From assembly GCA_963749495.1 (NCBI GenBank), contig CAVVMW010000004.1:224001-288000 (forward strand): a stretch of 64,000 nucleotides of DNA, given 5' to 3'. A program made the position numbers and the translations under genes. Positions 1 to 64,000 of this stretch are shown here, one piece after another. Under the pieces are notes generated by a model. It was not told the DNA's origin and did not search any database. It worked only from the letters and a program-made list of their open reading frames with translations. The DNA is from an uncultured bacterium. Its GTDB lineage: Bacteria; Verrucomicrobiota; Verrucomicrobiia; Limisphaerales; UBA8199. How positions within the stretch are numbered: position 1 is the first letter of the stretch; each line of letters opens with the position of its first letter.

Positions 1-1
1 C

Positions 2-1255
2 CAGCAACTCCAAGAGCAGACAGCCAAGGCCGGGCCCAAAGAACGGGACGAGTTGCCCGCTCGGCTCGACCAGTTGTTGGCCCGGCAGAACGAACTCAAC
101 CAGAAGCTCAATCAACAGGCGGAGCGCATGGACCATTTCGTGCGCGATAACCCGCTCTACGATGTCGAGCGGGAGTTGCAGGACCTGCTGCGCCAGGAGG
201 CCGGGCAGGTCCGCCAGAGCACCGGCGCCAACAACGACGCCGCGCGAGACGTTGCCCAGCGCAGCATGCCCCCCGGCGGCGCCCGCCAGGTGACGCCCGC
301 CATGCTCAGCGATTTGAAGAGGGCCTCCGACGACCAGGTGGCCCGGCTGGGCGGGGTCGAAGAGGCCGGGGCCAAAAGGATGTCCGAGACACTCCAGGAG
401 ATGGGCCAGATGCAGGAGTTGCAAAAGGACTTCAACCAGTTCGAGGACCTCTACCGCGCCCAGAAAGAACTGGCCGCCCAGACCCAGGCCTACAACCGCG
501 CCGGCCAACTCGACCGCGAGGACCAGTTGGCCCTCAAGGAACTGGCCGCAACCGAAAAACAAGTCGGCGAGGCCCTCGACCAGGTCGAACAGAAGCTGCG
601 GGAGGACGCCAAAGCCGCCGCCAAGCTCTTCCCCAAAGCCGCCCAGAGCGGGCATGACCTGGCGGACAAGATCAACGAACTGCGGCTGGGGCCGCTGGCG
701 CGCCAGGCCACCGGCCAGATGCTGGCCGGCAACGGCGACCGCTCGTTCCGCCTGGCCGAGCGCCTGCGGGGCGAGATGGACAAATTGTTCACCGAGGCGC
801 AGGGGGGCAACTGCCCCTCGTGCGAGGAGTTGGACGGCTATTTGACCCTGCAGCGGGGCATGAAACCGGGCAACAATTTCTCCCAGATGGCCCGCAGCCG
901 CAAAGGCGGGCAGAACCTGGGACGCGCCCGCGGACAGGGCATGGCCCAAGGCCAGGGCCAGACCGGCTCGTCAGGCTACGCCGTGCTCGATGACTCCATC
1001 GCTGACGTGATGGGCAACGAAACCCACGCCCAGCGCGGCAGCGCCACCGCCCGCCAGTCCAGCCGCCTGGGCAAGGGCCTGGCCGCCCCCTCCGACACCC
1101 ACGCCGCCACCGACGCCCAGACGGCCGACGTGGTCAAAAACCTCAACCCCGTCAACCGCCAGTCCGGCGCCGTCTCCCCGGAGGCACTCATCGAGGAATA
1201 CAGCGACCTGGTGGACAGCTACTTTAAGACGATCACCACGAGGAAAAAGGAATGA
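2..1255 (+). CDS. Coiled-coil-rich hypothetical protein (DUF4175-like C-terminal region), 5' partial
   Basis: Frame open from window start; Q/E/A/L-rich helical sequence, G/Q-rich linker and terminal EEYSDLVDSYFKTI motif; stop overlaps next ATG (ATGA). Confidence 0.65.
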   Translation, partial: QQLQEQTAKAGPKERDELPARLDQLLARQNELNQKLNQQAERMDHFVRDNPLYDVERELQDLLRQEAGQVRQSTGANNDAARDVAQRSMPPGGARQVTPAMLSDLKRASDDQVARLGGVEEAGAKRMSETLQEMGQMQELQKDFNQFEDLYRAQKELAAQTQAYNRAGQLDREDQLALKELAATEKQVGEALDQVEQKLREDAKAAAKLFPKAAQSGHDLADKINELRLGPLARQATGQMLAGNGDRSFRLAERLRGEMDKLFTEAQGGNCPSCEELDGYLTLQRGMKPGNNFSQMARSRKGGQNLGRARGQGMAQGQGQTGSSGYAVLDDSIADVMGNETHAQRGSATARQSSRLGKGLAAPSDTHAATDAQTADVVKNLNPVNRQSGAVSPEALIEEYSDLVDSYFKTITTRKKE

Positions 1256-2031
1256 AAGCGATTAGGGCATCCCTGCGGCCAACCAACTCGTCCGACTCGT
1301 CCGACCAGTCTGACTCGTCTGACTGGTCTGACTGGTCTGACTGGTCTAAGACCGCCAGGCTTTGGATTTCATCCGCCCTCTTTCTGTGCCTTTGCGCCGG
1401 CTCGGCCTGCGGGGCCGGCTACAGCTACCAGCCCCCCGGCCGCTCGGACCCGACCTTGCTCCAATGCGGCAACCTGATCTACGCGGGCAACCGCAGCTCG
1501 GTCTGTTTTGCCGATCGCTTCCTGACCGACGTGGCCGACCAGACCTGCCTGCGCGTCAACCGGAAATTCTGCCCCGTGCGCCTGGATACCGAGACGCTGT
1601 TCGACTTCCCCTTTTGCGTCATGTCGGGCAATGAGAGCTTTGCTCTCTCCGAAAAAGAGCGAGGCCAGCTCCGCAAATTCCTCACTCAAGGCGGCTTCCT
1701 CCTGGCCAGCCCCGGCTGCTCGGATGAGAAGTGGGACCGGTCCTTTCGCCAGGAGCTCCGAGTCTGCTTCCCGGAGAACCCGCTCAAGAAGATCCCGATG
1801 AACCACGCTATCTTCTCGATCGTCCACCAAATCCCCCGCCTGACCGACAAGCACGGCAGGCTGGTGTCGCTCGAGGGTCTCGAACTCAACGGACGGCTGG
1901 TCATGGTCTATTCCAAGGAGGGCCTCAACGATGTCGAGCACGCCATCGGCTGCTGCTGCTGCGGCGGCAATGAAATCAGCAACCCCGTCCGCGTCAATGT
2001 CAACGTCTTCACTTATGCGGTGGTGTACTGA
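1252..2031 (+). CDS. DUF4159 domain-containing secreted protein
   Basis: LFDFPFCVMSG...LSEKERGQLRKFLTQGGFLLA...PMNHAIF...GLELNGRLVMVYS pattern; hydrophobic signal segment; CCCCGG near C-terminus. Confidence 0.8.
   Translation: MKAIRASLRPTNSSDSSDQSDSSDWSDWSDWSKTARLWISSALFLCLCAGSACGAGYSYQPPGRSDPTLLQCGNLIYAGNRSSVCFADRFLTDVADQTCLRVNRKFCPVRLDTETLFDFPFCVMSGNESFALSEKERGQLRKFLTQGGFLLASPGCSDEKWDRSFRQELRVCFPENPLKKIPMNHAIFSIVHQIPRLTDKHGRLVSLEGLELNGRLVMVYSKEGLNDVEHAIGCCCCGGNEISNPVRVNVNVFTYAVVY
1288..1350 (+). repeat. 9-bp tandem repeat (tcgtccgac/tggtctgac x7) inside CDS, encoding SSD/WSD repeats
   Basis: Directly visible; related array in opposite orientation at ~3999-4043. Confidence 0.85.
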
Positions 2032-2107
2032 GCGCGGCCAGGCCTCCCATGAACCGCCGCAGAGCCCGCAACGCTATCGCGCGCTCCTGCGCGTCCCTGT
2101 CTCGCGA

Positions 2108-2200
2108 AGCGTCTGGAGTGCGGCGTATTCCGCCGCTTTGCGAACCAACGTCACCCGGCCTTCGAACGCCAAAGCGCGGGAATGCCGCGCACTCCAGACG
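2108..2200. repeat. REP-like palindrome (cgtctggagtgcggc ... gccgcgcactccagacg)
   Basis: Inverted arms visible in intergenic region. Confidence 0.7.
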
Positions 2201-2324
2201 GTTCGCGACTCCGACCGCGCATCCCCGCCGCGCGGAGTCGCGCCCGCGGGCGCTTCTCGCCAGTACCCCCACCTCCAGCCAGGAGCAGCGGCTCGGAGCC
2301 GAGCCCCAGCGGAGGCTCGGGGCA

Positions 2325-2546
2325 ACCCGGAGGGTTGCCAGATGGTCGCCGGGGGTCGCGGCGTTGCCGCGACCCCCGCTTTGTGGCCGAAAGGGGCCTG
2401 CACCCCGGAACGGGGTGCCAGAAGGCTGCACACATGGAGCAGGCGGCCTTCTGGCATCCCTCCGGGATGCAGACCCACACTGCCGCCAAACCGGGGGTCT
2501 CGCTGCGCTTCGACCCCCGGCTACCATCTGTCATCCCTCCGGGATG
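2325..2546. repeat. Multi-hairpin REP/MITE-like element
   Basis: Nested inverted repeats (cccggaggg.tg.cagatggt ... accatctgtcatccctccggg; gggggtcgcggc/gccgcgaccccc; tgccagaaggc/gccttctggca). Confidence 0.65.
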
Positions 2547-2605
2547 AATTCCTGGGCGACGGGCACGCGCCCTCACCCCCTGGCTCGCATGGTGGTATTC
2601 ACGAG

Positions 2606-3990
2606 ATGCGCCCCACCCCCCCTCGCCACGCTCTGACGCTTTGCCTCGCGGCGGCGGCGGCCGTTATCCTGTGCGGTTGCGGCCGTTCCCCCGCGCCCCC
2701 GGTCACTGAGGTGCCGCTCTACTTCACGTGCGACACCCGGGGGCGGCTCGACCCTGCGGCTGTTTCACCGGCCAGTTTGGGGGGCTCACGCGGCTCAAGA
2801 CGGTGCTCGACGCCGAGGCGCCGCCGGGCGCAATTCGGGTCAACATCGGCGACGCGATCAGCGGGCACGAGGACTATGACGTGATCCAGTATCGCTACAT
2901 GCTGCGCGCCTTTGCGGCCATGAAGTTCGACGCGCTCAACGCCGGCCAGCGCGAGGCGCAGCTCAGCGCAGCGCAACTGCGCCAACTCAAGGCATCCTCT
3001 CCCGTGCCGATCCTGAGCGCCAACCTGCTGGACAAGGCGAGCCGCAAACCGATCTTCGAGCCCTACCGGGTCGTCCAGCGCAATGGCTTGCGCGTGGCCC
3101 TCATTGGCGTGCTGGACCCGCGCGGGTTGGGGGATGACCTCGGGGCGGGGCTGGTGGTGGACGACATGGAATCGACACTGGTGCGGTGGCTGGCCGAGGT
3201 GCGGCCCAAGGCGGACTTGATCGTCCTGCTGGCCTTCACGGACGAAGCCACGCTGGCGCGGCTGGCGGAGCAGTTTTATGAAATCCAGGTCATCCTGGGC
3301 GGCAAGGTCAGCCAGCCGGCCCAGGAGCTCAAACGCGAAAACCGCAGCCTCATCTATTTCGTCACCAACGAATCGCGCGCCTTGGGCATCCTGCGGCTCC
3401 AAGTGCGCCGCGGCGCTCCCCTGCGCGTTGCGGCCAATGAGATCCGCCTGCTCCACGACCAGATCGAGCAGGATGCCTCGTTCTGCGCCCTGGCGCAGAG
3501 CTATCGCCAGGAAGTGCGCCGCGCCCGTCTGGATGTGGACGACCCCGCCAACGCCACCGCCGACATGGTGCCGGGCATAAAGAGCATCGCCACGTTCGTG
3601 GGCACCCCCCGTTGCGTGGAATGCCATAAGACCACCGGCGCTCTATGGGCCAAATCCGGCCACGCCCGCGCCTTCGCCACGCTGCGCGACCGCCAGGCGG
3701 ACGCCGACCCCAAGTGCATCGTCTGCCACACCACCGGCTTTGGCAGCGCGTCCGGCTACCGCCGCCAGTTCGCCGGCGACAAGCTGGTGGATGTCGGCTG
3801 CGAAAGCTGCCACGGCCCGGGCAGCCTCCATGTCCGGCAGCGCGAAGGAGACAAGACCGTTGACTTCACCTACCGCCCGCTGGACGCCGGGGACTGCAAG
3901 AAGTGCCATTACGGCGAGTTCAGCCGCCCGTTTTATTGGCACGAATTCTGGCCCGCGATCAAGCACGGCAAAGAGCCGCCGGCCGTTTGA
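2606..3990 (+). CDS. Lipoprotein with metallophosphoesterase (5'-nucleotidase-like) domain fused to tetraheme cytochrome c (c554-like); frameshift near 2750
   Basis: Lipobox-like VILCGC; FTCDTRGRL|PCGC motif split across two frames; four CxxCH motifs (CVECH, CIVCH, CESCH, CKKCH). Confidence 0.8.
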
Positions 3991-4058
3991 GGGGCGTTTG
4001 TCCGGCCGGTCGGACCTGTCGGACTTGTCCGACAGGTCAGACTAAATCGAACCACGCA

Positions 4059-4140
4059 ACTTTGGCACAACCTTTGTCGCAGCCTTTGTCGCCTCCTTCG
4101 TCGAGAAATGGCGCATTCGACAAAGGCCGCGACAAAGGTC
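4059..4140. repeat. 12-bp-periodic REP family (ctttgtcgcagc ... gcgacaaagg)
   Basis: Same family at ~20799-20867, 28526-28558/31727-31737 and 36668-36747. Confidence 0.75.
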
Positions 4141-4185
4141 CAAAACCCGCATGGGTGTGCCAATGTGGGTTGTTCCGATTTAGGC

Positions 4186-5478
<1,293 letters not shown>

Positions 5479-5528
5479 GGCAGCCATTTCTGGGTTGGTA
5501 TTCTGCGTGTTCTCTTCTGCGCGCCCGG

Positions 5529-6785
5529 TTACTTGTCGCTCAACGCCGCCACGCCGGGCAGGACGCGGCCCTCGAGGAACTCGAGGCTGGCGCCCCCGCC
5601 GGTGCTCATGAACGTGACCTTGTCGCCCAGCTTGGCCTTGTTGAGGGCCTTGACGCTGTCGCCCCCGCCGATGATGCTCTTGGCGCCGTGTTTCTGCGTG
5701 GCGTCCGCCACCGCCCGGGCCACGGCGTTGGTCCCCTCGGCGAAGCGTTTGTCCTCGAAGAGCCCCATCGGCCCGTTCCACAGGATGGTCCTCGCCTTGG
5801 CGACTTCATCGGAATAGGCCTTGACCGTCTTGGGGCCGATGTCCAGTCCGGCGGCATTGTCGGGGCAATTCATCTCCTTGTTGGTGCGCACGTCCTGGTA
5901 TTCAATCACCGGCTTGCCCTTCTTGTCCAATGTGCCGCTCTTGACCGGGACCGCCACGACGTTGTCGACCGGCAGCAGGAACTTGACCTTGCGCTGCACC
6001 GCCTTGGCCAGGGCCGCCTTGGCCACCTCGGTCTTGTCCGGCTCCACGAGCGACTTGCCCGTTTTGAACCCTTGCGCCAGGCGAAAGGTATAGGCCATCG
6101 CCCCGCCGATGAGGATCACCTCGGCCTTGTCCAGGAGCCGATCGATGACCAGAATCTTGTCCGAGACCTTGGCCCCGCCCAGGATGACGACGAACGGGCG
6201 CGCCGGGTTCTCCAATTCCTCGCCCAGGAACTTGAGTTCGCGCTCCATCAGCAGGCCCGCCGCGCACGGACCGCCCCGCTGCGACACCACTCGTGCCACC
6301 CCTTCGGTCGAGGCATGCGCGCGATGGGCTGAGCCGAAGGCGTCGTTCACGTACACGTCTGCCACCGCGGCCAGCCGCCCGGCAAACCCGGGGTCGTTCG
6401 CCTCTTCTTCCTTGTAGAACCGCACGTTCTCCAGCAGCAACACCTCGCCCGGTTTCATCGCGTTGACCGCCTGCTCGACCGTCGGCCCGGTGCAGTCGTC
6501 CACGAAGCCCACCGGGCGCCCCAACAATTCCTGGAGCTTGGCCGCCACGGGCCGCAGCGACATCGTTGGCTCGCGCCTCCCTTTGGGCCGGCCCAGGTGC
6601 GAGGCCAGGATCAGTTTGCCGCCCCGCTCGCTCAGTAACCGGAGCGTCGGCAGCGTCTCCACGATCCGCGTGGCGTCGGTGATGACCATCTGCCCCTCTT
6701 TCTCCTCAAGCGGCACATTGAAGTCCACCCGCACAAACACCCGCTTGCCCCGAACGTCCAAATCTTTAACCGTCAATTTTGCCAT
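5529..6785 (-). CDS. pgk: Phosphoglycerate kinase
   Basis: RVDFNVP, SHLGRP, LLENVRF, NDAFG.AHRAHAS, WNGPMG, STGGGASLEFLEG. Confidence 0.98.
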   Translation of the reverse strand: MAKLTVKDLDVRGKRVFVRVDFNVPLEEKEGQMVITDATRIVETLPTLRLLSERGGKLILASHLGRPKGRREPTMSLRPVAAKLQELLGRPVGFVDDCTGPTVEQAVNAMKPGEVLLLENVRFYKEEEANDPGFAGRLAAVADVYVNDAFGSAHRAHASTEGVARVVSQRGGPCAAGLLMERELKFLGEELENPARPFVVILGGAKVSDKILVIDRLLDKAEVILIGGAMAYTFRLAQGFKTGKSLVEPDKTEVAKAALAKAVQRKVKFLLPVDNVVAVPVKSGTLDKKGKPVIEYQDVRTNKEMNCPDNAAGLDIGPKTVKAYSDEVAKARTILWNGPMGLFEDKRFAEGTNAVARAVADATQKHGAKSIIGGGDSVKALNKAKLGDKVTFMSTGGGASLEFLEGRVLPGVAALSDK

Positions 6786-6860
6786 AAGTTCTTTTCTCCT
6801 GAACAAGGGCGCCCAGCATACCCCGGCGCGCCCCGGAGTCAAAACGAAAATCTACCCCCC

Positions 6861-7835
6861 TTACTTGCTCATCGCCGCTTCGCCTGTGCGGACATCGAGG
6901 GTCCACTCCCTGGGCTGGGGCAGCCACAACCTGCCCTGGCCGATCTCCAGCGGCATCCACAGGTAACGGGAATCCCACTGCGCGCGCGGCTTCCAGAGGT
7001 CCGCCATGAAGATCACCGTGGTCCCCTTTGTCCCGGCCACCTTGAGCATCATCGTGGATTGCGAGCCGTAGGTGTTGGTCTCGGGCGGGGCAATGTCTTT
7101 GAATTCGGACCAGGGCCCCTCCAGCGAAGCGGCTGTGGCGTACTTGTTGGGGTTCGCCTGCCAGCCCGTCAACGCGGAGCCAATGGCATAGTAGAGCGCG
7201 CCGTAATGCACCACTGCCCCGCCTTCCAGGTGGGCGGAAATCAGGCACATCTGCTTCTCGACGCCAAGGAAATCCTCCGAGAGCCGCGCGATGCGGAAAC
7301 CGAAAGGCCGGTCCTCGAAGATCAAGTAGGCCGTCCCGTCGTCATCGATGAATTGGCCGATGTCCCGGCTCTCATGCCCCAGCGGACGGAAGCTCTTCAG
7401 ATAGGCGTAAGTGCCATCAACCGTGCCGCAGGTCGCCACGGCCACTCGCGCCAGCTTGTAGCCGGCATCGTCCAGGTGGGCGTAGAGGACGAATTGCCTG
7501 GTCTTGGGGTTAAAAAACACCTTGGGGCGCTCGAGAACCCAGCCCCGACCCAGGTTCAGGCCCTCGGGGGCCGCCATATTGACGACCTGGTTGCGGAACG
7601 TCCAGTGCGCCAGGTCCTTGGAGGAATAGCAACTGGCATAACGGCGGCTCCGATCGTTTTCCTGCGAGCGGTCCTCGCCGAACCAATAATAGGTGTCATC
7701 CAGCTTGAGAATGCCTCCGCCATGGGCCTGGATGTGCCGGCCGCGGTCGTCGGGCCAGATCTCCCCTGGTCGGAAGGCCTGCGGGGCCGCCCAGGCGGCG
7801 CCGGCCAGCAGGCAGCAGGCGGCGGCGGCAGCCAT
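6861..7835 (-). CDS. Secreted glycoside hydrolase family 43 (subfamily 24-like)
   Basis: Signal peptide then IQAHGGG, YYWFGE, LERPKV, SRDIG.F.DDDG.AYL, TYGSQS; frame stays open upstream to 8300. Confidence 0.88.
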   Translation of the reverse strand: MAAAAACCLLAGAAWAAPQAFRPGEIWPDDRGRHIQAHGGGILKLDDTYYWFGEDRSQENDRSRRYASCYSSKDLAHWTFRNQVVNMAAPEGLNLGRGWVLERPKVFFNPKTRQFVLYAHLDDAGYKLARVAVATCGTVDGTYAYLKSFRPLGHESRDIGQFIDDDGTAYLIFEDRPFGFRIARLSEDFLGVEKQMCLISAHLEGGAVVHYGALYYAIGSALTGWQANPNKYATAASLEGPWSEFKDIAPPETNTYGSQSTMMLKVAGTKGTTVIFMADLWKPRAQWDSRYLWMPLEIGQGRLWLPQPREWTLDVRTGEAAMSK

Positions 7836-8663
7836 CGTCCGGCCTTTGCCCGGTCTTGCGGTTGGCGTCGCGCTGTTCAACTGGAAGACAATGTTGCTGA
7901 CCAAGGGCGAGCTGGCAAGGCAAGAAAAGGTGGCGTGAGTGCCGCTGCCGATGCAGGCCGCCTGGAGCCGGGACGCGTTTTCGCAGGCGTACTGGCGGTT
8001 GTCGAAGGCTCCCGATGGCATGTAGAGGGACAAATAAAGCCGGCGAAGGTGGAAGTCGTACGTGTTGACCACGCCGGCGTGGGCCAGGAGCCCGGCGGTG
8101 TTGGCCTCCCAGGTCATCTGGTCGGCGCAGTGGTAGGACAGGAGGGTGACACTGGTCCCCTTGGTGGCGGGGGCCAGGCCCCCGAGACGGACGACTTGCC
8201 GATACTGAGAACTGAACATGTAGTACCGCACCCTCGACCGCCAGTTGTGGACGTGACGCAGACCGCAGTCCGGGTAACCCGGGCAGGGTCTCGGCCGCAC
8301 CCTGCCGGAGGGCCTGGCGATTCCCTGGCGGCCTGGAGTGCCTTCCAGAGCCGTTACACCCGTTACAAGCCCGTGAATTCAGGGCTTTCCTGAGGACCGG
8401 CGCGGTTTGGCGAGCCGTGACACACGTGACAACCTCGGAAGAACGGTCCGTAGCAGAGATTGGATGCGCAGCTTGCGCGGCATGTGGAAAGCACGCCACA
8501 ACCCGGCTCTTGTGTCAACAGTTTTTACCGACCGCTATTTGACCCCTTTTTGTTGGCTACGAAGCGATGAACCGTAGCTCCGCGCAAGTTGCGCGGGCTT
8601 TGAACAACGGCCTTTACGGTGGCAAGAGAACTAGCCTGCCTAAACGACCTCGAAGTAATATAC

Positions 8664-8692
8664 TTGACGGAATATAACTATAATAATATAAC
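8664..8692 (+). promoter_or_regulatory. Sigma70-like promoter TTGACG-N17-TATAAC
   Basis: Near-consensus elements in an AT-rich patch; predicted start site at or near ATG 8700. Confidence 0.6.
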
Positions 8693-8699
8693 AGAGCGT

Positions 8700-8882
8700 A
8701 TGCCGATGGTGCAACTGCCCGGTTACCGTTGCGAGCGATGTGGTCACCAGTGGGTCCCACGGGGTGGCCGTGGCGAGCCGCGTGTGTGCCCAAAATGCAA
8801 GAGCCCCTGGTGGAACGCGCCGAAGAGCTTGGCACCTGTTCGGCCAAAGGCGAGTGGCCACGATAGAAACCGGAAAGCTTGA
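8700..8882 (+). CDS. Small zinc-ribbon protein (CERC...CPKC)
   Basis: 60 aa with two CxxC motifs; stop overlaps methyltransferase start (TGATG). Confidence 0.7.
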   Translation: MPMVQLPGYRCERCGHQWVPRGGRGEPRVCPKCKSPWWNAPKSLAPVRPKASGHDRNRKA

Positions 8883-11800
8883 TGGCCCCAAAATGGCCTG
8901 TATTGCGTTTCAACCCGAAAATCCTTCTCAAGAGTCATGCGCGGCACAAGACTAAGGACCTTATCGAGCCCGCAGGACGAATCGTCAGGAATTCCGCCCG
9001 AGCTTCTGGCGTGTGGGTACCATCCCAAGGCATAAAGCTGTTCCGTAGCGGACCTCAGCCGGAACTGATCAACTATCTTGACCTGTGCCCCGGGCGCGCC
9101 GGCCTTGAGAGCAAAGACGTTCCGGACGGGGTGGCGGAGAGCCGCGACCGTCCGTTGCTTTACTTCATCACCAGCACACTGCTTTCGGCAGATCCGAAAG
9201 AGCGGCGCCTCGAGTTGAGTCGTTTGCGGCGTGCGCTTGGCAGTCGGGGCGAGCGTGCCTTTCTAGCCCTGGTCGAGCCGGGCTTGGTCCGCGTGATCCC
9301 AGTCAGCCTCGATTCACGGGCAGACCATTGGAGGGAGTTCCGCCAAGGGACCCCCGGGACACGAAGCCTATTCGCGCGGATGGCACTGGGTGAATACGAA
9401 GCCGAGGGTGCTCCTGAGCATGCGGACTACGTTTACGAGGAGATGTTCAAGCTGTTGACAGGAGTCGCCAACAGCATTGTCACGGAAAATACCGCCATGG
9501 AACGAAACGACGTGCTGTCGCTCGTGGGGCGGGCGCTCTTTCTCCGTTTCCTCAGTGACCGTGGCGTTATCACGACGGGCAATCTCAATGACATCGCTCC
9601 GGGGGCAAGTCGGCTGGACGAGTGCTTCGCTGACGCCACACAGGCTACACACACCTGCAGGTGGCTGGATTCCACTTTTAATGGCGACTGCCTCCCACTA
9701 TCTGACTCTGGCAGCCTTGCATGGTTTCAGAAGGTGGCTCCGCCTCGCAGTCAGGTGTTTAAGGACCTGCGTGCCATTCTTCGGAACGAGGAGCCCGCCG
9801 GCGGCGGGCACCAGCAACGGCTGGCAATGGACTGGAGCACGTTCGATTTCGCCCACGTGCCGGTGGGTTTGCTGAGTCAGGTGTACGAGGGATTCGTTTG
9901 GAAGTGGGCCCCGGACGAGGCGGGAGAAACCAGCGTTCACTACACCCCTCGCCGCATCGCGGACTATCTCGTGGACGACGCCTTCGACGGCATGCGTAGC
10001 GCAGGCAAAGCACATGTCCTGGATCCGGCCTGTGGAGCCGGCGTCTTCCTGGTGCTCTCATTTCGCCGCCTTTGCCGCGAGCGGTGGAAAGCCACCGGTC
10101 GGCGGCCCGATCGGCCGGCCATTCGCGCCATTCTTAATAAACAGTTGCGCGGTTTCGACATTAGCGAATCCGCTCTACGTCTCGCCGCCCTTAGCCTTTA
10201 CCTCACGGCCATCGAACTTGATCCCAAGCCAACGCCGCCCGCCGCGCTACGCTTTAAAAACCTCCGCAACAGGGTGCTTTTCAACTGCCGCGGCGACAAC
10301 GATGCGCCGAAAGGCCCGGTGGCTGGCAGCCTCGACACAAGAATGGTGAAAGGCCATAGAGGGAAGTACCAACTGGTCATTGGCAACCCCCCTTGGACGA
10401 GCCTCGATAAGTCCCAGAAGGAGCTCGCGGCCACCTTTCATGGCATAGGACGTGAGGCGCTGGTTGAACGGAACCTAACTGACCTTTCCAAAGGCTTCGA
10501 GAACCCGGATAGCGTGCCGGACTTACCGTTCATCTGGCGGGCAACGCAATGGGCCGAGTCAGGGGGGCGCATCGCCTTCGTGCTCCCCGCACGGCTTCTG
10601 TTCAAGCAGGGGGACATCGGCCAGCGAGCACGGGATGCCATCTTCCAGGCAGTGGCCGTAACGGGGATGCTGAACTGCTCAAACCTTTCCGACACCAACG
10701 TTTGGCCTGGGATGCAGCAACCTTTCCTGCTGTTCTTCGCTCGCAACAGAGTTCCCAAGCCCGACCATTCGGTGCGCTGGATAACAGTCCATGCAGACCA
10801 GGCCTTGAATGACCGCGGCGAGATACGCGTGGATTCCAAGTCCATGGAGGAAGTTAGCGTCGAGCAGACCTTCGACGAGCCCTGGTTATGGAAGGCCCTG
10901 GCCCTAGGCACCGCACTGGACGTTGAGGTGGTGCGAAAGGTGAAACAGAGTGGTGGAGTGCCTTTGCAGAAGTACTGGGAGGAGAACCTCGCCTTGCGGT
11001 TTGGCACGGGTTATCAGATCAAGCCCAAACAGAAGCAAGCAGACGCAACGCACCTCCGAGGGCTCCCCGACGTGAGTGACCCGAAGCAGTTCCGGTTTCT
11101 CGTTCGCCCAGAAGAACTGAAGGAATTCCAACGCCCGACAGCCTGTTTCCCCCGCGAGCGGGATTTGTATAGGCACCCCCTCGTTCTGGTCAAGGGATTT
11201 GTCCGCCTTGCGCGCCAGGAAGGGAGGGCGTGGCTGGCGTCGCAAGATGTTGTATTCAACGAGAGTTTTCATGGCTTCTCTGCTTCCGGGCATCCGGACG
11301 GCGACGCGCTCGTGCGGTACGTTCAGCTTTTAACGCACTCGGACTTGTGGATGCATTACGCGCTACTCACGAGCCCAAAACTCGGGGCCGAGCGGAGGCA
11401 GTTTTACAAAGAGGACCTTGAGCGCTTTCCGATTATCCCGTGGGAGAAGCTATCTCCCGACGAGAGGTCCGCAGCGCAGAAGCTCAGCGACCGCCTCCTC
11501 GCGGAGGACTTGAGCGTATTCCCCGACATAGATGCCTTTTTTGCCGAGCTCTTTCACCTCAAGCCGCGTGATATGGAGGTCATACGGGACACGCTGAACA
11601 TGGAGCTACCCTTCAAGTCAATACGGTCACAGGCGAGTGCGCCGCCCACCCTAAAACAACGCCGAGAATTCTGCGTGCGCATGGAGGGGGCCTTGCGCCC
11701 ATTTTTCAAGCGCCTCGGGCAAACGGTTTCCGTGGATCTAGTCGCAATCCGTGCCTTGACGCAAGATTGTCCATTCTCGGTCGTGGGCGTCAGCAATGAA

Positions 11801-12013
11801 CGAGAACTCGCTCTGGATGTCGAGCATAACATAGTACGGGAAACCCTCCATCTAGCCAGTCGGAGCGGAGCGAGTATGGCGCTGATTGAGACAAATAAGC
11901 CCCGGACCTGCTTCGTCGGGATCCTCAATCACGCGCGTTACTGGACAGCATCCCGCGCCCGCCTGTGTGCGGCGCGGATTCTGCGCGAGGGCATGGGGCC
12001 ATTTGAGGAGTAG
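8882..12013 (+). CDS. Large N6-adenine DNA methyltransferase (type IIG/Eco57I-like architecture)
   Basis: Motif X HYTP, motif I VLDPACGAGVFL, motif IV GNPPW; long N- and C-terminal extensions. Confidence 0.88.
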   Translation: MAPKWPVLRFNPKILLKSHARHKTKDLIEPAGRIVRNSARASGVWVPSQGIKLFRSGPQPELINYLDLCPGRAGLESKDVPDGVAESRDRPLLYFITSTLLSADPKERRLELSRLRRALGSRGERAFLALVEPGLVRVIPVSLDSRADHWREFRQGTPGTRSLFARMALGEYEAEGAPEHADYVYEEMFKLLTGVANSIVTENTAMERNDVLSLVGRALFLRFLSDRGVITTGNLNDIAPGASRLDECFADATQATHTCRWLDSTFNGDCLPLSDSGSLAWFQKVAPPRSQVFKDLRAILRNEEPAGGGHQQRLAMDWSTFDFAHVPVGLLSQVYEGFVWKWAPDEAGETSVHYTPRRIADYLVDDAFDGMRSAGKAHVLDPACGAGVFLVLSFRRLCRERWKATGRRPDRPAIRAILNKQLRGFDISESALRLAALSLYLTAIELDPKPTPPAALRFKNLRNRVLFNCRGDNDAPKGPVAGSLDTRMVKGHRGKYQLVIGNPPWTSLDKSQKELAATFHGIGREALVERNLTDLSKGFENPDSVPDLPFIWRATQWAESGGRIAFVLPARLLFKQGDIGQRARDAIFQAVAVTGMLNCSNLSDTNVWPGMQQPFLLFFARNRVPKPDHSVRWITVHADQALNDRGEIRVDSKSMEEVSVEQTFDEPWLWKALALGTALDVEVVRKVKQSGGVPLQKYWEENLALRFGTGYQIKPKQKQADATHLRGLPDVSDPKQFRFLVRPEELKEFQRPTACFPRERDLYRHPLVLVKGFVRLARQEGRAWLASQDVVFNESFHGFSASGHPDGDALVRYVQLLTHSDLWMHYALLTSPKLGAERRQFYKEDLERFPIIPWEKLSPDERSAAQKLSDRLLAEDLSVFPDIDAFFAELFHLKPRDMEVIRDTLNMELPFKSIRSQASAPPTLKQRREFCVRMEGALRPFFKRLGQTVSVDLVAIRALTQDCPFSVVGVSNERELALDVEHNIVRETLHLASRSGASMALIETNKPRTCFVGILNHARYWTASRARLCAARILREGMGPFEE

Positions 12014-12017
12014 GCGA

Positions 12018-12767
12018 ATGGGATTTGGACTTTTGACCGATTGGGCGGCTGACAGGGAGCGGAGGTTTTCGCTGCCCCATCCGCCCCTCTCTATTTCGAT
12101 CTTTTTAACCCTTGAAGGCGCGATCACCGCAGCATGGGGAATTCTGCACACCAAACCCCCGCGGCCCTTTGATCCGAAAACGGCCAAAGAAACCGATTTC
12201 ACGACCTACTTGCATGAAATTCTGGAGGACCACCTTCTGGATTCCGGAGAGGTTAACGGATTTACTAGCGAAATCTTTTCGAGCATCACAAGACCCGAGG
12301 TGCGAAACTTCGACGGGAAGAAGACGAGCAAGAAACCAGACATGGTGGCCTTCCTCACAGATCGTCCTAACGTCAAACGCTCGCAGGACGGGATCTTCAT
12401 CGAGTGCAAGCCCGTGGATGCCACCCACTCGCTGCTCACCGACTATTGCGACGCGGGGATCGCCCGCTTTGTCGTTGGCGACTACGCCTGGGCGATGACT
12501 GAAGCTTTAATGGTCGGTTACAACACGATCCACGGCAAGCCATCCCTGGCTTTGGTAGCACCGTTCAAACAGCGCACGCAAGGGATCCGCCCCACCGGCA
12601 AGCCGCGCGATTGCGCCGCCAGCCCCCACAACCCCATGGTCGGTGTCACGCGGCACAAGCGTGCGTTCCGCCTGGCAGGCCGACAGGCCCCAAGCATCAC
12701 GCTGAGGCATCTCTGGATGCTTGGGCCGAGCTTCCCATCTACCGAGCCAAGCTGCGCCCACTGCTGA
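12018..12767 (+). CDS. Putative PD-(D/E)xK nuclease
   Basis: KKPDM...IFIECKPV motif; 4 bp after methyltransferase stop, preceded by GAGGAG. Confidence 0.6.
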   Translation: MGFGLLTDWAADRERRFSLPHPPLSISIFLTLEGAITAAWGILHTKPPRPFDPKTAKETDFTTYLHEILEDHLLDSGEVNGFTSEIFSSITRPEVRNFDGKKTSKKPDMVAFLTDRPNVKRSQDGIFIECKPVDATHSLLTDYCDAGIARFVVGDYAWAMTEALMVGYNTIHGKPSLALVAPFKQRTQGIRPTGKPRDCAASPHNPMVGVTRHKRAFRLAGRQAPSITLRHLWMLGPSFPSTEPSCAHC

Positions 12768-13101
12768 GCGGATCGACGCAGTCCCGTCCCACCGTCGGCT
12801 ACCTTGATCTGGAGCCTTCTTCCAGCTTGCGTTCGCCGGCGGTTCAGCGCCCGGATGGCGCGAATGGCCTCCCCCCTTTGAAAGCCATCAGGACGGAGCC
12901 AAAGCCGCGGTTGCGAGCGTGAGTTCGGCTTGCGGGGATTTCGACCGGTGACACCTGCCTGAAAGGTTCGAAGGGGCGGGGCCACTTGGAGAGTCCTACC
13001 GGCGTCAGAACAAAGTTTCTTCACTTTTCTCGGGCTTCTTGCTTTGGCGCTCGAGCAGGGACGCGACATGCGTGGGCGTGAAGGGGTCGGCCCATAGCAT
13101 G

Positions 13102-13272
13102 GATTCTGCTGAAAAACCCCCGCTGATCAAAAAGAGACAGTGAAAAAGACCCTCTCGGATGCATCCCTTCATCATTAAAATCGCGTACAGACCAGATTAG
13201 CGCGTAAGAATTCTCGACACTTTTCGTGTATCTTCACTCACGTTCAAAAACAGGGGTTTTTTCAGCGGAATC
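13102..13272. mobile_element. Putative MITE / internally deleted IS remnant
   Basis: Imperfect ~19-bp terminal inverted repeats gattctgctgaaaaacccc / ggggttttttcagcggaatc around AT-rich non-coding DNA. Confidence 0.5.
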
Positions 13273-13330
13273 ATTCTCGTTAACTGACCCCTTTTCTTTT
13301 CGTTAACTGACCCCTTTTGACCCCTTTTTC

Positions 13331-13354
13331 GGATGGATCAATGACGTAGGCCAT
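13331..13354 (-). pseudogene. Truncated PIN/VapC toxin start (MAYVIDPS)
   Basis: ATG overlaps antitoxin stop (TGATG); hydrophobic-D-x-S start typical of PIN toxins, then runs into repeat DNA. Confidence 0.55.
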
Positions 13355-13635
13355 CAGAACCGCCTCCCGTGGTTGATCAGGTCTTTGAGGCTGGTTTTGT
13401 CCTTCGACTTGGGCAGACTCTGGCGCAAGGCATCCATCTGGCGGAAGAGCGTGGCGACGTGTTCCCGTGAGGGGCGTTCGGCGGGAACCAGGCGCGCGAC
13501 GGGCCGGTCGTGCTTGGTGATAGTGATTTCCTCGCCTTTGGCGACGCGCTCAAGGAGTTGGGAAAAATGCGTCTTTGCCTGAAACGTGCCGACAAAGGCG
13601 CGGGAGCGGCGGGAACGGTTGGAGCTTGTGGGCAT
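13354..13635 (-). CDS. Phd/YefM family antitoxin
   Basis: VGTFQAKTHFSQLLERVAKGEEITITKHDRPVARLVP signature. Confidence 0.9.
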   Translation of the reverse strand: MPTSSNRSRRSRAFVGTFQAKTHFSQLLERVAKGEEITITKHDRPVARLVPAERPSREHVATLFRQMDALRQSLPKSKDKTSLKDLINHGRRF

Positions 13636-13638
13636 AAA

Positions 13639-13683
13639 TAAACTAGTTAGAGACTAGTTTAGCCCAAGATTTGCGGTCGTCAA
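13639..13683 (-). promoter_or_regulatory. TA promoter (TTGACG-N16-TAAACT) with palindromic operator taaactagt-N5-actagttta
   Basis: Perfect 9-bp inverted repeat overlapping the -10 element just upstream of the antitoxin. Confidence 0.6.
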
Positions 13684-13896
13684 CACGGATAAAGAAGGAC
13701 AAATGGAGGGGGGCGCGGGACAAAATAGTAACCATTAGACCTGTTCATTTCCGCGTATTCCGCGTATTGTCAGCGGCGGCGGGAACGCGGATGAAAAGCG
13801 CCGGTTCCAAAATCTGAGCGGGCGGAGGGTCGAAAAGCAAACAACCGGCAGCTTCTGCTGCCGGTTTTGCGACGGAACTGATAGTGGAGAACCGGA

Positions 13897-14637
13897 TCAC
13901 GTTTGGATTTGGTCTTTCATGCGAAAGCTGGTGCCTTCGACGACGACCGTCTCGGCGTGATGGAGGAGCCGATCCAGGACGGCGGAGGCCAGCGTGGCGT
14001 CATTGTTGAAGATGCTGGCCCACTGTTTGAAGGGTTTGTTGGTAGTCACCACGATGGAACCGCGCTCGTAGCGCTGGCTGATAACCTGGAAGAGCAGGTC
14101 GGCGCCATGCTGGTTGATGGGCAGGTAGCCGATCTCATCCAAGATCAACAGCCGGGGACGGAGGTATTTGCGGAGTTCACTTTTGAGGCGGCTGCTTTTC
14201 TGGGCGGCGCTGAGTTGGTTGATGACATTGATGGCGTTGGCAAAGAGAACCGAGTGGCCCTCCAGACAGGCCGCGTAGCCGAGGGCGGTGGCCAAGTGGG
14301 TCTTGCCCAAGCCAACGTTGCCCAGGAAGATGGCGTTGGCGTTCTGTTCCAGGAACTGCAGGCGAAAGAGGTTCTGCACCTGGAGCCGATTGATTTTCTT
14401 AAGCCAATCCCACTGGAACTGTTCGAGGGTCTTGATGACCGGAAAGCGCGCGGCCTTCACGTGCAGGGCCACGGCGCGCTCCCGGCGCTGCTGGTATTGG
14501 CCGTTGATGAGCCGGGCCAGGTATTCGGCGTGAGTCCAGGGCTGCCGGGCAGCCTGCTGGGCCAGGTTGTCGTATTGCGCCTTCAGGAAAGGCAGTTTGA
14601 GGTAGTCGAGTTGCTGAGCCAGGAGGGAGGGGTTCAT
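13897..14637 (-). CDS. istB: IS21 helper ATPase IstB
   Basis: Walker A GNVGLGKT, Walker B LILDEIGY, LDRLLHH, SFR motif. Confidence 0.95.
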   Translation of the reverse strand: MNPSLLAQQLDYLKLPFLKAQYDNLAQQAARQPWTHAEYLARLINGQYQQRRERAVALHVKAARFPVIKTLEQFQWDWLKKINRLQVQNLFRLQFLEQNANAIFLGNVGLGKTHLATALGYAACLEGHSVLFANAINVINQLSAAQKSSRLKSELRKYLRPRLLILDEIGYLPINQHGADLLFQVISQRYERGSIVVTTNKPFKQWASIFNNDATLASAVLDRLLHHAETVVVEGTSFRMKDQIQT

Positions 14638-16112
14638 GGTTGGGGAGAGGGCGGGTTGGGGTCATAGGGACTCAAGTCGGCCGGGGGCAGGTCCAGTTCC
14701 AAGAGGTCCTGCCGGCGGGTCAGGTGCAAGGGCGAGGGCGCCACGGCGTGGCGCTCGCGTTGTTCCAACAGGTTGGCGATGTATTCGCAGCCGTACGCAT
14801 CGAAGGTCAGGGCGTCCTGGAGGGCGCGGGCCACTTTATCGGGGCCGTAGAGTTGGCTCAACGCGACGATCTTTTGGATGTGATGGGGAGCGTTGAAGCG
14901 TTTTTCCCGGAGTTTACGGCCGTAGAGTTCGGCCTGCGGTCCCAGGCTCAGGAACGCTTGCAGGCAGGTTTGGTTGCGGGCGCGGTGACGCTGCGTCAGG
15001 AGTTCCTGGATATGGTTGGGGTTGCGGATGTCCTGGCGGCGGTCGTAGCCGCGCAGGTGGGTAGCGATCAGCTTTTCGTGGTGATAGCAGAGCACTTGGT
15101 CAGGATAGATTTTGAGGCTCAGTTGCTGGGAGGCATAGAGGTGAGGCACGGTGTAGCGATTGGTCTCAAAAACGACGCGGCAACAACTGTTGGCGCTGGT
15201 GGGCCGGACGACTCCGCAGTCATAAGGACGGAGCGGCAGGGCTTTGAGCAGGGGCTTTTCCTGAGCAAACCGTTCCAGGGGTTTGACGTGGGTCTCGCCG
15301 TGGATACGCACGTTGGCCACGGTATCCTGCCACTGCCGGGCGGCGGGATTGACGGCCTCGAAGGAGGGGATCTGCAAACCGCTCAGGAAGTTCTTTTTGA
15401 CGTAGCCCACGCCATTTTCCACGCGCCCTTTTTCGTTCGCCTTTTTGACCTGGCAGGCGACGGGGACGAAGCCATGGTGGGCGGCGAAGTCCAGGTAGCG
15501 CGGGTTGAAACGGGCCGCAGCGCCCAGCGGATGTTCGAGCACCCCGACCTTGAGATTATTGATCATGACTTTAGCGGGGATGCCCCCGAAGAACTCGAAG
15601 GCATGGCGGTGGCAGGAGAGGAACTGTTCCATGCCTTCGGAGAGGGTAAACTCCACATAGATGAGGCGGCTGAAGCACAGGACCATCACGAAGAAGCTCA
15701 AGCGCCGTCTGGTAGAGCCGACGGTGACGGAGCCGAAGCTGCCCCAATTGACCTGCGCGCATTCCCCCGGGGCAAACTCCAGCATCAGGAAGGCGGGTTT
15801 GCGCATCGGGCGCACCAGGCGGACAAACTCCTTGAGGATGCTGTAACCGCCAGCGTAGCCCTGGGGTTTGAGTTCCTGGAGGATTTGCTGAGCGCTGTAA
15901 GGATGACGTTCCAGCAGGCCAACAATCCGGCCCTTGAACGCGTCGAGCTTACTGGGGCGTTTGCCGCCTCGGCGTTGGTGATAGCTGGTCTGCTCCGCCC
16001 ACTTGGCGACGGTTTTGGGGTCCAGTTGAAGTTCCACCGCAACCTGGGCGGCAGTGAGATGCTTTTCATCCAAGAGCACTCGAAGCTGGCAGAAGGTGGG
16101 GTAATCGATCAT
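14634..16112 (-). CDS. istA: IS21 transposase IstA (DDE aspartates read as Asn)
   Basis: N-terminal HTH, PGECAQV(N)WG, MI(N)NLK, EKGRVENGV. Confidence 0.93.
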   Translation of the reverse strand: MIDYPTFCQLRVLLDEKHLTAAQVAVELQLDPKTVAKWAEQTSYHQRRGGKRPSKLDAFKGRIVGLLERHPYSAQQILQELKPQGYAGGYSILKEFVRLVRPMRKPAFLMLEFAPGECAQVNWGSFGSVTVGSTRRRLSFFVMVLCFSRLIYVEFTLSEGMEQFLSCHRHAFEFFGGIPAKVMINNLKVGVLEHPLGAAARFNPRYLDFAAHHGFVPVACQVKKANEKGRVENGVGYVKKNFLSGLQIPSFEAVNPAARQWQDTVANVRIHGETHVKPLERFAQEKPLLKALPLRPYDCGVVRPTSANSCCRVVFETNRYTVPHLYASQQLSLKIYPDQVLCYHHEKLIATHLRGYDRRQDIRNPNHIQELLTQRHRARNQTCLQAFLSLGPQAELYGRKLREKRFNAPHHIQKIVALSQLYGPDKVARALQDALTFDAYGCEYIANLLEQRERHAVAPSPLHLTRRQDLLELDLPPADLSPYDPNPPSPQP

Positions 16113-16510
16113 GGCCGACCTCCCGCCAAGGCCCGGCGCAGGATGTCGCCCACGCACTGAGCTTGCTCGCTGCGAGGTGCGTCCGGGGCCACCGGCTCGG
16201 AGGAGACCTCCGGCAGGGCCAGCACCTGGTAGAGAGGTTTTTGATAGGCGATGAGCCCGGCCCGCTCCAATTGCTGACGCGCTGAGGCCAGTTCCAACGG
16301 ATCCAGCTTGAGCTGCCGCCCCAGGGCCGCCTCGGAGTAGTAACTCAGGCCTTGGGCGTTGCCGACAGTGACCAGGAACAGGTAGAGAGCCCAGGCCCGG
16401 TGGTTGCAGGTTTTCAGATGGTGGTGACGAATCAACCGGTGGTCCACCCAGCTAAAACTGCTGGGGACCTCACGGAGCCGATTGGGTCGGAGGAGACGTT
16501 TGATGATCAT
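16109..16510 (-). CDS. IS21-associated accessory protein, putative winged-helix
   Basis: FSWVDHRL...LYLFL...GLSYYSE...ARQQL; coupled to istA (ATGA); inside IS ends. Confidence 0.7.
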   Translation of the reverse strand: MIIKRLLRPNRLREVPSSFSWVDHRLIRHHHLKTCNHRAWALYLFLVTVGNAQGLSYYSEAALGRQLKLDPLELASARQQLERAGLIAYQKPLYQVLALPEVSSEPVAPDAPRSEQAQCVGDILRRALAGGRP

Positions 16511-17018
16511 AATCAGAACATGGTTTTTCGTTGCGTTGCTCTGGAAGCACCCGCCCCAGAATGATGCAACCCTGTTCTATCAGGCGGCGGATCAAAGGCT
16601 GGATGTCATCTTGTAACGTACTGCCCGCAAACATCGAGAGCAGTCCGATAAACGCGGGCTCCTGTGCCAGGCAGAAATCTTGTAACGTACGGGGCAGAGG
16701 TCTCGGTACGTTACGAGATGTCTGCTCGGGGTTAACCGCTTCTGCCTCAATTGGTTGAGTGCCTTCAGACGCAGGGGTTTTCCGCTTCCAATACCCTGGA
16801 TGAGCCTTGCGCCAAGCCCGCACCCGGTCGGTGCCTTCGCCCTGCCGAAAGTGCGAAAGATTTTTGGGTTGGCGATACCAGCGCCGCTGGCTGGCGAGCT
16901 TGCTGGCCCGGCGGCAATCCGGTTTTTCGCAGTAGCGTTGATGCTTCCGGTTCCGGTAATCCGGGAAGAAAAACGCGTTGCAACACTGGCACTTACGTCG
17001 CTTGGACTTTGGGCTCAT
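16470..17018 (-). CDS. IS21-associated cysteine-rich accessory protein
   Basis: CQCC...QRYCEKPDC motif, RVRAWRKAHPGYW; inside IS ends. Confidence 0.65.
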   Translation of the reverse strand: MSPKSKRRKCQCCNAFFFPDYRNRKHQRYCEKPDCRRASKLASQRRWYRQPKNLSHFRQGEGTDRVRAWRKAHPGYWKRKTPASEGTQPIEAEAVNPEQTSRNVPRPLPRTLQDFCLAQEPAFIGLLSMFAGSTLQDDIQPLIRRLIEQGCIILGRVLPEQRNEKPCSDYDHQTSPPTQSAP

Positions 17019-17324
17019 CGCGCCCCAACAGCAACACAGCCGCCGAGCGGATCAAAACAAAACAATCGGCCCGAAGAAGAACCAAGGCGAAGAAGCAAGA
17101 AGAGCTCTCAGGAGAATAGCCGGAAGAAAAGACCAGGGAAGAAGAAGGGAATTTCAAACCAGCGGTTTTCCGGGAATATCACTCCGCCGCTGGCACGTAT
17201 TCCGCGGTTCATTCTTCTTCGGAGGTTTGCTAGCCTCACCGGCCATGAAAACCAATCTTATTTACCATCCAAATTGAGCGCATCGCAGCGGAGCGGGGCC
17301 GACACGGCTATGGCAACTGAGGGC

Positions 17325-17353
17325 AACCGCGGAATACGCGGAATACGCGGAAA
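17325..17353. repeat. 9-bp-periodic repeat (cgcggaata), inverted partner of the repeat interrupted by IS21
   Basis: Reverse complement matches the reconstructed empty IS21 target tttccgcgtattccgcgtattccgcggtt. Confidence 0.7.
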
Positions 17354-17702
17354 ACAAAGCCGCCCAGCGATCCCGGGGGAGATTGGCCGGCATTGGGGTA
17401 GCCCCATGTCGTCGCGGTTGCATCCGCATAGATACAATCACGCAAGCGAAGAAACAACGCCTGCCCTGGGCTCTTCAAGGGAGGTTACTTTTTTGTCCGG
17501 CACCCAATGGAGGGGTCAGCCGTTAGGGCACTGATCAGGTAAAAAAACGTTTCCCGCCCGGTTTTTTTTCCAAACCGTTTTTGCCGCAACTCTTCGACCG
17601 CCGCGCGGGCACCGAATCGAGCCTGCGTTTTCATTGTGTGAATCGGATCTTCGCGGGGCCTCGCCCTTGAGGCGATCCGTTCCGCCTAAAAAAGAGCAGT
17701 TC

Positions 17703-17829
17703 AGCCGCGAAAAGGCGCAAAGGTCGCAAAACGTGAAGGACTTGCGTTCAAGGGGTCCGCCTCCGCTTTGGTGAGCATCGTGGCGAGTGCAAGTGTTTCT
17801 TTTTGCGTTTTTTGCGCCTTTTGGCGGCT
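17703..17829. repeat. 9-bp-periodic inverted repeat pair (gccgcgaaaaggcgcaaa ... tttgcgccttttggcggc)
   Basis: Inverted arms visible downstream of the TrmH gene. Confidence 0.6.
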
Positions 17830-17858
17830 ATTCAACTGCCGTCTCCAGGGTCAACCGT

Positions 17859-18704
17859 TCAACTCCCGCATTCGTTGGACCCCTGCGCCCCGCGACGCAG
17901 GCGTTGCCGATTTGCTTCGTAGAAGAAGACCGCTGCGGCGCTGCCCACATTGAGGGAATCCACCGTGGGCGGCATGGGGATGGTTGCGGCATCCTGGCAG
18001 GCTGCCAGCACCGCGCCAGAGAGCCCGTAGCCTTCGCTGCCGAACACCAGGCAGCAGTCCCCGGAGAAATCGGCTTGGCACAAAGGGCGGGCGCGCGCGT
18101 GCGGATGGGCCGCGATGCCCCGAACGCCGTGTTGCCGCAATTGGGTCAGCGTCCCGGCCAGGCTCTTGGTCTCCAGGACGGGCAGGTGAAAGATGGCGCC
18201 CATGGACCCGCGGACTGCGCGGCGCAAGTAGGGGCTGACGCACGTCTCGCCCGCGATGAGGGCCTGCACGTTGAAGGCGGCACAATTGCGGACCAAGGCC
18301 CCGAGGTTCTCCGCGCTCGACAGCCCGTCCGCGGCCGCAAGGAGGCGTGGTTTGGCTGCTTGCGCCAGGATCCTCTCCAACGAGAGCGGCGGCGGCACTC
18401 GCCCCACCGCCAGCAATCCCTGGTACATCGAAAAGCCCGTCAGCGTCTCCAGCAGCTTCTTTTCCGCAACGAAAACGCTGATGTCCTCGGGCCGGGCCTG
18501 GAGGAACGGCGCCAGGTCCCGCAGCCATTTTTCCGGCAGCAGCACGGAGACGACGGTGAAGCGGCTCTCCAGGAGGCGGCGGACCAGTTTCTCACCTTCA
18601 GCCACGAAGAGGCCCTGCTGGCGGTGGTCGTGCTGGCGCCGCATCGTGCGGTAGGGCTCCAGCTCGGGCCAATCAAAGGCGACTATGGGTTGGGCGTGGA
18701 ACAA
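17859..18704 (-). CDS. TrmH/SpoU family RNA methyltransferase
   Basis: FVAEGEKLV, ENLGAL.RN, FGSEG.G, IPM...DSLNV SPOUT motifs. Confidence 0.92.
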   Translation of the reverse strand: MFHAQPIVAFDWPELEPYRTMRRQHDHRQQGLFVAEGEKLVRRLLESRFTVVSVLLPEKWLRDLAPFLQARPEDISVFVAEKKLLETLTGFSMYQGLLAVGRVPPPLSLERILAQAAKPRLLAAADGLSSAENLGALVRNCAAFNVQALIAGETCVSPYLRRAVRGSMGAIFHLPVLETKSLAGTLTQLRQHGVRGIAAHPHARARPLCQADFSGDCCLVFGSEGYGLSGAVLAACQDAATIPMPPTVDSLNVGSAAAVFFYEANRQRLRRGAQGSNECGS

Positions 18705-18741
18705 GTGACTCAGTGGGAAGTGGGACGGGACACATGAGCAG

Positions 18742-18783
18742 ACCCCTCACCCCGGCCCTCTCCCCATCCGATGGGGAGAGGGA
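18742..18783. repeat. REP hairpin (ccctcaccccggccctctcccc...ggggagaggg)
   Basis: Intergenic palindrome of a widespread REP type. Confidence 0.65.
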
Positions 18784-18832
18784 GACGACTGCTCAACGCG
18801 CGTTGTGTCATACGCCGGGTACACATCAGCGA

Positions 18833-19702
18833 CTAAATCGGCAAATGGGCCTGGACCGGAGATTCCGCAAGCCGTGGCGGCGGCGCCGGCGGCGCCTGGG
18901 GCGCCTCGGCGCCGTTGATCTGGACGGTCAGGGCAGAGCAGGGGACCGATTGGGAGGTGAGTTCGACCCGGACATGGGAGGCGCCGATCTTGGCCAACCG
19001 TTGCTGGATGACTCGATAGGCCAGGTTGGGCCGATTGCACTCGCGGCTGAGGTGGCCCAGGTAGAGATGCCGCAGGCCGGAGGACATGATTGCTTCGAGG
19101 GCGTCGGCGGCCGCGTCGTTGGAGAGGTGCCCGTGGCGGCCCAGGATGCGCTGCTTGAGGCTCCAGGGGCGGGTGGGGCAGTCCTGGAGCATCCGGATGT
19201 CGTGGTTGGACTCCAGGAGCAGGACATTGGCCGCGCGGATGCGTTCGAGGACCAGCCTGGTCGTGTGGCCGAGGTCGGTCAAAAAGCCGAGTCTGCCCGC
19301 CGGGGTGTGCAGGAGATAGCCTACGGGGTCCTGGGCGTCGTGAGGGACGCTGAAGGTCTCCACCTGGATGTCCCCGACCTCGAAGCCGGCCCCGGTGCTG
19401 AAAATCCGGCAGTCGAACTGCGTCTTGAGTTGGTACTCGATGGCCTCCTGCGTCGGGCGGTTGCAATAGACCGGCAGCCCGAGCTTTTCCGTGAGCAGCG
19501 GCAGCCCGCGGATGTGATCGGCATGCTCGTGGGTGATGAGGACCCCCGTCAGGCCCTCGGGCGCCCGGCCAATGGTGGCCAGGCGCTGGCGGATCTGGCG
19601 CAGGCTGAATCCCGCATCGACCAGGATTCGCGCGCGCTCGGTCTCGATGTAAGCGCAATTGCCCGCTGAACCACTGCCGAGAATAGTCAGACAAACAGGC
19701 AC
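18833..19702 (-). CDS. MBL-fold metallo-hydrolase (YycJ/WalJ-like)
   Basis: LGSGSAGN, THEHADH, VPHDA, TDLG, LESNHD, GHLSN, HLSRECN. Confidence 0.92.
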   Translation of the reverse strand: MPVCLTILGSGSAGNCAYIETERARILVDAGFSLRQIRQRLATIGRAPEGLTGVLITHEHADHIRGLPLLTEKLGLPVYCNRPTQEAIEYQLKTQFDCRIFSTGAGFEVGDIQVETFSVPHDAQDPVGYLLHTPAGRLGFLTDLGHTTRLVLERIRAANVLLLESNHDIRMLQDCPTRPWSLKQRILGRHGHLSNDAAADALEAIMSSGLRHLYLGHLSRECNRPNLAYRVIQQRLAKIGASHVRVELTSQSVPCSALTVQINGAEAPQAPPAPPPRLAESPVQAHLPI

Positions 19703-19783
19703 GACTTACCTTAGCCGCCGCAATCCCGCCGGGCAACGTTATTTGTGGGCGGGTGCAAGGGCGCGTATCCCGACACTGGCCCC

Positions 19784-19900
19784 GTAGCGCAGACTTCCAA
19801 GTCTGCTGTATCGCGGGTTTCCTAACCCGCAGGCGCCGCGATTTTCGGCGCCCTGCCGACTGGAAGTCGGCGATACAGCAGGTTCGGAAATCTGCGCTAC
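19784..19900. repeat. REP family A (gtagcgcag ... ctgcgctac)
   Basis: Nested palindromes; related copies at 21022-21156, 28614-28628/31567-31688 and 57480-57590. Confidence 0.8.
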
Positions 19901-20079
19901 AAACTGCTGTGCCCCGCCAAATGGGGGCGGTGCCGGGTCCGCCCGTTGCAAGGGACAAAAGCGACGAAAGGGACACAAGGGACGCGAGCGCGCGGTTTTG
20001 AGCTTGCGTTGGCGCGTGGGGCCTTCACCCTATTCTCATCGCCGCGTTATGGGCGATATTGCGGCGCGATGCAGTGCCT

Positions 20080-20754
20080 ATGAAAAAGATATCGGTTTTG
20101 CTCGTGGACGACCACACCGTAGTGCGCCAGGGCCTGCGCGCCCTGCTCAAGTCGGAGGAAGACATCGAGGTCGTCGGCGAGGCGGAAAACGGGCGCCAGG
20201 CCGTGATGCTGGCCCGGAAGACCCCGCCCGACGTCGTGGTCATGGACGTGGCTATGCCTCTGTTGAACGGTTTGGAGGCCACGCGGCAGATCCTCAAGAG
20301 CGTGCCGTCCGCCAAGGTGCTGGTGCTGACTTCGTATGGCGACGATGAATGCGTCGAGCAACTGATGCAGGCCGGGGCGGCGGGTTATCTCATCAAGCAA
20401 ACGGCGGCCGACGACCTTCTCAAGGCCATCCGCGAGGTCAAGCGCGGCAACGCCTACTTTAGCCCGGCCATTGCCAGGCGCCTGCGCGACCAGTGCCGCG
20501 AGGCCTTCACGAGCGGACAATCCCCAAAGAAGACGGGCGAGTTGACCTGCCGCGAGGCGGAGGTCCTGCAGTTGATTGCTGAGGGCTTTTCCAACAAACA
20601 GATCGCCTCCGAATTGAGCATCAGCATCAAGACCGTCGAAAAACACCGGCAGCAGGTGATGAACAAGCTCAATATTCACGACGTGGCGGGCCTGACCCGC
20701 TACGCCCTCTCCAAGGGCATGATCGAACGCAGCACCCCGGCGCTGAGCGCGTGA
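20080..20754 (+). CDS. NarL/LuxR family response regulator
   Basis: REC domain (LVDDH...MDVAMP) plus LuxR HTH (LT.RE.EVL...ISIKTVEKHR). Confidence 0.95.
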   Translation: MKKISVLLVDDHTVVRQGLRALLKSEEDIEVVGEAENGRQAVMLARKTPPDVVVMDVAMPLLNGLEATRQILKSVPSAKVLVLTSYGDDECVEQLMQAGAAGYLIKQTAADDLLKAIREVKRGNAYFSPAIARRLRDQCREAFTSGQSPKKTGELTCREAEVLQLIAEGFSNKQIASELSISIKTVEKHRQQVMNKLNIHDVAGLTRYALSKGMIERSTPALSA

Positions 20755-20916
20755 GGCCGGTTGCCGCCGGGCTCCGCGCGGGTCTGGCTTGCTCCCAACC
20801 TTCGTCGCAACCTTTGTCGCCTGGGCTCTTTCTCGACAAAGGTGACGACAAAGGCCGCGACAAAGGTCTGGATTTGGGGTTTTTGGGTGCGCGAGCGATT
20901 TGCTCGAGCGCCCACC

Positions 20917-20972
20917 CTGCCGCCTAAAGGCGGCGTTCCGGATGGCTGCGGAACGCCGCCTTTAGGCGGCAG
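20917..20972. repeat. Perfect 24-bp inverted repeat (ctgccgcctaaaggcggcgttccg)
   Basis: Directly visible; each arm is itself partly palindromic. Confidence 0.8.
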
Positions 20973-21010
20973 CGAGGAACTCCGTCCTGCGCCCTGGGGT
21001 TTCAGGGCCG

Positions 21011-21199
21011 TTGACAAAGTTGTAGCGCAGGTTTCCAAACCTGCCGTATCGCCGATTTCCAATCGGCAGGGCGTCGGCATGTCGAGCGCCCCCGGTTTGC
21101 GGACGGCCTGCGGGTTTGGAAACCCGCGATACAGCAGGTTTGGAAACCTGCGCTACGCTGGCGCCCCTGGCGCACGGGCGCGCCGAGCGACTTTGTCAA
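21011..21199. repeat. Intact composite REP/MITE (ttgacaaagt ends enclosing REP family A)
   Basis: Near-identical reverse complement of the split copy 28571-28628 + 31567-31700. Confidence 0.85.
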
Positions 21200-21236
21200 G
21201 GGCCCTGCCTGGGGTTTTTGGGTCCGCGAAAGGGAC

Positions 21237-21265
21237 TTGCCACATTGGGATATATGGGGTATAAA
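21237..21265 (+). promoter_or_regulatory. Sigma70-like promoter TTGCCA-N17-TATAAA
   Basis: Near-consensus elements ~30 bp upstream of ATG 21297. Confidence 0.55.
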
Positions 21266-21296
21266 TCGGGTGTACCACTTGCTAGAGCTCCGTTTT

Positions 21297-21824
21297 ATGA
21301 ACTGGGCAGACGAACCAGCTACGGAGACGCAACTCGGTCACCTGGGGCAACTCGGCTACAGGCCCGCTGCCGCGCTGACCAAAGGGGAGGCTGCGCGTTT
21401 GATTAGCTGGTTCGAGCGCCACCGCGCCAATCCGTCTTCACCCGGAGAGGCCGCCCTCCATGAGAAGGCCGAGCCGGAGGCCTACCTGCTTCGCATCGCC
21501 GTGGCCAGCCGCAAACGGACGCCCACCTCGGCCCAGGGGCAGACCCTGGACGCGTTCCAGCAGGAGCTGCATCTGGCCCTGGAGCGGCGCCAGGAATTTT
21601 GGCTCGACACATGCCGCGAGGTCACCCAAATGCGCCAGCCGTCCAACCAGGTGCTCGAGCTCTACAAACAGCACGGCTGCCGCTTCTTCCCCCCCAAACG
21701 CCTGGAGGCCCAGGAAATCCTCGACGCCCTGGACTCCGCCATGCCAAGCTGGGACATAGAGCACCCTGCGCCTTTCTACCAGACCCTCGAGTTGAACTTC
21801 CCGCAATTGGTGCGCCTCCGCTGA
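21297..21824 (+). CDS. Hypothetical protein
   Basis: Coding-like GC3 bias, promoter upstream; no family recognised. Confidence 0.7.
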   Translation: MNWADEPATETQLGHLGQLGYRPAAALTKGEAARLISWFERHRANPSSPGEAALHEKAEPEAYLLRIAVASRKRTPTSAQGQTLDAFQQELHLALERRQEFWLDTCREVTQMRQPSNQVLELYKQHGCRFFPPKRLEAQEILDALDSAMPSWDIEHPAPFYQTLELNFPQLVRLR

Positions 21825-21843
21825 AGGGGCGCATCTGGCCGAG

Positions 21844-22114
21844 GATTGCCATTAAAAGCGTCGGCTATGCGCCTCAGGAGTTTTGTCCCGGAGGGACATC
21901 CGACAATAGCCCGGCGTTTCAACGCCGGGGAGGCCGCAAGAGGGATCCTCGTCCCGAAGGGACGACTGAGAACACTCCCGGCTTTCAGCCGTCCCTTCGG
22001 GACGGACCTCCTCCTTGGGTCCGGTCACCCGGCGTTGAAACGCCGGGCTATTGTCGGAAGCCCCTTCGGGGCAAAAAGGCGCCGAGGGCTGACCAACAGT
22101 TTTTAATCGCACCC
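21844..22114. repeat. ~270-bp MITE-like multi-hairpin element, copy 1
   Basis: aatagcccggcgtttcaacgccggg / cccggcgttgaaacgccgggctatt and gtcccgaagggac hairpins; inverted copy at 26397-26669. Confidence 0.8.
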
Positions 22115-22173
22115 CTCGCCGAAATCTGATTTGCGCTCAGCGCCGCGGACGGCGTAAGTTGATGGCTGCTGGC

Positions 22174-24002
<1,829 letters not shown>

Positions 24003-24004
24003 TT

Positions 24005-26359
24005 ATGAATTCTAACATTCTCCGCAAAGATTCCGGCCTGCTCGGAGGGGGAGCGGCGGGAAGAGTCGAATTTGGCCTCGTTGCGTTGTTGCTGGCTGCC
24101 CTGGCGTCCGCGGCGCTGGCGGGGGCGCCGGCGCCGGTCACTCTGGCCAGCCCGCTGCAAGGGACGGACTCGGAGTTTCAGTTTTCGCACGGGAACGAGT
24201 ACCCGGCCATCGCGTTGCCGTTCCCGATGAACACCTGGGCGCCCTACACCCAGCCGGCGCGCGACTCGTTCTATTATCAATACCGCCAGACCAGGATTCG
24301 CGGCATCCGCCAGACGCACCAGCCCAGCCCATGGATCAACGATTACGCCGTCTTCGCCCTTATGCCTGTCTGGGGCAAACTCGCCCTCAAGGAGGACGAG
24401 CGCGCCTCGGTCTTCAGGCACGAGCAGGAAACCGCCCAGCCCAGCTACTACCGTGTCCGCCTGGATACCTGGAAGGCCATCGCCGAGGTCACCCCCACCG
24501 AACGGTGCGCCAGTTTCCGCTTCACCTTCGAGGAACCGGGGGAGGCTTATGTCGTGCTCGACGCGTTCCCGGGCGGCTCTGCAGTCGAGGTCATCCCCGC
24601 GGAAAACAAGATCGTCGGCATCAGCCGTTACAACCACGGCGGTGTGCCGGCCAATTTCGCCAACTACTTTGTCATCATCTTCGATCGGCCCTTCAGCGCC
24701 CACGGCGTTTGGTCGCCGGACGAGGTCAAGCCGGGCGAGACCCGCCTGGAGGGCAAGCAGGCCGGCGCCTTCGTGAAGTTCGATACGACGGACAATCGTG
24801 TGGTCGGCTGCCGGGTCGCCTCGTCGTTCATCAGCCCGGAGCAAGCGCTGCGCAACCTCGAGCACGAGATCGGCAAGGCCGATTTTGACGCCGTCCGCCG
24901 CCAGGCCGAGCAGCGATGGAACCAGGCCCTGGACCGCGCCCGCGTCGAGGGCGGCACTGAAGACCAGCGGCGCACCTTCTATTGCGCCCTCTACCGCAGC
25001 ATCCTCTATCCCCATCGCTTCTACGAACTGAACCAGGAGGGCCGCCCGGTCTATTTCAGCCCTTACGACGGCAAGCTCCACGAGGGTGTGCTTTACACCG
25101 ACTCAGGCTTCTGGGACACCTTCCGCGCGGCGCACCCGCTCTACAACCTGCTGTTCCCCGAGGTGAGCGCCGAGATTCTCCAGGGCCTTCTCAATGCCTA
25201 CGACCAGAGCGGCTGGCTGCCCTCGTGGTCCAGCCCGGGCCATCGCCCGTGCATGATCGGCAACCACGCCTTCTCGTTGCTGGCCGACGGCTGGGCCAAG
25301 GGCGTTTGCGGTTTCGACGCCCAAAAGGCGGTCACCGCCATGGTCCATGACGCCAACACGCAGGGACCCGGCAATTGCCGCTCGATCGGCCGCGACGGCG
25401 CGGAGTATTACCGCAAGCTCGGCTATGTCCCCTACTCGAACGTGCGCGGCGAACCCAGCGTCGAGGAGGCGGCCGCCAAGACACTCGAATATGCCTACGA
25501 CAACTTCTGCCTGGCCCGGCTGGCCCAGGCCATCGGGCGCAAGGCCGAGGCGGAGGAGTTCTACCGCAAGGCCCTCAATTACCAGAACCTCTTTGACACC
25601 AAGACCGGCTTCATGCGCGGCCGCAAGGCTGACGGCTCATGGTGCGAGCCCTTCGACCCGACCGAATGGGGCGGTCCCTTCACCGAAGGCTGTTCCTGGC
25701 ACTGGACCTGGAGTGTCTTCCACGACATCCCGGGCCTGGTCAAGCTCATGGGCGGCGACAGGGCCTTCGCCGACCGGCTCGACGCGGTGTTCACGGCGCC
25801 CAACACCTTCAAGGTCGGCACTTACCGCGGCACCATCCACGAGATGACCGAGATGGTTGCCCTGGACATGGGCCAGTACGCCCATGGCAACGAGCCGATC
25901 CATCACATGATCTACCTCTATGATTATGTCGGCCAGCCCTGGAAGACCCAGTCCCGCATCCGCCTGGCAATGAACATGCTCTACCAGGCCACACCCGACG
26001 GCCTCTGCGGCGATGAGGACACCGGCCAAATGTCCGCCTGGTATGTCCTGAGCGCGCTCGGCCTTTATGCCGTCTGCCCGGGCGACACCAACTACGTCAT
26101 CGGCAGCCCCCTCTTCGATCGCGCCACCCTCAGCCTGGCTGGCGGCAAGACCTTCACCGTCCTGGCCAACAACAACGGGACCCAGCATCCCTACATCCAT
26201 GCCGCTTCTCTCAATGGCCGGCCTTTTAATCGCACCTACCTCTCGCACCAGGAGGTCCTGGCCGGCGGCCAACTGGCCTTCGAGATGGTCTCCGCCCCGG
26301 ACTACAAGTGGGCCACCGGCAAGGATGCCCGGCCACCGGCCGTGATGCCCGCGGAATAG
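24005..26359 (+). CDS. GH92 alpha-mannosidase
   Basis: QTHQPSPW..DY, GFWDTFR, MIGNH, TLEYAYD, FTEG, YAHGNEP.HH, GDEDTGQMSAWY. Confidence 0.95.
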   Translation: MNSNILRKDSGLLGGGAAGRVEFGLVALLLAALASAALAGAPAPVTLASPLQGTDSEFQFSHGNEYPAIALPFPMNTWAPYTQPARDSFYYQYRQTRIRGIRQTHQPSPWINDYAVFALMPVWGKLALKEDERASVFRHEQETAQPSYYRVRLDTWKAIAEVTPTERCASFRFTFEEPGEAYVVLDAFPGGSAVEVIPAENKIVGISRYNHGGVPANFANYFVIIFDRPFSAHGVWSPDEVKPGETRLEGKQAGAFVKFDTTDNRVVGCRVASSFISPEQALRNLEHEIGKADFDAVRRQAEQRWNQALDRARVEGGTEDQRRTFYCALYRSILYPHRFYELNQEGRPVYFSPYDGKLHEGVLYTDSGFWDTFRAAHPLYNLLFPEVSAEILQGLLNAYDQSGWLPSWSSPGHRPCMIGNHAFSLLADGWAKGVCGFDAQKAVTAMVHDANTQGPGNCRSIGRDGAEYYRKLGYVPYSNVRGEPSVEEAAAKTLEYAYDNFCLARLAQAIGRKAEAEEFYRKALNYQNLFDTKTGFMRGRKADGSWCEPFDPTEWGGPFTEGCSWHWTWSVFHDIPGLVKLMGGDRAFADRLDAVFTAPNTFKVGTYRGTIHEMTEMVALDMGQYAHGNEPIHHMIYLYDYVGQPWKTQSRIRLAMNMLYQATPDGLCGDEDTGQMSAWYVLSALGLYAVCPGDTNYVIGSPLFDRATLSLAGGKTFTVLANNNGTQHPYIHAASLNGRPFNRTYLSHQEVLAGGQLAFEMVSAPDYKWATGKDARPPAVMPAE

Positions 26360-26396
26360 GCTTCGTCAAGGCCGGCTTGCGGCTCAACCAGCAGGA

Positions 26397-26669
26397 GGGT
26401 GCGATGAAAACTGTCGGTCAGCCCACGGCGCCTTTTTTGCCCCGGAGGGGCTTCCGACAATAGCCCGGCGTTTCAACGCCGGGTGAGCGGACCCAAGGAC
26501 CAGGTCCGTCCCGAAGGGACGGCTGAAAGCAGGGAGTCCGCTCTCAGTCGTCCCTTCGGGACGAGCGTCCCTGTTGTGGCGTGCCCGGCGTTGAAACGCC
26601 GGGCTATTGTCAGATGTCCCTCCGGGACAAAACCCCACGAAGCCCATCGCCGAGGCTTCTAATCGCACC
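26397..26669. repeat. ~270-bp MITE-like multi-hairpin element, copy 2
   Basis: Ends gggtgcgat ... atcgcaccc; reverse-complement similarity to 21844-22114. Confidence 0.8.
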
Positions 26670-26740
26670 CCCAGCAGGAAACATTGCTTTTCCGGGAGGA
26701 AGCCGCTAGGGTACTCGACGAGACTGAGAAGGCTAGTATT

Positions 26741-26974
26741 ATGGAATTGACGACGAGTTGGACTGAGAAGGGCATCGAGATCGGGCGACAGGAAGGCCGT
26801 GAACAGGAGCGCCAGCTTCTTCTGCGCATGTTGCGCAAGCGGTTTGGCCCCATGGAGCCCGAATGGGAGGCGCGCATCGGCCAGTTCTCGTTCGAGCAAC
26901 TCGGAGAGTTAGGCGAGGCCCTGGTGGATTTCACCTCGCGCCTGGACATCAGGAACTGGCTGGCGACCCACTGA
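26741..26974 (+). CDS. Stand-alone Rpn-family C-terminal (DUF4351-like) protein
   Basis: MELTTSW.EKG...GRQEG...LL.ML.KRFG...QL.ELGEAL.DF.S..D...WL pattern. Confidence 0.75.
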   Translation: MELTTSWTEKGIEIGRQEGREQERQLLLRMLRKRFGPMEPEWEARIGQFSFEQLGELGEALVDFTSRLDIRNWLATH

Positions 26975-26984
26975 GAATTCAACA

Positions 26985-28493
26985 TTGCGAAACGAGAACC
27001 CGATAGCTTCGCTGACCTCGGAGTCCGGCGCCTCGGCTCAGCCCGCCGCCGCCTCGCCGGCGGCCGGTGGCCAGGGCCAGGCCTATCGCGGCCCGTTCGC
27101 GATCATGACGAGCCTCTTCTTCATGTGGGGCGTCATGAATGTCTCGAACGACATCCTGATCCCCCGCTTCAAGGAGGCCTTCGCACTCAGTTACTTCCAG
27201 GCGATGCTGGTCCAGTTCGCCTTCTTCGGCGCCTATTCGATCGGCGGCCTGGCCTATTTTTTGATCTCGATGTACTCTGGCGACCCGATCAACCGCATCG
27301 GCTACAAGAAGGGCGTTATCATCGGCCTGCTCATCTGCGCCTCGGGCAGCGTCTTGTTCTATCCGGCGGCGATGGCGGTTTCGTATCCGTTTTTTCTGAC
27401 CGCGTTGTTCATCGCCGGGCTGGGCCTGGCGATGCTGCAGATAGCCGCCAACCCGTACGTGACCATCCTGGGCTCGGAACGGACGGCCTCGGCACGGCTC
27501 AACCTCTCCCAGGCCTTCAATTCGTTCGGCACGACCATCGGCCCCATCATCGGCGGCTGGCTCATCTTCACGGTGTTCAATCGCCCCGGGGCGCACGGGG
27601 CCGACTCGGTCAAGATCCCCTACCTGGGCTTCGCCGCAGCCTATCTTTTCCTGGCGTTCTTTTTCACCGTTGCCCATGTCCCCAATTTCACGAACAAAGA
27701 GCAGGCGGTGCGCGGCCTTGGCGCTCTCAAGCACCCCCACACGGTCCTGGGGATGATCGCCATCTTCATGTACGTCGGCGGGGAGATCTCCACCGGCAGC
27801 ATCATCGTCAATTTCCTGGGCACCGAGAAGCTGGGCCATGTCCCCAGGGAGATCGCCAGCGGCTACCTGGCCTTTTATTGGGGCGGGCTGATGATCGGGC
27901 GGTTCATGGGCGCGTTTGCCCTGAGCGATATGCGCAAGGCGCTCAAGCACACGCTGGTGGTGGCCGTGCCGGTGACGGCCTTTCTGATCATCCTGTTGTT
28001 GCCGGCCGCGGGCAAGGCCCTGCACCTGGGCTGGGACCGCGCGGCGCTGCTCTGCAGCCTCCCCAATGCCCTGCGCTACGGTGTCTTCCTGGCCGTCCTG
28101 CTCGCCGCCTTTTTCGCGGGCGAATCCAGCCCGCACCGGATGCTGGCGCTCTTCAGCGGCGTCATCCTTGGCCTGATGCTCACGGGCATTGTCAGCGCCG
28201 GCGAAACGGCCAAATGGGCCATCCTGTGCGTCGGGCTGTTCTGTTCGGTGATGTGGTCCAACATCTTCTCATTGGCCATCGAGGGGCTTGGCCCTCTCAA
28301 GAGCCAGGCCTCCTCGCTCCTGGTGGTGGCCATCCTGGGCGGCGCCGTGCTGCCGCCCACGCAGGGCCGGATCGCCGACCTCTACGGCGTTCAGGTCTCC
28401 TTTGTGGTTCCGATGGCGGCCTTTGCTTACATCGCCTTTTACGGGCTCTACGGCTATCGGGCGGGGCGAAACCCGGTCGTGAGCATAGAATAG
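26985..28493 (+). CDS. Sugar MFS transporter (FucP/GluP family)
   Basis: LFFMWG...NDILIP, LVQFAFF.AY, LQIAANPYV, RLNLSQAFNS.GT, FMYVG.E. Confidence 0.93.
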   Translation: MRNENPIASLTSESGASAQPAAASPAAGGQGQAYRGPFAIMTSLFFMWGVMNVSNDILIPRFKEAFALSYFQAMLVQFAFFGAYSIGGLAYFLISMYSGDPINRIGYKKGVIIGLLICASGSVLFYPAAMAVSYPFFLTALFIAGLGLAMLQIAANPYVTILGSERTASARLNLSQAFNSFGTTIGPIIGGWLIFTVFNRPGAHGADSVKIPYLGFAAAYLFLAFFFTVAHVPNFTNKEQAVRGLGALKHPHTVLGMIAIFMYVGGEISTGSIIVNFLGTEKLGHVPREIASGYLAFYWGGLMIGRFMGAFALSDMRKALKHTLVVAVPVTAFLIILLLPAAGKALHLGWDRAALLCSLPNALRYGVFLAVLLAAFFAGESSPHRMLALFSGVILGLMLTGIVSAGETAKWAILCVGLFCSVMWSNIFSLAIEGLGPLKSQASSLLVVAILGGAVLPPTQGRIADLYGVQVSFVVPMAAFAYIAFYGLYGYRAGRNPVVSIE

Positions 28494-28638
28494 AGCCTGT
28501 ACCAACAGCCCCGCGCGTGGGGGACCTTTGTCGCGGCCTTTGTCGCAGCCTTTGTCGAACCGCGGGGCCATTGACAAAGTCGCTCGGCGCGCCGGTGCGC
28601 CAGGGGCGCCAGCGTAGCGCAGGTTTCCGACGGTGGTT

Positions 28639-30735
28639 TCATACTACACCTGGTGCAATTTCGTTTAGGGCTTGCCGGCTTTTTGATTTGGCGATCCGCT
28701 TGGAGTTGGCCACCCAAGCCCGCAACGCCTGCTCTTGTTGGGCCGTCAACGCGATCCACATCCGGCCGTCGGGTTGCGCTTTTCGAGCTGTCACCAGTCC
28801 GTTCTTGAGCCAATAGTGAACCACGTATTGGCTAACGGCAAACTTTTGGCTCAGTTGCTGCACCGTCAACTCGCCGGGTTGTTGCAGCACTGGGGCCGGA
28901 ATGTGGTGCTTGCACCGAATCCAGGCGACCATACTGACGGTAAAAGCTCGGCCTTTGGCGCTTCGGAGGCCTTCCTGGTTCAGGGTGAGGGCAATCTGGC
29001 GGTCGGTCTGTTGCTGGGCGAGTTGCCGCACTTTGCTCACGAGGGCCTCCGTGTAGCGCCAGCGGTCGGCAGCGTTAAGCGGCAGCTCGACCACGAGGTC
29101 CTCGGTGGCCTCTCCTTGCCAGCGCAAATGCAAGATCGCCTGGTGCGTTGCCGGCCGCTTTTCCAGTGTAATATCCTTGAGCAGCAGCCGCAAAATGCAC
29201 TTGCGCTGCTTGGCGGTCGTGGTGGCCGCTTGCCAGAGCCGCGGCAGGTCCTCGGCCAGCAATCGTACCTGGGCCTGTTGCTCCGCCGACAAGGGCGGGG
29301 TTTGCTTTTCCTGATATTGCCGGTATTGCTGGCGCAACCCTTCGAGTTGCTGCAAGGCGTGTTCCCAACGTTGTTCGAGCGTCGCTGCTACCAGACGGTT
29401 GGCCGGATCAACTTCCTCGAAGCGCCGTTGGGCCAACTGCCCTTCATACTCGGCTCGCTGGATTCTGAGCTGCCATTGATGCTCCAACGCCTGGTCGCGC
29501 TGTTCCACCTCCGCCACGGCAGCCAAGGCGATTTCCACCTGCGCCGGCACCAGCGCCGACAAGATCCGCCGGGCGACGGCTTCATCCAGCAGGTCGCCAC
29601 GAACCGACCAGCAGCCTTTGCCTGCCAGTTCTCGCCGCCGCCAGTTGCATTCATACCAAACCAGGCAACCGCCCTGTCCCACGTAACGCGGGGAGAGCCG
29701 GTGCCCGCACTGACCACAGACCAGCAGACCTTGCAGCAGCGCCGGCCCTTCGCGCGCCGCCGAACCGGCGGCGCCAGGGCAAGCGTTGGTTTGGTTCTGC
29801 GCCAGCCGCTGCTGGTTGGCCAGATATTCCTCCCAGGGGATGTAGCCCGGATGTTGGTTGGGCAGGTTCACTTGCCACTCGGCCAAAGGCATAGAGCGGA
29901 CGGTATTGTGCATCTGGCCAGTGGGCGAGAAGTTTTTGCAGGTTCGCCGCCGACCGAATACATAGGCCCCGGCGTAAGCCGGGTTGCGCAATAGACTCAG
30001 GACGCGGCCATGGTTCAAGCGGCCCCACCGCAACTGCCCGTTCCAGACTCCACCGTAGCTGCGCTTGGGGAAGAGCAACTGGTGCTTGGCAAAATGCTGC
30101 ACCACTCCGTAAGCGCTGGCGGTTTGCCCAAAGCTGCTGAAGACCAGGCGCACGGCGCCCTGCACCTCCTGGTCCGGGTCTAAAACGATGCCCTCGGCCT
30201 CGGCATAAACAAAGCCCACCGGCAGGGGAAAACGCAGTTGGCCTTTGCGCGCTTTGTTGAGCTTGCCGCCCTGGAGGCGGACGCGCAAGAAGTGCAGTTC
30301 GGCCTGGGACATCGTACCCTTGAGTCCCAAGAGCAAGCGGTCGTTGAAATCCCCGGGGTTGTAAGCGCCGTCTTCGTCGATGAGCAACGTGCCCGTCCAC
30401 CCACACAAGTCCACTAGCCGATGCCAGTCCAGATCCGAGCGCGACAGGCGGGAGGCCTCCAGGGCGAGAACCGCGCCCACCTTCTGTAAGGAGACCAGCG
30501 ACACCACTCGTTGGAAATCCGGTCGGTTGGCCATCTGGCTGCCCGAGATCCCCAGGTCGCCGTCCAGAGTGAGTATCCGCTCCGGCGGCCAGCCCAGTTG
30601 AAGGGCCTTGTCCCGGAGCGCGTATTGGCGCTCGGTGCTCTCCCGGTGCTGGCGCACTTGGTTGAGGGTCGACTGGCGCAGGTAAATGCAGGCCAGTTTT
30701 TGGCGATGAGTTTCCTGGACCAACTCGGTGTTCAT
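28639..30735 (-). CDS. Large serine recombinase (resolvase + recombinase + Zn ribbon + coiled coil + C-terminal HTH)
   Basis: YLRQST catalytic Ser, DLGISG, SRLSR, LLQGLLVCGQCG, VDPANRLVAATLE. Confidence 0.93.
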   Translation of the reverse strand: MNTELVQETHRQKLACIYLRQSTLNQVRQHRESTERQYALRDKALQLGWPPERILTLDGDLGISGSQMANRPDFQRVVSLVSLQKVGAVLALEASRLSRSDLDWHRLVDLCGWTGTLLIDEDGAYNPGDFNDRLLLGLKGTMSQAELHFLRVRLQGGKLNKARKGQLRFPLPVGFVYAEAEGIVLDPDQEVQGAVRLVFSSFGQTASAYGVVQHFAKHQLLFPKRSYGGVWNGQLRWGRLNHGRVLSLLRNPAYAGAYVFGRRRTCKNFSPTGQMHNTVRSMPLAEWQVNLPNQHPGYIPWEEYLANQQRLAQNQTNACPGAAGSAAREGPALLQGLLVCGQCGHRLSPRYVGQGGCLVWYECNWRRRELAGKGCWSVRGDLLDEAVARRILSALVPAQVEIALAAVAEVEQRDQALEHQWQLRIQRAEYEGQLAQRRFEEVDPANRLVAATLEQRWEHALQQLEGLRQQYRQYQEKQTPPLSAEQQAQVRLLAEDLPRLWQAATTTAKQRKCILRLLLKDITLEKRPATHQAILHLRWQGEATEDLVVELPLNAADRWRYTEALVSKVRQLAQQQTDRQIALTLNQEGLRSAKGRAFTVSMVAWIRCKHHIPAPVLQQPGELTVQQLSQKFAVSQYVVHYWLKNGLVTARKAQPDGRMWIALTAQQEQALRAWVANSKRIAKSKSRQALNEIAPGVV

Positions 30736-30862
30736 AAGCAGCGTTGGCCGCCCAAGGCGGCGGAGGCAAGGGTGCGCCAGCCCGACGGAACGCCTGGAGC
30801 ATGGTGGCGACCACCTGCGCCACCGGCCGGGGATCGATCCGCAAGGCCGCCGGCTGCATCGC

Positions 30863-31195
30863 TCAGACCTTCTCCTGGCGGCGTAAGAGTTGGCGGTTGA
30901 TGTCGCATATCTGTTCCAACAGATGGCGCACGTGCTGAAAGTTTTTTATCAGGGCTTGGACCTGGGCGTGCTGCTGCTGAGAGAGGTATTGGAGTTGGGG
31001 ACGGCCGTGGGGATAGCTGACCGACAAATAGTATTTGGGACCGTGACCGCGGCCGGAGGCGCAGTGGCAACCGGGCTTGCCGCAGGGCAGGTATCGCTCG
31101 ATGAGCGAGCCGCGAACCACGCGCCGGGCCAAAGGAGGCAGGCGTTGGATCAAGGCCTGGCGTTTGCGGCGCAGGCTGGCGATGGAAGCGGGCAT
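30863..31195 (-). CDS. DUF6788-like small Cys/His protein
   Basis: RGSL.ERY..CGKPGCHC...HGPKYYLS motif. Confidence 0.75.
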   Translation of the reverse strand: MPASIASLRRKRQALIQRLPPLARRVVRGSLIERYLPCGKPGCHCASGRGHGPKYYLSVSYPHGRPQLQYLSQQQHAQVQALIKNFQHVRHLLEQICDINRQLLRRQEKV

Positions 31196-31196
31196 G

Positions 31197-31254
31197 ATTA
31201 TCAGAACAGTTAAATAACTGTTCTGATAATGGATCGGTCAAGGGCATCTGTCAA
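31197..31254 (-). promoter_or_regulatory. Element promoter (TTGACA-N17-CATTAT) with perfect 16-bp palindrome
   Basis: attatcagaacagtta-aa-taactgttctgataat (31197-31230), overlapping the -10 element and ending just before ATG 31195. Confidence 0.6.
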
Positions 31255-31567
31255 CTCCTTTCTGGTTCGAAGAGGCCGGCGGGCCGGACGCCTTCAACTG
31301 CCGCAGCAGTTGCACCAACTCCAGCAGTGCGGGCGCCGACAGCCGGCGCGCGGTCCCCGCGCTCGTCGGCACCGCCTTGTCGGTCCAGTCCTCCAAAATG
31401 GAAAAGGTGCCACCTTCTCCCCCCTCCAGAATCAGCGTGGCCTGACCGCGGTAGCGCCGGGCTTCGACCACCCGGAACCGCTCTCCGCGCCGGGGATGGA
31501 AGGGGTGGGTGATTACCGCCCATCCCAAAAGTTCACCTGCACCATGTGCAGTTCGCACTAACTGTCC
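31238..31567 (-). CDS. DUF5372 (Y4bD/Y4pK)-like protein; 5' end located at the opposite element end
   Basis: ITHPFHP..G..F...WTD...L..L..L motif; no ATG in the integrated state. Confidence 0.7.
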   Translation of the reverse strand, partial: GQLVRTAHGAGELLGWAVITHPFHPRRGERFRVVEARRYRGQATLILEGGEGGTFSILEDWTDKAVPTSAGTARRLSAPALLELVQLLRQLKASGPPASSNQKGVDRCP

Positions 31568-31749
31568 CAAACCTGCTGTATCGCGGGTTTCCAAACCCGC
31601 AGGCCATCCGCAAACCGGGGGCGCTCGACATGCCGACGCCCTGCCGATTTGGAAATCGGCGATACGGCAGGTTTGGAAACCTGCGCTACAACTTTGTCAA
31701 CGGCCCTCTGTCGAACCGGCCAAGTCTCGACAAAGGCGGAAACGAGTGC

Positions 31750-32256
31750 TCAGCGCCGCGGGCTTTGGGCCGGCAGCGGGAGGGTCTCGCCGGTGGCGTT
31801 GGAGGTCGAGTGATAGGTGCCCGGCTGGAGACCGCTGAGGGGATCGGTGGTCTGATAATGGCGCCAGGCGAAGAAGCCTGCCAGCAGCGCCCCCGCCAGG
31901 ATCAAGACTCCCAAGGCCAGCAGGCCGCGGCGCCAATCCACTTTCGAGAGTTGGAGCATGAAGGAGTCCAGCATCCCGCGCGGCTCGTTCGAGAGTGCCG
32001 GCGGTTCGGCGAACTTGGCCGTCTGGCGCAGTTCCTTGTCGAGGTCGGCCATGACCTGCGGCACGTCCAGCTTGAGCAGCGTCGCGCAGGAGCGCACGAA
32101 GCCCCGGATATAGACCGGCGCGGAGAAAATGTCGAAATTGCCTTCCTCCAGGGCGTGCAGATGGTCGGTGCGGATCTTAGTGATCTCCGCCACCTGCTGG
32201 ATGGTGAGACGCCGGGCCTCCCGGCCGTCCCGAAGTTGCTGGGCCACCGTGGACAT
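31750..32256 (-). CDS. RodZ-like HTH membrane protein
   Basis: QLR..RE...TKIR..HL.ALEEG.F.....VYIRGFVRS.A..L.LD followed by a TM helix. Confidence 0.85.
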   Translation of the reverse strand: MSTVAQQLRDGREARRLTIQQVAEITKIRTDHLHALEEGNFDIFSAPVYIRGFVRSCATLLKLDVPQVMADLDKELRQTAKFAEPPALSNEPRGMLDSFMLQLSKVDWRRGLLALGVLILAGALLAGFFAWRHYQTTDPLSGLQPGTYHSTSNATGETLPLPAQSPRR

Positions 32257-32403
32257 GACCTGTGGAGTTTAAGGGGAGGTCAGGTCTGTTGGCAATCCCG
32301 TTCCGAGATGGCAGGCAGATGAATGGCTGAGGTCAACTGAGTTGGTCCGGCGGCTGAGAAACCTGCGCTTGTTTTCCCAAGCGGCGGGAGTTACTTTGGC
32401 GCC

Positions 32404-32844
32404 ATGAGCATGACGGGCGCCGCTTCTCAATGGAACGCTGTGGACTTCATGGTGGATTTCCACACACGCGAGAAACGGCTTGGGCTGCTGACGGAAACAT
32501 TGGGCTGGGTTGCGTCCCTCGCGCTGTTCCGGGAAGCCGAAAGGCGCACCCATTATCTCAATCCGCCCACCAGGAAGGACCGGCGGCGCCACAAGACCGT
32601 GCTGGCCGCCCTCATCGCCCAAGGGGAGCGCCTGCTCCAGCGCGCTCAGGAGGCGGGCGGACTCCCCGAAAATCTGGACGGCATCAAAACCTCCGATCTC
32701 GATGCCATGGTCGAGGAACTCCGCACCACCCAACTCCAGTGGGAGGGTGACATGACTCCGCAACGACGCGCACAAATCCTCAAGGAGTTTGAAAAGCCTC
32801 AGCCCAACTCGACCGCTGCAGCGGTTTGCGCGGCCAGGAAATAG
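32404..32844 (+). CDS. Hypothetical protein
   Basis: Coding-like helical ORF filling the gap between rodZ-like gene and addA; 3' end overlaps addA by 46 bp. Confidence 0.55.
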   Translation: MSMTGAASQWNAVDFMVDFHTREKRLGLLTETLGWVASLALFREAERRTHYLNPPTRKDRRRHKTVLAALIAQGERLLQRAQEAGGLPENLDGIKTSDLDAMVEELRTTQLQWEGDMTPQRRAQILKEFEKPQPNSTAAAVCAARK

Positions 32845-35800
32845 AGCCAGGCGGCCGATACGGGACGGTGGTAGATTTGCGACAAGGCGCGCGCGTAGAG
32901 CCTGAGCTGGGCCCGATAGAGCCTCACCCGCTCGGCGAGCTCGCCGCGGCCGGCCGCGTCGGTCTTGAAATCCACCAGCCATATCTCGCCCGGCAGCACC
33001 ACGGCCAGGTCGGCCACGCCCTGCACGACGACGAATTCGTCGTCGAGCCCCGGCTCCAGGGGTTCGCCGGTGAGAGCGGCGATTTCTCCGGGCGAAAGGC
33101 GGGCGGTGAAGGCCAGTTCGCGCTGAACGAATTCCGCCTGGGCGCGGACGTTGCGGCCGAGGTCCGATTGCCAAAAGGCCGCCAGGGCCTTGAAGTCGAG
33201 CAGGCCGGCGGATTCAGGCGTCAACAGGCCGGTTTCCTGCAGGCGGCGCGCCTCCCGTTCGAGGTCTTCGGCGCTGCCAGCCCGCTCGAGGGACACGCGT
33301 TGGAGGAAGGCATGGTGGGCGTTGCCCACGTCGGCGGCGGTGGCGCTGGCCCGGCCGGTCCGCTTGCGGGCAACCCGGACCTGGCGCCCCGCCGGTGACC
33401 CACGGTCTGCCGGCCGCGATTCGTCGGGGGCCAATCCGAGGCGCGGCGTTCCCCCAAACGGGACTGCCTCCTGGTCTCTGGCCTCGGCGGCGCGGCGGAG
33501 CGTCGTCACCGAGGTCTTGGCCGGCCTGCGGGTGGCGGCCAGGAAGGGATAGGCCCAAAGGAGGCGTTGTTGGAGCTTGTCCCACGTGTCCGCGTCGGCG
33601 GCGGCCGGGGCCTGGGCTGTATCGGGCGTGGCTGCGGCGGGCTCCAGCAGGCTGGAGTTGTCGTGGATGACCCAGCGGATCAAGGCGTTTTCTCCTCGCC
33701 TGGCCTCCGGGCTGGCCGGGCCTCGGTTTTGGCCAAACCACCGACACAGCCAGTCTGCGTAGCAACCAGCGGAGGCGAGGGTTGGCAGATCGAGGTCCGT
33801 GGGCGGCTCCTGGAGGAGTCTGAATTTGCCCTCCGGGATGGAGCCGCTCAGGATGAGCGTGTCCCGCGCGCGGGTCATGGCCACGTAGAGCAGGCGCAGT
33901 TCCTCGCCCAGCATTTCGTGATGCTGGCGGCCCCGCGCCAGCCAATAGGGCAGGCTGGGGTAGCGTTTGCAGGTGTTCGGCGCCTTGATGCGGGGGCACA
34001 GCCCGTAGGCCTCGTCCAGGATGACCTCCGCGCGCAGGTCCGAGACGTTGAACGGCTTGCCCAGGTCGGCCACGACCACCACCGGAAACTCGAGGCCCTT
34101 GCTCTGGTGGATGCTCATGAGCCGCACGCAATTCTCCTGGTTCACCGCCGCCACCTCGGGCTCGGTCTCCGCCAGTTGCTGCGCCTCGATGAAGCGCAGG
34201 AATCGGAACAGGCCCTGGCGCTGGAATTGGTCGAACTGGACCGCGAGGCTGAGCAGGCGCTGGACATTGGCGTGGCGCTGCTCCCCGCGCCGCTGTGTCA
34301 GGAGCCACTCGGCGTAATGCGTCTCGGTGAGGATGGCCTCCAGGCAGCGGCCCAGCGAGGCCTGGCGGGCCAGCCGCCGCCAGTGCGCATAGCGCTCCAG
34401 GAAGCGCGAGACCTTGTGAAAGGTCCCGTCGCTCAACGAGAACTCGAGCTGGGCCGAGCCTGTTTCCAGCGCCGAGGGTCGAACATCGAGGGTCGAGGGA
34501 CGAGGGGCGAGGGTGGAGGAGCGGGGTCCATTGTCCTCGACCCTCGGCCCTCGGCCCTCCGGCGCCTGGCCGCCTGTGGACCGGCGCCTGACACTTTGCG
34601 CCTCGTGCCATAACACCAGGGCAGTCCAGAAGGGGCCTTTGACCGCCAGGCGGATGGTGGCCAATTCGTCGAGCGTCAGGCCCACCAGTGGGGAGTGGAG
34701 CACCGCCAGCAGGGGCAGGTCCTGCAACGGGTTATCCAGCAGTTGGAGCAGGCTCAACAGGTCGGAGACCTCGGTGCTCTCATAGAATCCGCCCCGGGCC
34801 ACCTGGAGCGGGACATTCAGGCGGGCGAATTGCTTGGCGTAACTCTCGGACTTGCTGGCCGGAGAGCGCAGCAGCACCGCTATATCGCTCCAGGCCACAG
34901 GCCGGAAGGCGCGGCTGGCCTCGTCCCAGACCGGGTGCCGGGAGGCCTGCAGTTGGCGCACGCGCAGGGCGACCAGGCGCGCCTCTTTCTCGGCCTCCTC
35001 CATGTCGCGCACCAGGGCCAGGGCCTCGCCGGCCTCCTCGTCGAGGCCGTCGTCCTCGGGGTTGGGGCCGCCCTTGACGCGCAGGTGCAGCTCCACGCAG
35101 GGGGCCGGGTCGGCGGCGGCGCTCAAGGCACGGCGTTCCTCGGTCGCCCCGAAGCGCAACCAGGCCCGCTCGTCGTAGTCCACACCGCCCAGTTCCCGCC
35201 GCATCAGCAAAGCAAAGAATGAATTGATGAAGCCCAGCAGACTCTCGCGGCTGCGGAAGTTCTCGACCAGTGGGATGGCCCGTCCCTGGGCACCGTGCCA
35301 GGTCTGGATGTAGCCCTGGAAGATGTGCGGGTTGGCGAGCCGAAAGCGGTAGATGCTCTGCTTGACGTCGCCCACCAGGAAGCGGTTGGCCTGGGCGCCC
35401 TCGCGGCTGAGCGCCTCGATGATCTTGTCCTGGGCGGCGTTGATGTCCTGGTATTCGTCCACAAAGACGTAGCGGAGTTGCTGGCGCCATTGGCGGGCGA
35501 TGCGTGTGGGCTGGCGGGTCTGCGGGTCCCAGAGCAACCGGAGGGCGTATTGTTCGAGGTCGTGGAAATCCACCATCCCCAATTCCCGCTTGGCCTGGGT
35601 GAAGGCGGCGGTGAATTCGCGGGCCAATTCGAGCAAGGTGATCATCTGGGAACGGACCGACTCCAATCTTCGGCCAGCGGATCGGCGCCCGCATCGGTCC
35701 GGGCCAGCGAAAGCAGGAACCGGGCTTCGGCCAGGAACTCCTTGAGCGGCTTGAGCCACTGGGTCTTGTGGCCTCGAGGGCATTCCCGCCCGGCGGCGCA

Positions 35801-36583
35801 GATGGTGTCCAGGACCGCGGCGGCCTCGGCGCGGGAGGGGTTGGCCTTGAGTTGGCGGAAGGCGGCGAGGCAGCCGGCGGCAACGTCATTTTCCTGGGCC
35901 TGGCGCTCGAGCAAGGGCCGCCAGCGTTCGCGGCTTTGGGCCAGCGCGTCCAGGAGCCATTGCTGCCATGTGGCCGGTTCGGTCGAGGCGAACAGGGCTA
36001 TCTGGCCGGCGAGCCACCCAGCCGGGTCGGGCAGCGTTTGGGTGTAGTGGTGCAGGCGCAGGACCAGGCTGCGGATGGGTTTGTCCCAGCCGCCGCCGTG
36101 GGCCTGGATGAGTTGCTGCACGGCGCCCGCTGCGCTGGTGTGGCCGGCATAATGCTCCTGCAGGAGCTTGTCCAGGGTCTCCTCCGCCAGCAACCGCGCC
36201 TCTTCCTCCGGCAGGACGGCAAGCTGCGGGTCGAGCTCCAGTTCGTAAAAGTGCTGGCGGATGAGCTGGAGGCAGAAGCTGTGGAGCGTCCCCAGGCGGG
36301 CCGTCTCGAACAGGGCCAGTTGCTCCTGCCAATGCGGGTTGTCTCGATCCCGCTGGAGTTCCTCCTCCAGCCGGGCGCGGATGCGCTGCCGCATCTCAGC
36401 CGCTGCCGCCTCCGTGAAGGTCACCATCAGGATTTGCTCCAGCGACACCGGCGGTTGCTCGGACACCAGGCAGCTCAGGCACCGCTCGACCAGCGTGCGC
36501 GTCTTGCCTGTGCCCGCGCCGGCCACGACCAGGACGTTGCCTCGCGCAGCAATGGCCGTCTGTTGGGCGGAGGTGAAACTCAT
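32799..36583 (-). CDS. addA: Helicase-exonuclease AddAB subunit AddA (frameshift near 35660)
   Basis: AGAGTGKT, TFTEAAA.EM, TLHSFC, VDEYQD, VGDVKQSIYRFR, SIHQSKGLEFP, LYVAMTRA, nuclease QGVADL...VDFKTD. Confidence 0.93.
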
Positions 36584-36667
36584 TCGCGCGAAGACAAGGT
36601 GGGACAGCCAGCGCGGAGGTGCAACGACTATTTAGAGGCGGTCCCAAAAACCCCGCGAGTAGGGCAC

Positions 36668-36747
36668 CTTTGTCGCAGCCTTTGTCGAAACCTTTGTCGG
36701 ATTGGCGATTTCTCGACAAAGGTGCCGACAAAGGCTGCGACAAAGGT
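36668..36747. repeat. 12-bp-periodic REP (ctttgtcg x3 / cgacaaagg x3)
   Basis: Directly visible downstream of the tRNA. Confidence 0.8.
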
Positions 36748-36793
36748 CCGGGATCGGAGCTTTTGGGGCAGGCCCTATTTCCAGGGGCCAGTA

Positions 36794-36882
36794 TGGCGGA
36801 GAGAGGGAGATTCGAACTCCCGGTGCGTTTTAGGCACTCACGCTCTCCAGGCGTGCGCATTAAACCACTCTGCCATCTCTCC
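36794..36882 (-). tRNA. tRNA-Ser (GGA)
   Basis: GGAGAGA acceptor stem, anticodon arm CACGC-CTGGAGA-GCGTG, long variable arm, GTTCGAATC, encoded CCA. Confidence 0.97.
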
Positions 36883-37091
36883 GCCAGGTGCCCCCCACTC
36901 TGGAGAAGCGCCTCAACCTACGCAATATTTTTCCGCGCGCAACTGGCCGGGAGCGCCCCAAATCCTCGCCTGACCATTTCTAAGAACCACGGAGCACACG
37001 GAATACACGGAAAGGAAGGGCGTCTTCCGCGCTCGTCTGGGACACCCCCGGAATCGCAGCAAGGATCCCTTCTTGATCCTGCCTTTCGCGG

Positions 37092-39811
37092 TCAGGGTGT
37101 GGCCAACCTGTAAAAGCGCGCCGGGGCGGCAATGGGCGGGGTGTCTGCAATCAGCATGGTTTGGGCGCTGGCTTGCGCGGGCAGGTTCGTCAAGGTCGTC
37201 CAACAGCCTTGGGTTAACGAGTCCGAGTATTCCACGCGATAGGCCAGGCCCGCCAGGGCGCAGAACTGCAATTCCACTCCGCCGGGCTGGAGTTGGATGG
37301 AAGCGATCGCGAGGTCCGGCGGCGATCCGGCGGGCCGGCCACGAAGGCGGTTTCGACCGAGGCGAGGGACGGATGGCCGTTGGTGTCGAAATAAGTGCAC
37401 CGCCAGAAACAGGTGGCGCCCAGGGTGAGCGAGGCAAAAGGGATCGGGAGAGTCGTCAGGTTGGTTGCGCTGTTCAGCTTGAAGACGGGGGCCAAGTAAG
37501 TGCCATTGGCGGCCCGTATTTCCCAGGTCGTGGTGGCCTGCGCCGGCGGCGGGCTGGCGGTGTGGCTGTAGGGAGAGGCCACGAGGTTGGCCGGCCACGC
37601 TGCGGTGTCGCCGTAGCTCGGCCAGCGGTTGACGGGCTGGGTTGGGCGCGTGAAAACGCCCAGGCCGCATTGCTGATTGACGGAGGTGAGCCGCGCGCTG
37701 GCGTAGGAGCTATAGGTTGGATAGCCGAGCGCGCTGATGTTCCCGGGGAGCAGGAGCGTGTTGTTGAGCAGAAAAACGCGCTCCTTCAACTCCGCGCGGA
37801 AGGCCTTGATGAAGCTGTCCTTGAAATAGTTCGGGCCCCGGTAATTATTGCTGCGATCGCCCACTTCTCCCGCAAAGATCGAGACCGTCGAATCGCCGAA
37901 CATCGCGTCCATGTCCCAAGGCAACAGGCTCCAGTTGCCGTTGACCTGCTGCCACAGGAAGTAATTCTGCGTGGTGTCGTCCCACGGCGTCATCCAGTTG
38001 AGGACCGCCAGGTAGGTCAACATCTTATCCACGTCGAAATGGGCAAGGAAAAACGACCGGAGGGCTGGCACGTTCGGGTTGGGCTTCGCCAGGGTGTCGC
38101 CCCGGGCGGCCCAGATGCCTTCGAGCATGTCGCGGAAAAAAGTCCAGCCCTTCCAATCGTGATCCTGGATGGGGTAGGTCCATTGGTCGCGCTGGAGCGT
38201 GGTCCAGTACGGCGGCTTGGGCGGCAGCACCGAGCCGTCACCTACGCCGTAGGGCCCTTCGCCATTGGATTCGATGGTGCCCATGCTCTTGTAAAGTTCA
38301 CCCGGCTGCTCCAGCGGTTGGCCGGGGTTGAGCAGTTGCTGCTCGAGGTGGTAACGCTCCAACAGGTGCTGGTTGTAATCCTCGATTTGCAGGCGGCTGA
38401 TCCCACTGTTGTTGTTGAGGTACAGATCCACGTGGGTCGTGACTGGCGCCGGCAAACCGGCCGCGCGGAACAGCGCATAGGCGGCCTCGTTATCCGGGCC
38501 TTTGTCGGTCACCATGAGCGTGCTCTGATTGTTCAGCGGGTTATAGCGCGGCAAAAAGATCTTGAAGGATTGGCTGCCGGCACCGCGATTATAGCGACTG
38601 CCGTGGTAGCGGACCTGGACGTCGCGGACCACCCCGTCGCACACGAAGACGGCCGGCTCGGTCGCGTCCCAGGAGGCCCGAGGATAGCCGGGAGGATCGG
38701 GCGAGGTCACGCGCCTGGGTGCCTGGCTGATGTTGGCCGCCAGTCGGTTCAAACTGGCGGTCGAGATGAACAGGTCATAGCTTGGCCGATTCGCCGAACG
38801 CACCGGCGACACGAACCAGCCGTGCCAGGCGAAGGGATCATCAGCGCGAGGGGAAGCCACTGCCGCCGGGCCGGCCCGCTCGGCCCAGATGCGGTAGCGG
38901 ACCAGCGTGCGGGCGGGAAAGCCCGGCACTGTGACCTGGAACGTGGCCTGGCCGGGAGCGCCAACCGGCTGCATCACGACGTTCGTGGTGGTCAGGTTCG
39001 TGGCATTCAGGTTTTGAAGGAAGTACTCGAGCTGAACCGAACCCAGCTCATTCGTCGCCGAGAAGACCGCCGCCACCTGCACGGCCTGGTTGGGCCGGAT
39101 CATCGGTTGCCCGTCGCCGGCTTGGGACACGCTGAGCTGAACCACCACCGGCAAAGGCGGATCGCGGTGAACGGCGTTGGGCTGGCCGGGGCTGGGTTCA
39201 CCCGGCAAGGGCGAGGCGAGCCAATTCGCCGGGTCGTCCCCGGAAGCGGTAAAACTGACGCGCTCAAGCGAGCGGCCGCGGTACTGGTAGTTGGTTTCGG
39301 GCACGCCCGTCCACCGCTGGCCCACCCCCAAGGCGTTTGCGCTGATTGGCCAGGGAAAAGCGGACGAATAGGTTACCGAATCGACCTTTTCATCCAAGGC
39401 GTTGCGCAGGTTGAGGGTTTCTCCCTGGTTGCTGAGCTGCCCGCTGTAAGGGCCATAGAGCGTGGCTTGCATCAGCCCGTAGGCGCTCACCGCCGCCAAG
39501 CGCGCCGGGTCCCGCGCCACCACCAGGAATTCCCCGGGCCCGATGCTGGCGCCCGTCGGAAAGGTGTAGTGAATGGCGCTCGTCAGCCGCCAACCGCTCA
39601 AATCCACTCGGTTGGAACCGAAGTTGTGCAGTTCCACGTACTCGTGGACCTCCTCGGTCAGGTCCATCACCGGAGTTCCGTCCGGGTTGAAGGCCGGCGC
39701 TTCCACCGGCGCGTACATGATCTCGCTGATCACCACCGGTTCTTGCGCCGTTACCGCCAGCGCCAGGCCTGAAGCGCCAAGCACCGCGAGGAATTTGATG
39801 GTCGTTTGCAT
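37092..39811 (-). CDS. Secreted lamin-tail-domain / CotH kinase family protein (frameshift near 37335)
   Basis: Signal peptide, VVISEIMY...EYVELHN (LTD), NYFLW...LLPWDMD (CotH), terminal RFYRL motif in the shifted frame. Confidence 0.85.
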
Positions 39812-40080
39812 TTTCCAGAGTCAGGCCAGGACCTCCTCCAGCCCAAGGGAGGCCGCGTGAGGGAAGTCCAATGAGGGGTTGCGCCCGTTCATGGGAGGGA
39901 GTATGAAGGCGCGCCGATTCGCGTCAAGGCGCAAATCGCGTGCTGGCGTCAAGACGACCAGGGGAAGAGGCGCTTGGAGAAGCCTCTCAAATTCGTCCCT
40001 ATGGGAAGGATAAACTGGAAATTACGTTGTCAGCGGGGTTTTTTTGAGACACTATTGGGGTCAACCGAAGCTGAATATCT

Positions 40081-40857
40081 ATGGCCAAGTTTTCACGGTC
40101 TGGAGCGAGGTCACGGGCCGTTTGGCGGTTGGGCGGGGACCCATTGCGGGAGCGGCGGCGCCGGGGCGCCTTTACCTTGATCGAGCTGTTGGTCGTCATC
40201 GCCATTATCGCGATTCTGGCGGCGCTGCTGTTGCCGGCGCTGAGCGTATCGAAGGAGAAGGCCCGCCGCAGCGGCTGTCGGAGCGCGCTGAGGCAGCTTG
40301 GGATGGCGGTGCAAATGTACGCGCACGATAATAGCGATCGAGTGCCGCAAGGCTATCGTGACAACGGCGAGTCACACACCATCTGGATCAGCACCAATAC
40401 CTTCAACGCCATCAAGCAATACAGCTCCACCAACATGAGCTCCTGCCCGAGTCTGGAGGGCAAGTTCCAGTATTATGAGGCCGGCATCGGCTGGGTGATC
40501 GGCTACAGCTACAATGGCGGGCACAAGAAGCCCTGGTCCGGCGAACCGGCGCCCCAGTGGACGTCGCCCCAAAGGCTGACCGACAACGCCCTGCTGGTGC
40601 TCGCTTGTGATTTGAATGCCTGGGCCGAGCCTTCCACCGGTTACGGCTGGGTGATTGCGCCGCATTGCCGCGGCGGGGCCGCGCAGCAAGGAGGCGATCC
40701 TTTCATCGGCGGGGTCACCAGACTCACGAGGCCGCGCGACGTCGGCGCCCAGGGCGGCAATGTGCTGCTCATTTCAGGCTCCGTCCATTGGAAGAACGTC
40801 CGGTCCATGACGAACTACTGGGCTTGCCAATACGGCGGGTACTGGAACATGTGGTGA
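40081..40857 (+). CDS. Prepilin-type N-terminal cleavage/methylation domain protein (DUF1559-like)
   Basis: [27 protein letters not shown]-terminal PH...[11 protein letters not shown]. Confidence 0.9.
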
Positions 40858-40889
40858 GATCCGCCTGCCATTCCCCCCTGACCTCCGCA

Positions 40890-42101
40890 TCAATGAGCCG
40901 CACCAACAAGGTTGCTTAACTTGAAGATAGGCAGAAACACGCACAGGACGATTCCGCCGACCACCACTCCCAGGAAGACAACGAGGATCGGCTCAATCAT
41001 CGAGGTCAGGCCGGAAAGCATGGTTTCGGTTTCCTCATCCAAATAGTCCGCGACGCGCTCCGTCATGGTGTCAAGCCTGCCGGTTTGCTCGCCGGCAGAC
41101 ATCATGCGAATGATCATGTCGGGGAAGATGGGGTGCTTGGCCAGGGAGTCCGAGATGCCCTCCCCGAGTTGGAGGTCCTGCGCGGCGGCATTGATGGCCT
41201 TTTCCATGACGACGTTTCCACAAGCCTTCGATACGGTTTCCATCACGCTGAGGATGGGCACGCCGCTTCGGACGAGCGAGGAGAAGGCGCGGGCAAAACG
41301 GGCCAGGCAGATGCAACGGGCGACATTGCCGAAGATGGGAAGTTTGATGCGCCACCGATCCCAGAACTCGCGGCCGAATCTGGTATTGATGAAGTAAAAC
41401 CAGCCGTAAACCGCCCCGACCATGGCGGGCAGCATCACGATGAGCCATTTGCGCACGACATCGCTGAGCCCGATCAGAAACAGGGTGGGAGCCGGCAGCT
41501 TACCCTTGAAACTGTCGAAGATCTGGGCAAAGACCGGCACGACCTTGGCCAGCAGGAAGATGGTGATGGCAATGGCCACGACGGTGACCACGGCGGGATA
41601 GACCGTTGCGGACTTGATCTTGCGGCGGAGCCGCGCCGTGTTTTCCAGATGGGTGGCAATCGCTGAGAGTGCCTCCGCCAGCAGGCCGCCTTTTTCGCCG
41701 GCGGCCGCCATGCAAACGTAATGCTCGTCAAACGCATTGGGGTTTTTTGCCAGCGCATCGGACAAACTGTCGCCCCTTTCAATGCGCGCGCAGACGTCCT
41801 TGATAGTATTCTGCATCAACTTGTTGCGGGTTTGCTTTTCCAGTCCTTTGAGGCATCCGACGATCGCAAAACCGGCGTCAAACATGGTGGCAAATTGCCG
41901 GGTGAACAGGACCAGGTCCTTCAAGGCCGCCTTCGCGCCCGCAGACCGGCGTTTCTTGCTCAGTTTCCGCTGCATCCAAACCACAAGCTGATCGCGCTTG
42001 AACAGCGCGTCAATGGCGGCCTCCTCCGTGCTGGCCTCAACCGTGTCAAGGAATTCCAGGCCCGTGGTGGCGTCCCGGGCCATATAGTCGAAGGAGGGCA
42101 T
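40890..42101 (-). CDS. pilC: Type II secretion system F / type IV pilus platform protein PilC
   Basis: FTRQFATM..AG, AGEKGG, YP, SGVPI, AGEQTG.LD, IEPIL. Confidence 0.9.
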   Translation of the reverse strand: MPSFDYMARDATTGLEFLDTVEASTEEAAIDALFKRDQLVVWMQRKLSKKRRSAGAKAALKDLVLFTRQFATMFDAGFAIVGCLKGLEKQTRNKLMQNTIKDVCARIERGDSLSDALAKNPNAFDEHYVCMAAAGEKGGLLAEALSAIATHLENTARLRRKIKSATVYPAVVTVVAIAITIFLLAKVVPVFAQIFDSFKGKLPAPTLFLIGLSDVVRKWLIVMLPAMVGAVYGWFYFINTRFGREFWDRWRIKLPIFGNVARCICLARFARAFSSLVRSGVPILSVMETVSKACGNVVMEKAINAAAQDLQLGEGISDSLAKHPIFPDMIIRMMSAGEQTGRLDTMTERVADYLDEETETMLSGLTSMIEPILVVFLGVVVGGIVLCVFLPIFKLSNLVGAAH

Positions 42102-42128
42102 ATTTGTTCGAGGTCTTGTTGTTTGAAC

Positions 42129-43442
42129 TCAAAATTCACTCCAACTCATGACCACGTAGCCTCCTCCGCTGCCCGCGTTGGCCAGGTGTTCGTCATAGTG
42201 GACCGCCCCGCTGTTGCTGAGCGCGATGGTTCTGGCGGTGAAGCCGCCGGAAGCGCCTGCCGCCCCGCTGAAAGCAAGCGCAGCTTCGGGCGCGCAGATG
42301 GTTCCAATGAAAGCGCCGCTGTTGGCGCAGGTGATGCTAGTGCAGCCGGGCATGCCATAGATGGCACACTGGCTGGCCGACTGGGTGCCGTTGACAACAC
42401 CCGCGCCTGAAATGCTGACGCTCCCATTCACATACAGGGTTAGAGAGGCGCCAGGGGCGATGTAAATATACGCGCTGTTGCCTGTACTGAAGCTCCCGTT
42501 GACGTAGAGGGTGGTGTTGCCGGTGACAGCCATCCTCTGAATTCCGGAGAGGCTAAGGCTGGCCATATTGTAATTTCCCGTCCCGAGCAGGTAGTTATAG
42601 TTGGTGCCGCCATAACCATAACTTCCGCTGGAGGGGGTCGTTCCGCTGCCATAGGTGAAGGGCGCGGCCGCGTTGTTGAATTGGACGTTGGCGTCGTCGG
42701 CGAAGTATCCGGGGTCAACGCCCGTGTGGCTGGCATCCCAGGCAGCAGTTCCCACCGCGGTGACGCCGCTGAACGTCACCGTCCCGCCCGGGCCGGTGGT
42801 TACCGACCCGTAAATCATTGCGCTGCCAGCAAGGCTCACGGCCCCGGCCGCGCCCGAATCGGTCAGCGCCAGGGCGTTGGCCTTGCGCTTGCTCGCTACG
42901 TACAGGCCGTTGGCGCTGTAATTCGGGTCCGAGGAGTCAAAACTGTCGAGGTAGGCCGCGCCGCTGATGGTGATCGACCCTATGGCGTTCAATCCCCCCG
43001 GAGTCACGGCCTGCTGCTGCGTGACGACCTTCACCCGCCGGCTGAGATAGTTGGTGCTTGTCGCGGTCGAGACATACAGCACTGGAACGAAACCCGTGGA
43101 AATTATCACGGGGTTGATGGCGGACTGGATGCTCGCGTTGAAGTAACTGCCGTCACTGAAGGCCCGGGCCTTGTGGTACAGTCCGTCCGTGCCGTGCGTC
43201 CAACTGTTGGAAGTCAGCAACGAGATGTTGGTCCCGGCATAATGCAGTTGCGTCAGCGCCTCCTCAAGCCCGCTTTCCAGGACGGGAATCGCCTGGTTCC
43301 ATCTCTGCGACCGCGCCACCGAGGCGTTGATCTGGTTGGCCAGGGTCAGATAGCTGGTCAAAATCATGGCGATGATGAATATCGTCGCCAAAGTCACGAC
43401 CAGCACGATGCCGCGGGGCCGATGACAGGTTTTAATCTTCAT
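42129..43442 (-). CDS. PilX-like pilin-associated protein with S/G/T-rich beta domain
   Basis: RGIVLVVTL N-terminus, ESGLEEAL, DSFDS, F.G.I.APEA, VHYDE. Confidence 0.75.
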   Translation of the reverse strand: MKIKTCHRPRGIVLVVTLATIFIIAMILTSYLTLANQINASVARSQRWNQAIPVLESGLEEALTQLHYAGTNISLLTSNSWTHGTDGLYHKARAFSDGSYFNASIQSAINPVIISTGFVPVLYVSTATSTNYLSRRVKVVTQQQAVTPGGLNAIGSITISGAAYLDSFDSSDPNYSANGLYVASKRKANALALTDSGAAGAVSLAGSAMIYGSVTTGPGGTVTFSGVTAVGTAAWDASHTGVDPGYFADDANVQFNNAAAPFTYGSGTTPSSGSYGYGGTNYNYLLGTGNYNMASLSLSGIQRMAVTGNTTLYVNGSFSTGNSAYIYIAPGASLTLYVNGSVSISGAGVVNGTQSASQCAIYGMPGCTSITCANSGAFIGTICAPEAALAFSGAAGASGGFTARTIALSNSGAVHYDEHLANAGSGGGYVVMSWSEF

Positions 43443-43492
43443 AACGGGTAGTTCTTCGGGGCGCTATAACCGGGCTTCAAGCTCGTAAGCCG

Positions 43493-45817
43493 TCATTGTG
43501 CCCTGGCCTCTGATTCAACCGGGGCCTCATTCAGGCGCTGAAGATCCGCCAACAGGCCCTCGCGATCGGTCTTGGAAGTAATCGAATACGCATGCCCGGC
43601 CAAGCGTTGCCGATCCTCCTCGTTGAGCGCGATGCCCGTGTGGATCAACACGGGAATCTTTTCGGTTGCGCGGTCGTTGCGAAGTCGCTCGACAACTTGA
43701 ATCCCGTCATATTCGGGCATACTCAGGTCGAGAACGATGACGTCGGGATGGCAACGAGCGGCCAATTCAATGGCTTTGGCGCCGTCGTGTGCCTGAACTA
43801 CCTGGAACCCTTTGTACAGCAGTGTCTTGGCCAGCAATTCCGACACGGCTGGCTCATCATCGACGACCAACACCGTTTTGACTTCTTTGCCGGCGGACGT
43901 GCGCGTTTGGCGAATCGCATCGATGAGACGGGGCCACGCTTGCTGAGGAGCCGCGCATTGGTTCGGGAATAAACGGAATCCGAGCCCCTCCGTCTGCCGT
44001 GATCGAGAACAAAACTAAAGGCATTGTGCCCGGGATGCGGGAGCGCAAGTCGCGCAACTCTCGCCGGTCGCAGCCACTGACCGCCTGATCGTCTATTGCA
44101 ACGGCATAGGGCCGTTTGCGCTTGGAGGTCGTGGCCAGGCTCTCGAGGTCGGCAACAACTGCCAGGCCATAGCCAGCGCCGGCAAGATGGTCCACGGCCG
44201 CCGCTTGTTTCGCCGCATCGGCTGTCACCACCACCACCAGCGGTCTGAGCACAAGCTCAGGTTCCTGCTCTTGCCCCGGCAAAGGGGCAGGCTTGGGTTG
44301 GGGCTTTGGCAGCGGGAGCAGGAAACTGAACCTCGAGCCTTTGCCTTCGACACCCTCGCTTTCGACCCAGAATCCGGCCCCCGTGCAGTTCGATCAGCCT
44401 CTTGGTTAAGGCCAATCCCAACCCGGTGCCTTGCTGCTGCCGCCCATAGGAAGAGTCCACTTGCTCAAACTCAAGAAAGACCCGCTCATGGTCCCGCGGG
44501 TGAATGCCAATGCCCGTGTCGGCCACAATCACCTTAAGACATTGGCCCGAGAAAGCGAACAGAGGCTCGAGCCCGGGATGCGCCTTTGGGTCGGTCTCGG
44601 GCGTCACCATGACGCTGGCCTTTCCCCCCTCGGGGGTGAATTTTATGGCGTTGCTGAGCAGGTTGTACATGATCTGCTTGAACTTCGCCTCGTCGGCCGA
44701 CACCTCAGAAAGGCAGGGCGCCACCTGCACTTCGAGGGTGATTCCTTTTTTATTGGCCAGCGTCTTCACGATGGCCTGCACGTTTGCCAACGCATTGGCG
44801 GCGCTGAACGAAGTCCGGGTGAGTTCCAGGCGGCCAGCCTCGACCTTCGAAAGATCCAGGATATCATTGATCAGTTGGAGGAGGTGTCGGCCACTGGCAA
44901 GGACGTTGTTGACGTGCTTGGACTGCCGGTCATTCAGATCACCAAACGTCTTGTCGATGAGAATCTCCGAGAAGCCAATAATGGCGTTGAGCGGAGTGCG
45001 CAGCTCGTGGCTCATATTGGCCAGGAACTGCGACTTGGCCTGGCTCGCCATCTCCGCGGCCTCCTTCGCGTGCCGAAGCTCGGCAGTGCGCTCGACAACC
45101 TTGTGCTCCAGGGACCGGCTATATTCACCGATCTGCGCCAGCATCTGGTTGAAGGTGTCCGTCAGCACTCCCATCTCATCATCGCCGAGCCGCGCGGCGC
45201 GCCGCGAGTAGTCCTTGTCGCTGGCCACGGCGGCGGCCGTCTTGGAGAGCTGCAGTATCGGCTCCGAGATGATGCGCTGGAGCTTGCGTGAGAGCAGGAA
45301 GGCGATGCCGGCCGAGGCCAGCAGCATGCCCAGGAGGATGGCCAGGTAATGGCGGACCCGGCTGTAGAGCTGCCGCATGTCCGATTGCAGTACCACGGTC
45401 CCGATGACCTCCCCCTTTAGGATGACCCTGAGGCTGAAGTCCAGCCGCCCCCGGCTGAACACGGCGCCCTCCTTCGCGGGCTCGGTGGCCGCGAAGTCTG
45501 GCTGCGCCCCCGGTCGGGAGTAGGTGGCGAACAGGGTGCCCTTGTGGTAGATGCATGCGCCTACGATGTGGGGTTCGTGGCTCAGCCCGCCGAGCAGACT
45601 CACGGGCGGCGGCTGCGTCGTCGAAGCTCAGAGCCGCCGTGCTCAGGCCGGCGATGATCTTCCCCTGGGCGCTGAGGTCCGTGACCATGGCTCTCCTGAA
45701 GACGCCGACCTCGTAGGCAACCTGCATGGCACAGGTGAGCACCAGGGCCGTGCTGCAGGTGACCATCGTGATCACCATCAGCTTCTGCTTGATCGGGATG
45801 TTGCGGAGCCAGTTCAT
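43493..45817 (-). CDS. Hybrid sensor kinase: periplasmic (CHASE8-like)-HAMP-HisKA-HATPase-REC; three frameshifts (~45600, ~44370, ~43985)
   Basis: TM segments, [39 protein letters not shown], terminal REC; continuity shown by paralog 50113-53355. Confidence 0.85.
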
Positions 45818-46434
45818 TGTTCGTTTGTTCGTTCGGCTTCGATTCGTGCAATGGCCAGGAGCTTGGAGCTGAGCTTCAGCCCTGCCTCCCCGGCCGCCGT
45901 CGGGTTGATCTCCAGCTTGACGCTGCCGTTTAGGACGACGAGGTTGATCATGCCGCCATCCTGAGCGAACCCCTTGGTCTCGCTGACCGTCACCACGGGC
46001 TGGGCCTTGAGGCTGGCCAGCAGCGGCCGTATGCGCTCCTTTTCGGAGCGGCTGATGAACACCATGTGGCATGCCGCGGCCTCGGCGGCGGTGGATACGG
46101 CGCGGCTGACCAGCCTATGGCCGTTGATTGTCCGGTCCTTGATCGTCTCGTCGAGCAGGGTGCCGAAGGGGTTGGCGCCAAATATGCCGATCACCAGTGG
46201 CGAATCTGTCTCCCCCAGCTTCGCCGCAGGCCACTCGATGAACTTGGCGAAGTTGAACAGGAAGACGGCCTTGACCTGGTACTCCGAGGGCCCTGGATCG
46301 TCAGCCCCGGCGCGGCGCTCCCCTGAGAGCAGCGCGAGCAGCAGTATCCACCGCAGGCAGCATGTTGCCCAGCGGTTCGCTGCCCCCGCTGGCCTGGCGC
46401 CGGTGCTGCGGCTATGGTGGGCGATGTGATGCAT
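45814..46434 (-). CDS. YfiR family periplasmic protein
   Basis: EYQVKAVFLFNFAKFIEWP...CHMVFIS...GGMINL...LSSKLL.IA. Confidence 0.9.
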   Translation of the reverse strand: MHHIAHHSRSTGARPAGAANRWATCCLRWILLLALLSGERRAGADDPGPSEYQVKAVFLFNFAKFIEWPAAKLGETDSPLVIGIFGANPFGTLLDETIKDRTINGHRLVSRAVSTAAEAAACHMVFISRSEKERIRPLLASLKAQPVVTVSETKGFAQDGGMINLVVLNGSVKLEINPTAAGEAGLKLSSKLLAIARIEAERTNEQ

Positions 46435-46438
46435 CCCT

Positions 46439-48462
46439 CTAGAACCGGTAAGTGAGCTTGATGCGGAAGTTGCGGCCATCCTGGCGGATGGAGTTCTGCC
46501 GGAAGTCGCTGCTGACTGGGTCGGAGTAGTGCTGGTCGAACAGGTTGTAGATGCTCGCCGATGCCTCCAGGCCCTTCACGAGATCGAGGCTGAGCAGCGT
46601 GGCGTTGACCAGGCTATAGCCGCCGACGGTGCTGCCACTTCCGGTTAGGCGAGAGCTCAGGCCGAGCACCTCGATGTTCAGAAAGATCTTCTCATGCCAG
46701 AGGGGTGCCGTAAGGTTCAGCTTGGCTACGTGCTCCGGAGAGTTACTGAGGCGCTGGCCGGTGCTTGCGTCCCTCGCGTCCGCATAGGTGTAGCTCGCGC
46801 GGGTGCGCCACCCATGCCCCCAGCGCCCATCCAGCTCGGCCTCTCCACCGAGCGATGTCGCGGAATCCATATTCCCGAAGACTGAGGTCCCGGCTGCGTT
46901 GGTCCCGAAGCTTATGAGGTCATGGATGTCGTTATAGAAGACCGAGCCGGTCCATCGCACCTGCGGGATGATGGTCTGCTCATAGACCAGCTCGTAGGAG
47001 CGGATGGTCTCGGGCCTAAGCTGGGTGTTGGACGCGTACCCCGGGGCTACGTAATACATCTCGTAGGCGGTGGGGGCGCGGAAGGCCTGCCCGTAGATCG
47101 CTTTGAACACGGAGTTGGTCCATGGTTTGTAGATGAGCGCCGCCCGCGGGTTGAGGCTGTCGCCGAAGAAGGAGAAGTAGTCGTAGCGCCCCCCGACATT
47201 GAGGATGACGTTGTTCAGGATGCTGTACCTCATCCTGCGCATAGAGGCCCACGGTGTAGGCGGGCATGTTGGTGCTGATATAGGGGGCCGGCGGGGCCAC
47301 GTCGAAGTTCATCTGGTCGAGCACGAAGTCGCGGCGGCATTCGATCCCGCCCGTGAGCCGGTGCCGGTCGAGGAGCACCTTCGTGACCTGGACCTCGCCG
47401 CCCATCAACTGCTGGTCGCTCCGATCGCAGTTCATCGTGATCACCCCTGGGTACCGCGGGTCGCCGTAGCCATACTCGGGTTCCGGGAAGTTGCCCCCGT
47501 AGTGGTATTGGTCGTAATAGAGGCGGGCGGAGACTTGCCATTCATCCTCGAACTCGTGCTGGTACTTCAGACTCGGCGAAGGCCCGCTCGTCCAGGAGGC
47601 AGTTGCGGGGATCGTCGAAGACTGTCCCGTAGGCCGCCGTTGGGAGCGTCTTGGTGCGCTGCACGAATCCCCCCTCAAGCGAGAAGTCCCGGAAACTGAG
47701 GGTCGCGAAGGCGCTGCCCCCGCGGCTCGAGTCGATGTTGTCCGCATATCCGTGATTGATCTGGGAGAACTCGGGATAATGGAGGCGGTCGCGGCCATCG
47801 CTTCCGAAGTAGGTGCCCGATGCCTCCAGCGCCAGGCCGTTTTTGAAGCGCTTTCCGTAGCTGAGGCGCCCGGTCGCCGTGTTGTAGCTGGCATAGGCGC
47901 CGGCCGCCTCGACCCCGCGAAGCCCCCGCCGGGTGATCACGTTGATGATGGCTAGGAACGCGTTGTCCCCGTACAGCGAGGACCCCGGGCCGCGGATGAC
48001 CTCAACCCGCTCGATGAGGTCCACGTCCAGAAGGAACTCCGTCCCGTTGAAGGCCTGGTCATAGATGGCGTCGTTTATTCGATGCCCATCGATCATGATT
48101 AGGATGTCCCCTCCGTAATCCCCCGGGCGGTTGAACCCGCGCACGCCGATGTAGGAGTATGACCGGTCGGAGGTCGTGTAGAATCCGCGCACGCTGTTCA
48201 GGATCTCTGTGAGGGTGCGGTACCCCGACTTCTTGATTTCGTCCGCGGTCACGATGCTGACCGAGGCGGGCGCATCGCTGGTATCCTGCTCGTGCTTGGA
48301 GGCGCCGTAGACCGTCTCCACCTTGATGCTGGACAGCTCCTCCAGGCTCATGGACGCGAGGGCGCTTTGATCGGGCCTGGCTGCCTCCGGCGGGGCCTGG
48401 GCCGAGATGCCCTCCACCGCCATCGTGAGCAGGATTACAACGCTGCGCGCCGTTCTTTTCAT
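46439..48462 (-). CDS. TonB-dependent receptor (frameshifts near 47570 and 47230)
   Basis: MSLEEL..I.V..ASK, plug IERVEVIRGPGSSLYG, AFRAP, YNLFD..Y, terminal TYRF. Confidence 0.9.
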
Positions 48463-48587
48463 GGCAGAAACTCGGCCGCAGCCAAACCGTCTTCCGCGCT
48501 CTCCCCCTCGAATCCCTTGAGCCGCAATCCGTCCCGACAAATCCGCAACATGAGCGGATCATCATCCACCAATAAGATTCGTTTCAT
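48459..48587 (-). pseudogene. Truncated receiver domain (42 aa)
   Basis: MKRILLVDDDPLMLRICRDGLRLKGF...AEDGL..; stop overlaps TonB receptor ATG. Confidence 0.65.
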
Positions 48588-48612
48588 AGACAAAGGGGAG
48601 TCCCTCAGGGCG

Positions 48613-49689
48613 CTATAACCCAGCTTCGAGCTCGTAAGCCGTCACTCTGGCCCGGCCTCTGATGTTGAAGGTTTCCCTTCGTTGGAAACGGTATCAATGT
48701 TGCAGCCGCTCATAGGTCGCTTGACTGACGATAATGCTTCCGGCCTCGCCTACTGCTGCCAGGTGCCAGGCGAGATTGACTGTGTCGCCCCAAAGATCGT
48801 AGGCAAACTTCTTGCGTCCGATTACCCCTGCCACAATCGGGCCCGTGCCGATCCCGATGCGGACGCGGAGGGAAGTGCTATACTCGCAGTTAAGCCGGCC
48901 AATCTCGGCGGTCAAGTCAGAGGCTAGTTCGGCCATGGCTTCGGCATGGTCCGGCCGCGGGATGGCAATCCCGCCGGCCGCCATATATGCGTCGCCGACG
49001 GTCTTGATGGTTTCCAGCCCGTGCTTCTGGACCAAGATGTCGAACGCAGAGAAGATTTCGTTTAACAACCAAACCACCTGCTGCGCGCCAATGTGAGATG
49101 ACAGGGTCGAAAAACCAACCAGGTCGGCCACAAGCACTGTAACATCCGAGTGCTGGTCGGCGATGCTTCCCTCTCCCGCTTTCATTCGTTGGGCGATGGA
49201 TTTGGGGAGGAGGTTCAGCAGCAAACGCTCGGATTTGTCCTGTTCCGCCTTCAGTTGGTCAAACAGGTGCTTTGTGTAAACGGCATTGCGGACTCGCAAG
49301 GTCAAGTCCTGCAAATCAACCGGCTTGTTCAGAAAATCGTTCGCGCCGGCCGCGATGCCGGTCATCCGCTCCTTGCGTTCGGACAGTGCGGTGACCATCA
49401 ACACCGGGATGGGCGCCGTCTTGGGGTCATTCTTTAGGCGCCGGCAGACTTCGAACCCGTCAACTCCGGGCATCATCACGTCGAGCAGGATTGCGTCGGG
49501 AAGACGTGCGGCAACCTGCTGAAGCGCCTGGTCTCCATTCGCGGCTTCCGCGATTTCATAGCCCCGTGCCTCCAATGGGTCCCGCAACAACATTCGATTT
49601 TGCTCTTCGTCATCGACGATGAGGACGAACCCGCGATGGGGCTTTAGCGGAACTGGAACGGGAGCGGAGTTTGCGATTTTAGTTTCCAT
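48613..49689 (-). CDS. REC + class III adenylate/guanylate cyclase; internal TGA at 48694-48696
   Basis: LLLNLLP..IA, ADLVGFS, IKTVGDAYM, KFAYDLWGDTVN; frame continues past TGA as YRFQRRETFNIRGRARVTAYEL. Confidence 0.9.
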
Positions 49690-50116
49690 GCTCGGTTAGA
49701 GATGGCTGCGTTCTGGTTGTCTGTGAGCGTGCCGCCTCAATAAAACGCAGCACGCGGGCGGCGAATGTCCGCGTGTCAATCGGTTTCGCCAGGTATCCAT
49801 CACAGCCCGCGTTCAACGCGCTTTCCTCATCTCCTTTCATAGCGTGCGCCGTGAGCGCAATGACTGGCAAATGCCCGGTGGCCGCGCCGGCTCTGAGGGC
49901 TTTGGTGGCCGCCAATCCATCCATCCCGGGCAAACTTAGGTCCATCAGGATAACGTCCGGCAACACCTTGTGTGCCAACCGGAGCCCTTCTTCAGCCGTT
50001 CGCGCCTGCCAAACCAGGTCGCCCCTGGCCTCCAAGAGATCGGTTACCAACTCGAGGTTGAGCGGATTGTCCTCGACCACCAATACTTTATTTCTCGATG
50101 GAGTATTCATATTCAT
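49679..50116 (-). CDS. Single-domain response regulator (DivK/CheY-like)
   Basis: VVEDN, LMDLSLPGMDG, ALTAHAMKGD, KP. Confidence 0.92.
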   Translation of the reverse strand: MNMNTPSRNKVLVVEDNPLNLELVTDLLEARGDLVWQARTAEEGLRLAHKVLPDVILMDLSLPGMDGLAATKALRAGAATGHLPVIALTAHAMKGDEESALNAGCDGYLAKPIDTRTFAARVLRFIEAARSQTTRTQPSLTEHGN

Positions 50117-53100
50117 GTTGCAATCTCATCAGGGGGCGCTTCGTTGAGCCGTTGCAGGTCTGCGAGCAGGCTCTCGCGGTCCATTTTGGAGGTAATCGAA
50201 TACACATGGCTGGCCAACCGTTGCCGCTCCTCCTCGTCGAGCGCAATGCCCGTGTGGATCAAAACGGGAATCTTTTCGGTTGCGCGGCCGTTGCGCAGTC
50301 GTTCGACAACTTGAATCCCGTCATATTCGGGCATATTGAGGTCGAGAACGATTGCGTCGGGATGGCAACGGGTGGCCAATTCAAGGCCTTTGGAGCCGTC
50401 GTATGCCTGAATTACCTGGAACCCTTTGTAGAGCAGTGTCTTGGCCAGCAATTCCGACAAGGCAGGCTCATCATCAACGATCAACACCGTTTTGACTTCT
50501 TTGCCGCTGGACTTATGCGTTTGGCGAATAGCATCGATCAGACGAGGCCGCGCCTGCTGAGGAGCCGCGCATTGTTCCGGGAATAAACGGAATCCGAGTG
50601 CTCCGTCTGGCGTGATCGAGAACAAAACCAAAGGCATTGTGGCCGGGACGCGGGAGCGCAAGTCGCGCAACTCCTGCCGGTCGCAGCCAGTGAGCACCTG
50701 ATCGTCTATTGCGACGGCATAGGGCCGGTTGCGCTTTGAGGTGGTCGCCAGGCCCTCGATGTCGGCAATAACTGTCAGGCCATAACCAGCGCCGGTAAGA
50801 TACTCTCCGAGCACCGCCTGTTTCCGGGCATCGGTTGTCACTGCCACGACCTGCGGTCTGAGCACAAGCTCAGGTTCCCGCTCTTGCCCCGGCAAACGTG
50901 CAGGCTTGGGTTGCGTCTTAGACAGCGGGAGCAGGAAACTGAACCTGGAGCCTTGGCCTTCGACACCCTCGCTTTCGACCCAGATCCGGCCCCCGTGCAG
51001 TTCGATCAGCCTCTTGGTTAAGGCCAATCCCAACCCGGTGCCTTGCTGCTGCCGGCCATAGGAAGAGTCCACTTGCTCAAACTCGAGAAAGACCCGCTCA
51101 TGGTCCCGCGGGTGAATGCCAATGCCCGTGTCGGCCACGATCACCTTAAGGCATTGGCCCGAGAAAGCGAACAGAGGCTCGAGCCCGGGACGCGCCTTTG
51201 GGTCGGTCTCGCGCGCCACCCGTACGCTGACCTTTCCCCGCTCGGGGGTGAATTTTAGGGCGTTGCTGAGCAGGTTGTACATGATCTGCTTGAACTTCGC
51301 CTCGTCGGCCAGCACCGCATCGAGGCCTGGGGCCACCTCCACTTCGAAGGTAATTTCCTTTTTATTGGCCAACGTTTTTATTACGGCCAGCACGTTTGCC
51401 AACGCATTGGCGGCGCTGAACGAAGTCCGGGTCAGTTCCAGGCGGCCGGCCTCGACCTTCGAGAGATCCAGGATATCATTGATCAGTTGGAGGAGGTGGC
51501 GGCCACTGGCAAGGACGTTGTTGACGTACTTGGACTGCCGATCATTGAGATCACCAAACGTCTTGTCGGCGAGAATCTCCGAGAAGCCAATAACAGCGTT
51601 GAGCGGGGTGCGCAGCTCGTGGCTCATATTGGCCAGGAATTGGCTCTTGGCCCGGTTGGCGGCCTCGGCCGCGCCTTTCGCATGTTGGAGGGCCTGCTCG
51701 GCCCGTTTCCGTTGGCTGATTTCTGAGAGCACACCGTCCGCGCACAGCACACCGTCTCGCATCCGGGCCTCCGGCGCCCGCTGTTGCAGCCATATCCAGT
51801 GCCCGTCACTCCCGCGAAAGCGGTACTGTATGTCCAAGGGCTCCCCATGTTCGAAGAGCTTCTGGTAGGCCAGTTCCAGGCTGGGGATATCGTCAGGGTG
51901 AGTGTGCTCACGCCACCATGCCGCGCCGGCCGGGAGAACCTGCTCACGCGTGGAGCCAATTATTCTCTTCACGTTATCGCTGACGTACGTCAGTTCCCGT
52001 TTCGCATTCATGGTCCACACGACGTCGGGGATGTTCGCGACGAGCGAGCGGTACTTTTCCTCGCTCGTCCGCAAGGCCTGCTCGGTTTGCTTGCGTTGCG
52101 TGATATCCTGAATGACCGCTTGGAATTCGGGGGCGTCACCGTTTTCCGGAAACAGGCGCCGGACGGTATATTGTTGCCACAACACCCGGCCATCAGGTTC
52201 GATCACTTTATGATCGAATGACACTGTGGGCTGTTGCCGGGGCAAAGCGCGAAAATAGCTTAACGGAACGGCCCGATCTTCCGCGGCCAGCGTTTGCAGG
52301 AAATCGGTGCCTTGAAGCTCTTCCCAGGTTTTGCCCCGGAAGCGACAGTAGGCCGCGTTGACGAACGTGAGCTCACCGTTGGGCTTGAACCGGCAAATCA
52401 GGTCCGTTTGGTCTTCCACAATCGCGCGATAGCGTTTCGCACTTGCTCTCACGGCTTTTTCCGCCCGCCGCCGTTCCGCCGCCGCCGCGGCCAAGAGCAT
52501 ATTCGTGACCGCAAGCACACCGATGTAGGTGCCCATGAGCATCAAGCTTTCCCGGACGGCGGAGGTCACAAACGGCCCGCGCCGGCCCAAAAGCGAATGG
52601 ATCGCCAACGCGCTCACCAGCAGTGTGCCCGTAGTTGCCCCGCGCTGGCCGAAACGCAAGGCCCCCCAGACCAGGAAGGGGAAGGGCAAGTAAGCCAGCG
52701 GATACGTCTGAATCCCATAGACGAACCAGGAGTGGAACGAGATCAGGGTCCCGGCCGCCAAACCCGCCCCGCAAATGGCCGCCTCCAGGATCAGGCGCAG
52801 ATGCCACCGGAGCGCCGAGGGCGTTGCCCAGGTGATGATGAACGGGGCGACCACCAGAGCCGCCAGGGCATTCGGCACCCACCACTCCGGAACGCTCGGG
52901 AATAGATTCGGCCAGGGCATCGTGCCGGCGTAGGCAAGACTTACGACGTTAAAGGCCGCGTTGACAGTAGTCCCAAGAAAGCAGGCCAGCCCAATGAACC
53001 CAACCGCGTCGCGCGTGCGCTCCATCGCGTTGTCAAAGGCGACGAGCCTTTTCAGAAGGAAAGCGCAAACGATGGCGCCCATAGTGTTGCCGATGGCAGT

Positions 53101-53355
53101 GCCGAGCGTGAAAAAGCCCAAGGGCATTCCGTTCATCAATGAAAACAGGACGGCTCCCAGCGCCACGCCCGGCCAGAAACGATAACCAAACAACAAGATG
53201 GCGGCCAGCGCGATGCCGGCGGGCGGCCAGACCAGGGCGACACTGCCCGAGAGGAATGATGCCTCTTTGCCGAGCAGTCCTCCCAGGAAGTAAAGGGCAG
53301 TGAGGATGACGACACGGGTGACCGTTGTCAGTTTCTGGTTTCCATTACATTTCAT
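50113..53355 (-). CDS. Hybrid sensor kinase MASE1-PAS-PAS-HisKA-HATPase-REC
   Basis: WPPAGIALA multi-TM MASE1, two PAS domains, MSHELRTPL, terminal REC. Confidence 0.92.
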
Positions 53356-56063
53356 ACCGAGCGGGAGTGGTCGCTTTCCAGAAGCTGGGTGTTGCTGGGG
53401 ATTTTTTCCGGTGTGCCCGAAAGTCGTCTCGCCAGCCAATGCCGGACGGACTCGATCTCACGGGTTGTCTGAGCGAGGCACTGCCTGGCGCCGGACAATT
53501 GTCCCTGTTTTGCCTCGAGTTCCATTTGTTGCAGCGGAGGGACCACCAGTGTCATTCCGCAAGTCGCACTGGCTCCGGAGAGCCGATGAGCCAAACGGTT
53601 CACTTCTTTGGCCGAACCGGCCTTGATGGCTGCATCCAAACCACTCAGGGTTTCATCCGCTTGGGCCAGATAGAAGTCAGCCAACTCGCGCATTTGGCTG
53701 GGGTCGTTGTCGGCAACTTCCCCCAACTGTTCCAAGTCCACTGAAGGTCCTTGGGGCGCCGCGGCAGGTGCTGCCGCTGGTGTTGCCGTGGTGCCAACGG
53801 GCGCCTTGCTCACCGCGGCGCCCGGTTGAGACTCCGCAAGACTTGGGGCGGGGTCGCCGCGCCGCTCGCTCGATTCGCAGCGGTCCAAGGCCATTCGCAG
53901 CTCGGGTTCTCGCACCGGCTTGCTGAGGTAATCATTCATGCCGGCAGCCAGGCATTCTTCACGGTCTCCCCGCATGGCATGGGCCGTCATCGCAATGATA
54001 TGAACCGGTTTGCGCCCCGTCTTCTCTTCACGCCTGCGGATTTCGCGGGTGGCTCCGTAGCCGTCCATCTCCGGCATCTGGCAATCCATCAGGATGACTT
54101 CATAGGGAATCCGCTGGATGGCGTCCAAGACCTCGAGACCGTTGCCCGCCACGTCGGCGGCGTAGCCCAGTTTGGCCAACTGGCCCGCCGCCACCTGCTG
54201 GTTGATGGGATTGTCTTCCGCCAGAAGAATGCGGAACTTGCGGGCCGGACGCACCGCCGCGGTTGGCGGAGTAATGCGACAAACGTCCTTCTGCAAAGCC
54301 CGCCCCATGGCCGTCGTCAAACAATCGAAGAGCAGTGAGTGCTTTACAGGCTTGGTCACACATGCCACAATGCCCGCCGCGGTCCATTCCGCCTGATCCA
54401 GCTTTTGCGCAACTGAGGCCAGCAGGATCAAGCGCGGGCTGCCAAAGGCGGGATTCGACTTGATCGCCCGCGCCAGCGACAGGCCGTCCATCTCCGGCAT
54501 TAGCATGTCCAGAATCACCAGGTCAAAGGGACTGTGAACGGTGTCGCGCAAGAGCTGGAGCGCCTGGGCGGCGCTGCCAGCGCTGGCGCTGTTCATCCCC
54601 CAGGCGCGCGTTTGGCGCTCCAGGATCTCGCGGCTAACGGCGTTGTCGTCCACGATCAGCACCCGCAAATTGGCCAATTCCAGTTCTTCCCCGGCGACCG
54701 GCTTGGCACTGGCGGGCTGCCTTTCCATTTGTGCGGTAAACCAAAAGAGCGAACCGTTGCCCGGACTGCTTTCCACACCAATCTCGCCGCCCATCATCTG
54801 CGCCAGCTTCCTGGAAATCGCCAGTCCAAGGCCCGTCCCGCCGCATTTGCGAGTCGTGGAGCCGTCGATCTGGCTGAAGGCCTGGAAAAGCCGTGTCTGG
54901 CCTTCCGGCGAGATGCCCACGCCTGTGTCTTTGACTTCAAAACGGAGTGTCACCTGGGTGGCAGTCTCACTGACTTTGGCCACGCGCACGATGACTTCGC
55001 CACGGTCGGTGAACTTAATGGCGTTGCTGACCAGATTCAGGAGGATCTGCCTTAACCGGCACGGATCGCCGCGCAGTTGGACCGGCACATCTGTCCGCAC
55101 CAGTCCCGCCAATTCCAGGCTTTTCGCGCCCGCTCGGTCGGCCACTACTTCCAAGCAGTCTTCGATAGCTTGCTGGAGATCGAAGTCGAGGCTTTCTAAC
55201 GTGAGTTTTCCGGCTTCGATCTTCGAGAAATCGAGGATGCCGTTGATGATGGTCAGGAGGGACTCCCCGCTATTGCGGATGGTATCGGCAAGATGGCGTT
55301 GTGGTGGTGTCAACTCGGTGTCCAGCAGCAGATTGGTCATGCCAATGACGCCGTTCATGGGCGTGCGGATTTCATGGCTCATGTTTGCCAGGAACTCGCC
55401 CTTGGCGCGGTCGGCGGCTTCGGCGGCGTTCTTGGCCTGTTGCAGTTCGTGCTCACTCTTGCGAAGCAGGATGCGCTCGCTGCGCAACCTGGCATTGGTT
55501 TCCTCGAGCACGCTGGTTCGCTCCCGGACGAGGGTTCCGAGGCGGTCCAACTGAAGCTTGCCTTCCTGGTGCAACCGCCATTTCTCGGTTAGCGCATAGG
55601 CCAACTGCAGGACTTCCACGATCTCGAAGGGTTTCTTTAGAATCACCAGGCGATCTCCGCAACCGAGCTTTTCCACTATCTCGTCCCAGGAAAAATCCGC
55701 GTAAGCGGTGCAGATGACGGTCTGAAGCTCGGGATCAGCCTGCCAGAGCCGGGTGGAGGTTTCGATGCCGTCCCAGCCGGGCGGCATGCGCACGTCAACA
55801 AAAGCCATGGCATAGGGGCGCCCAGTTCGCACGGCCGCTTGGACCATGTCGAGTCCCTCCTGGCCCTGATAGGCCGAATCGAGTTCAAAGGACGGGCGTT
55901 GGAAGCGAACCACTGGCGCATCGAATAACACACATTCGACCTCCTCCAGAGCACCTCGCTGACCTGACGCCGGACAGAGGATGCTGCGGAATCCTTCATG
56001 GATCGCGCGGTTGTCGTCAATGATGAGGATGCGGGGATTTCTTTCCATAGTCTGGGGATTCAT
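53352..56063 (-). CDS. Hybrid kinase REC-HisKA-HATPase-REC-REC-Hpt
   Basis: [28 protein letters not shown], two REC domains, AHRLSGAS Hpt. Confidence 0.93.
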
Positions 56064-57277
56064 TTCCCGGGTGGCCGGGGAGTTCCAGGACGAAGAGGGC
56101 GGCCTGGCCCGGGCGAACACTGTGAGCGGTCAAAGCCATGGCAAAATGATCCCTGGGGCGGGACGTGCTGTCCCAGAAAAAGCTCTCGATCGGCAAGGGA
56201 ACCGCTCGCACGACCACAGTCGGCCATCGCTTCGTGCCGCTCGATGAAGGAGCGGACGGCCAGAATCGCTTGCGAGTGGATTTGGGCAATGCGCGATTCC
56301 GTCAGCCCGAAAACCTCCGCGATCTCCCGCAGGCGCAGATCCTCGTGATAATAGAGGGCCAGCACCTTTTGCTGGATGGGCGGCAGTTGCCGGATGCGCC
56401 TGGCAATCAGAGCCTTGAGTTCGCTGTGGGACGCGCGTTCAAAGGGGTCTTCTTGCGAATCGTCGGCAATGCAGTCACAGGGGGCAGCCCCGTCGCCCGT
56501 GCCGCCATGAGACACGGCATCCAGGCAGACGAAGGTGACGGGCCGGATTTCATCCAGGCAGTTGCGATAGTCGCCCAGCGTGAGGCCCAGCGCCTCGGCC
56601 ATCTGCTGTGCGGAAGGCGGGGCGCCAAGCCGCTGCTCCAACTCGCCGAGGACATTCTGGATCTTGCGGGCCTTTTCATGAACCAGGCGTGGCACCCAGT
56701 CCATGCGCCGCACTTCGTCGAGCACGGCGCCGCGAATGCGGAAGCGGGCAAAGGTCTGGAAGGAGGCGCCGCCCTTGGTGTCGAACCTGCGGATGGCTTG
56801 AAGCAGCCCGATCCTGGCGGCGCTTTGGAGGTCCTCGGCGCTGACACACCTCGGCAGGGTCATGGCCAAGCGGCCCACCACGGTGCGGACCAGCGGCAGG
56901 TACTGCTGGAGGAGCGCGTCTTCCGTTGGGGTGTCGCCGGCCCCATGATAGCGTTGCCACAAATCCTGCGCCGCCGCCGGGGTTTGGTCCTGTGCCCGTC
57001 CGGCAGCCGCATCCACAAGGTTGCATCTCCGGGCGACCGAGTGTGCCTTGATCCGGCGGGTTGCTTCAAATCCATCTGCCTTGGGCCTTGCGCAATCAAA
57101 CTTGATCGGTGTCAACCTATTCGTCACGATTGCCCAACAGCAGGTTTTGAGCAGGTCGGGCCGGGGAAAGGGGCTCGTGCATTGAACCCCAGGAAAATTG
57201 CAGTGAACCCAGCGCAAATGGCAGCCAGATTCAAGAAGCTTGCTCCGCGCGGGCCGGGAATGCCAGCCGAGGTCCAA
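56060..57277 (-). CDS. FliA/WhiG family sigma factor (core ~56230-56960; true start and stop uncertain)
   Basis: YLPLV...GLLQAI.RFD...[44 protein letters not shown]. Confidence 0.88.
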
Positions 57278-57479
57278 ACCAGCCCAAAAAGAGGACGGCT
57301 CTGAGGCAATTCTCGCCGGATCGCAGGCAACAGGATCATCAGTCGGGCAACGCGCCTCAGGCGGCAGGTTGCTTCGGAATCACCCGAATGGCGCGGCTTA
57401 CACCCGGCAGGCGGGGAGTCTCCGATGACCTACGGGCTGGAAGTCGGCGCTACGGATTCAGCGCGCACCCAACCTCGGC

Positions 57480-57590
57480 GTAGCGCAGGTTTCCAACCTG
57501 CTGTATCGCGGATTTCCAATCCGCCAGTCGTGCCTCCGCCCCGAGTGCCAGGATTTGTCGAACAGTATGCCGACTGGAAGTCTGCGCTAC
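57480..57590. repeat. REP family A copy
   Basis: gtagcgcaggtttccaacctgctgtatcgc ... gtctgcgctac. Confidence 0.75.
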
Positions 57591-59532
57591 TCAAACGCGC
57601 AGCGCCTTGAGCTTGCGGTTCAGGACCGGAGTTTGACTCAGGCTGACCAGGATCGGCTCCGCTATGTCGCGCAGGTGGACTTGCAGCCGGCCGGAGGGGA
57701 GTCTTTCGACGCGATCCATGAAGGCCAGATTCACAATCGCACGACGGTGAACGCGGACGAACTGTCCGCCGGGAAGCTCAGACTGCCATTGTTTCAAGGG
57801 TTTTCTAAGCAGCGCACCCTTCTCGCCCTGGTTCCAATGAACCCAGGAGTACTCACCGTAGGCAAGAATACTCTTAATCTCGCTGATCTTTACCAGCCGC
57901 TTCTCCGTCAAGGTTTTGACCAGGAATGAACCGGCCGGCTTGGAATCCGCCCGCGGAAGTGCCGCGACCTTGGCTGCCAGACGCTGTCGCACTCGCAGCA
58001 GCGCCTTTTGCAGTCGTTCCGAACTGACCGGCTTCACCAAGTAGTCCGTGGCTTCGCAATCAAAGGCCCGGACCGCGTATTCCTCGGCGCTGGTCACAAA
58101 GACCACCGAGACGTTGGGCGCCAGGTGCGGGAGCAAGTCGAACCCTGAGCCATCCGGCAGGTTCACGTCCAGGAAAACCACCGCGGGCTTCTGTTGGCTT
58201 GCCAGGAGGCGCGCCTGGGCAACCGTGCCCGCTTCGCCACGGACCTGAACGTCGTTTGAGCCCCTCCAGCAACTCGCGCAGCACATTGCGCACTACCGGG
58301 TCGTCCTCGACCACGATGGCTCTCAATTTGCCCGCGGCCTCAGGAACGGCGTCAGGAGGCCGAATCTCGGCGCCCAGGCGAGTCTCCGAGGCTTGAGATT
58401 CAATCGGAATCGCAACGACTTCTCCCTGTTTCGCGACACGACCCGGAGGGGACGCCGGCAAATCAATCGAAAAGGTCGTCCCTTGGTTGGGCTCGCTGAC
58501 GAAGCTGATGCTGCCACCATGCTCTCGGATACAGCTCTGGACCACGCACAGCCCCAAACCGTGGCCGGGTTTTGCCCCGGTGTTTGAAGCTCTGAAGAAT
58601 GGCTCGAAAATGCCGGCTTGCTCCTGGACCGGTATCCCGATGCCCTTGTCGCTGACTTCGATGCGGTATCCTCGCGCGGCGCGGGCCAGGCTGACCACGA
58701 CGGGTCCGTCGGAATACTTCAGGGCGTTGGAGAGCAGGTTTTCCAGCGCATGACGCAGGCGCGGCGCATCGGCGACCACGGAGAAAGGCCCTTCGCCACA
58801 GTGGAACTGCAGGCGCCCACAAGGCTCAGAATCTGCGAGCAACAATTCGCAAAAGTTCCGCAGGTCGAAGGCGCTCGCATTCAAGGGCTGAGGCCGCATC
58901 CGCGAGCGGACTACATACATCGTTTCCGAGATGATGTCCTGCATCCGCGCGACGGCCTTCTGCATTCCGGCCAGGATTTGCTCAGACCTTTCCCGGCTCT
59001 GACCCGGCGACCCCGCGGCGTTCCGCAGCAGGCTGGTATAGGCGAAAACGGCAAAGAGCGGGTTGCGCAGGTCGTGCACCGTTTCTGCGAAGAGATGCAT
59101 CGCTCGCCCCATCTGCTTTTGCTGCCGTTGCCGCTCCGACTGGCGCCGATCAAGGCGGGCTGTGATTGCACCCAGCAGGTCCACGATGTTAGCAGGCTTC
59201 GTCAGATAATCATCCGCCCCCAGGTTCATGCCCTGGCGCACCTCGGCGGGCTCGGATTGGCCGGTAAGAAAGATGATCGGGATGCCGGACAGCCTGTCAT
59301 CTCGCCGCAACGCCGCTAACACCTCATACCCATTCATCTGAGGCATAACCAGGTCGCACAGAATCAAATCCGGAAGACGCTCGGCCGCCCGGCGCACCCC
59401 TTCCGCCCCGTTGGAGGCCGCCTGAACTTCAAACCCGTGCTTGACCAGCGATTTTGTTATGACCTCGCAAAAGTCCTGTTCATCATCAATGAGCAGGATG
59501 CGAGCATTTCGTTCCATAAAGTGGGGATTCAA
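57591..59532 (-). CDS. REC-HisKA-HATPase-REC-LytTR fusion (frameshift near 58260)
   Basis: VHDLRNPL, GHGLGL, IVVEDD...RELLEG|NDVQV..., FLDVNLPDG, FVRVHRRAIVN (LytTR). Confidence 0.82.
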
Positions 59533-61622
59533 CGCGTTCCTTGCTTGGGCACCAGGGGGAGCTCCAGGACAAAAAGAGCGCCTTGGCCCGGGCCGGCGCT
59601 GTGCGCGGTCAAAGTGCCGCCCAGTTCCTTGGCCGCCAGCGCCCCGTTGTGCAAACCGAAACCGTGGCCTTTTTTGCGGGTCGTGAACCCGAATTCGAAG
59701 ACGCGAACCAGGTTCTCCGCGGGGATGCCGATGCCGTTGTCCTGGACCGAGAGCCTGACCCGGTCATCCGCGGCCTCGGTCCGCACCACTAAACGCCTTT
59801 CCGCGGGTCGTCCCTCATCCAGCGCATACTTGGCATTGCGAATGAGGTTGACCAGGATCTGGAGGACCTTGTGTTTCTCAATCGGCACCGGCGGACATTG
59901 GGCGTATTGGCGGACGACCTGGACCCGGTGGCGGTCCAAGGCGGCGGCGTTGAGCTGCAAGGCGTCCTCGACGAGTTGCTCGATCGAGGCCGTTTCCTGC
60001 ACGCTGACCGTGCGAGCGTAGTCTTGCTGCATCGCGACGACCTGCTTGATGTGCTCGACGTGATCCTGCAGGGACGACAGGTCCTTGAGGATCTCGGCCT
60101 GCTCCTGCTCCAGGCGAGCCGCCAATGCCGCCAGGTAGCCGGGCAACCGTTGCCCCTTGGGATCGGAGGCCAGGAACCCGGCGAGGTCCTCCCGGTGCGC
60201 GTTGAGCAACGCGGCGGCTTTGGCCAGGCCGGGCACCTTGGAGCCATGGACTTTCTCGATGACGAGCGAACTGATGATGTTAACGCTGTTCAGGACGTTG
60301 CCAACGTTGTGCAAAATGCTGGTGGCAACTTCGGCCATCCCCGCCTGCCGGGAGGTCTCGATCAATTCGCGTTGTATCTCGGCCATTTTGGTTTCCGCCT
60401 GCTTCCGCTCGGTGATGTCCGTGCATGTCCCCACCCACTCGCGAATGGTCCCGCCTGTGTCCAGGATCGGGACCCCCTTGGCCGCAAAGTCACGATATTG
60501 GCCGTCACGCCTGCGGAGGCGGTATTCGGACACGAACGCGCTTTTGGTTGCGACGGCGCGAGCCCACTGTCCCTGCACGGCCACTTTGTCATCCGGGTGA
60601 ATGGCGTTGGACCAGCCATGGCCCCGCATTTCGCCGCCACTCTGTCCGGTGAACTCCTGCCAACTCGGCATGTCGCCGATGTTTTCGCCAGCGTCATTGA
60701 AATGCCACACCATCTGCGATGTCGCCGTGACCAGTGTTCTGAATCGTTCCTCGCTCTGGCGCAAGGCTTCCTCCGCCCGCTTGCTCTCGGTGATGTCGCG
60801 GAAATACCAAATCCTGCCGGCGGTCTCTCCCGTTCGCAGGACCAGCGGCGCCGAGTAGCGGTCCAGCACCCTGCCATCTTTGAATTGGATTTCGTCCCGG
60901 CTCCTTTCCTCCGGATGGCCATAAAGGCGCCTGACCCCATCGAGGAAGCTCTCGGGCGACTTGAGCTGTTCGAGCGCGTGGGCCAGCAGTTTTTCGTCGT
61001 CCTTTGACGCCAACAGGTCCGCAGGAACACTCCATAACTGCTGAAACCGGCTGTTGCTCAGGATGACCTTGCCGCGGGCGTCAACCACCAACAACCCATC
61101 GAGAGTGGTTTCCGACTGCGCCTCCAGGAGGCTTGTCTTGAACGAGAGTTCAGCGGTGCGCTCCCCGACGTTGGCCTCCAACTGGCTGTGGCTTTGCTGC
61201 AGGCCGATCAGTTCGCCGATGTCCTCCAGCACCAGGAGGACCAACTTCTGCGCGTTCAGCACGAAGGCCGAGGCCGTCACCAGCAGGTGCACCTGCTTAA
61301 GGGCATCTCCAGGCTGCAGTTCCATGAGCGCCCGCCGGCGGATGCACTGGCCGCCGGCCACGGCGTCCTTGACCGAACCCCGCACCACACACGCCGGGCA
61401 CGACTCGGACCGCCCGCAGCCGCCCGGCGCTTCGCGGGCATGAATGCAGTGCAGGACTTCGCCACCCCGGCGCAGGAGAACCTCCGGCCGGGGGCTGCCC
61501 AAAAAGCGGGCCGCAGCCGCGTTGTAATCGAGAATGCGCACGTCCTCGTCCACCGCGAAAACCGGCGCCGGAAAGGCGTGCAACAATTGCTTGGCGAGGC
61601 TGTCGCTATCCATAAGAGTCAT
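59529..61622 (-). CDS. Multi-PAS sensor histidine kinase
   Basis: Cys-containing PAS (LHCIH...CG.SESC..C), two further PAS domains, ILHNVGN, GHGFGLH. Confidence 0.92.
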   Translation of the reverse strand: MTLMDSDSLAKQLLHAFPAPVFAVDEDVRILDYNAAAARFLGSPRPEVLLRRGGEVLHCIHAREAPGGCGRSESCPACVVRGSVKDAVAGGQCIRRRALMELQPGDALKQVHLLVTASAFVLNAQKLVLLVLEDIGELIGLQQSHSQLEANVGERTAELSFKTSLLEAQSETTLDGLLVVDARGKVILSNSRFQQLWSVPADLLASKDDEKLLAHALEQLKSPESFLDGVRRLYGHPEERSRDEIQFKDGRVLDRYSAPLVLRTGETAGRIWYFRDITESKRAEEALRQSEERFRTLVTATSQMVWHFNDAGENIGDMPSWQEFTGQSGGEMRGHGWSNAIHPDDKVAVQGQWARAVATKSAFVSEYRLRRRDGQYRDFAAKGVPILDTGGTIREWVGTCTDITERKQAETKMAEIQRELIETSRQAGMAEVATSILHNVGNVLNSVNIISSLVIEKVHGSKVPGLAKAAALLNAHREDLAGFLASDPKGQRLPGYLAALAARLEQEQAEILKDLSSLQDHVEHIKQVVAMQQDYARTVSVQETASIEQLVEDALQLNAAALDRHRVQVVRQYAQCPPVPIEKHKVLQILVNLIRNAKYALDEGRPAERRLVVRTEAADDRVRLSVQDNGIGIPAENLVRVFEFGFTTRKKGHGFGLHNGALAAKELGGTLTAHSAGPGQGALFVLELPLVPKQGTR

Positions 61623-61923
61623 TTGACGACTGGTGAACGGGTCCTCGCAGCAACCATCGTCCTTCCCAAGGATGGTCGCAGCCCCCCGGAATCCGTTCGC
61701 GTTTCATCTAGTCTAATGGAAACCGCAGCTTGAAACCATCCGGTGTATTCTGTAGTTCGGCCCCAGGGTTTTTATGTAGTCAACGCTGCGCCACCCCGGG
61801 ATCCATGGGTGCATCTGGAGACTGCGAAAGTCACCCTCGTCCAGTGCCCTCACGGAACCGCTGCACATCCGCAGGATCTCCCGGCAGACCTGATACCTGC
61901 CCCACACGTCCCCACCTGAACAG

Positions 61924-62586
61924 TTACTCTTTGATGATGTGGTGCCCGATGGCGTAGCGGACCAGGTCGCTTACAGAGTGCAGGTTCAGCTTGCGCATGA
62001 TGTTGACACGGTGGGCCTCGACGGTTCTCACGCTGATTCCCAGTTTCGAGGCGATTTCCTTGGATATACTGCCTTCGGCGATGAGCTGAACGATTTCACG
62101 TTGGCGCCGGGTCAGGCCCTTGCCCCTGGTTTGGCGGCTGGAGTCGCCGGTGGTTTTTTCGGAGCGGAGGAAACCGCTCAAAACCACCGGGGAGGCTATG
62201 GAAGTCAGGAACAGGTTGTGATGGGCGAGGCTCTCCACGGCCGGGATAAGGTGGTGTCTGGTATCGGTCTTGACGACGAAGGCCTTGGCGCCGGCCAGGA
62301 AGGCTTCGCGGATCAAGGGCGCGGAGTCATGCATGGTGAGGATGACGACTTCGGTCTCCGGCAGGGCATCGCGGATTCGGCGGGTGGCGTCCAGGCCGTC
62401 CATTTCGGGCAGGGCAAAGTCCATCAGGACAACGTCCGGCTTGAGTTGGAGGGCCTTACTCACCGCCTCGGGGCCGCTGGCCGCCTCACCGCATATCTGC
62501 CAGCCTTCCTGTGGGGCGAGCAAGGCTCGCAGTCCGTCGCGGACAACGTCATGGTCATCGGCAATGAGGATCCGCAGAGGTTTCAT
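61924..62586 (-). CDS. NarL/LuxR family response regulator
   Basis: IADDH, MDF.LP, LT.RQREIV...ISVRTVEAHR. Confidence 0.95.
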   Translation of the reverse strand: MKPLRILIADDHDVVRDGLRALLAPQEGWQICGEAASGPEAVSKALQLKPDVVLMDFALPEMDGLDATRRIRDALPETEVVILTMHDSAPLIREAFLAGAKAFVVKTDTRHHLIPAVESLAHHNLFLTSIASPVVLSGFLRSEKTTGDSSRQTRGKGLTRRQREIVQLIAEGSISKEIASKLGISVRTVEAHRVNIMRKLNLHSVSDLVRYAIGHHIIKE

Positions 62587-63998
62587 GGACGGGCAGCAGC
62601 CCTGGGCAGAGTAGCCCTGATGGTGGTTCCTTGGTTTCCGGATTCGATATCCAGCGAGCCGCCAAGTTCAGCCAACCGTTCTCGCATACTGATGAGGCCC
62701 AGGCTCGACCGCCCGGTGCCATCGCGGAGGCCCTGTAGTACCTCCGGCGAAAGGCCGCGCCCGTGGTCGCTGACTTCGAGCGCGACCTGGTCCGTGTCGA
62801 GCCCGATGCGGATGTTGGCGGTCTTGCTGCCGGAATGGCGGCGAATGTTGGCGAGGCCTTCCTGCACGACGCGGAAGAGGGCCAGTTCGGCATCGGCCGA
62901 GAGCCGGGCGACGTCTTCCGGCACGTCCAAGCTGACTTGGATGTCGCTCTGCGCGGAAAAGCCGTCCACGTAAGCCCGGCAGGCTGCGGCCAGGCCGCGC
63001 TGATCCAGCAGCGCGGGATGCAACAAGTAAGAGAGAGTGCGGACCTCCTTGGCACAGTCCTCGGCCAGGGTGAGGCTGCTCCGAACGAGTTTTCCGAGGG
63101 CGGGGTTCTTCGCAGTTGCCGAATGCTCGAGCCGCGTGAGGTTCAGAGAAAGGCCGATGAGTTTTTGGGCGGTGGAATCGTGGAGTTCGCGGGCGATGTG
63201 GCGCCGCTCCTCGTCCTGCGCCCGCCGCAATCGGAGCGAAAGCACGCGCGAGGTCTCCTGAGCCCGTTTACGATTGGTAACATCGTAGTGCAGGACGAAC
63301 AAATGCTCGTCGCCGCGGGCGACGAATCGAGCCATGTGGGTATCCAGCCAGACGTCTCTGCCGAACGTCGTCACCACGTGGAACTCGCGCCGGTGCGCTT
63401 TGCCGGTGCGCAAGGTCTCTTCCGCCATCTCGAGGACCCCGTATCGTTTCCAGGATTGTATCTGCCGGAAGTTTGTTTGTTGGAGCAATTGCTCCACGCG
63501 GGCGCCGACAACCAAGGCCGCAGCCTTGTTCGCGAACACGCAACGTCCGGAGGCCCGGAAAGCCAACATGGCCACCGAGGAAGTGGCCAGGATGGTTTGA
63601 TTGAGTTCCAGCGCGTCCGACAGGCGTTGCAGGACCTGCTTGCGCTCAGTGATGTCCCTCATGACGCCGACCAACCCCGACAAGCGCCCGTTTGCATCCC
63701 TCAGCGCCGCAGCGCTGAATTCCATGGGGACACGCTTGCCGCCCTTTCCAAGGACCGTGTGCTGGACATTTCGCAAGGCCCCCGTCTGCAGCGCAGCCGC
63801 TATCTCCGCCCGGATGCCGTCGTGCTCCTCTGGCGGCGTGAGATCGAAGATACTCTTGCCCAACAATTCGGCAGGGCGGCCGTAACCCAGAATCGAGGCG
63901 CCTGCGTTGTTGAGCGCGAGCAGCCGGTTTTCCAGGTCGATCATGCCGACGGCATCGGGCAACAGTTCGACTAAGTTGCGGTAATGCTGTTCGCTGGC
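62583..63998 (-). CDS. PAS-domain HisKA_3 sensor kinase, 5' partial
   Basis: ERRHIARELHDS, FRVVQEGLAN, SLGLISMRER; frame open to window end. Confidence 0.92.
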   Translation of the reverse strand, partial: ASEQHYRNLVELLPDAVGMIDLENRLLALNNAGASILGYGRPAELLGKSIFDLTPPEEHDGIRAEIAAALQTGALRNVQHTVLGKGGKRVPMEFSAAALRDANGRLSGLVGVMRDITERKQVLQRLSDALELNQTILATSSVAMLAFRASGRCVFANKAAALVVGARVEQLLQQTNFRQIQSWKRYGVLEMAEETLRTGKAHRREFHVVTTFGRDVWLDTHMARFVARGDEHLFVLHYDVTNRKRAQETSRVLSLRLRRAQDEERRHIARELHDSTAQKLIGLSLNLTRLEHSATAKNPALGKLVRSSLTLAEDCAKEVRTLSYLLHPALLDQRGLAAACRAYVDGFSAQSDIQVSLDVPEDVARLSADAELALFRVVQEGLANIRRHSGSKTANIRIGLDTDQVALEVSDHGRGLSPEVLQGLRDGTGRSSLGLISMRERLAELGGSLDIESGNQGTTIRATLPRAAARP

Positions 63999-64000
63999 CC

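Follow-up and report, generated by a model that had tools for sequence, protein, structure and literature searches.

How could a mobile element express a gene whose start codon lies at one of its ends and whose body lies at the other? This question is raised by an element in the window, by which we mean the whole 64,000-nucleotide stretch of DNA that was analysed. The element spans positions 28627..31568 on the minus strand (2942 bp, counting both GG crossovers) and carries three genes, all on the minus strand: DUF5372, DUF6788 and a 698-aa large serine recombinase.

The element and its target site

The ends of the element are real, as six copies in the genome (99.3–100% identity) have identical junctions throughout and empty sites join the same flanks with a single GG. 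There are 174 target-like empty sites in the genome, 60 of them exact, in which the flanks meet in this way, and the element boundaries coincide with the exact limits of alignments to relatives sharing 80–90% identity. The crossover is 2 bp long, with GG present once in empty sites and at each end in occupied sites, and here it is positioned in the loop of a REP-like hairpin. The repeat at 31569..31660 matches about 35 or more further places in the genome at 95–98%. The following features define the element and its target:

28627..31568, minus strand: whole element, defined by the six copies, the empty sites and the alignment limits of relatives
31567..31568, minus strand: crossover GG at the 5' (attL-side) end, reading CC on the plus strand, from occupied versus empty sites
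28627..28628, minus strand: crossover GG at the 3' (attR-side) end, from occupied versus empty sites
31569..31660, minus strand: REP-like repeat, upstream half of the split target, with in-frame TTG codons at 31594 and 31570
28560..28626, minus strand: REP-like repeat, downstream half of the split target, from genome repeat matches and empty sites

The genome assembly does not contain the exact attP pattern, and a loose version of it matched none of 158 loci and hit the genome only by chance. A run search listed 15 DNA runs but none of RNA, and low-depth contigs from four sediment-metagenome runs, compared with positions 28400–31800, showed no joints, a depth too low to bear on a circle or an empty site at this locus. 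A first search of reference-genome contigs returned no close relatives, and among 401 genomes of the phylum the search recovered this genome and one weak match only.

A gene split across attP

The DUF5372 gene body begins at the second base of the 5'-end crossover and is recognised by the Pfam profile PF17342 (48.3 bits against a cut-off of 25, residues 28–99). Its homologs carry the RefSeq product name 'Y4bD/Y4pK family protein', and an NCBIfam search with the window's DUF5372 protein gave no match. The original prediction held that the gene has no ATG in its integrated form, and that an ATG at the opposite end of the element (28642-28640) overlaps the recombinase stop codon and is preceded by AGGTG; all of this is present in the sequence, in which no in-frame ATG precedes the domain and the AGGTG is a weak one. 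The features of the junction are:

31238..31567, minus strand: DUF5372 (Y4bD/Y4pK family) gene body, 109 codons plus stop, with no ATG
28640..28642, minus strand: junction start codon ATG, reading outward, 14 nt from the crossover and overlapping the recombinase TGA (28641-28639) as ATGA
28629..28662, minus strand: 3'-terminal attP arm, 34 nt, containing the ATG, the weak AGGTG and the arm motifs that also occur at the other end
31533..31566, minus strand: 5'-terminal attP arm, 34 nt, doubling as codons 10–21 of the DUF5372 reading frame

Joining the two ends in silico gives an open frame of 114 codons with the junction ATG in phase with DUF5372, the 114-aa in-frame protein that had been proposed, to which the extreme 3' end contributes the start codon and five codons. 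We thus confirm that the gene is split.

Conservation of the split layout among relatives

The family is sizeable, with 404 relatives in one-genome-per-species contigs, of which the best 80 were fetched, and 1224 protein clusters. From 127 fetched loci we assembled a superfamily set of 48 distinct elements in which both ends are present and the recombinase open-reading frame has at least 600 codons. Loss of the attP-crossing frame among homologs had been named as the finding that would speak against the original prediction; instead the junction frame was open and in phase with DUF5372 in 48/48 distinct relatives from several phyla, and this conservation of the frame across attP supports the interpretation. 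The junction start codon was ATG in 47 of the 48 and GTG in the remaining one, whilst the crossover dinucleotide was the same at both ends in 46 (29 GG, 16 CC and 1 GT). As phase, start codon and matching crossover recur in 46–48 of 48 distinct relatives, the arrangement is beyond chance, and it is kept across Acidobacteriota, Burkholderiales, Desulfobacterota and the present genome.

The recombinase stop lies 13–50 nt upstream of the junction ATG in 20 of the 48 elements, where the ATG is still kept, and three elements carry ATGC rather than ATGA, from which it follows that the ATG, not the TGA, is the conserved feature. A core Shine–Dalgarno (SD) 4-mer precedes the junction ATG in 38/47 elements and is found at the mirror position of the other arm in just 3/47, which places the SD outside the symmetric recombinase site. 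The window's own subfamily has no core SD at the junction ATG (0/9). It includes 19 elements with both ends; the recombinase is intact in 17, and in all of these the junction frame is open over 106–116 codons, starting with ATG in 16 and GTG in one. Stop codons in codons −20 to −8 before the domain were found in none of 81 sequences in frame 0, against 34/81 and 33/81 in the other two frames; counted by family, frame-0 stops were seen in 0/38 where shuffles predict about seven. Judged from these alignments, conservation of the att site alone is not a sufficient account of the stop-displaced ATG, the arm-specific SD and the stop-free frame 0. At the level of DNA sequence, the comparison establishes that the architecture is split and that it is conserved.

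Codon 14 of one relative, L060, is an in-frame TGA; we rejected this relative as a counterexample to the split reading frame since its recombinase is also broken.

Most relatives are inserted in group II intron reverse-transcriptase genes, elements of the GG type being antisense and those of the CC type sense with respect to the reverse-transcriptase gene.

The attP arms and the leader codons

The two arms form an imperfect dyad: a hand count of one arm against the reverse complement of the other gives 20 matches in 29 positions. The motifs GTGCA(G/T)T and AC(C)GTC are common to both arms and conserved across 47 elements. Within the subfamily, variants in codons 10–18 of the DUF5372 frame comprise 2 synonymous and 13 non-synonymous codons, and this ratio indicates that the stretch is constrained as DNA. 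In these alignments, protein-level selection on the leader peptide is not visible within the subfamily. The missing indels in the arm region could similarly be owing to site geometry, since the ATG and codons 10–21 sit within attP arms that are conserved as DNA. The conserved leader residues R-T-A were considered as a sign of protein selection and rejected, because the underlying ACTGCA mirrors a TGCAGT at equal distance on the other arm and changes in the stretch are mostly non-synonymous.

Promoter, operator and the operon genes

31226..31254, minus strand: sigma-70-like promoter TTGACA-17-CATTAT, in the 3' end of DUF5372 and pointing to DUF6788 and the recombinase
31197..31230, minus strand: operator-like perfect palindrome with 16-bp arms, between the −10 box and the DUF6788 start
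30863..31195, minus strand: DUF6788 gene, 110 aa
28639..30735, minus strand: large serine recombinase, 698 aa, with a C-terminal HTH-like extension

The original prediction placed the sole evident promoter in the 3' end of DUF5372, and we found the site at 31226..31254 to be the only promoter-like sequence on either strand between 28400 and 31900. Of 47 distinct relatives, 41 have an equivalent promoter behind DUF5372, and in 26 its −35 box overlaps the DUF5372 stop; a related palindrome is present in 44/47. DUF6788 matches Pfam PF20586 (91.8 bits, cut-off 27.2) and has four invariant residues, C38, C43, C45 and H51; its AlphaFold2 model has a pLDDT of 84.9, and a fold search gave no match with E ≤ 0.001.

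The recombinase contains Resolvase (PF00239, 66.6 bits), Recombinase (PF07508, 55.6) and Zn_ribbon_recom (PF13408, 37.8) domains, all above their cut-offs, and a weak MerR_1 match at residues 624–654. At the sequence level, the catalytic-serine motif (R-x-S-T) is YLRQST at residues 18–23; across 24 relatives Y18, Q21 and T23 do not vary at all, and R20 and S22 hardly vary. The protein shares 53–58% identity with relatives from other phyla.

The host gene upstream of the element (31750-32256) is oriented like DUF5372, and read-through from it could hence transcribe the integrated copy.

Internal starts and alternative explanations

The original prediction had cautioned that an in-frame GTG (31558) or a TTG in the REP-like repeat (31594) might act as weak internal starts. 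Both codons are in the sequence, and the list is incomplete, as it missed a TTG at 31570-31568, which straddles the attL crossover, and another at 31528-31526. Two candidates fall within the element:

31556..31558, minus strand: candidate internal start GTG, codon 13
31526..31528, minus strand: candidate internal start TTG, codon 23, with AGGTGA before it and at the start of the predicted fold

The AlphaFold2 model of DUF5372 (118-aa open-reading frame, mean pLDDT 81.8) contains a small beta-barrel at about residues 21–73 and a helix at 87–103. Its confident fold starts at residues 21–24, at the codon-23 TTG, and residues 1–22 are predicted to be disordered. Fold searches with the model found only generic SH3/KOW/Tudor-like barrels (best Foldseek E = 0.013; VIA Z = 5.0–5.7), and from model matches of this type, with Z of about 5, no function is assignable to DUF5372.

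These starts matter, as DUF5372 could instead be an ordinary gene that begins at the codon-23 TTG or the codon-13 GTG and is transcribed in the integrated state by read-through from the host flank, the in-frame ATG at the other end being a by-product of conserved recombinase-binding arms that lack stops. We regard this as unlikely on balance. The position of the predicted fold would fit such a start, as would the leader codons, in which selection on the protein is not apparent, and a Burkholderia homolog annotated with an internal start in RefSeq. The codon-23 position (codon −7 from the domain) is TTG in 66 of 82 distinct 5' regions, the other codons listed there being TTA, TCG or TGG, each one step from TTG; the codon-13 position (codon −17) is GTG or ATG in 30 of 82, and is a non-start codon in relatives L034, L037, L059/L072 and L070. 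In the window's subfamily a relaxed SD (AGGTGA or similar) precedes the TTG in 9/9 elements, which have no core SD before the ATG; across the wider set, however, a core SD precedes the TTG in just 4/47 elements, and it is the junction ATG that has an SD specific to its arm. In ten of the 82 distinct 5' regions, ATG, GTG and TTG are all missing upstream of the HPFHP motif, and some of these regions are from multi-copy, apparently active elements, including a Bryobacterales element found at nine places in one genome (L100, L101, L106, L107, L109-L113); a distant element with a 41% identical DUF5372 is likewise start-less, with phase and spacing unchanged. An ordinary internally started gene also sits poorly with an ATG that outlasts relocation of the recombinase stop in 20/48 elements, with a frame 0 free of stops above the TTG where about 7/38 families would be expected to have one, and with the finding of no promoter upstream of DUF5372 inside the elements. 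On sequence grounds, the SD-like internal TTG of the window's subfamily nevertheless remains a live alternative start.

Alternatively, the SD and ATG that face outward from the 3' end might act in the integrated state, starting translation of the adjoining target DNA so as, for instance, to restart or poison the reverse-transcriptase gene that the element interrupts, with no relation to DUF5372. The location of most relatives within group II intron reverse-transcriptase genes would suit this, as would one distant family in which another ATG, located a few bases further upstream, shares its frame with the reverse-transcriptase fragment on the downstream side. The conserved ATG, however, does not share the reverse-transcriptase frame in the sense-oriented family that we examined, and is kept in both insertion orientations and here within a non-coding REP-like repeat; together with the phase to DUF5372, unbroken in 48/48, this makes translation into the flank highly improbable.

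Proposed mechanism

The reading that we prefer, and consider probable, is that DUF5372 is split by attP, is completed by excision and is translated through the recombinase-coupled ATGA, its 114-aa product being a signal of the free element. The compact transposon-like element would be moved by its large serine recombinase, which would cut and rejoin DNA at the 2-bp crossover. The internal promoter behind DUF5372 would drive DUF6788 and then the recombinase, with the transcript exiting via the 3' end; as this is the only conserved promoter, integrated DUF5372 appears to have no promoter of its own (and has no ATG). Excision would presumably form a circle in which the ends are joined and the operon transcript crosses attP, and ribosomes ending the recombinase could then restart at the ATGA overlap, using the junction ATG, and continue in frame into DUF5372. 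The 114-aa product would signal that the element is free, most plausibly by acting on the recombinase–attP complex or on the promoter's operator, and its action would tilt the system toward re-integration. In the window's subfamily, the SD-like TTG at codon 23 may add a shorter core protein under outside transcription.

More tentatively, the split gene may serve as an internal sensor of topology by which the direction of the serine recombinase is set, a possibility to which we give less credence than to its being wrong. Expression of DUF6788 and the recombinase alone from the integrated element would correspond to an excision mode and expression of DUF5372 from the circle to an integration mode, with DUF5372 acting against an excision factor, on the recombinase–attP complex or on the operator. 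If so, a three-gene element would obtain directionality without host input. Under the same reading, the family would also change targets among motifs that are conserved in other mobile DNA, namely REP hairpins and the reverse-transcriptase genes of group II introns.

The locus offers a case in which the idea that a mobile element senses its own topology can be tested, and a first hypothesis for two domains of unknown function, DUF5372 and DUF6788. It is also relevant to annotation, as gene callers place arbitrary starts in DUF5372 or extend the open-reading frame into flanking genes, and the recombinases are compact and site-specific with natural changes of target, which makes them of interest for genome engineering.

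Comparison with known systems

State-dependent expression through a promoter formed by end joining is known from Tn4451, IS circles and ICEKp1. In the clostridial transposons Tn4451 and Tn4453, as Lyras and Rood reportedly described in 2000, the joined ends of the circle form a promoter for the recombinase TnpX. These transposons resemble the present element in having a large serine recombinase, an excised circle and an expression signal that arises from joined ends. They differ in what the joint provides, which in Tn4451 is a promoter for the recombinase, whereas here it is a start codon for an accessory gene body, accompanied in most relatives (the window's subfamily excepted) by a ribosome-binding site. 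The conserved promoter that we found is internal and fixed, and the gene content, including the DUF5372/DUF6788 pair, differs from that of Tn4451.

The window element and the NGRIS-4 / Y4bD-Y4pK elements of Sinorhizobium NGR234 probably belong to the same superfamily, as RefSeq DUF5372 homologs named 'Y4bD/Y4pK' adjoin DUF6788 and a recombinase. NGRIS-4 is reportedly a four-ORF element with the gene set y4bD-y4bC-y4bB-y4bA of pNGR234a; it would differ from the three-gene element here, its only link to which is the RefSeq product name of the DUF5372 homologs. A match to a Sinorhizobium plasmid was weak (38.8% identity, E = 8e-4), in a record whose gene table is incomplete.

Three further systems can be compared. 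In ICEKp1, ligation of the 3' and 5' ends is described as allowing a promoter at the 3' end to drive a 5'-end gene in the excised form only, and this promoter switching has been proposed to bias the element toward integration. The likeness is that end ligation gates expression of a 5'-end gene to the excised form; in that account, however, the element is large and conjugative with a tyrosine integrase, the integrase itself is gated, and control is transcriptional only, with an unsplit open-reading frame. Mycobacteriophage BPs has integration-dependent immunity with attP inside a coding sequence, as in DUF5372, and products that differ between the integrated and free forms. It is a tyrosine-integrase phage in which the repressor gene exchanges its 3' end and thereby loses a degradation tag, with translation of both forms, whereas in the present element the 5' end is removed, with the start codon and, in most relatives, also the ribosome-binding site. 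The SSV-type 'suicidal' integrases of archaeal viruses and plasmids, which a review describes as exclusive to archaea, have the recombination site inside an element gene that is whole only as a circle, and share with the present element a gene complete only in the circular form. There the tyrosine integrase gene is itself cut into two large parts in an archaeal setting; here, in contrast, the host is bacterial, the serine recombinase stays whole and only the initiation region of an accessory gene is lost.

A search outside subscription journals of the literature on DUF5372, NGRIS-4, y4bD/y4pK/y4bA and serine recombinases with circular forms found no split-gene account, and titles and the starts of abstracts on large serine recombinases and group II introns, among the matches listed, contained nothing on the present family. 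Expression that depends on the integrated or free state is known in three forms: an end-joined promoter, an attP that falls in the 3' portion of a repressor gene, as in phage BPs, and an attP in the integrase gene itself (archaeal SSV-type). Here the recombination site parts the start codon of an accessory gene, in most relatives together with the ribosome-binding site, from its body, in a very small bacterial serine-recombinase element.

The split gene and its predicted promoter

The element occupies window positions 31568–28627 on the minus strand, and its three genes are co-directional:

DUF5372 ORF, stop end at 31238, minus strand
DUF6788 ORF, 31195–30863, minus strand
Large serine recombinase of 698 aa, 30735–28639, minus strand, with Resolvase, Recombinase and zinc-ribbon domains

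The body of the DUF5372 gene lies at the 5′ end of the element and its proposed start ATG (28642–28640) at the 3′ end, overlapping the recombinase TGA (28641–28639), and the two are in frame once the ends are joined. No in-frame ATG was found in the DUF5372 frame of the integrated element, where the candidate starts are TTG 31594 and TTG 31570, which lie in or straddle the flank, GTG 31558 and TTG 31528. The original prediction had proposed that circularisation rebuilds this gene across attP (the joined ends in the excised circle), and every one of its coordinates proved correct on the sequence. It also placed the sole evident promoter in the 3′ end of this ORF, where we find TTGACA-17-CATTAT (31254–31226, minus strand), the only sigma-70-like site in window 28400–31900; after it comes a perfect palindrome (31230–31197, arms of 16 bp) that directly precedes the DUF6788 ATG. 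A related palindrome is present in 44 of 47 distinct relatives and a promoter-like pair ending at it in 41, while the −35 box shares bases with the stop codon of DUF5372 in 26. Given this conserved layout, DUF5372 in every family is placed upstream of the promoter that the element carries and within 60 nt of the element end. The putative promoter and palindromic operator are conserved across phyla as a CAGACCAG...CTGGTCTG type, reading CAGAACAG...CTGTTCTG in the window (31197–31254).

The source genome (11.37 Mb, 31 contigs) holds six copies of the element, 99.3–100% identical with identical junctions, flanked by a REP-like repeat. A 30-base pattern of the uninterrupted site (up to 4 substitutions, both strands) matched 174 places in the genome, 60 of them exactly; attL and attR, the 5′ and 3′ ends of the integrated copy, matched six times each, and the pattern search of the genome returned no attP. 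As the junctions are identical and the two flanks overlap by two bases in empty REP copies, the element measures 2942 bp counting the GG at each end, and the insertion point is the loop of the hairpin GCAGGTTT-GG-AAACCTGC. An unoccupied repeat copy lies ~7 kb away at window 21051–21208 (G000:C4:245051–245208), a ready-made empty target since the query-flank halves abut there with a 2-base overlap. Chance matches to a loose attP pattern fell in a long array of near-identical units spaced ~291–303 bp apart (G000:C23:280572–285933), probably a large repetitive protein gene.

Relatives and their target sites

A metagenome scan gave 47 relative loci. In 43 of them the DNA alignment (76–90% identity to the element) has the leading G of the 5′ GG as its first base, and in 18 it stops exactly at the 3′ GG. 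Instead of REPs, their flanks hold the RPLGIP-TVRDR region of reverse transcriptases, read in antisense. Relatives L030–L073 (76–90% DNA identity) lie in group II intron reverse-transcriptase genes at the RPLGIP motif, whereas all six copies in the source genome lie in the REP hairpin, which has no evident similarity to the RPLGIP site (compared with window 28560–28626 and 31569–31660). The difference suggests a recent switch of target. Four reverse-transcriptase-like genes are present in the source genome, with an insertion shown in none of them.

Sampling one genome per species, a further scan recovered 404 relatives; the 80 best were fetched, from Burkholderiales, Acidobacteriota, Desulfobacterota and other groups. 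RefSeq labels at such loci, which lie within a reverse-transcriptase gene, read Y4bD/Y4pK family protein, DUF6788 family protein and recombinase. This superfamily (L077–L156, e.g. L101, L124, L137) has a GG type, antisense to the reverse-transcriptase gene, and a CC type, sense to it, in the cases read in detail, and L137 has GT at both ends; such natural dinucleotide variation confirms the place of exchange. One distant relative (DUF5372 41% identical), in sense orientation with a CC crossover, interrupts a gene with RVT_1 and group II intron maturase domains. A profile search returned 1224 representatives of DUF5372 clusters. In many the called protein has a long N-terminal extension, which is RPLGIP read in the +1 frame or, in one case, an in-frame reverse-transcriptase fusion. 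In many assemblies the element is a stand-alone contig of ~2.9–3.2 kb (L088, L120, L129, L096, L108 and others), the 2942-bp L088 contig starting on the second base of a crossover and reaching the opposite one; these probably reflect repeat collapse in assembly and are no evidence of circles.

The frame across attP is conserved

Among 19 elements with both ends in the subfamily (the window element's close relatives), the junction frame was open over 106–116 codons in all 17 with an intact recombinase, starting with ATG in 16 and GTG in one; L048 and L060 have broken recombinases and were not scorable, L060 also having a TGA at codon 14. For all fetched loci the 5′ crossover was set 61–60 nt before the H of the HPFHP motif and the 3′ crossover 14–15 nt after the ATG. 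From 115 loci with a 5′ end, 49 were dropped because no recombinase ORF reached 600 codons (many cut at contig ends, others broken) and five for missing the 3′ pattern; of these five, L064 and L066 carry the ATG and an open frame all the same. The remaining 61 loci represent 48 distinct elements.

Junctions of the 48 distinct elements
Junction frame open: 48/48
Junction start: ATG 47/48, GTG 1/48
Same crossover dinucleotide at both ends: 46/48 (29 GG, 16 CC, 1 GT)
Recombinase stop overlapping the ATG: 27/48
Recombinase stop 13–50 nt upstream, ATG kept: 20/48

The predicted conservation of the frame among homologs is thus borne out. Of the two dinucleotide mismatches, one comes from a pattern artefact (L049 group, also the one element missing from the two stop counts) and the other from a 1-nt offset (L146). 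ATGC stands in place of ATGA in three elements, so it is not the TGA that is conserved; the crossover-to-HPFHP distance is 20 codons in all loci but two.

Site conservation, candidate internal starts and codon variation

Some of this conservation belongs to the site. Both arms carry GTGCA(G/T)T ~15–21 nt from the crossover and AC(C)GTC adjoining it, and conservation of codons T15-A16 (ACT GCA) is a DNA feature because the arms share those motifs. Within the subfamily, variation in codons 10–18 is mostly non-synonymous (2 synonymous, 13 non-synonymous), and codons 23–84 have 99 synonymous and 153 non-synonymous changes with a third-position excess (104, 85 and 174 at positions 1, 2 and 3). Three observations are not accounted for by att-site conservation alone. 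The core Shine-Dalgarno 4-mer is arm-specific, found in the 3′ arm of 38/47 elements but in only 3/47 at the corresponding mirror position in the 5′ arm. Frame 0 is free of stops from 20 to 8 codons before the domain (0/81 distinct sequences, with 34 and 33 in the other frames; by family, 0 of 38 with 13 and 14 in the others, ~7 being expected on shuffling the variable part). Finally, ATG, GTG and TTG are all absent before HPFHP in 10 of 82 distinct 5′ regions, including a Bryobacterales element (nine places fetched, one genome), a Vicinamibacterales element (three copies) and the distant family.

Candidate internal starts limit the split-gene reading. A TTG stands at codon −7 in 66 of the 82 5′ regions, the alternatives being TTA, TCG or TGG where codons were printed, and it resembles a start codon liable to loss; codon −17 is GTG or ATG in 30. 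In the AlphaFold2 model of the 118-aa DUF5372 ORF (mean pLDDT 81.8) residues 1–22 are of low confidence and the first strand spans residues 24–28, so a protein begun at the TTG would hold the whole fold. As to ribosome-binding sites, the subfamily of the window element departs from the rest: a core Shine-Dalgarno before the junction ATG is absent from all nine members, which seem to rely on the ATGA overlap, and in all nine the internal TTG is preceded by AGGTGA or a motif like it. The upstream host gene, co-directional with DUF5372, also counts as limiting evidence.

Encoded proteins

DUF5372 is predicted to form a small SH3/KOW-like barrel with a C-terminal helix (VIA Z = 5.0–5.7, residues 21–73; Foldseek best E = 0.013). 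DUF6788 has invariant C38, C43, C45 and H51 and a predicted long C-terminal helix (pLDDT 84.9), and the fold search found no match. The recombinase is 53–58% identical across phyla, the accessory proteins less; it has an HTH-like stretch at its C-terminus, where an extension (residues about 612–654, window 28639–28900) resembles weakly a MerR/HTH_17 helix-turn-helix, also in the distant family. A second, 31% identical DUF5372 homolog in the genome (G000:C10:461638–461931; L028:1408–1866) is preceded by an ATG in frame, and part of its N-terminus resembles codons 15–22 of the element gene with synonymous differences; no recombinase was found among its adjoining co-directional ORFs.

A proposed state-dependent product and its precedents

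At the level of sequence, we show the anatomy of the split gene and its conservation. In the integrated state the internal promoter would drive expression of DUF6788 and of the recombinase. Once the element is excised, that transcript would cross attP, and translation from the junction ATG, in the window element coupled to recombinase termination, would yield full-length DUF5372. We tentatively suggest a role in promoting re-integration or in shutting the operator, as a circle-specific product makes little sense as an excision trigger. In literature outside subscription journals we found no published account of DUF5372, NGRIS-4 or the split-gene layout. State-dependent expression itself has precedents. 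Tn4451 reportedly has a junction promoter. Promoter switching in ICEKp1, integration-dependent immunity in BPs and the archaeal suicidal integrases offer others, and none of the four systems is known to part a start codon (or ribosome-binding site and start codon) from the body of an accessory gene, as this element does.

Follow-up and report, generated by a model that had tools for sequence, protein, structure and literature searches.

The window, that is, the whole stretch of 64,000 nucleotides analyzed here, carries a mobile element of 2,940 bp on the minus strand (28629..31568; of the two CC cores, that at 31567-31568 is by convention counted as part of it). Its three genes code for a DUF5372 protein, a DUF6788 protein and a large serine recombinase (LSR) of 698 amino acids, in accord with an earlier sequence-only reading that had described a compact IS-like unit. 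At the left junction, CC at 28627-28628 is followed by GACGGTGG; at the right one, CTAACTGTC runs into CC at 31567-31568 and then aaacctgc.

The LSR gene (28639..30735, minus strand) gave Pfam matches to Resolvase (PF00239, 3.3e-18, residues 16-166), Recombinase (PF07508, 6.6e-15) and Zn_ribbon_recom (PF13408, 2.6e-9), and the enzyme class proposed in the sequence-only reading was thereby upheld. Y18, R20 and S22 as well as the zinc-ribbon cysteines C340, C343, C363 and C375 are invariant among 19 aligned sequences, so that the predicted protein combines a resolvase-type catalytic domain carrying the putative serine nucleophile with the Recombinase and zinc-ribbon domains expected of an LSR. 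A profile built from the family's LSRs matched the SPbeta integrase YokA/SprA over residues 61-530 (E 2.3e-13), and a weak MerR-type HTH lies further downstream at residues 624-654. The DUF6788 gene (30863..31195, minus strand; 110 aa; PF20586, 3.6e-26) codes for a protein with the motif C-G-K-P-x-C-x-C, which is invariant in the alignment. Upstream of it, the sole promoter-like site found in 28500-31750 is a sigma-70-like TTGACA-17-CATTAT (31226..31254, minus strand), compared with a mean of 0.3 such sites in shuffled sequence. Between this promoter and the DUF6788 start codon lies a perfect palindrome (31197..31230; two arms of 16 bp around a 2-bp center), a candidate operator akin to the palindromes ATCAGAnCAGTTA..TAACTGnTCTGAT found at the equivalent position in relatives.

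The body of the DUF5372 gene (31238..31566, minus strand; identified by its translation and PF17342, 1e-12) extends up to the element end and lacks an in-element ATG, the sole internal starts being GTG at 31558 or TTG at 31528. Its product shares 46% identity with a protein of Paraburkholderia that NCBI calls 'Y4bD/Y4pK family protein'; an NCBIfam search with the DUF5372 and DUF6788 proteins gave no match. For DUF5372, a small beta-barrel plus helix is predicted (pLDDT 80.7), with a weak likeness to ribosomal protein eS4-type barrels in Foldseek (best E 4.5e-3), and for the DUF6788 fold (pLDDT 83.5) a PDB search yielded nothing better than an E of about 1; the predicted folds thus assign a function to neither protein.

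The MITE target and the six copies

Removing 28629-31568 restores an intact repeat that aligns with the reverse complement of 21000-21215, with few single-base differences and a single 1-base gap, just as the sequence-only reading had stated. The arms gcaggttt and aaacctgc of the restored attB are perfectly inverted around CC (8/8), the match falling to 14/24 over 24-nt arms. The attP arms agree at 20 of 29 positions, equal to the earlier hand count, while random pairs of 29-mers from the element average 7.7 matches (sd 2.5) and none in 20,000 reached 20. All four sites, attL, attR, attB and attP, can be fully defined, again as had been claimed.

The repeat itself has a length of about 205 bp, TIRs of the type ..GGGCCATTGACAAAG.. 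and target duplications of 9-10 bp. In the window copy these are the 9 bases GTCGAACCG at 28554..28562, repeated at 31710..31718 just outside the MITE ends. The left MITE part (28563..28628, plus strand; aligning with the intact MITE at 21011-21199) comprises the TIR ..GGGGCCATTGACAAAG.., a GC-rich module, the left arm of a hairpin that we term type A and, at 28627-28628, the core CC; joined to the first bases of the element, this part constitutes one hybrid att site, and the same left flank is found at all six element copies in this genome. The right part (31569..31709, plus strand) contributes the right arm of type A and the other TIR, together with inner hairpins and a type B hairpin that is unoccupied and has its GG core at 31674-31675. 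Among 20 evaluated empty copies, to which this count is confined since the TIR pattern failed to pick up 17 more, 12 show an exact terminal direct repeat of at least 8 bp. TIRs, fixed length and target-site duplications in combination point to a MITE, and they imply that a matching transposase exists or existed. In describing a 'host REP', the sequence-only reading was right about a multicopy intergenic repeat; the REP identity was not borne out. A REP in the RAYT sense was ruled out on the ground that no such hairpin lies within 900 bp of any of the 18 best-scoring among 24 Y1_Tnp matches. An Rfam search of the intact repeat matched no family, miRNA-type hairpins appearing below threshold only, and a SNORA17 match barely above threshold on a neighboring hairpin was judged spurious.

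Occupancy differs sharply between the two hairpin types. Type A sites are occupied in 6 of 43 cases and type B sites in none of about 120, though both have the 18-bp core in common (Fisher p about 2e-4). Moreover, 156 exact 18-mer palindromes are empty and every insertion lies in the one flank context of type A, which argues against the palindrome by itself being the site; the recognized site is, as judged from this distribution, longer than 18 bp. The hairpin is indeed the place of insertion, as had been proposed, but its palindrome does not suffice as attB. Whether or not so by design, the repeat might serve the element as a safe harbor, as the earlier reading suggested. The reconstructed empty site occurs in the genome as 19 exact 50-mers and as 37 when up to 2 mismatches are allowed. 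One exact copy lies in the window (21118..21167, minus strand, within the intact MITE at 21011-21199), matching the reconstructed 24+CC+24 site at 50/50 positions. It coincides with one of five further candidate sites suggested earlier, that at 21142. With insertions confined to a single flank context, the other four fall into classes never used here: those at 21035 and 31675 have the palindrome in a context that differs at 12/50 positions and is nowhere occupied in this genome, that at 19797 has the variant palindrome gcagacttCCaagtctgc and 12 mismatches, and that at about 57490 is the hairpin minus one base.

Six copies of the element were found in the genome, a bin of 88% completeness and 5.8% contamination; two of them end at contig edges. 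Their pairwise identity is 99.4-99.97% (1-18 differences per pair), and the LSR frame is intact in five. All six have identical junctions, the CC core and a single orientation, with CC flanking the element on both sides and occurring once in empty sites. This would be in line with strand exchange at a 2-bp central dinucleotide, without target duplication and with polarity set by the core; the fixed core anticipated earlier was recovered, and neither unrelated targets nor variable duplications were found in the genome. The interiors of the copies differ by 0.03-0.6% (mean 0.29%) in pairwise comparisons, versus 2.4-8.8% (mean 5.4%) for the MITE flanks, and the outer flanks and target-site duplications are distinct. 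This discrepancy favors separate insertion by the LSR over the copying of a composite unit. A 3.15-kb composite transposon, made up of MITE plus cargo and moved by the MITE's own transposase, would at first sight be suggested by the TIRs and target duplications. It would, however, call for near-identical MITE halves, whose divergence is instead about 18 times that of the cargo and whose variants are also present in empty MITE copies; we rejected composite transposition on this flank divergence and consider it very improbable.

Somewhat less remote, yet still improbable in our view, is a single chance insertion into one MITE that was then spread by homologous recombination (gene conversion) via the MITE flanks of about 65 and 140 bp. 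Such a process would equally yield identical junctions, one orientation and one MITE subtype, short tracts are possible because the 50-bp attB around the core is identical in many MITE copies, and exchange between copies seems to occur, as two inverted copies on one contig (C14) have swapped target duplications. However, occupied flanks keep their own variants as near as 22 nt to the junction on the left and about 35 nt on the right, so that, at all six loci, conversion would need to have broken off no more than a few dozen bases from the junction on either side. The 5.4% divergence of the flanks against 0.29% inside the element and the intact LSR frame in 5/6 copies likewise speak against this scenario.

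Reverse transcriptase genes as the usual target of relatives

Elements with the genes DUF5372, DUF6788 and LSR that are inserted into group II intron reverse transcriptase (RT) genes were found in Acidobacteriota, Burkholderiaceae, Planctomycetota, cyanobacteria and metagenomes, and the annotation of one Paraburkholderia relative reads 'Y4bD/Y4pK family protein - DUF6788 - recombinase'. The family is very large and little studied; a literature search of one limited collection found no printed description of it. The element of the window shares with those inserted into RT genes its gene order and size (about 2.7-3.0 kb), a core of 2 bp, an operator palindrome and a DUF5372 gene that is split, as well as the conserved ends GAC(A/G)GT..AACTGCAC and ..TATGAAnCCACCGTC; LSR identity to them reaches up to 90%. 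The order of the three genes on one strand and the conserved ends argue for its membership in this family.

It departs from its relatives in the target. We inspected the flanks of 41 close relatives with LSRs 79-91% identical to ours, of which 27 right and 33 left flanks were readable. A motif of group II intron RT genes coding for LGIPT is present at 27/27 right and, by a loose pattern, 32/33 left flanks, RVT_N and RVT_1 domains were found in the flanks, and relatives with the same conserved ends have a 2-bp core within an RT gene as their insertion point. The hairpin was seen in none of the 27 right and 33 left flanks. Contrary to the idea that the hairpin repeat is the normal target, close and distant relatives alike thus reside in group II intron RT genes. 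Lineages with a CC core and those with a GG core are inserted in opposite orientation into the same RT target, as would be expected if the core alone sets polarity. By homology, the element is a family member, with a MITE hairpin in place of the LGIPT-coding RT motif.

In a quick tree, the LSR of this element (G000) is nested among RT-targeting relatives, as sister to L126 (SH-aLRT 95). With the LGIPT-coding RT stretch as the family's usual attB, the hairpin would be a recently acquired target. The genome offers two good canonical RT sites, both empty. On a weight matrix built for the canonical RT attB they score +49 and +59 bits and the hairpin -17 bits, a value that we count against our own explanation, given that the LSR shares about 90% identity with RT-targeting enzymes. 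We have to consider that the LSR is unchanged and still RT-specific, the MITE hairpin being a weak pseudo-attB filled by virtue of about 43 copies versus 2 RT sites. The inner left half of the hairpin, GCAGGtTt|GG|AA, does resemble the left half of the L126 RT attB, GCAGGgTg|GG|AA; with equal affinity for 43 MITE and 2 RT sites, 0/6 insertions in RT would be obtained about three times in four; and the number of private substitutions in the LSR is ordinary. On the other hand, the difference in bit scores would lead one to expect a strong preference for RT, yet both RT sites are empty, and the hairpin is missing from all of the readable flanks of close relatives. We regard an unchanged enzyme as a serious possibility, though one that falls short of being probable.

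The G000 LSR has 31 private residues, within the range of 9-34 among relatives. Ten private changes affect otherwise invariant positions, and five of these lie in the C-terminal extension. R626Q falls in the HTH of this extension; Y640H is likewise located there, at a position that is Y in 21/22 close relatives. The C-terminal enrichment (5/72 invariant columns versus 5/336, p = 0.018) comes from a post hoc test and, in view of the ordinary private-residue total, is a lead only.

The split DUF5372 gene and the proposed mechanism

An ATG at 28642-28640 overlaps the LSR stop TGA (28641-28639) and is followed by 11 further bases to the element end. This 5' piece of the DUF5372 gene (28629..28642, minus strand) enters the frame of the DUF5372 body only when the element ends are joined. 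Where both ends could be located, the ATG is supplied solely across the circle joint in 46 of 52 elements; of the other six, four have no ATG in the search window and two have truncated frames. Completion of the predicted reading frame across the joined ends appears to be a feature of this element and of the family majority. The circle joint had 0 matches in 210 loci and 31 contigs. It was also absent from the contigs of four freshwater-sediment runs, which contained fragments and other MITE copies only and are uninformative on circles and expression; none of the 13 sequencing runs listed is recorded as RNA.

We consider it probable that this IS-like LSR element integrated separately into pre-existing type A MITE hairpins, with the RT gene as the usual attB of its family. 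No circle joint, no empty-site polymorphism at an occupied locus and no transcript was observed, which we count against this explanation. Going by the LSR mode of action, the enzyme would excise the element as a circle in which the two ends, once joined, make up attP, its imperfectly inverted arms flanking a 2-bp core; reintegration by the LSR would follow through strand exchange at that dinucleotide, with no target duplication. The attB used here would be a site of roughly 33-45 bp centered on CC in the type A hairpin of the approximately 205-bp MITE, and the six copies would stem from separate integrations into MITE copies already present. Either the preference of the LSR has changed, or the palindrome passes for a doubled half-site of the usual attB and prevails by number. 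The internal promoter, with its palindromic operator, would drive DUF6788 and the LSR, while DUF5372 would acquire a start codon in the circle only, one coupled in translation to the stop of the LSR gene. Because the start codon arises only there, we infer that the DUF5372 protein may report the excised state and either bias the LSR toward integration or shut down the operon. More tentatively, the element might exemplify a natural change of attB specificity at a tree tip, with the private substitutions as determinants, combined with a split gene serving as a switch between excision and integration; we see this as a possibility worth keeping in mind rather than as the likely outcome.

Serine integrases are valued for genome engineering because the protein alone reads the sites, and to our knowledge the evolution of attB preference is poorly understood. 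What is new here is the apparent hairpin retargeting of an element whose close relatives use an intron RT gene. If true, an enzyme about 90% identical to theirs has taken up a MITE hairpin while ignoring two good ancestral RT sites in the same genome. This would provide a natural matched pair with the same attP ends and about 90% identical enzymes, one acting on an RT-gene site and the other on a palindromic hairpin, with four defined att sites and 31 candidate residues separating the two. It is, moreover, a sixfold and internally controlled example for a large mobile-element family.

Comparison with known systems

Among known systems, a parallel is offered by plasmid pNGR234a of Sinorhizobium fredii NGR234 with a repeat of four genes, which we take to be NGRIS-4 and which is present in two copies (33989-37258 and at about 267 kb). 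Here too, a DUF5372 protein (39% identical over 49 residues) is followed by small genes and an LSR (42% identical, residues 7-649), whereas an HTH protein and a small 'transposase' stand in place of DUF6788. Tn4451/Tn4453 (TnpX) and Tn5397 (TndX) are LSR-moved transposons that are excised as circles and reinserted at a 2-bp core. Unlike our element, with its defined site of roughly 33-45 bp, they carry cargo genes of their own and have loosely defined targets. The Tn4451 circle joint creates a promoter that the linear form lacks; the joint of the element studied here would instead yield a completed coding sequence. With the serine integrases of phages (Bxb1, phiC31, SPbeta SprA), in which the central dinucleotide sets polarity, the element has in common the domain architecture, the lack of target duplication and the dinucleotide polarity. 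It differs from them in that there is no phage and no identified directionality factor, and from SprA in a C-terminal extension of about 170 aa with an HTH after the SprA-matching part.

Finally, IS621 and ISPpu9 of the IS110/IS1111 family are reported to insert into REP sequences (PMC11208160, PMC11187229, 10.1101/2025.01.17.633520). Membership in this REP-targeting family was rejected for our element, since its three ORFs, which match the LSR, DUF6788 and DUF5372 families only, are devoid of a DEDD domain and no Rfam family was found on the intact repeat. The likeness lies at the genome level, in a small element with a circular intermediate that homes to a multicopy palindromic intergenic repeat; chemistry and recognition differ entirely, the latter being by a DEDD recombinase with a bridge or seek RNA there and, as predicted, by a serine recombinase protein alone here. 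A protein-guided serine-recombinase element would in this way have colonized a multicopy intergenic repeat, as RNA-guided IS110 elements do.

Insertion junctions and the repeat target

The element (window 28629–31568; 2,940 bp) interrupts a repeat hairpin. At its left junction, CC (28627–28628) precedes GACGGTGG, and at the right one CTAACTGTC is followed by CC (31567–31568) and then aaacctgc. When 28629–31568 was removed by script, the remainder aligned to the intact repeat (21000–21215, reverse-complemented) with few single-base differences and one 1-base gap, confirming the restored repeat noticed in the sequence-only reading. Its hand count of 20 matches at 29 positions between the attP arms (attP, recombination site of the element) agreed exactly with the value computed for the joined ends; random 29-mer pairs within the element gave a mean of 7.7 matches (sd 2.5), and 20 or more in 0/20,000 cases.

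By blastn, six full copies are present in the source genome (11.37 Mb in 31 contigs, 88% complete, 5.8% contamination), two of them touching contig ends. Pairwise identity is 99.4–99.97% (1–18 differences per pair; 21 variable positions among the six). The large serine recombinase (LSR) frame is intact in five; in the only damaged copy (contig C16, 34–2974), one extra base at element position ~84, towards the 3’ end of the LSR gene, puts the final ~24 codons out of frame. Junctions, the CC on each side and the orientation in the repeat are identical in all six copies, and the sequence outside the repeat is distinct at each site. Insertions into unrelated sequences or with variable duplications, named beforehand as the outcome that would speak against a fixed CC core and a common target, were absent.

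This target is a repeat of ~205 bp with terminal inverted repeats (..GGGCCATTGACAAAG..). On either side of the window copy stands the 9-bp duplication GTCGAACCG (28554–28562 and 31710–31718), and an exact direct repeat of at least 8 bp was seen at the ends of 12 of the 20 empty copies (out of 37) whose ends could be placed by the terminal repeat pattern. No such hairpin lay within 900 bp of the best-scoring 18 of the genome’s 24 Y1-transposase matches, and an Rfam search of the repeat gave no credible match. The designation as a host REP is therefore a misnomer, and we refer to the repeat as a MITE. Parts of the MITE recur in many genomes of the same order: 24 of the 41 genomes compared matched the query, and among the matches listed, those beyond the source genome and G007 (one of the 41) fall in the flanking-repeat parts. 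Another long perfect hairpin repeat (20914–20975) adjoins the intact MITE; its SNORA17 hit (29.4 versus a 29-bit gathering threshold) was rejected, as a eukaryotic snoRNA is a spurious match on a bacterial hairpin.

The MITE halves around the six copies differ pairwise by 2.4–8.8% (mean 5.4%), compared with 0.03–0.6% (mean 0.29%) for the element interiors, which argues for six independent insertions. A composite transposon of MITE plus cargo would have identical halves and was rejected on these grounds. On the left, flank variants come within 22 nt of the junction and on the right within about 35 nt, and some of them are found again in empty copies; spread between MITE copies by gene conversion would have required very short tracts six times over and is unlikely. 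Two copies on contig C14 (154408–157347, minus; 193780–196719, plus) form an inverted pair 36 kb apart whose MITE target duplications have been exchanged, each copy having acagtggat on one side and tgcggggc on the other, as expected if recombination between the copies inverted the intervening segment, or from an assembly mis-join.

The 18-bp palindrome at the insertion point occurs unoccupied 156 times, in two main contexts. For type A (ggggcgccagcgtagc-palindrome-tgtatcgcgggtttcc), 19 empty sites are identical to the reconstructed 24+CC+24 attB (target site) and 37 have at most two mismatches, while the ~120 type B sites (ttgacaaagtYgtagc-palindrome-Ygtatcgccgatttcc) have 9–13. Occupancy is 6/43 for type A versus 0/~120 for type B (Fisher p about 2e-4), so that the palindrome alone, as originally proposed, is not the site. 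Left of the core, the contexts of types A and B diverge only from 14 bp outward, and right of it only at 19–21 bp; the functional attB must therefore extend to these positions, which makes it roughly 33–45 bp long, comparable to the usual size of serine-integrase attB sites. The window has just one full attB, at 21142; the other candidates suggested comprise two type B sites (21035, 31675) and two degenerate ones (19797, ~57490).

Gene content and a reading frame split between the element ends

The interval outlined in the sequence-only reading includes three genes, all on the minus strand. The LSR gene (28639–30735; 698 aa) encodes Resolvase, Recombinase and Zn_ribbon_recom domains and a weak MerR-type HTH (residues 624–654). 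Residues 61–530 correspond to the SPbeta integrase YokA/SprA in a profile built from 19 family members (E 2.3e-13), and the final ~170 residues are a family-specific extension, in which many relatives have a Pfam HTH_17. All the sequence criteria tested identify the enzyme as an LSR, and its junctions behave accordingly. The DUF6788 gene (30863–31195) encodes 110 aa (PF20586, 3.6e-26), and the DUF5372 frame (PF17342, 1e-12) has its stop at 31238 and a body reaching the very end of the element. Ten shorter relatives of 2.7–2.8 kb (L038–L042, L046, L055, L059, L075, L098) from Planctomycetota, cyanobacteria and Desulfosarcina yielded no DUF6788-like ORF by simple criteria; these elements may do without the middle gene or have a substitute for it.

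TTGACA-17-CATTAT (31254–31226, minus) is the sole sigma-70-like promoter within 28500–31750 (mean in shuffled sequence, 0.3 sites). Downstream of it, adjoining the DUF6788 start codon, lies a perfect palindrome with 16-bp arms (31197–31230), with related palindromes at the equivalent position in relatives. This candidate operator (ATCAGAnCAGTTA..TAACTGnTCTGAT), conserved among relatives between promoter and DUF6788, has ACAGTTA in its half-site in common with the core-adjacent element end, and the LSR itself might thus bind it.

The LSR stop codon TGA (28641–28639) overlaps an ATG (28642–28640) located 11 bases from the element end; across the joined ends, this ATG and the DUF5372 body from the opposite end share one frame. 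Among 52 elements with located ends (window element included), the equivalent ATG opens a frame of 103–121 codons with an HPFHP motif in 46. Four lack an ATG in the search window (one has GTG), three of them probably owing to mis-paired ends, and two frames are truncated. Both core variants (CC and GG) preserve the frame, and the exchange alters one codon of the split DUF5372 gene. In the integrated state DUF5372 has no in-element ATG, and a possible GTG is not conserved among relatives. We infer that the internal promoter would drive transcription of DUF6788 and LSR in the integrated and circular states, and that DUF5372 would be produced only from the circle, coupled to LSR translation. Any role for DUF5372 is a guess: it could be a repressor, could counteract excision, or could serve as a cofactor in setting directionality; predicted folds were of no help in assigning its function.

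The family target in reverse transcriptase genes

LSR relatives of similar length number at least 8,000, mostly on ~3-kb contigs, with 534 matches in plasmid records; a limited literature search found no published description of the DUF5372/DUF6788/LSR family. In Paraburkholderia, a relative carries the annotation ‘Y4bD/Y4pK family protein - DUF6788 - recombinase’; its small protein is 46% identical to the DUF5372 body. A version with four genes (DUF5372, HTH, small ORF, LSR; LSR 42% identical) is present twice on pNGR234a. Comparison of 80 genome and 80 metagenome loci showed the ends to be conserved across phyla, the two terminal sequences being, in LSR sense, GAC(A/G)GT..AACTGCAC and ..TATGAAnCCACCGTC.

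In most of 16 close relatives with two flanks, the opposite strand of the reconstructed attB translates as GK(L/M/V)RP(L)(G/S)IP..DR, and longer flanks match Pfam RVT_N and RVT_1, interrupted at RVT_1 position 14–16, that is, in a group II intron reverse transcriptase (RT) gene. For 41 relatives with 79–91% identical LSRs, all 27 readable right flanks start with the RT motif, and a loose RT pattern accommodates 32 of the 33 left flanks that could be read, the remaining one translating as an RT variant; none is a hairpin flank. Seven loci (L035, L041, L046, L054, L060, L066, L069) have CC instead of GG as core (LSR sense) and occupy the same RT target the other way round, the outcome predicted if nothing but the core dinucleotide determines polarity. 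By homology, the element is a member of this family without the family’s target. The sequence-only reading was correct at its core but needs correcting in three details: the REP label, the palindrome as sole site, and the standing of the hairpin, which is not the target usual in the family.

A maximum-likelihood tree of 33 LSRs, computed by a quick search, places the enzyme as sister to that of locus L126 (SH-aLRT 95) inside a clade (support 100) whose 22 other members are close relatives with every readable flank in an RT gene. On this phylogeny, the hairpin target is derived within an RT-targeting clade. LSR protein matches at E <= 1e-50 occur in four of the 41 genomes (G000, the source genome, and G007, G012, G023), and the element was not found in three genomes of the same genus. 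In the source genome, the canonical site occurs in two intact group II intron RT genes (C6:668130, plus; C4:523013, minus); both sites are unoccupied, and their left halves are identical or nearly identical to that of the closest relative’s site. A weight matrix from the relatives’ attB flanks scores these sites at +58.8 and +49.1 bits, versus −16.9 for the type A hairpin and −28.1 for type B (background mean −53, sd 13).

A real shift of target preference has, in our estimation, about an even chance. Plain use of the hairpin as a secondary site, the other reading, is less likely. At equal affinity, two empty RT sites next to 43 hairpin sites would be unremarkable; given a continued preference for the ancestral site, their vacancy would be surprising. 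The hairpin’s inner half-site, GCAGGtTt|GG|AA, resembles the left half of the L126 RT site, GCAGGgTg|GG|AA, and the hairpin, being palindromic, presents this half twice. The LSR has 31 private residues relative to the 22 close relatives, an ordinary total (9–34 in relatives). Ten are at invariant positions (Q31R, L77V, P180A, Y263R, K424R, R513C, G542E, K554N, P562T, R626Q), with a post hoc C-terminal excess (5/72 versus 5/336 invariant columns, p = 0.018). A second, distant superfamily element (L033; contig C18, about 75379–78700; LSR 43% identical; right end ..GTGCAGTATGAAACC..) has a DUF5372-like body with ITHPYHP and splits a different repeat family at the apex of the hairpin GCAGGCCgttGGCCTGC; both elements of this genome thus lie in hairpins with GCAGG...CCTGC arms.

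Relation to known systems

What is new is sixfold hairpin-specific targeting nested inside an RT-targeting clade. The interest of the element lies in the defined natural pair that it offers for studying attB specificity. Tn4451 and Tn5397 are LSR-driven elements with a circular form, and their mode of working is similar. The REP-targeting IS110 elements IS621 and ISPpu9 are alike at the genome level but differ from the hairpin element in the principle of recognition.
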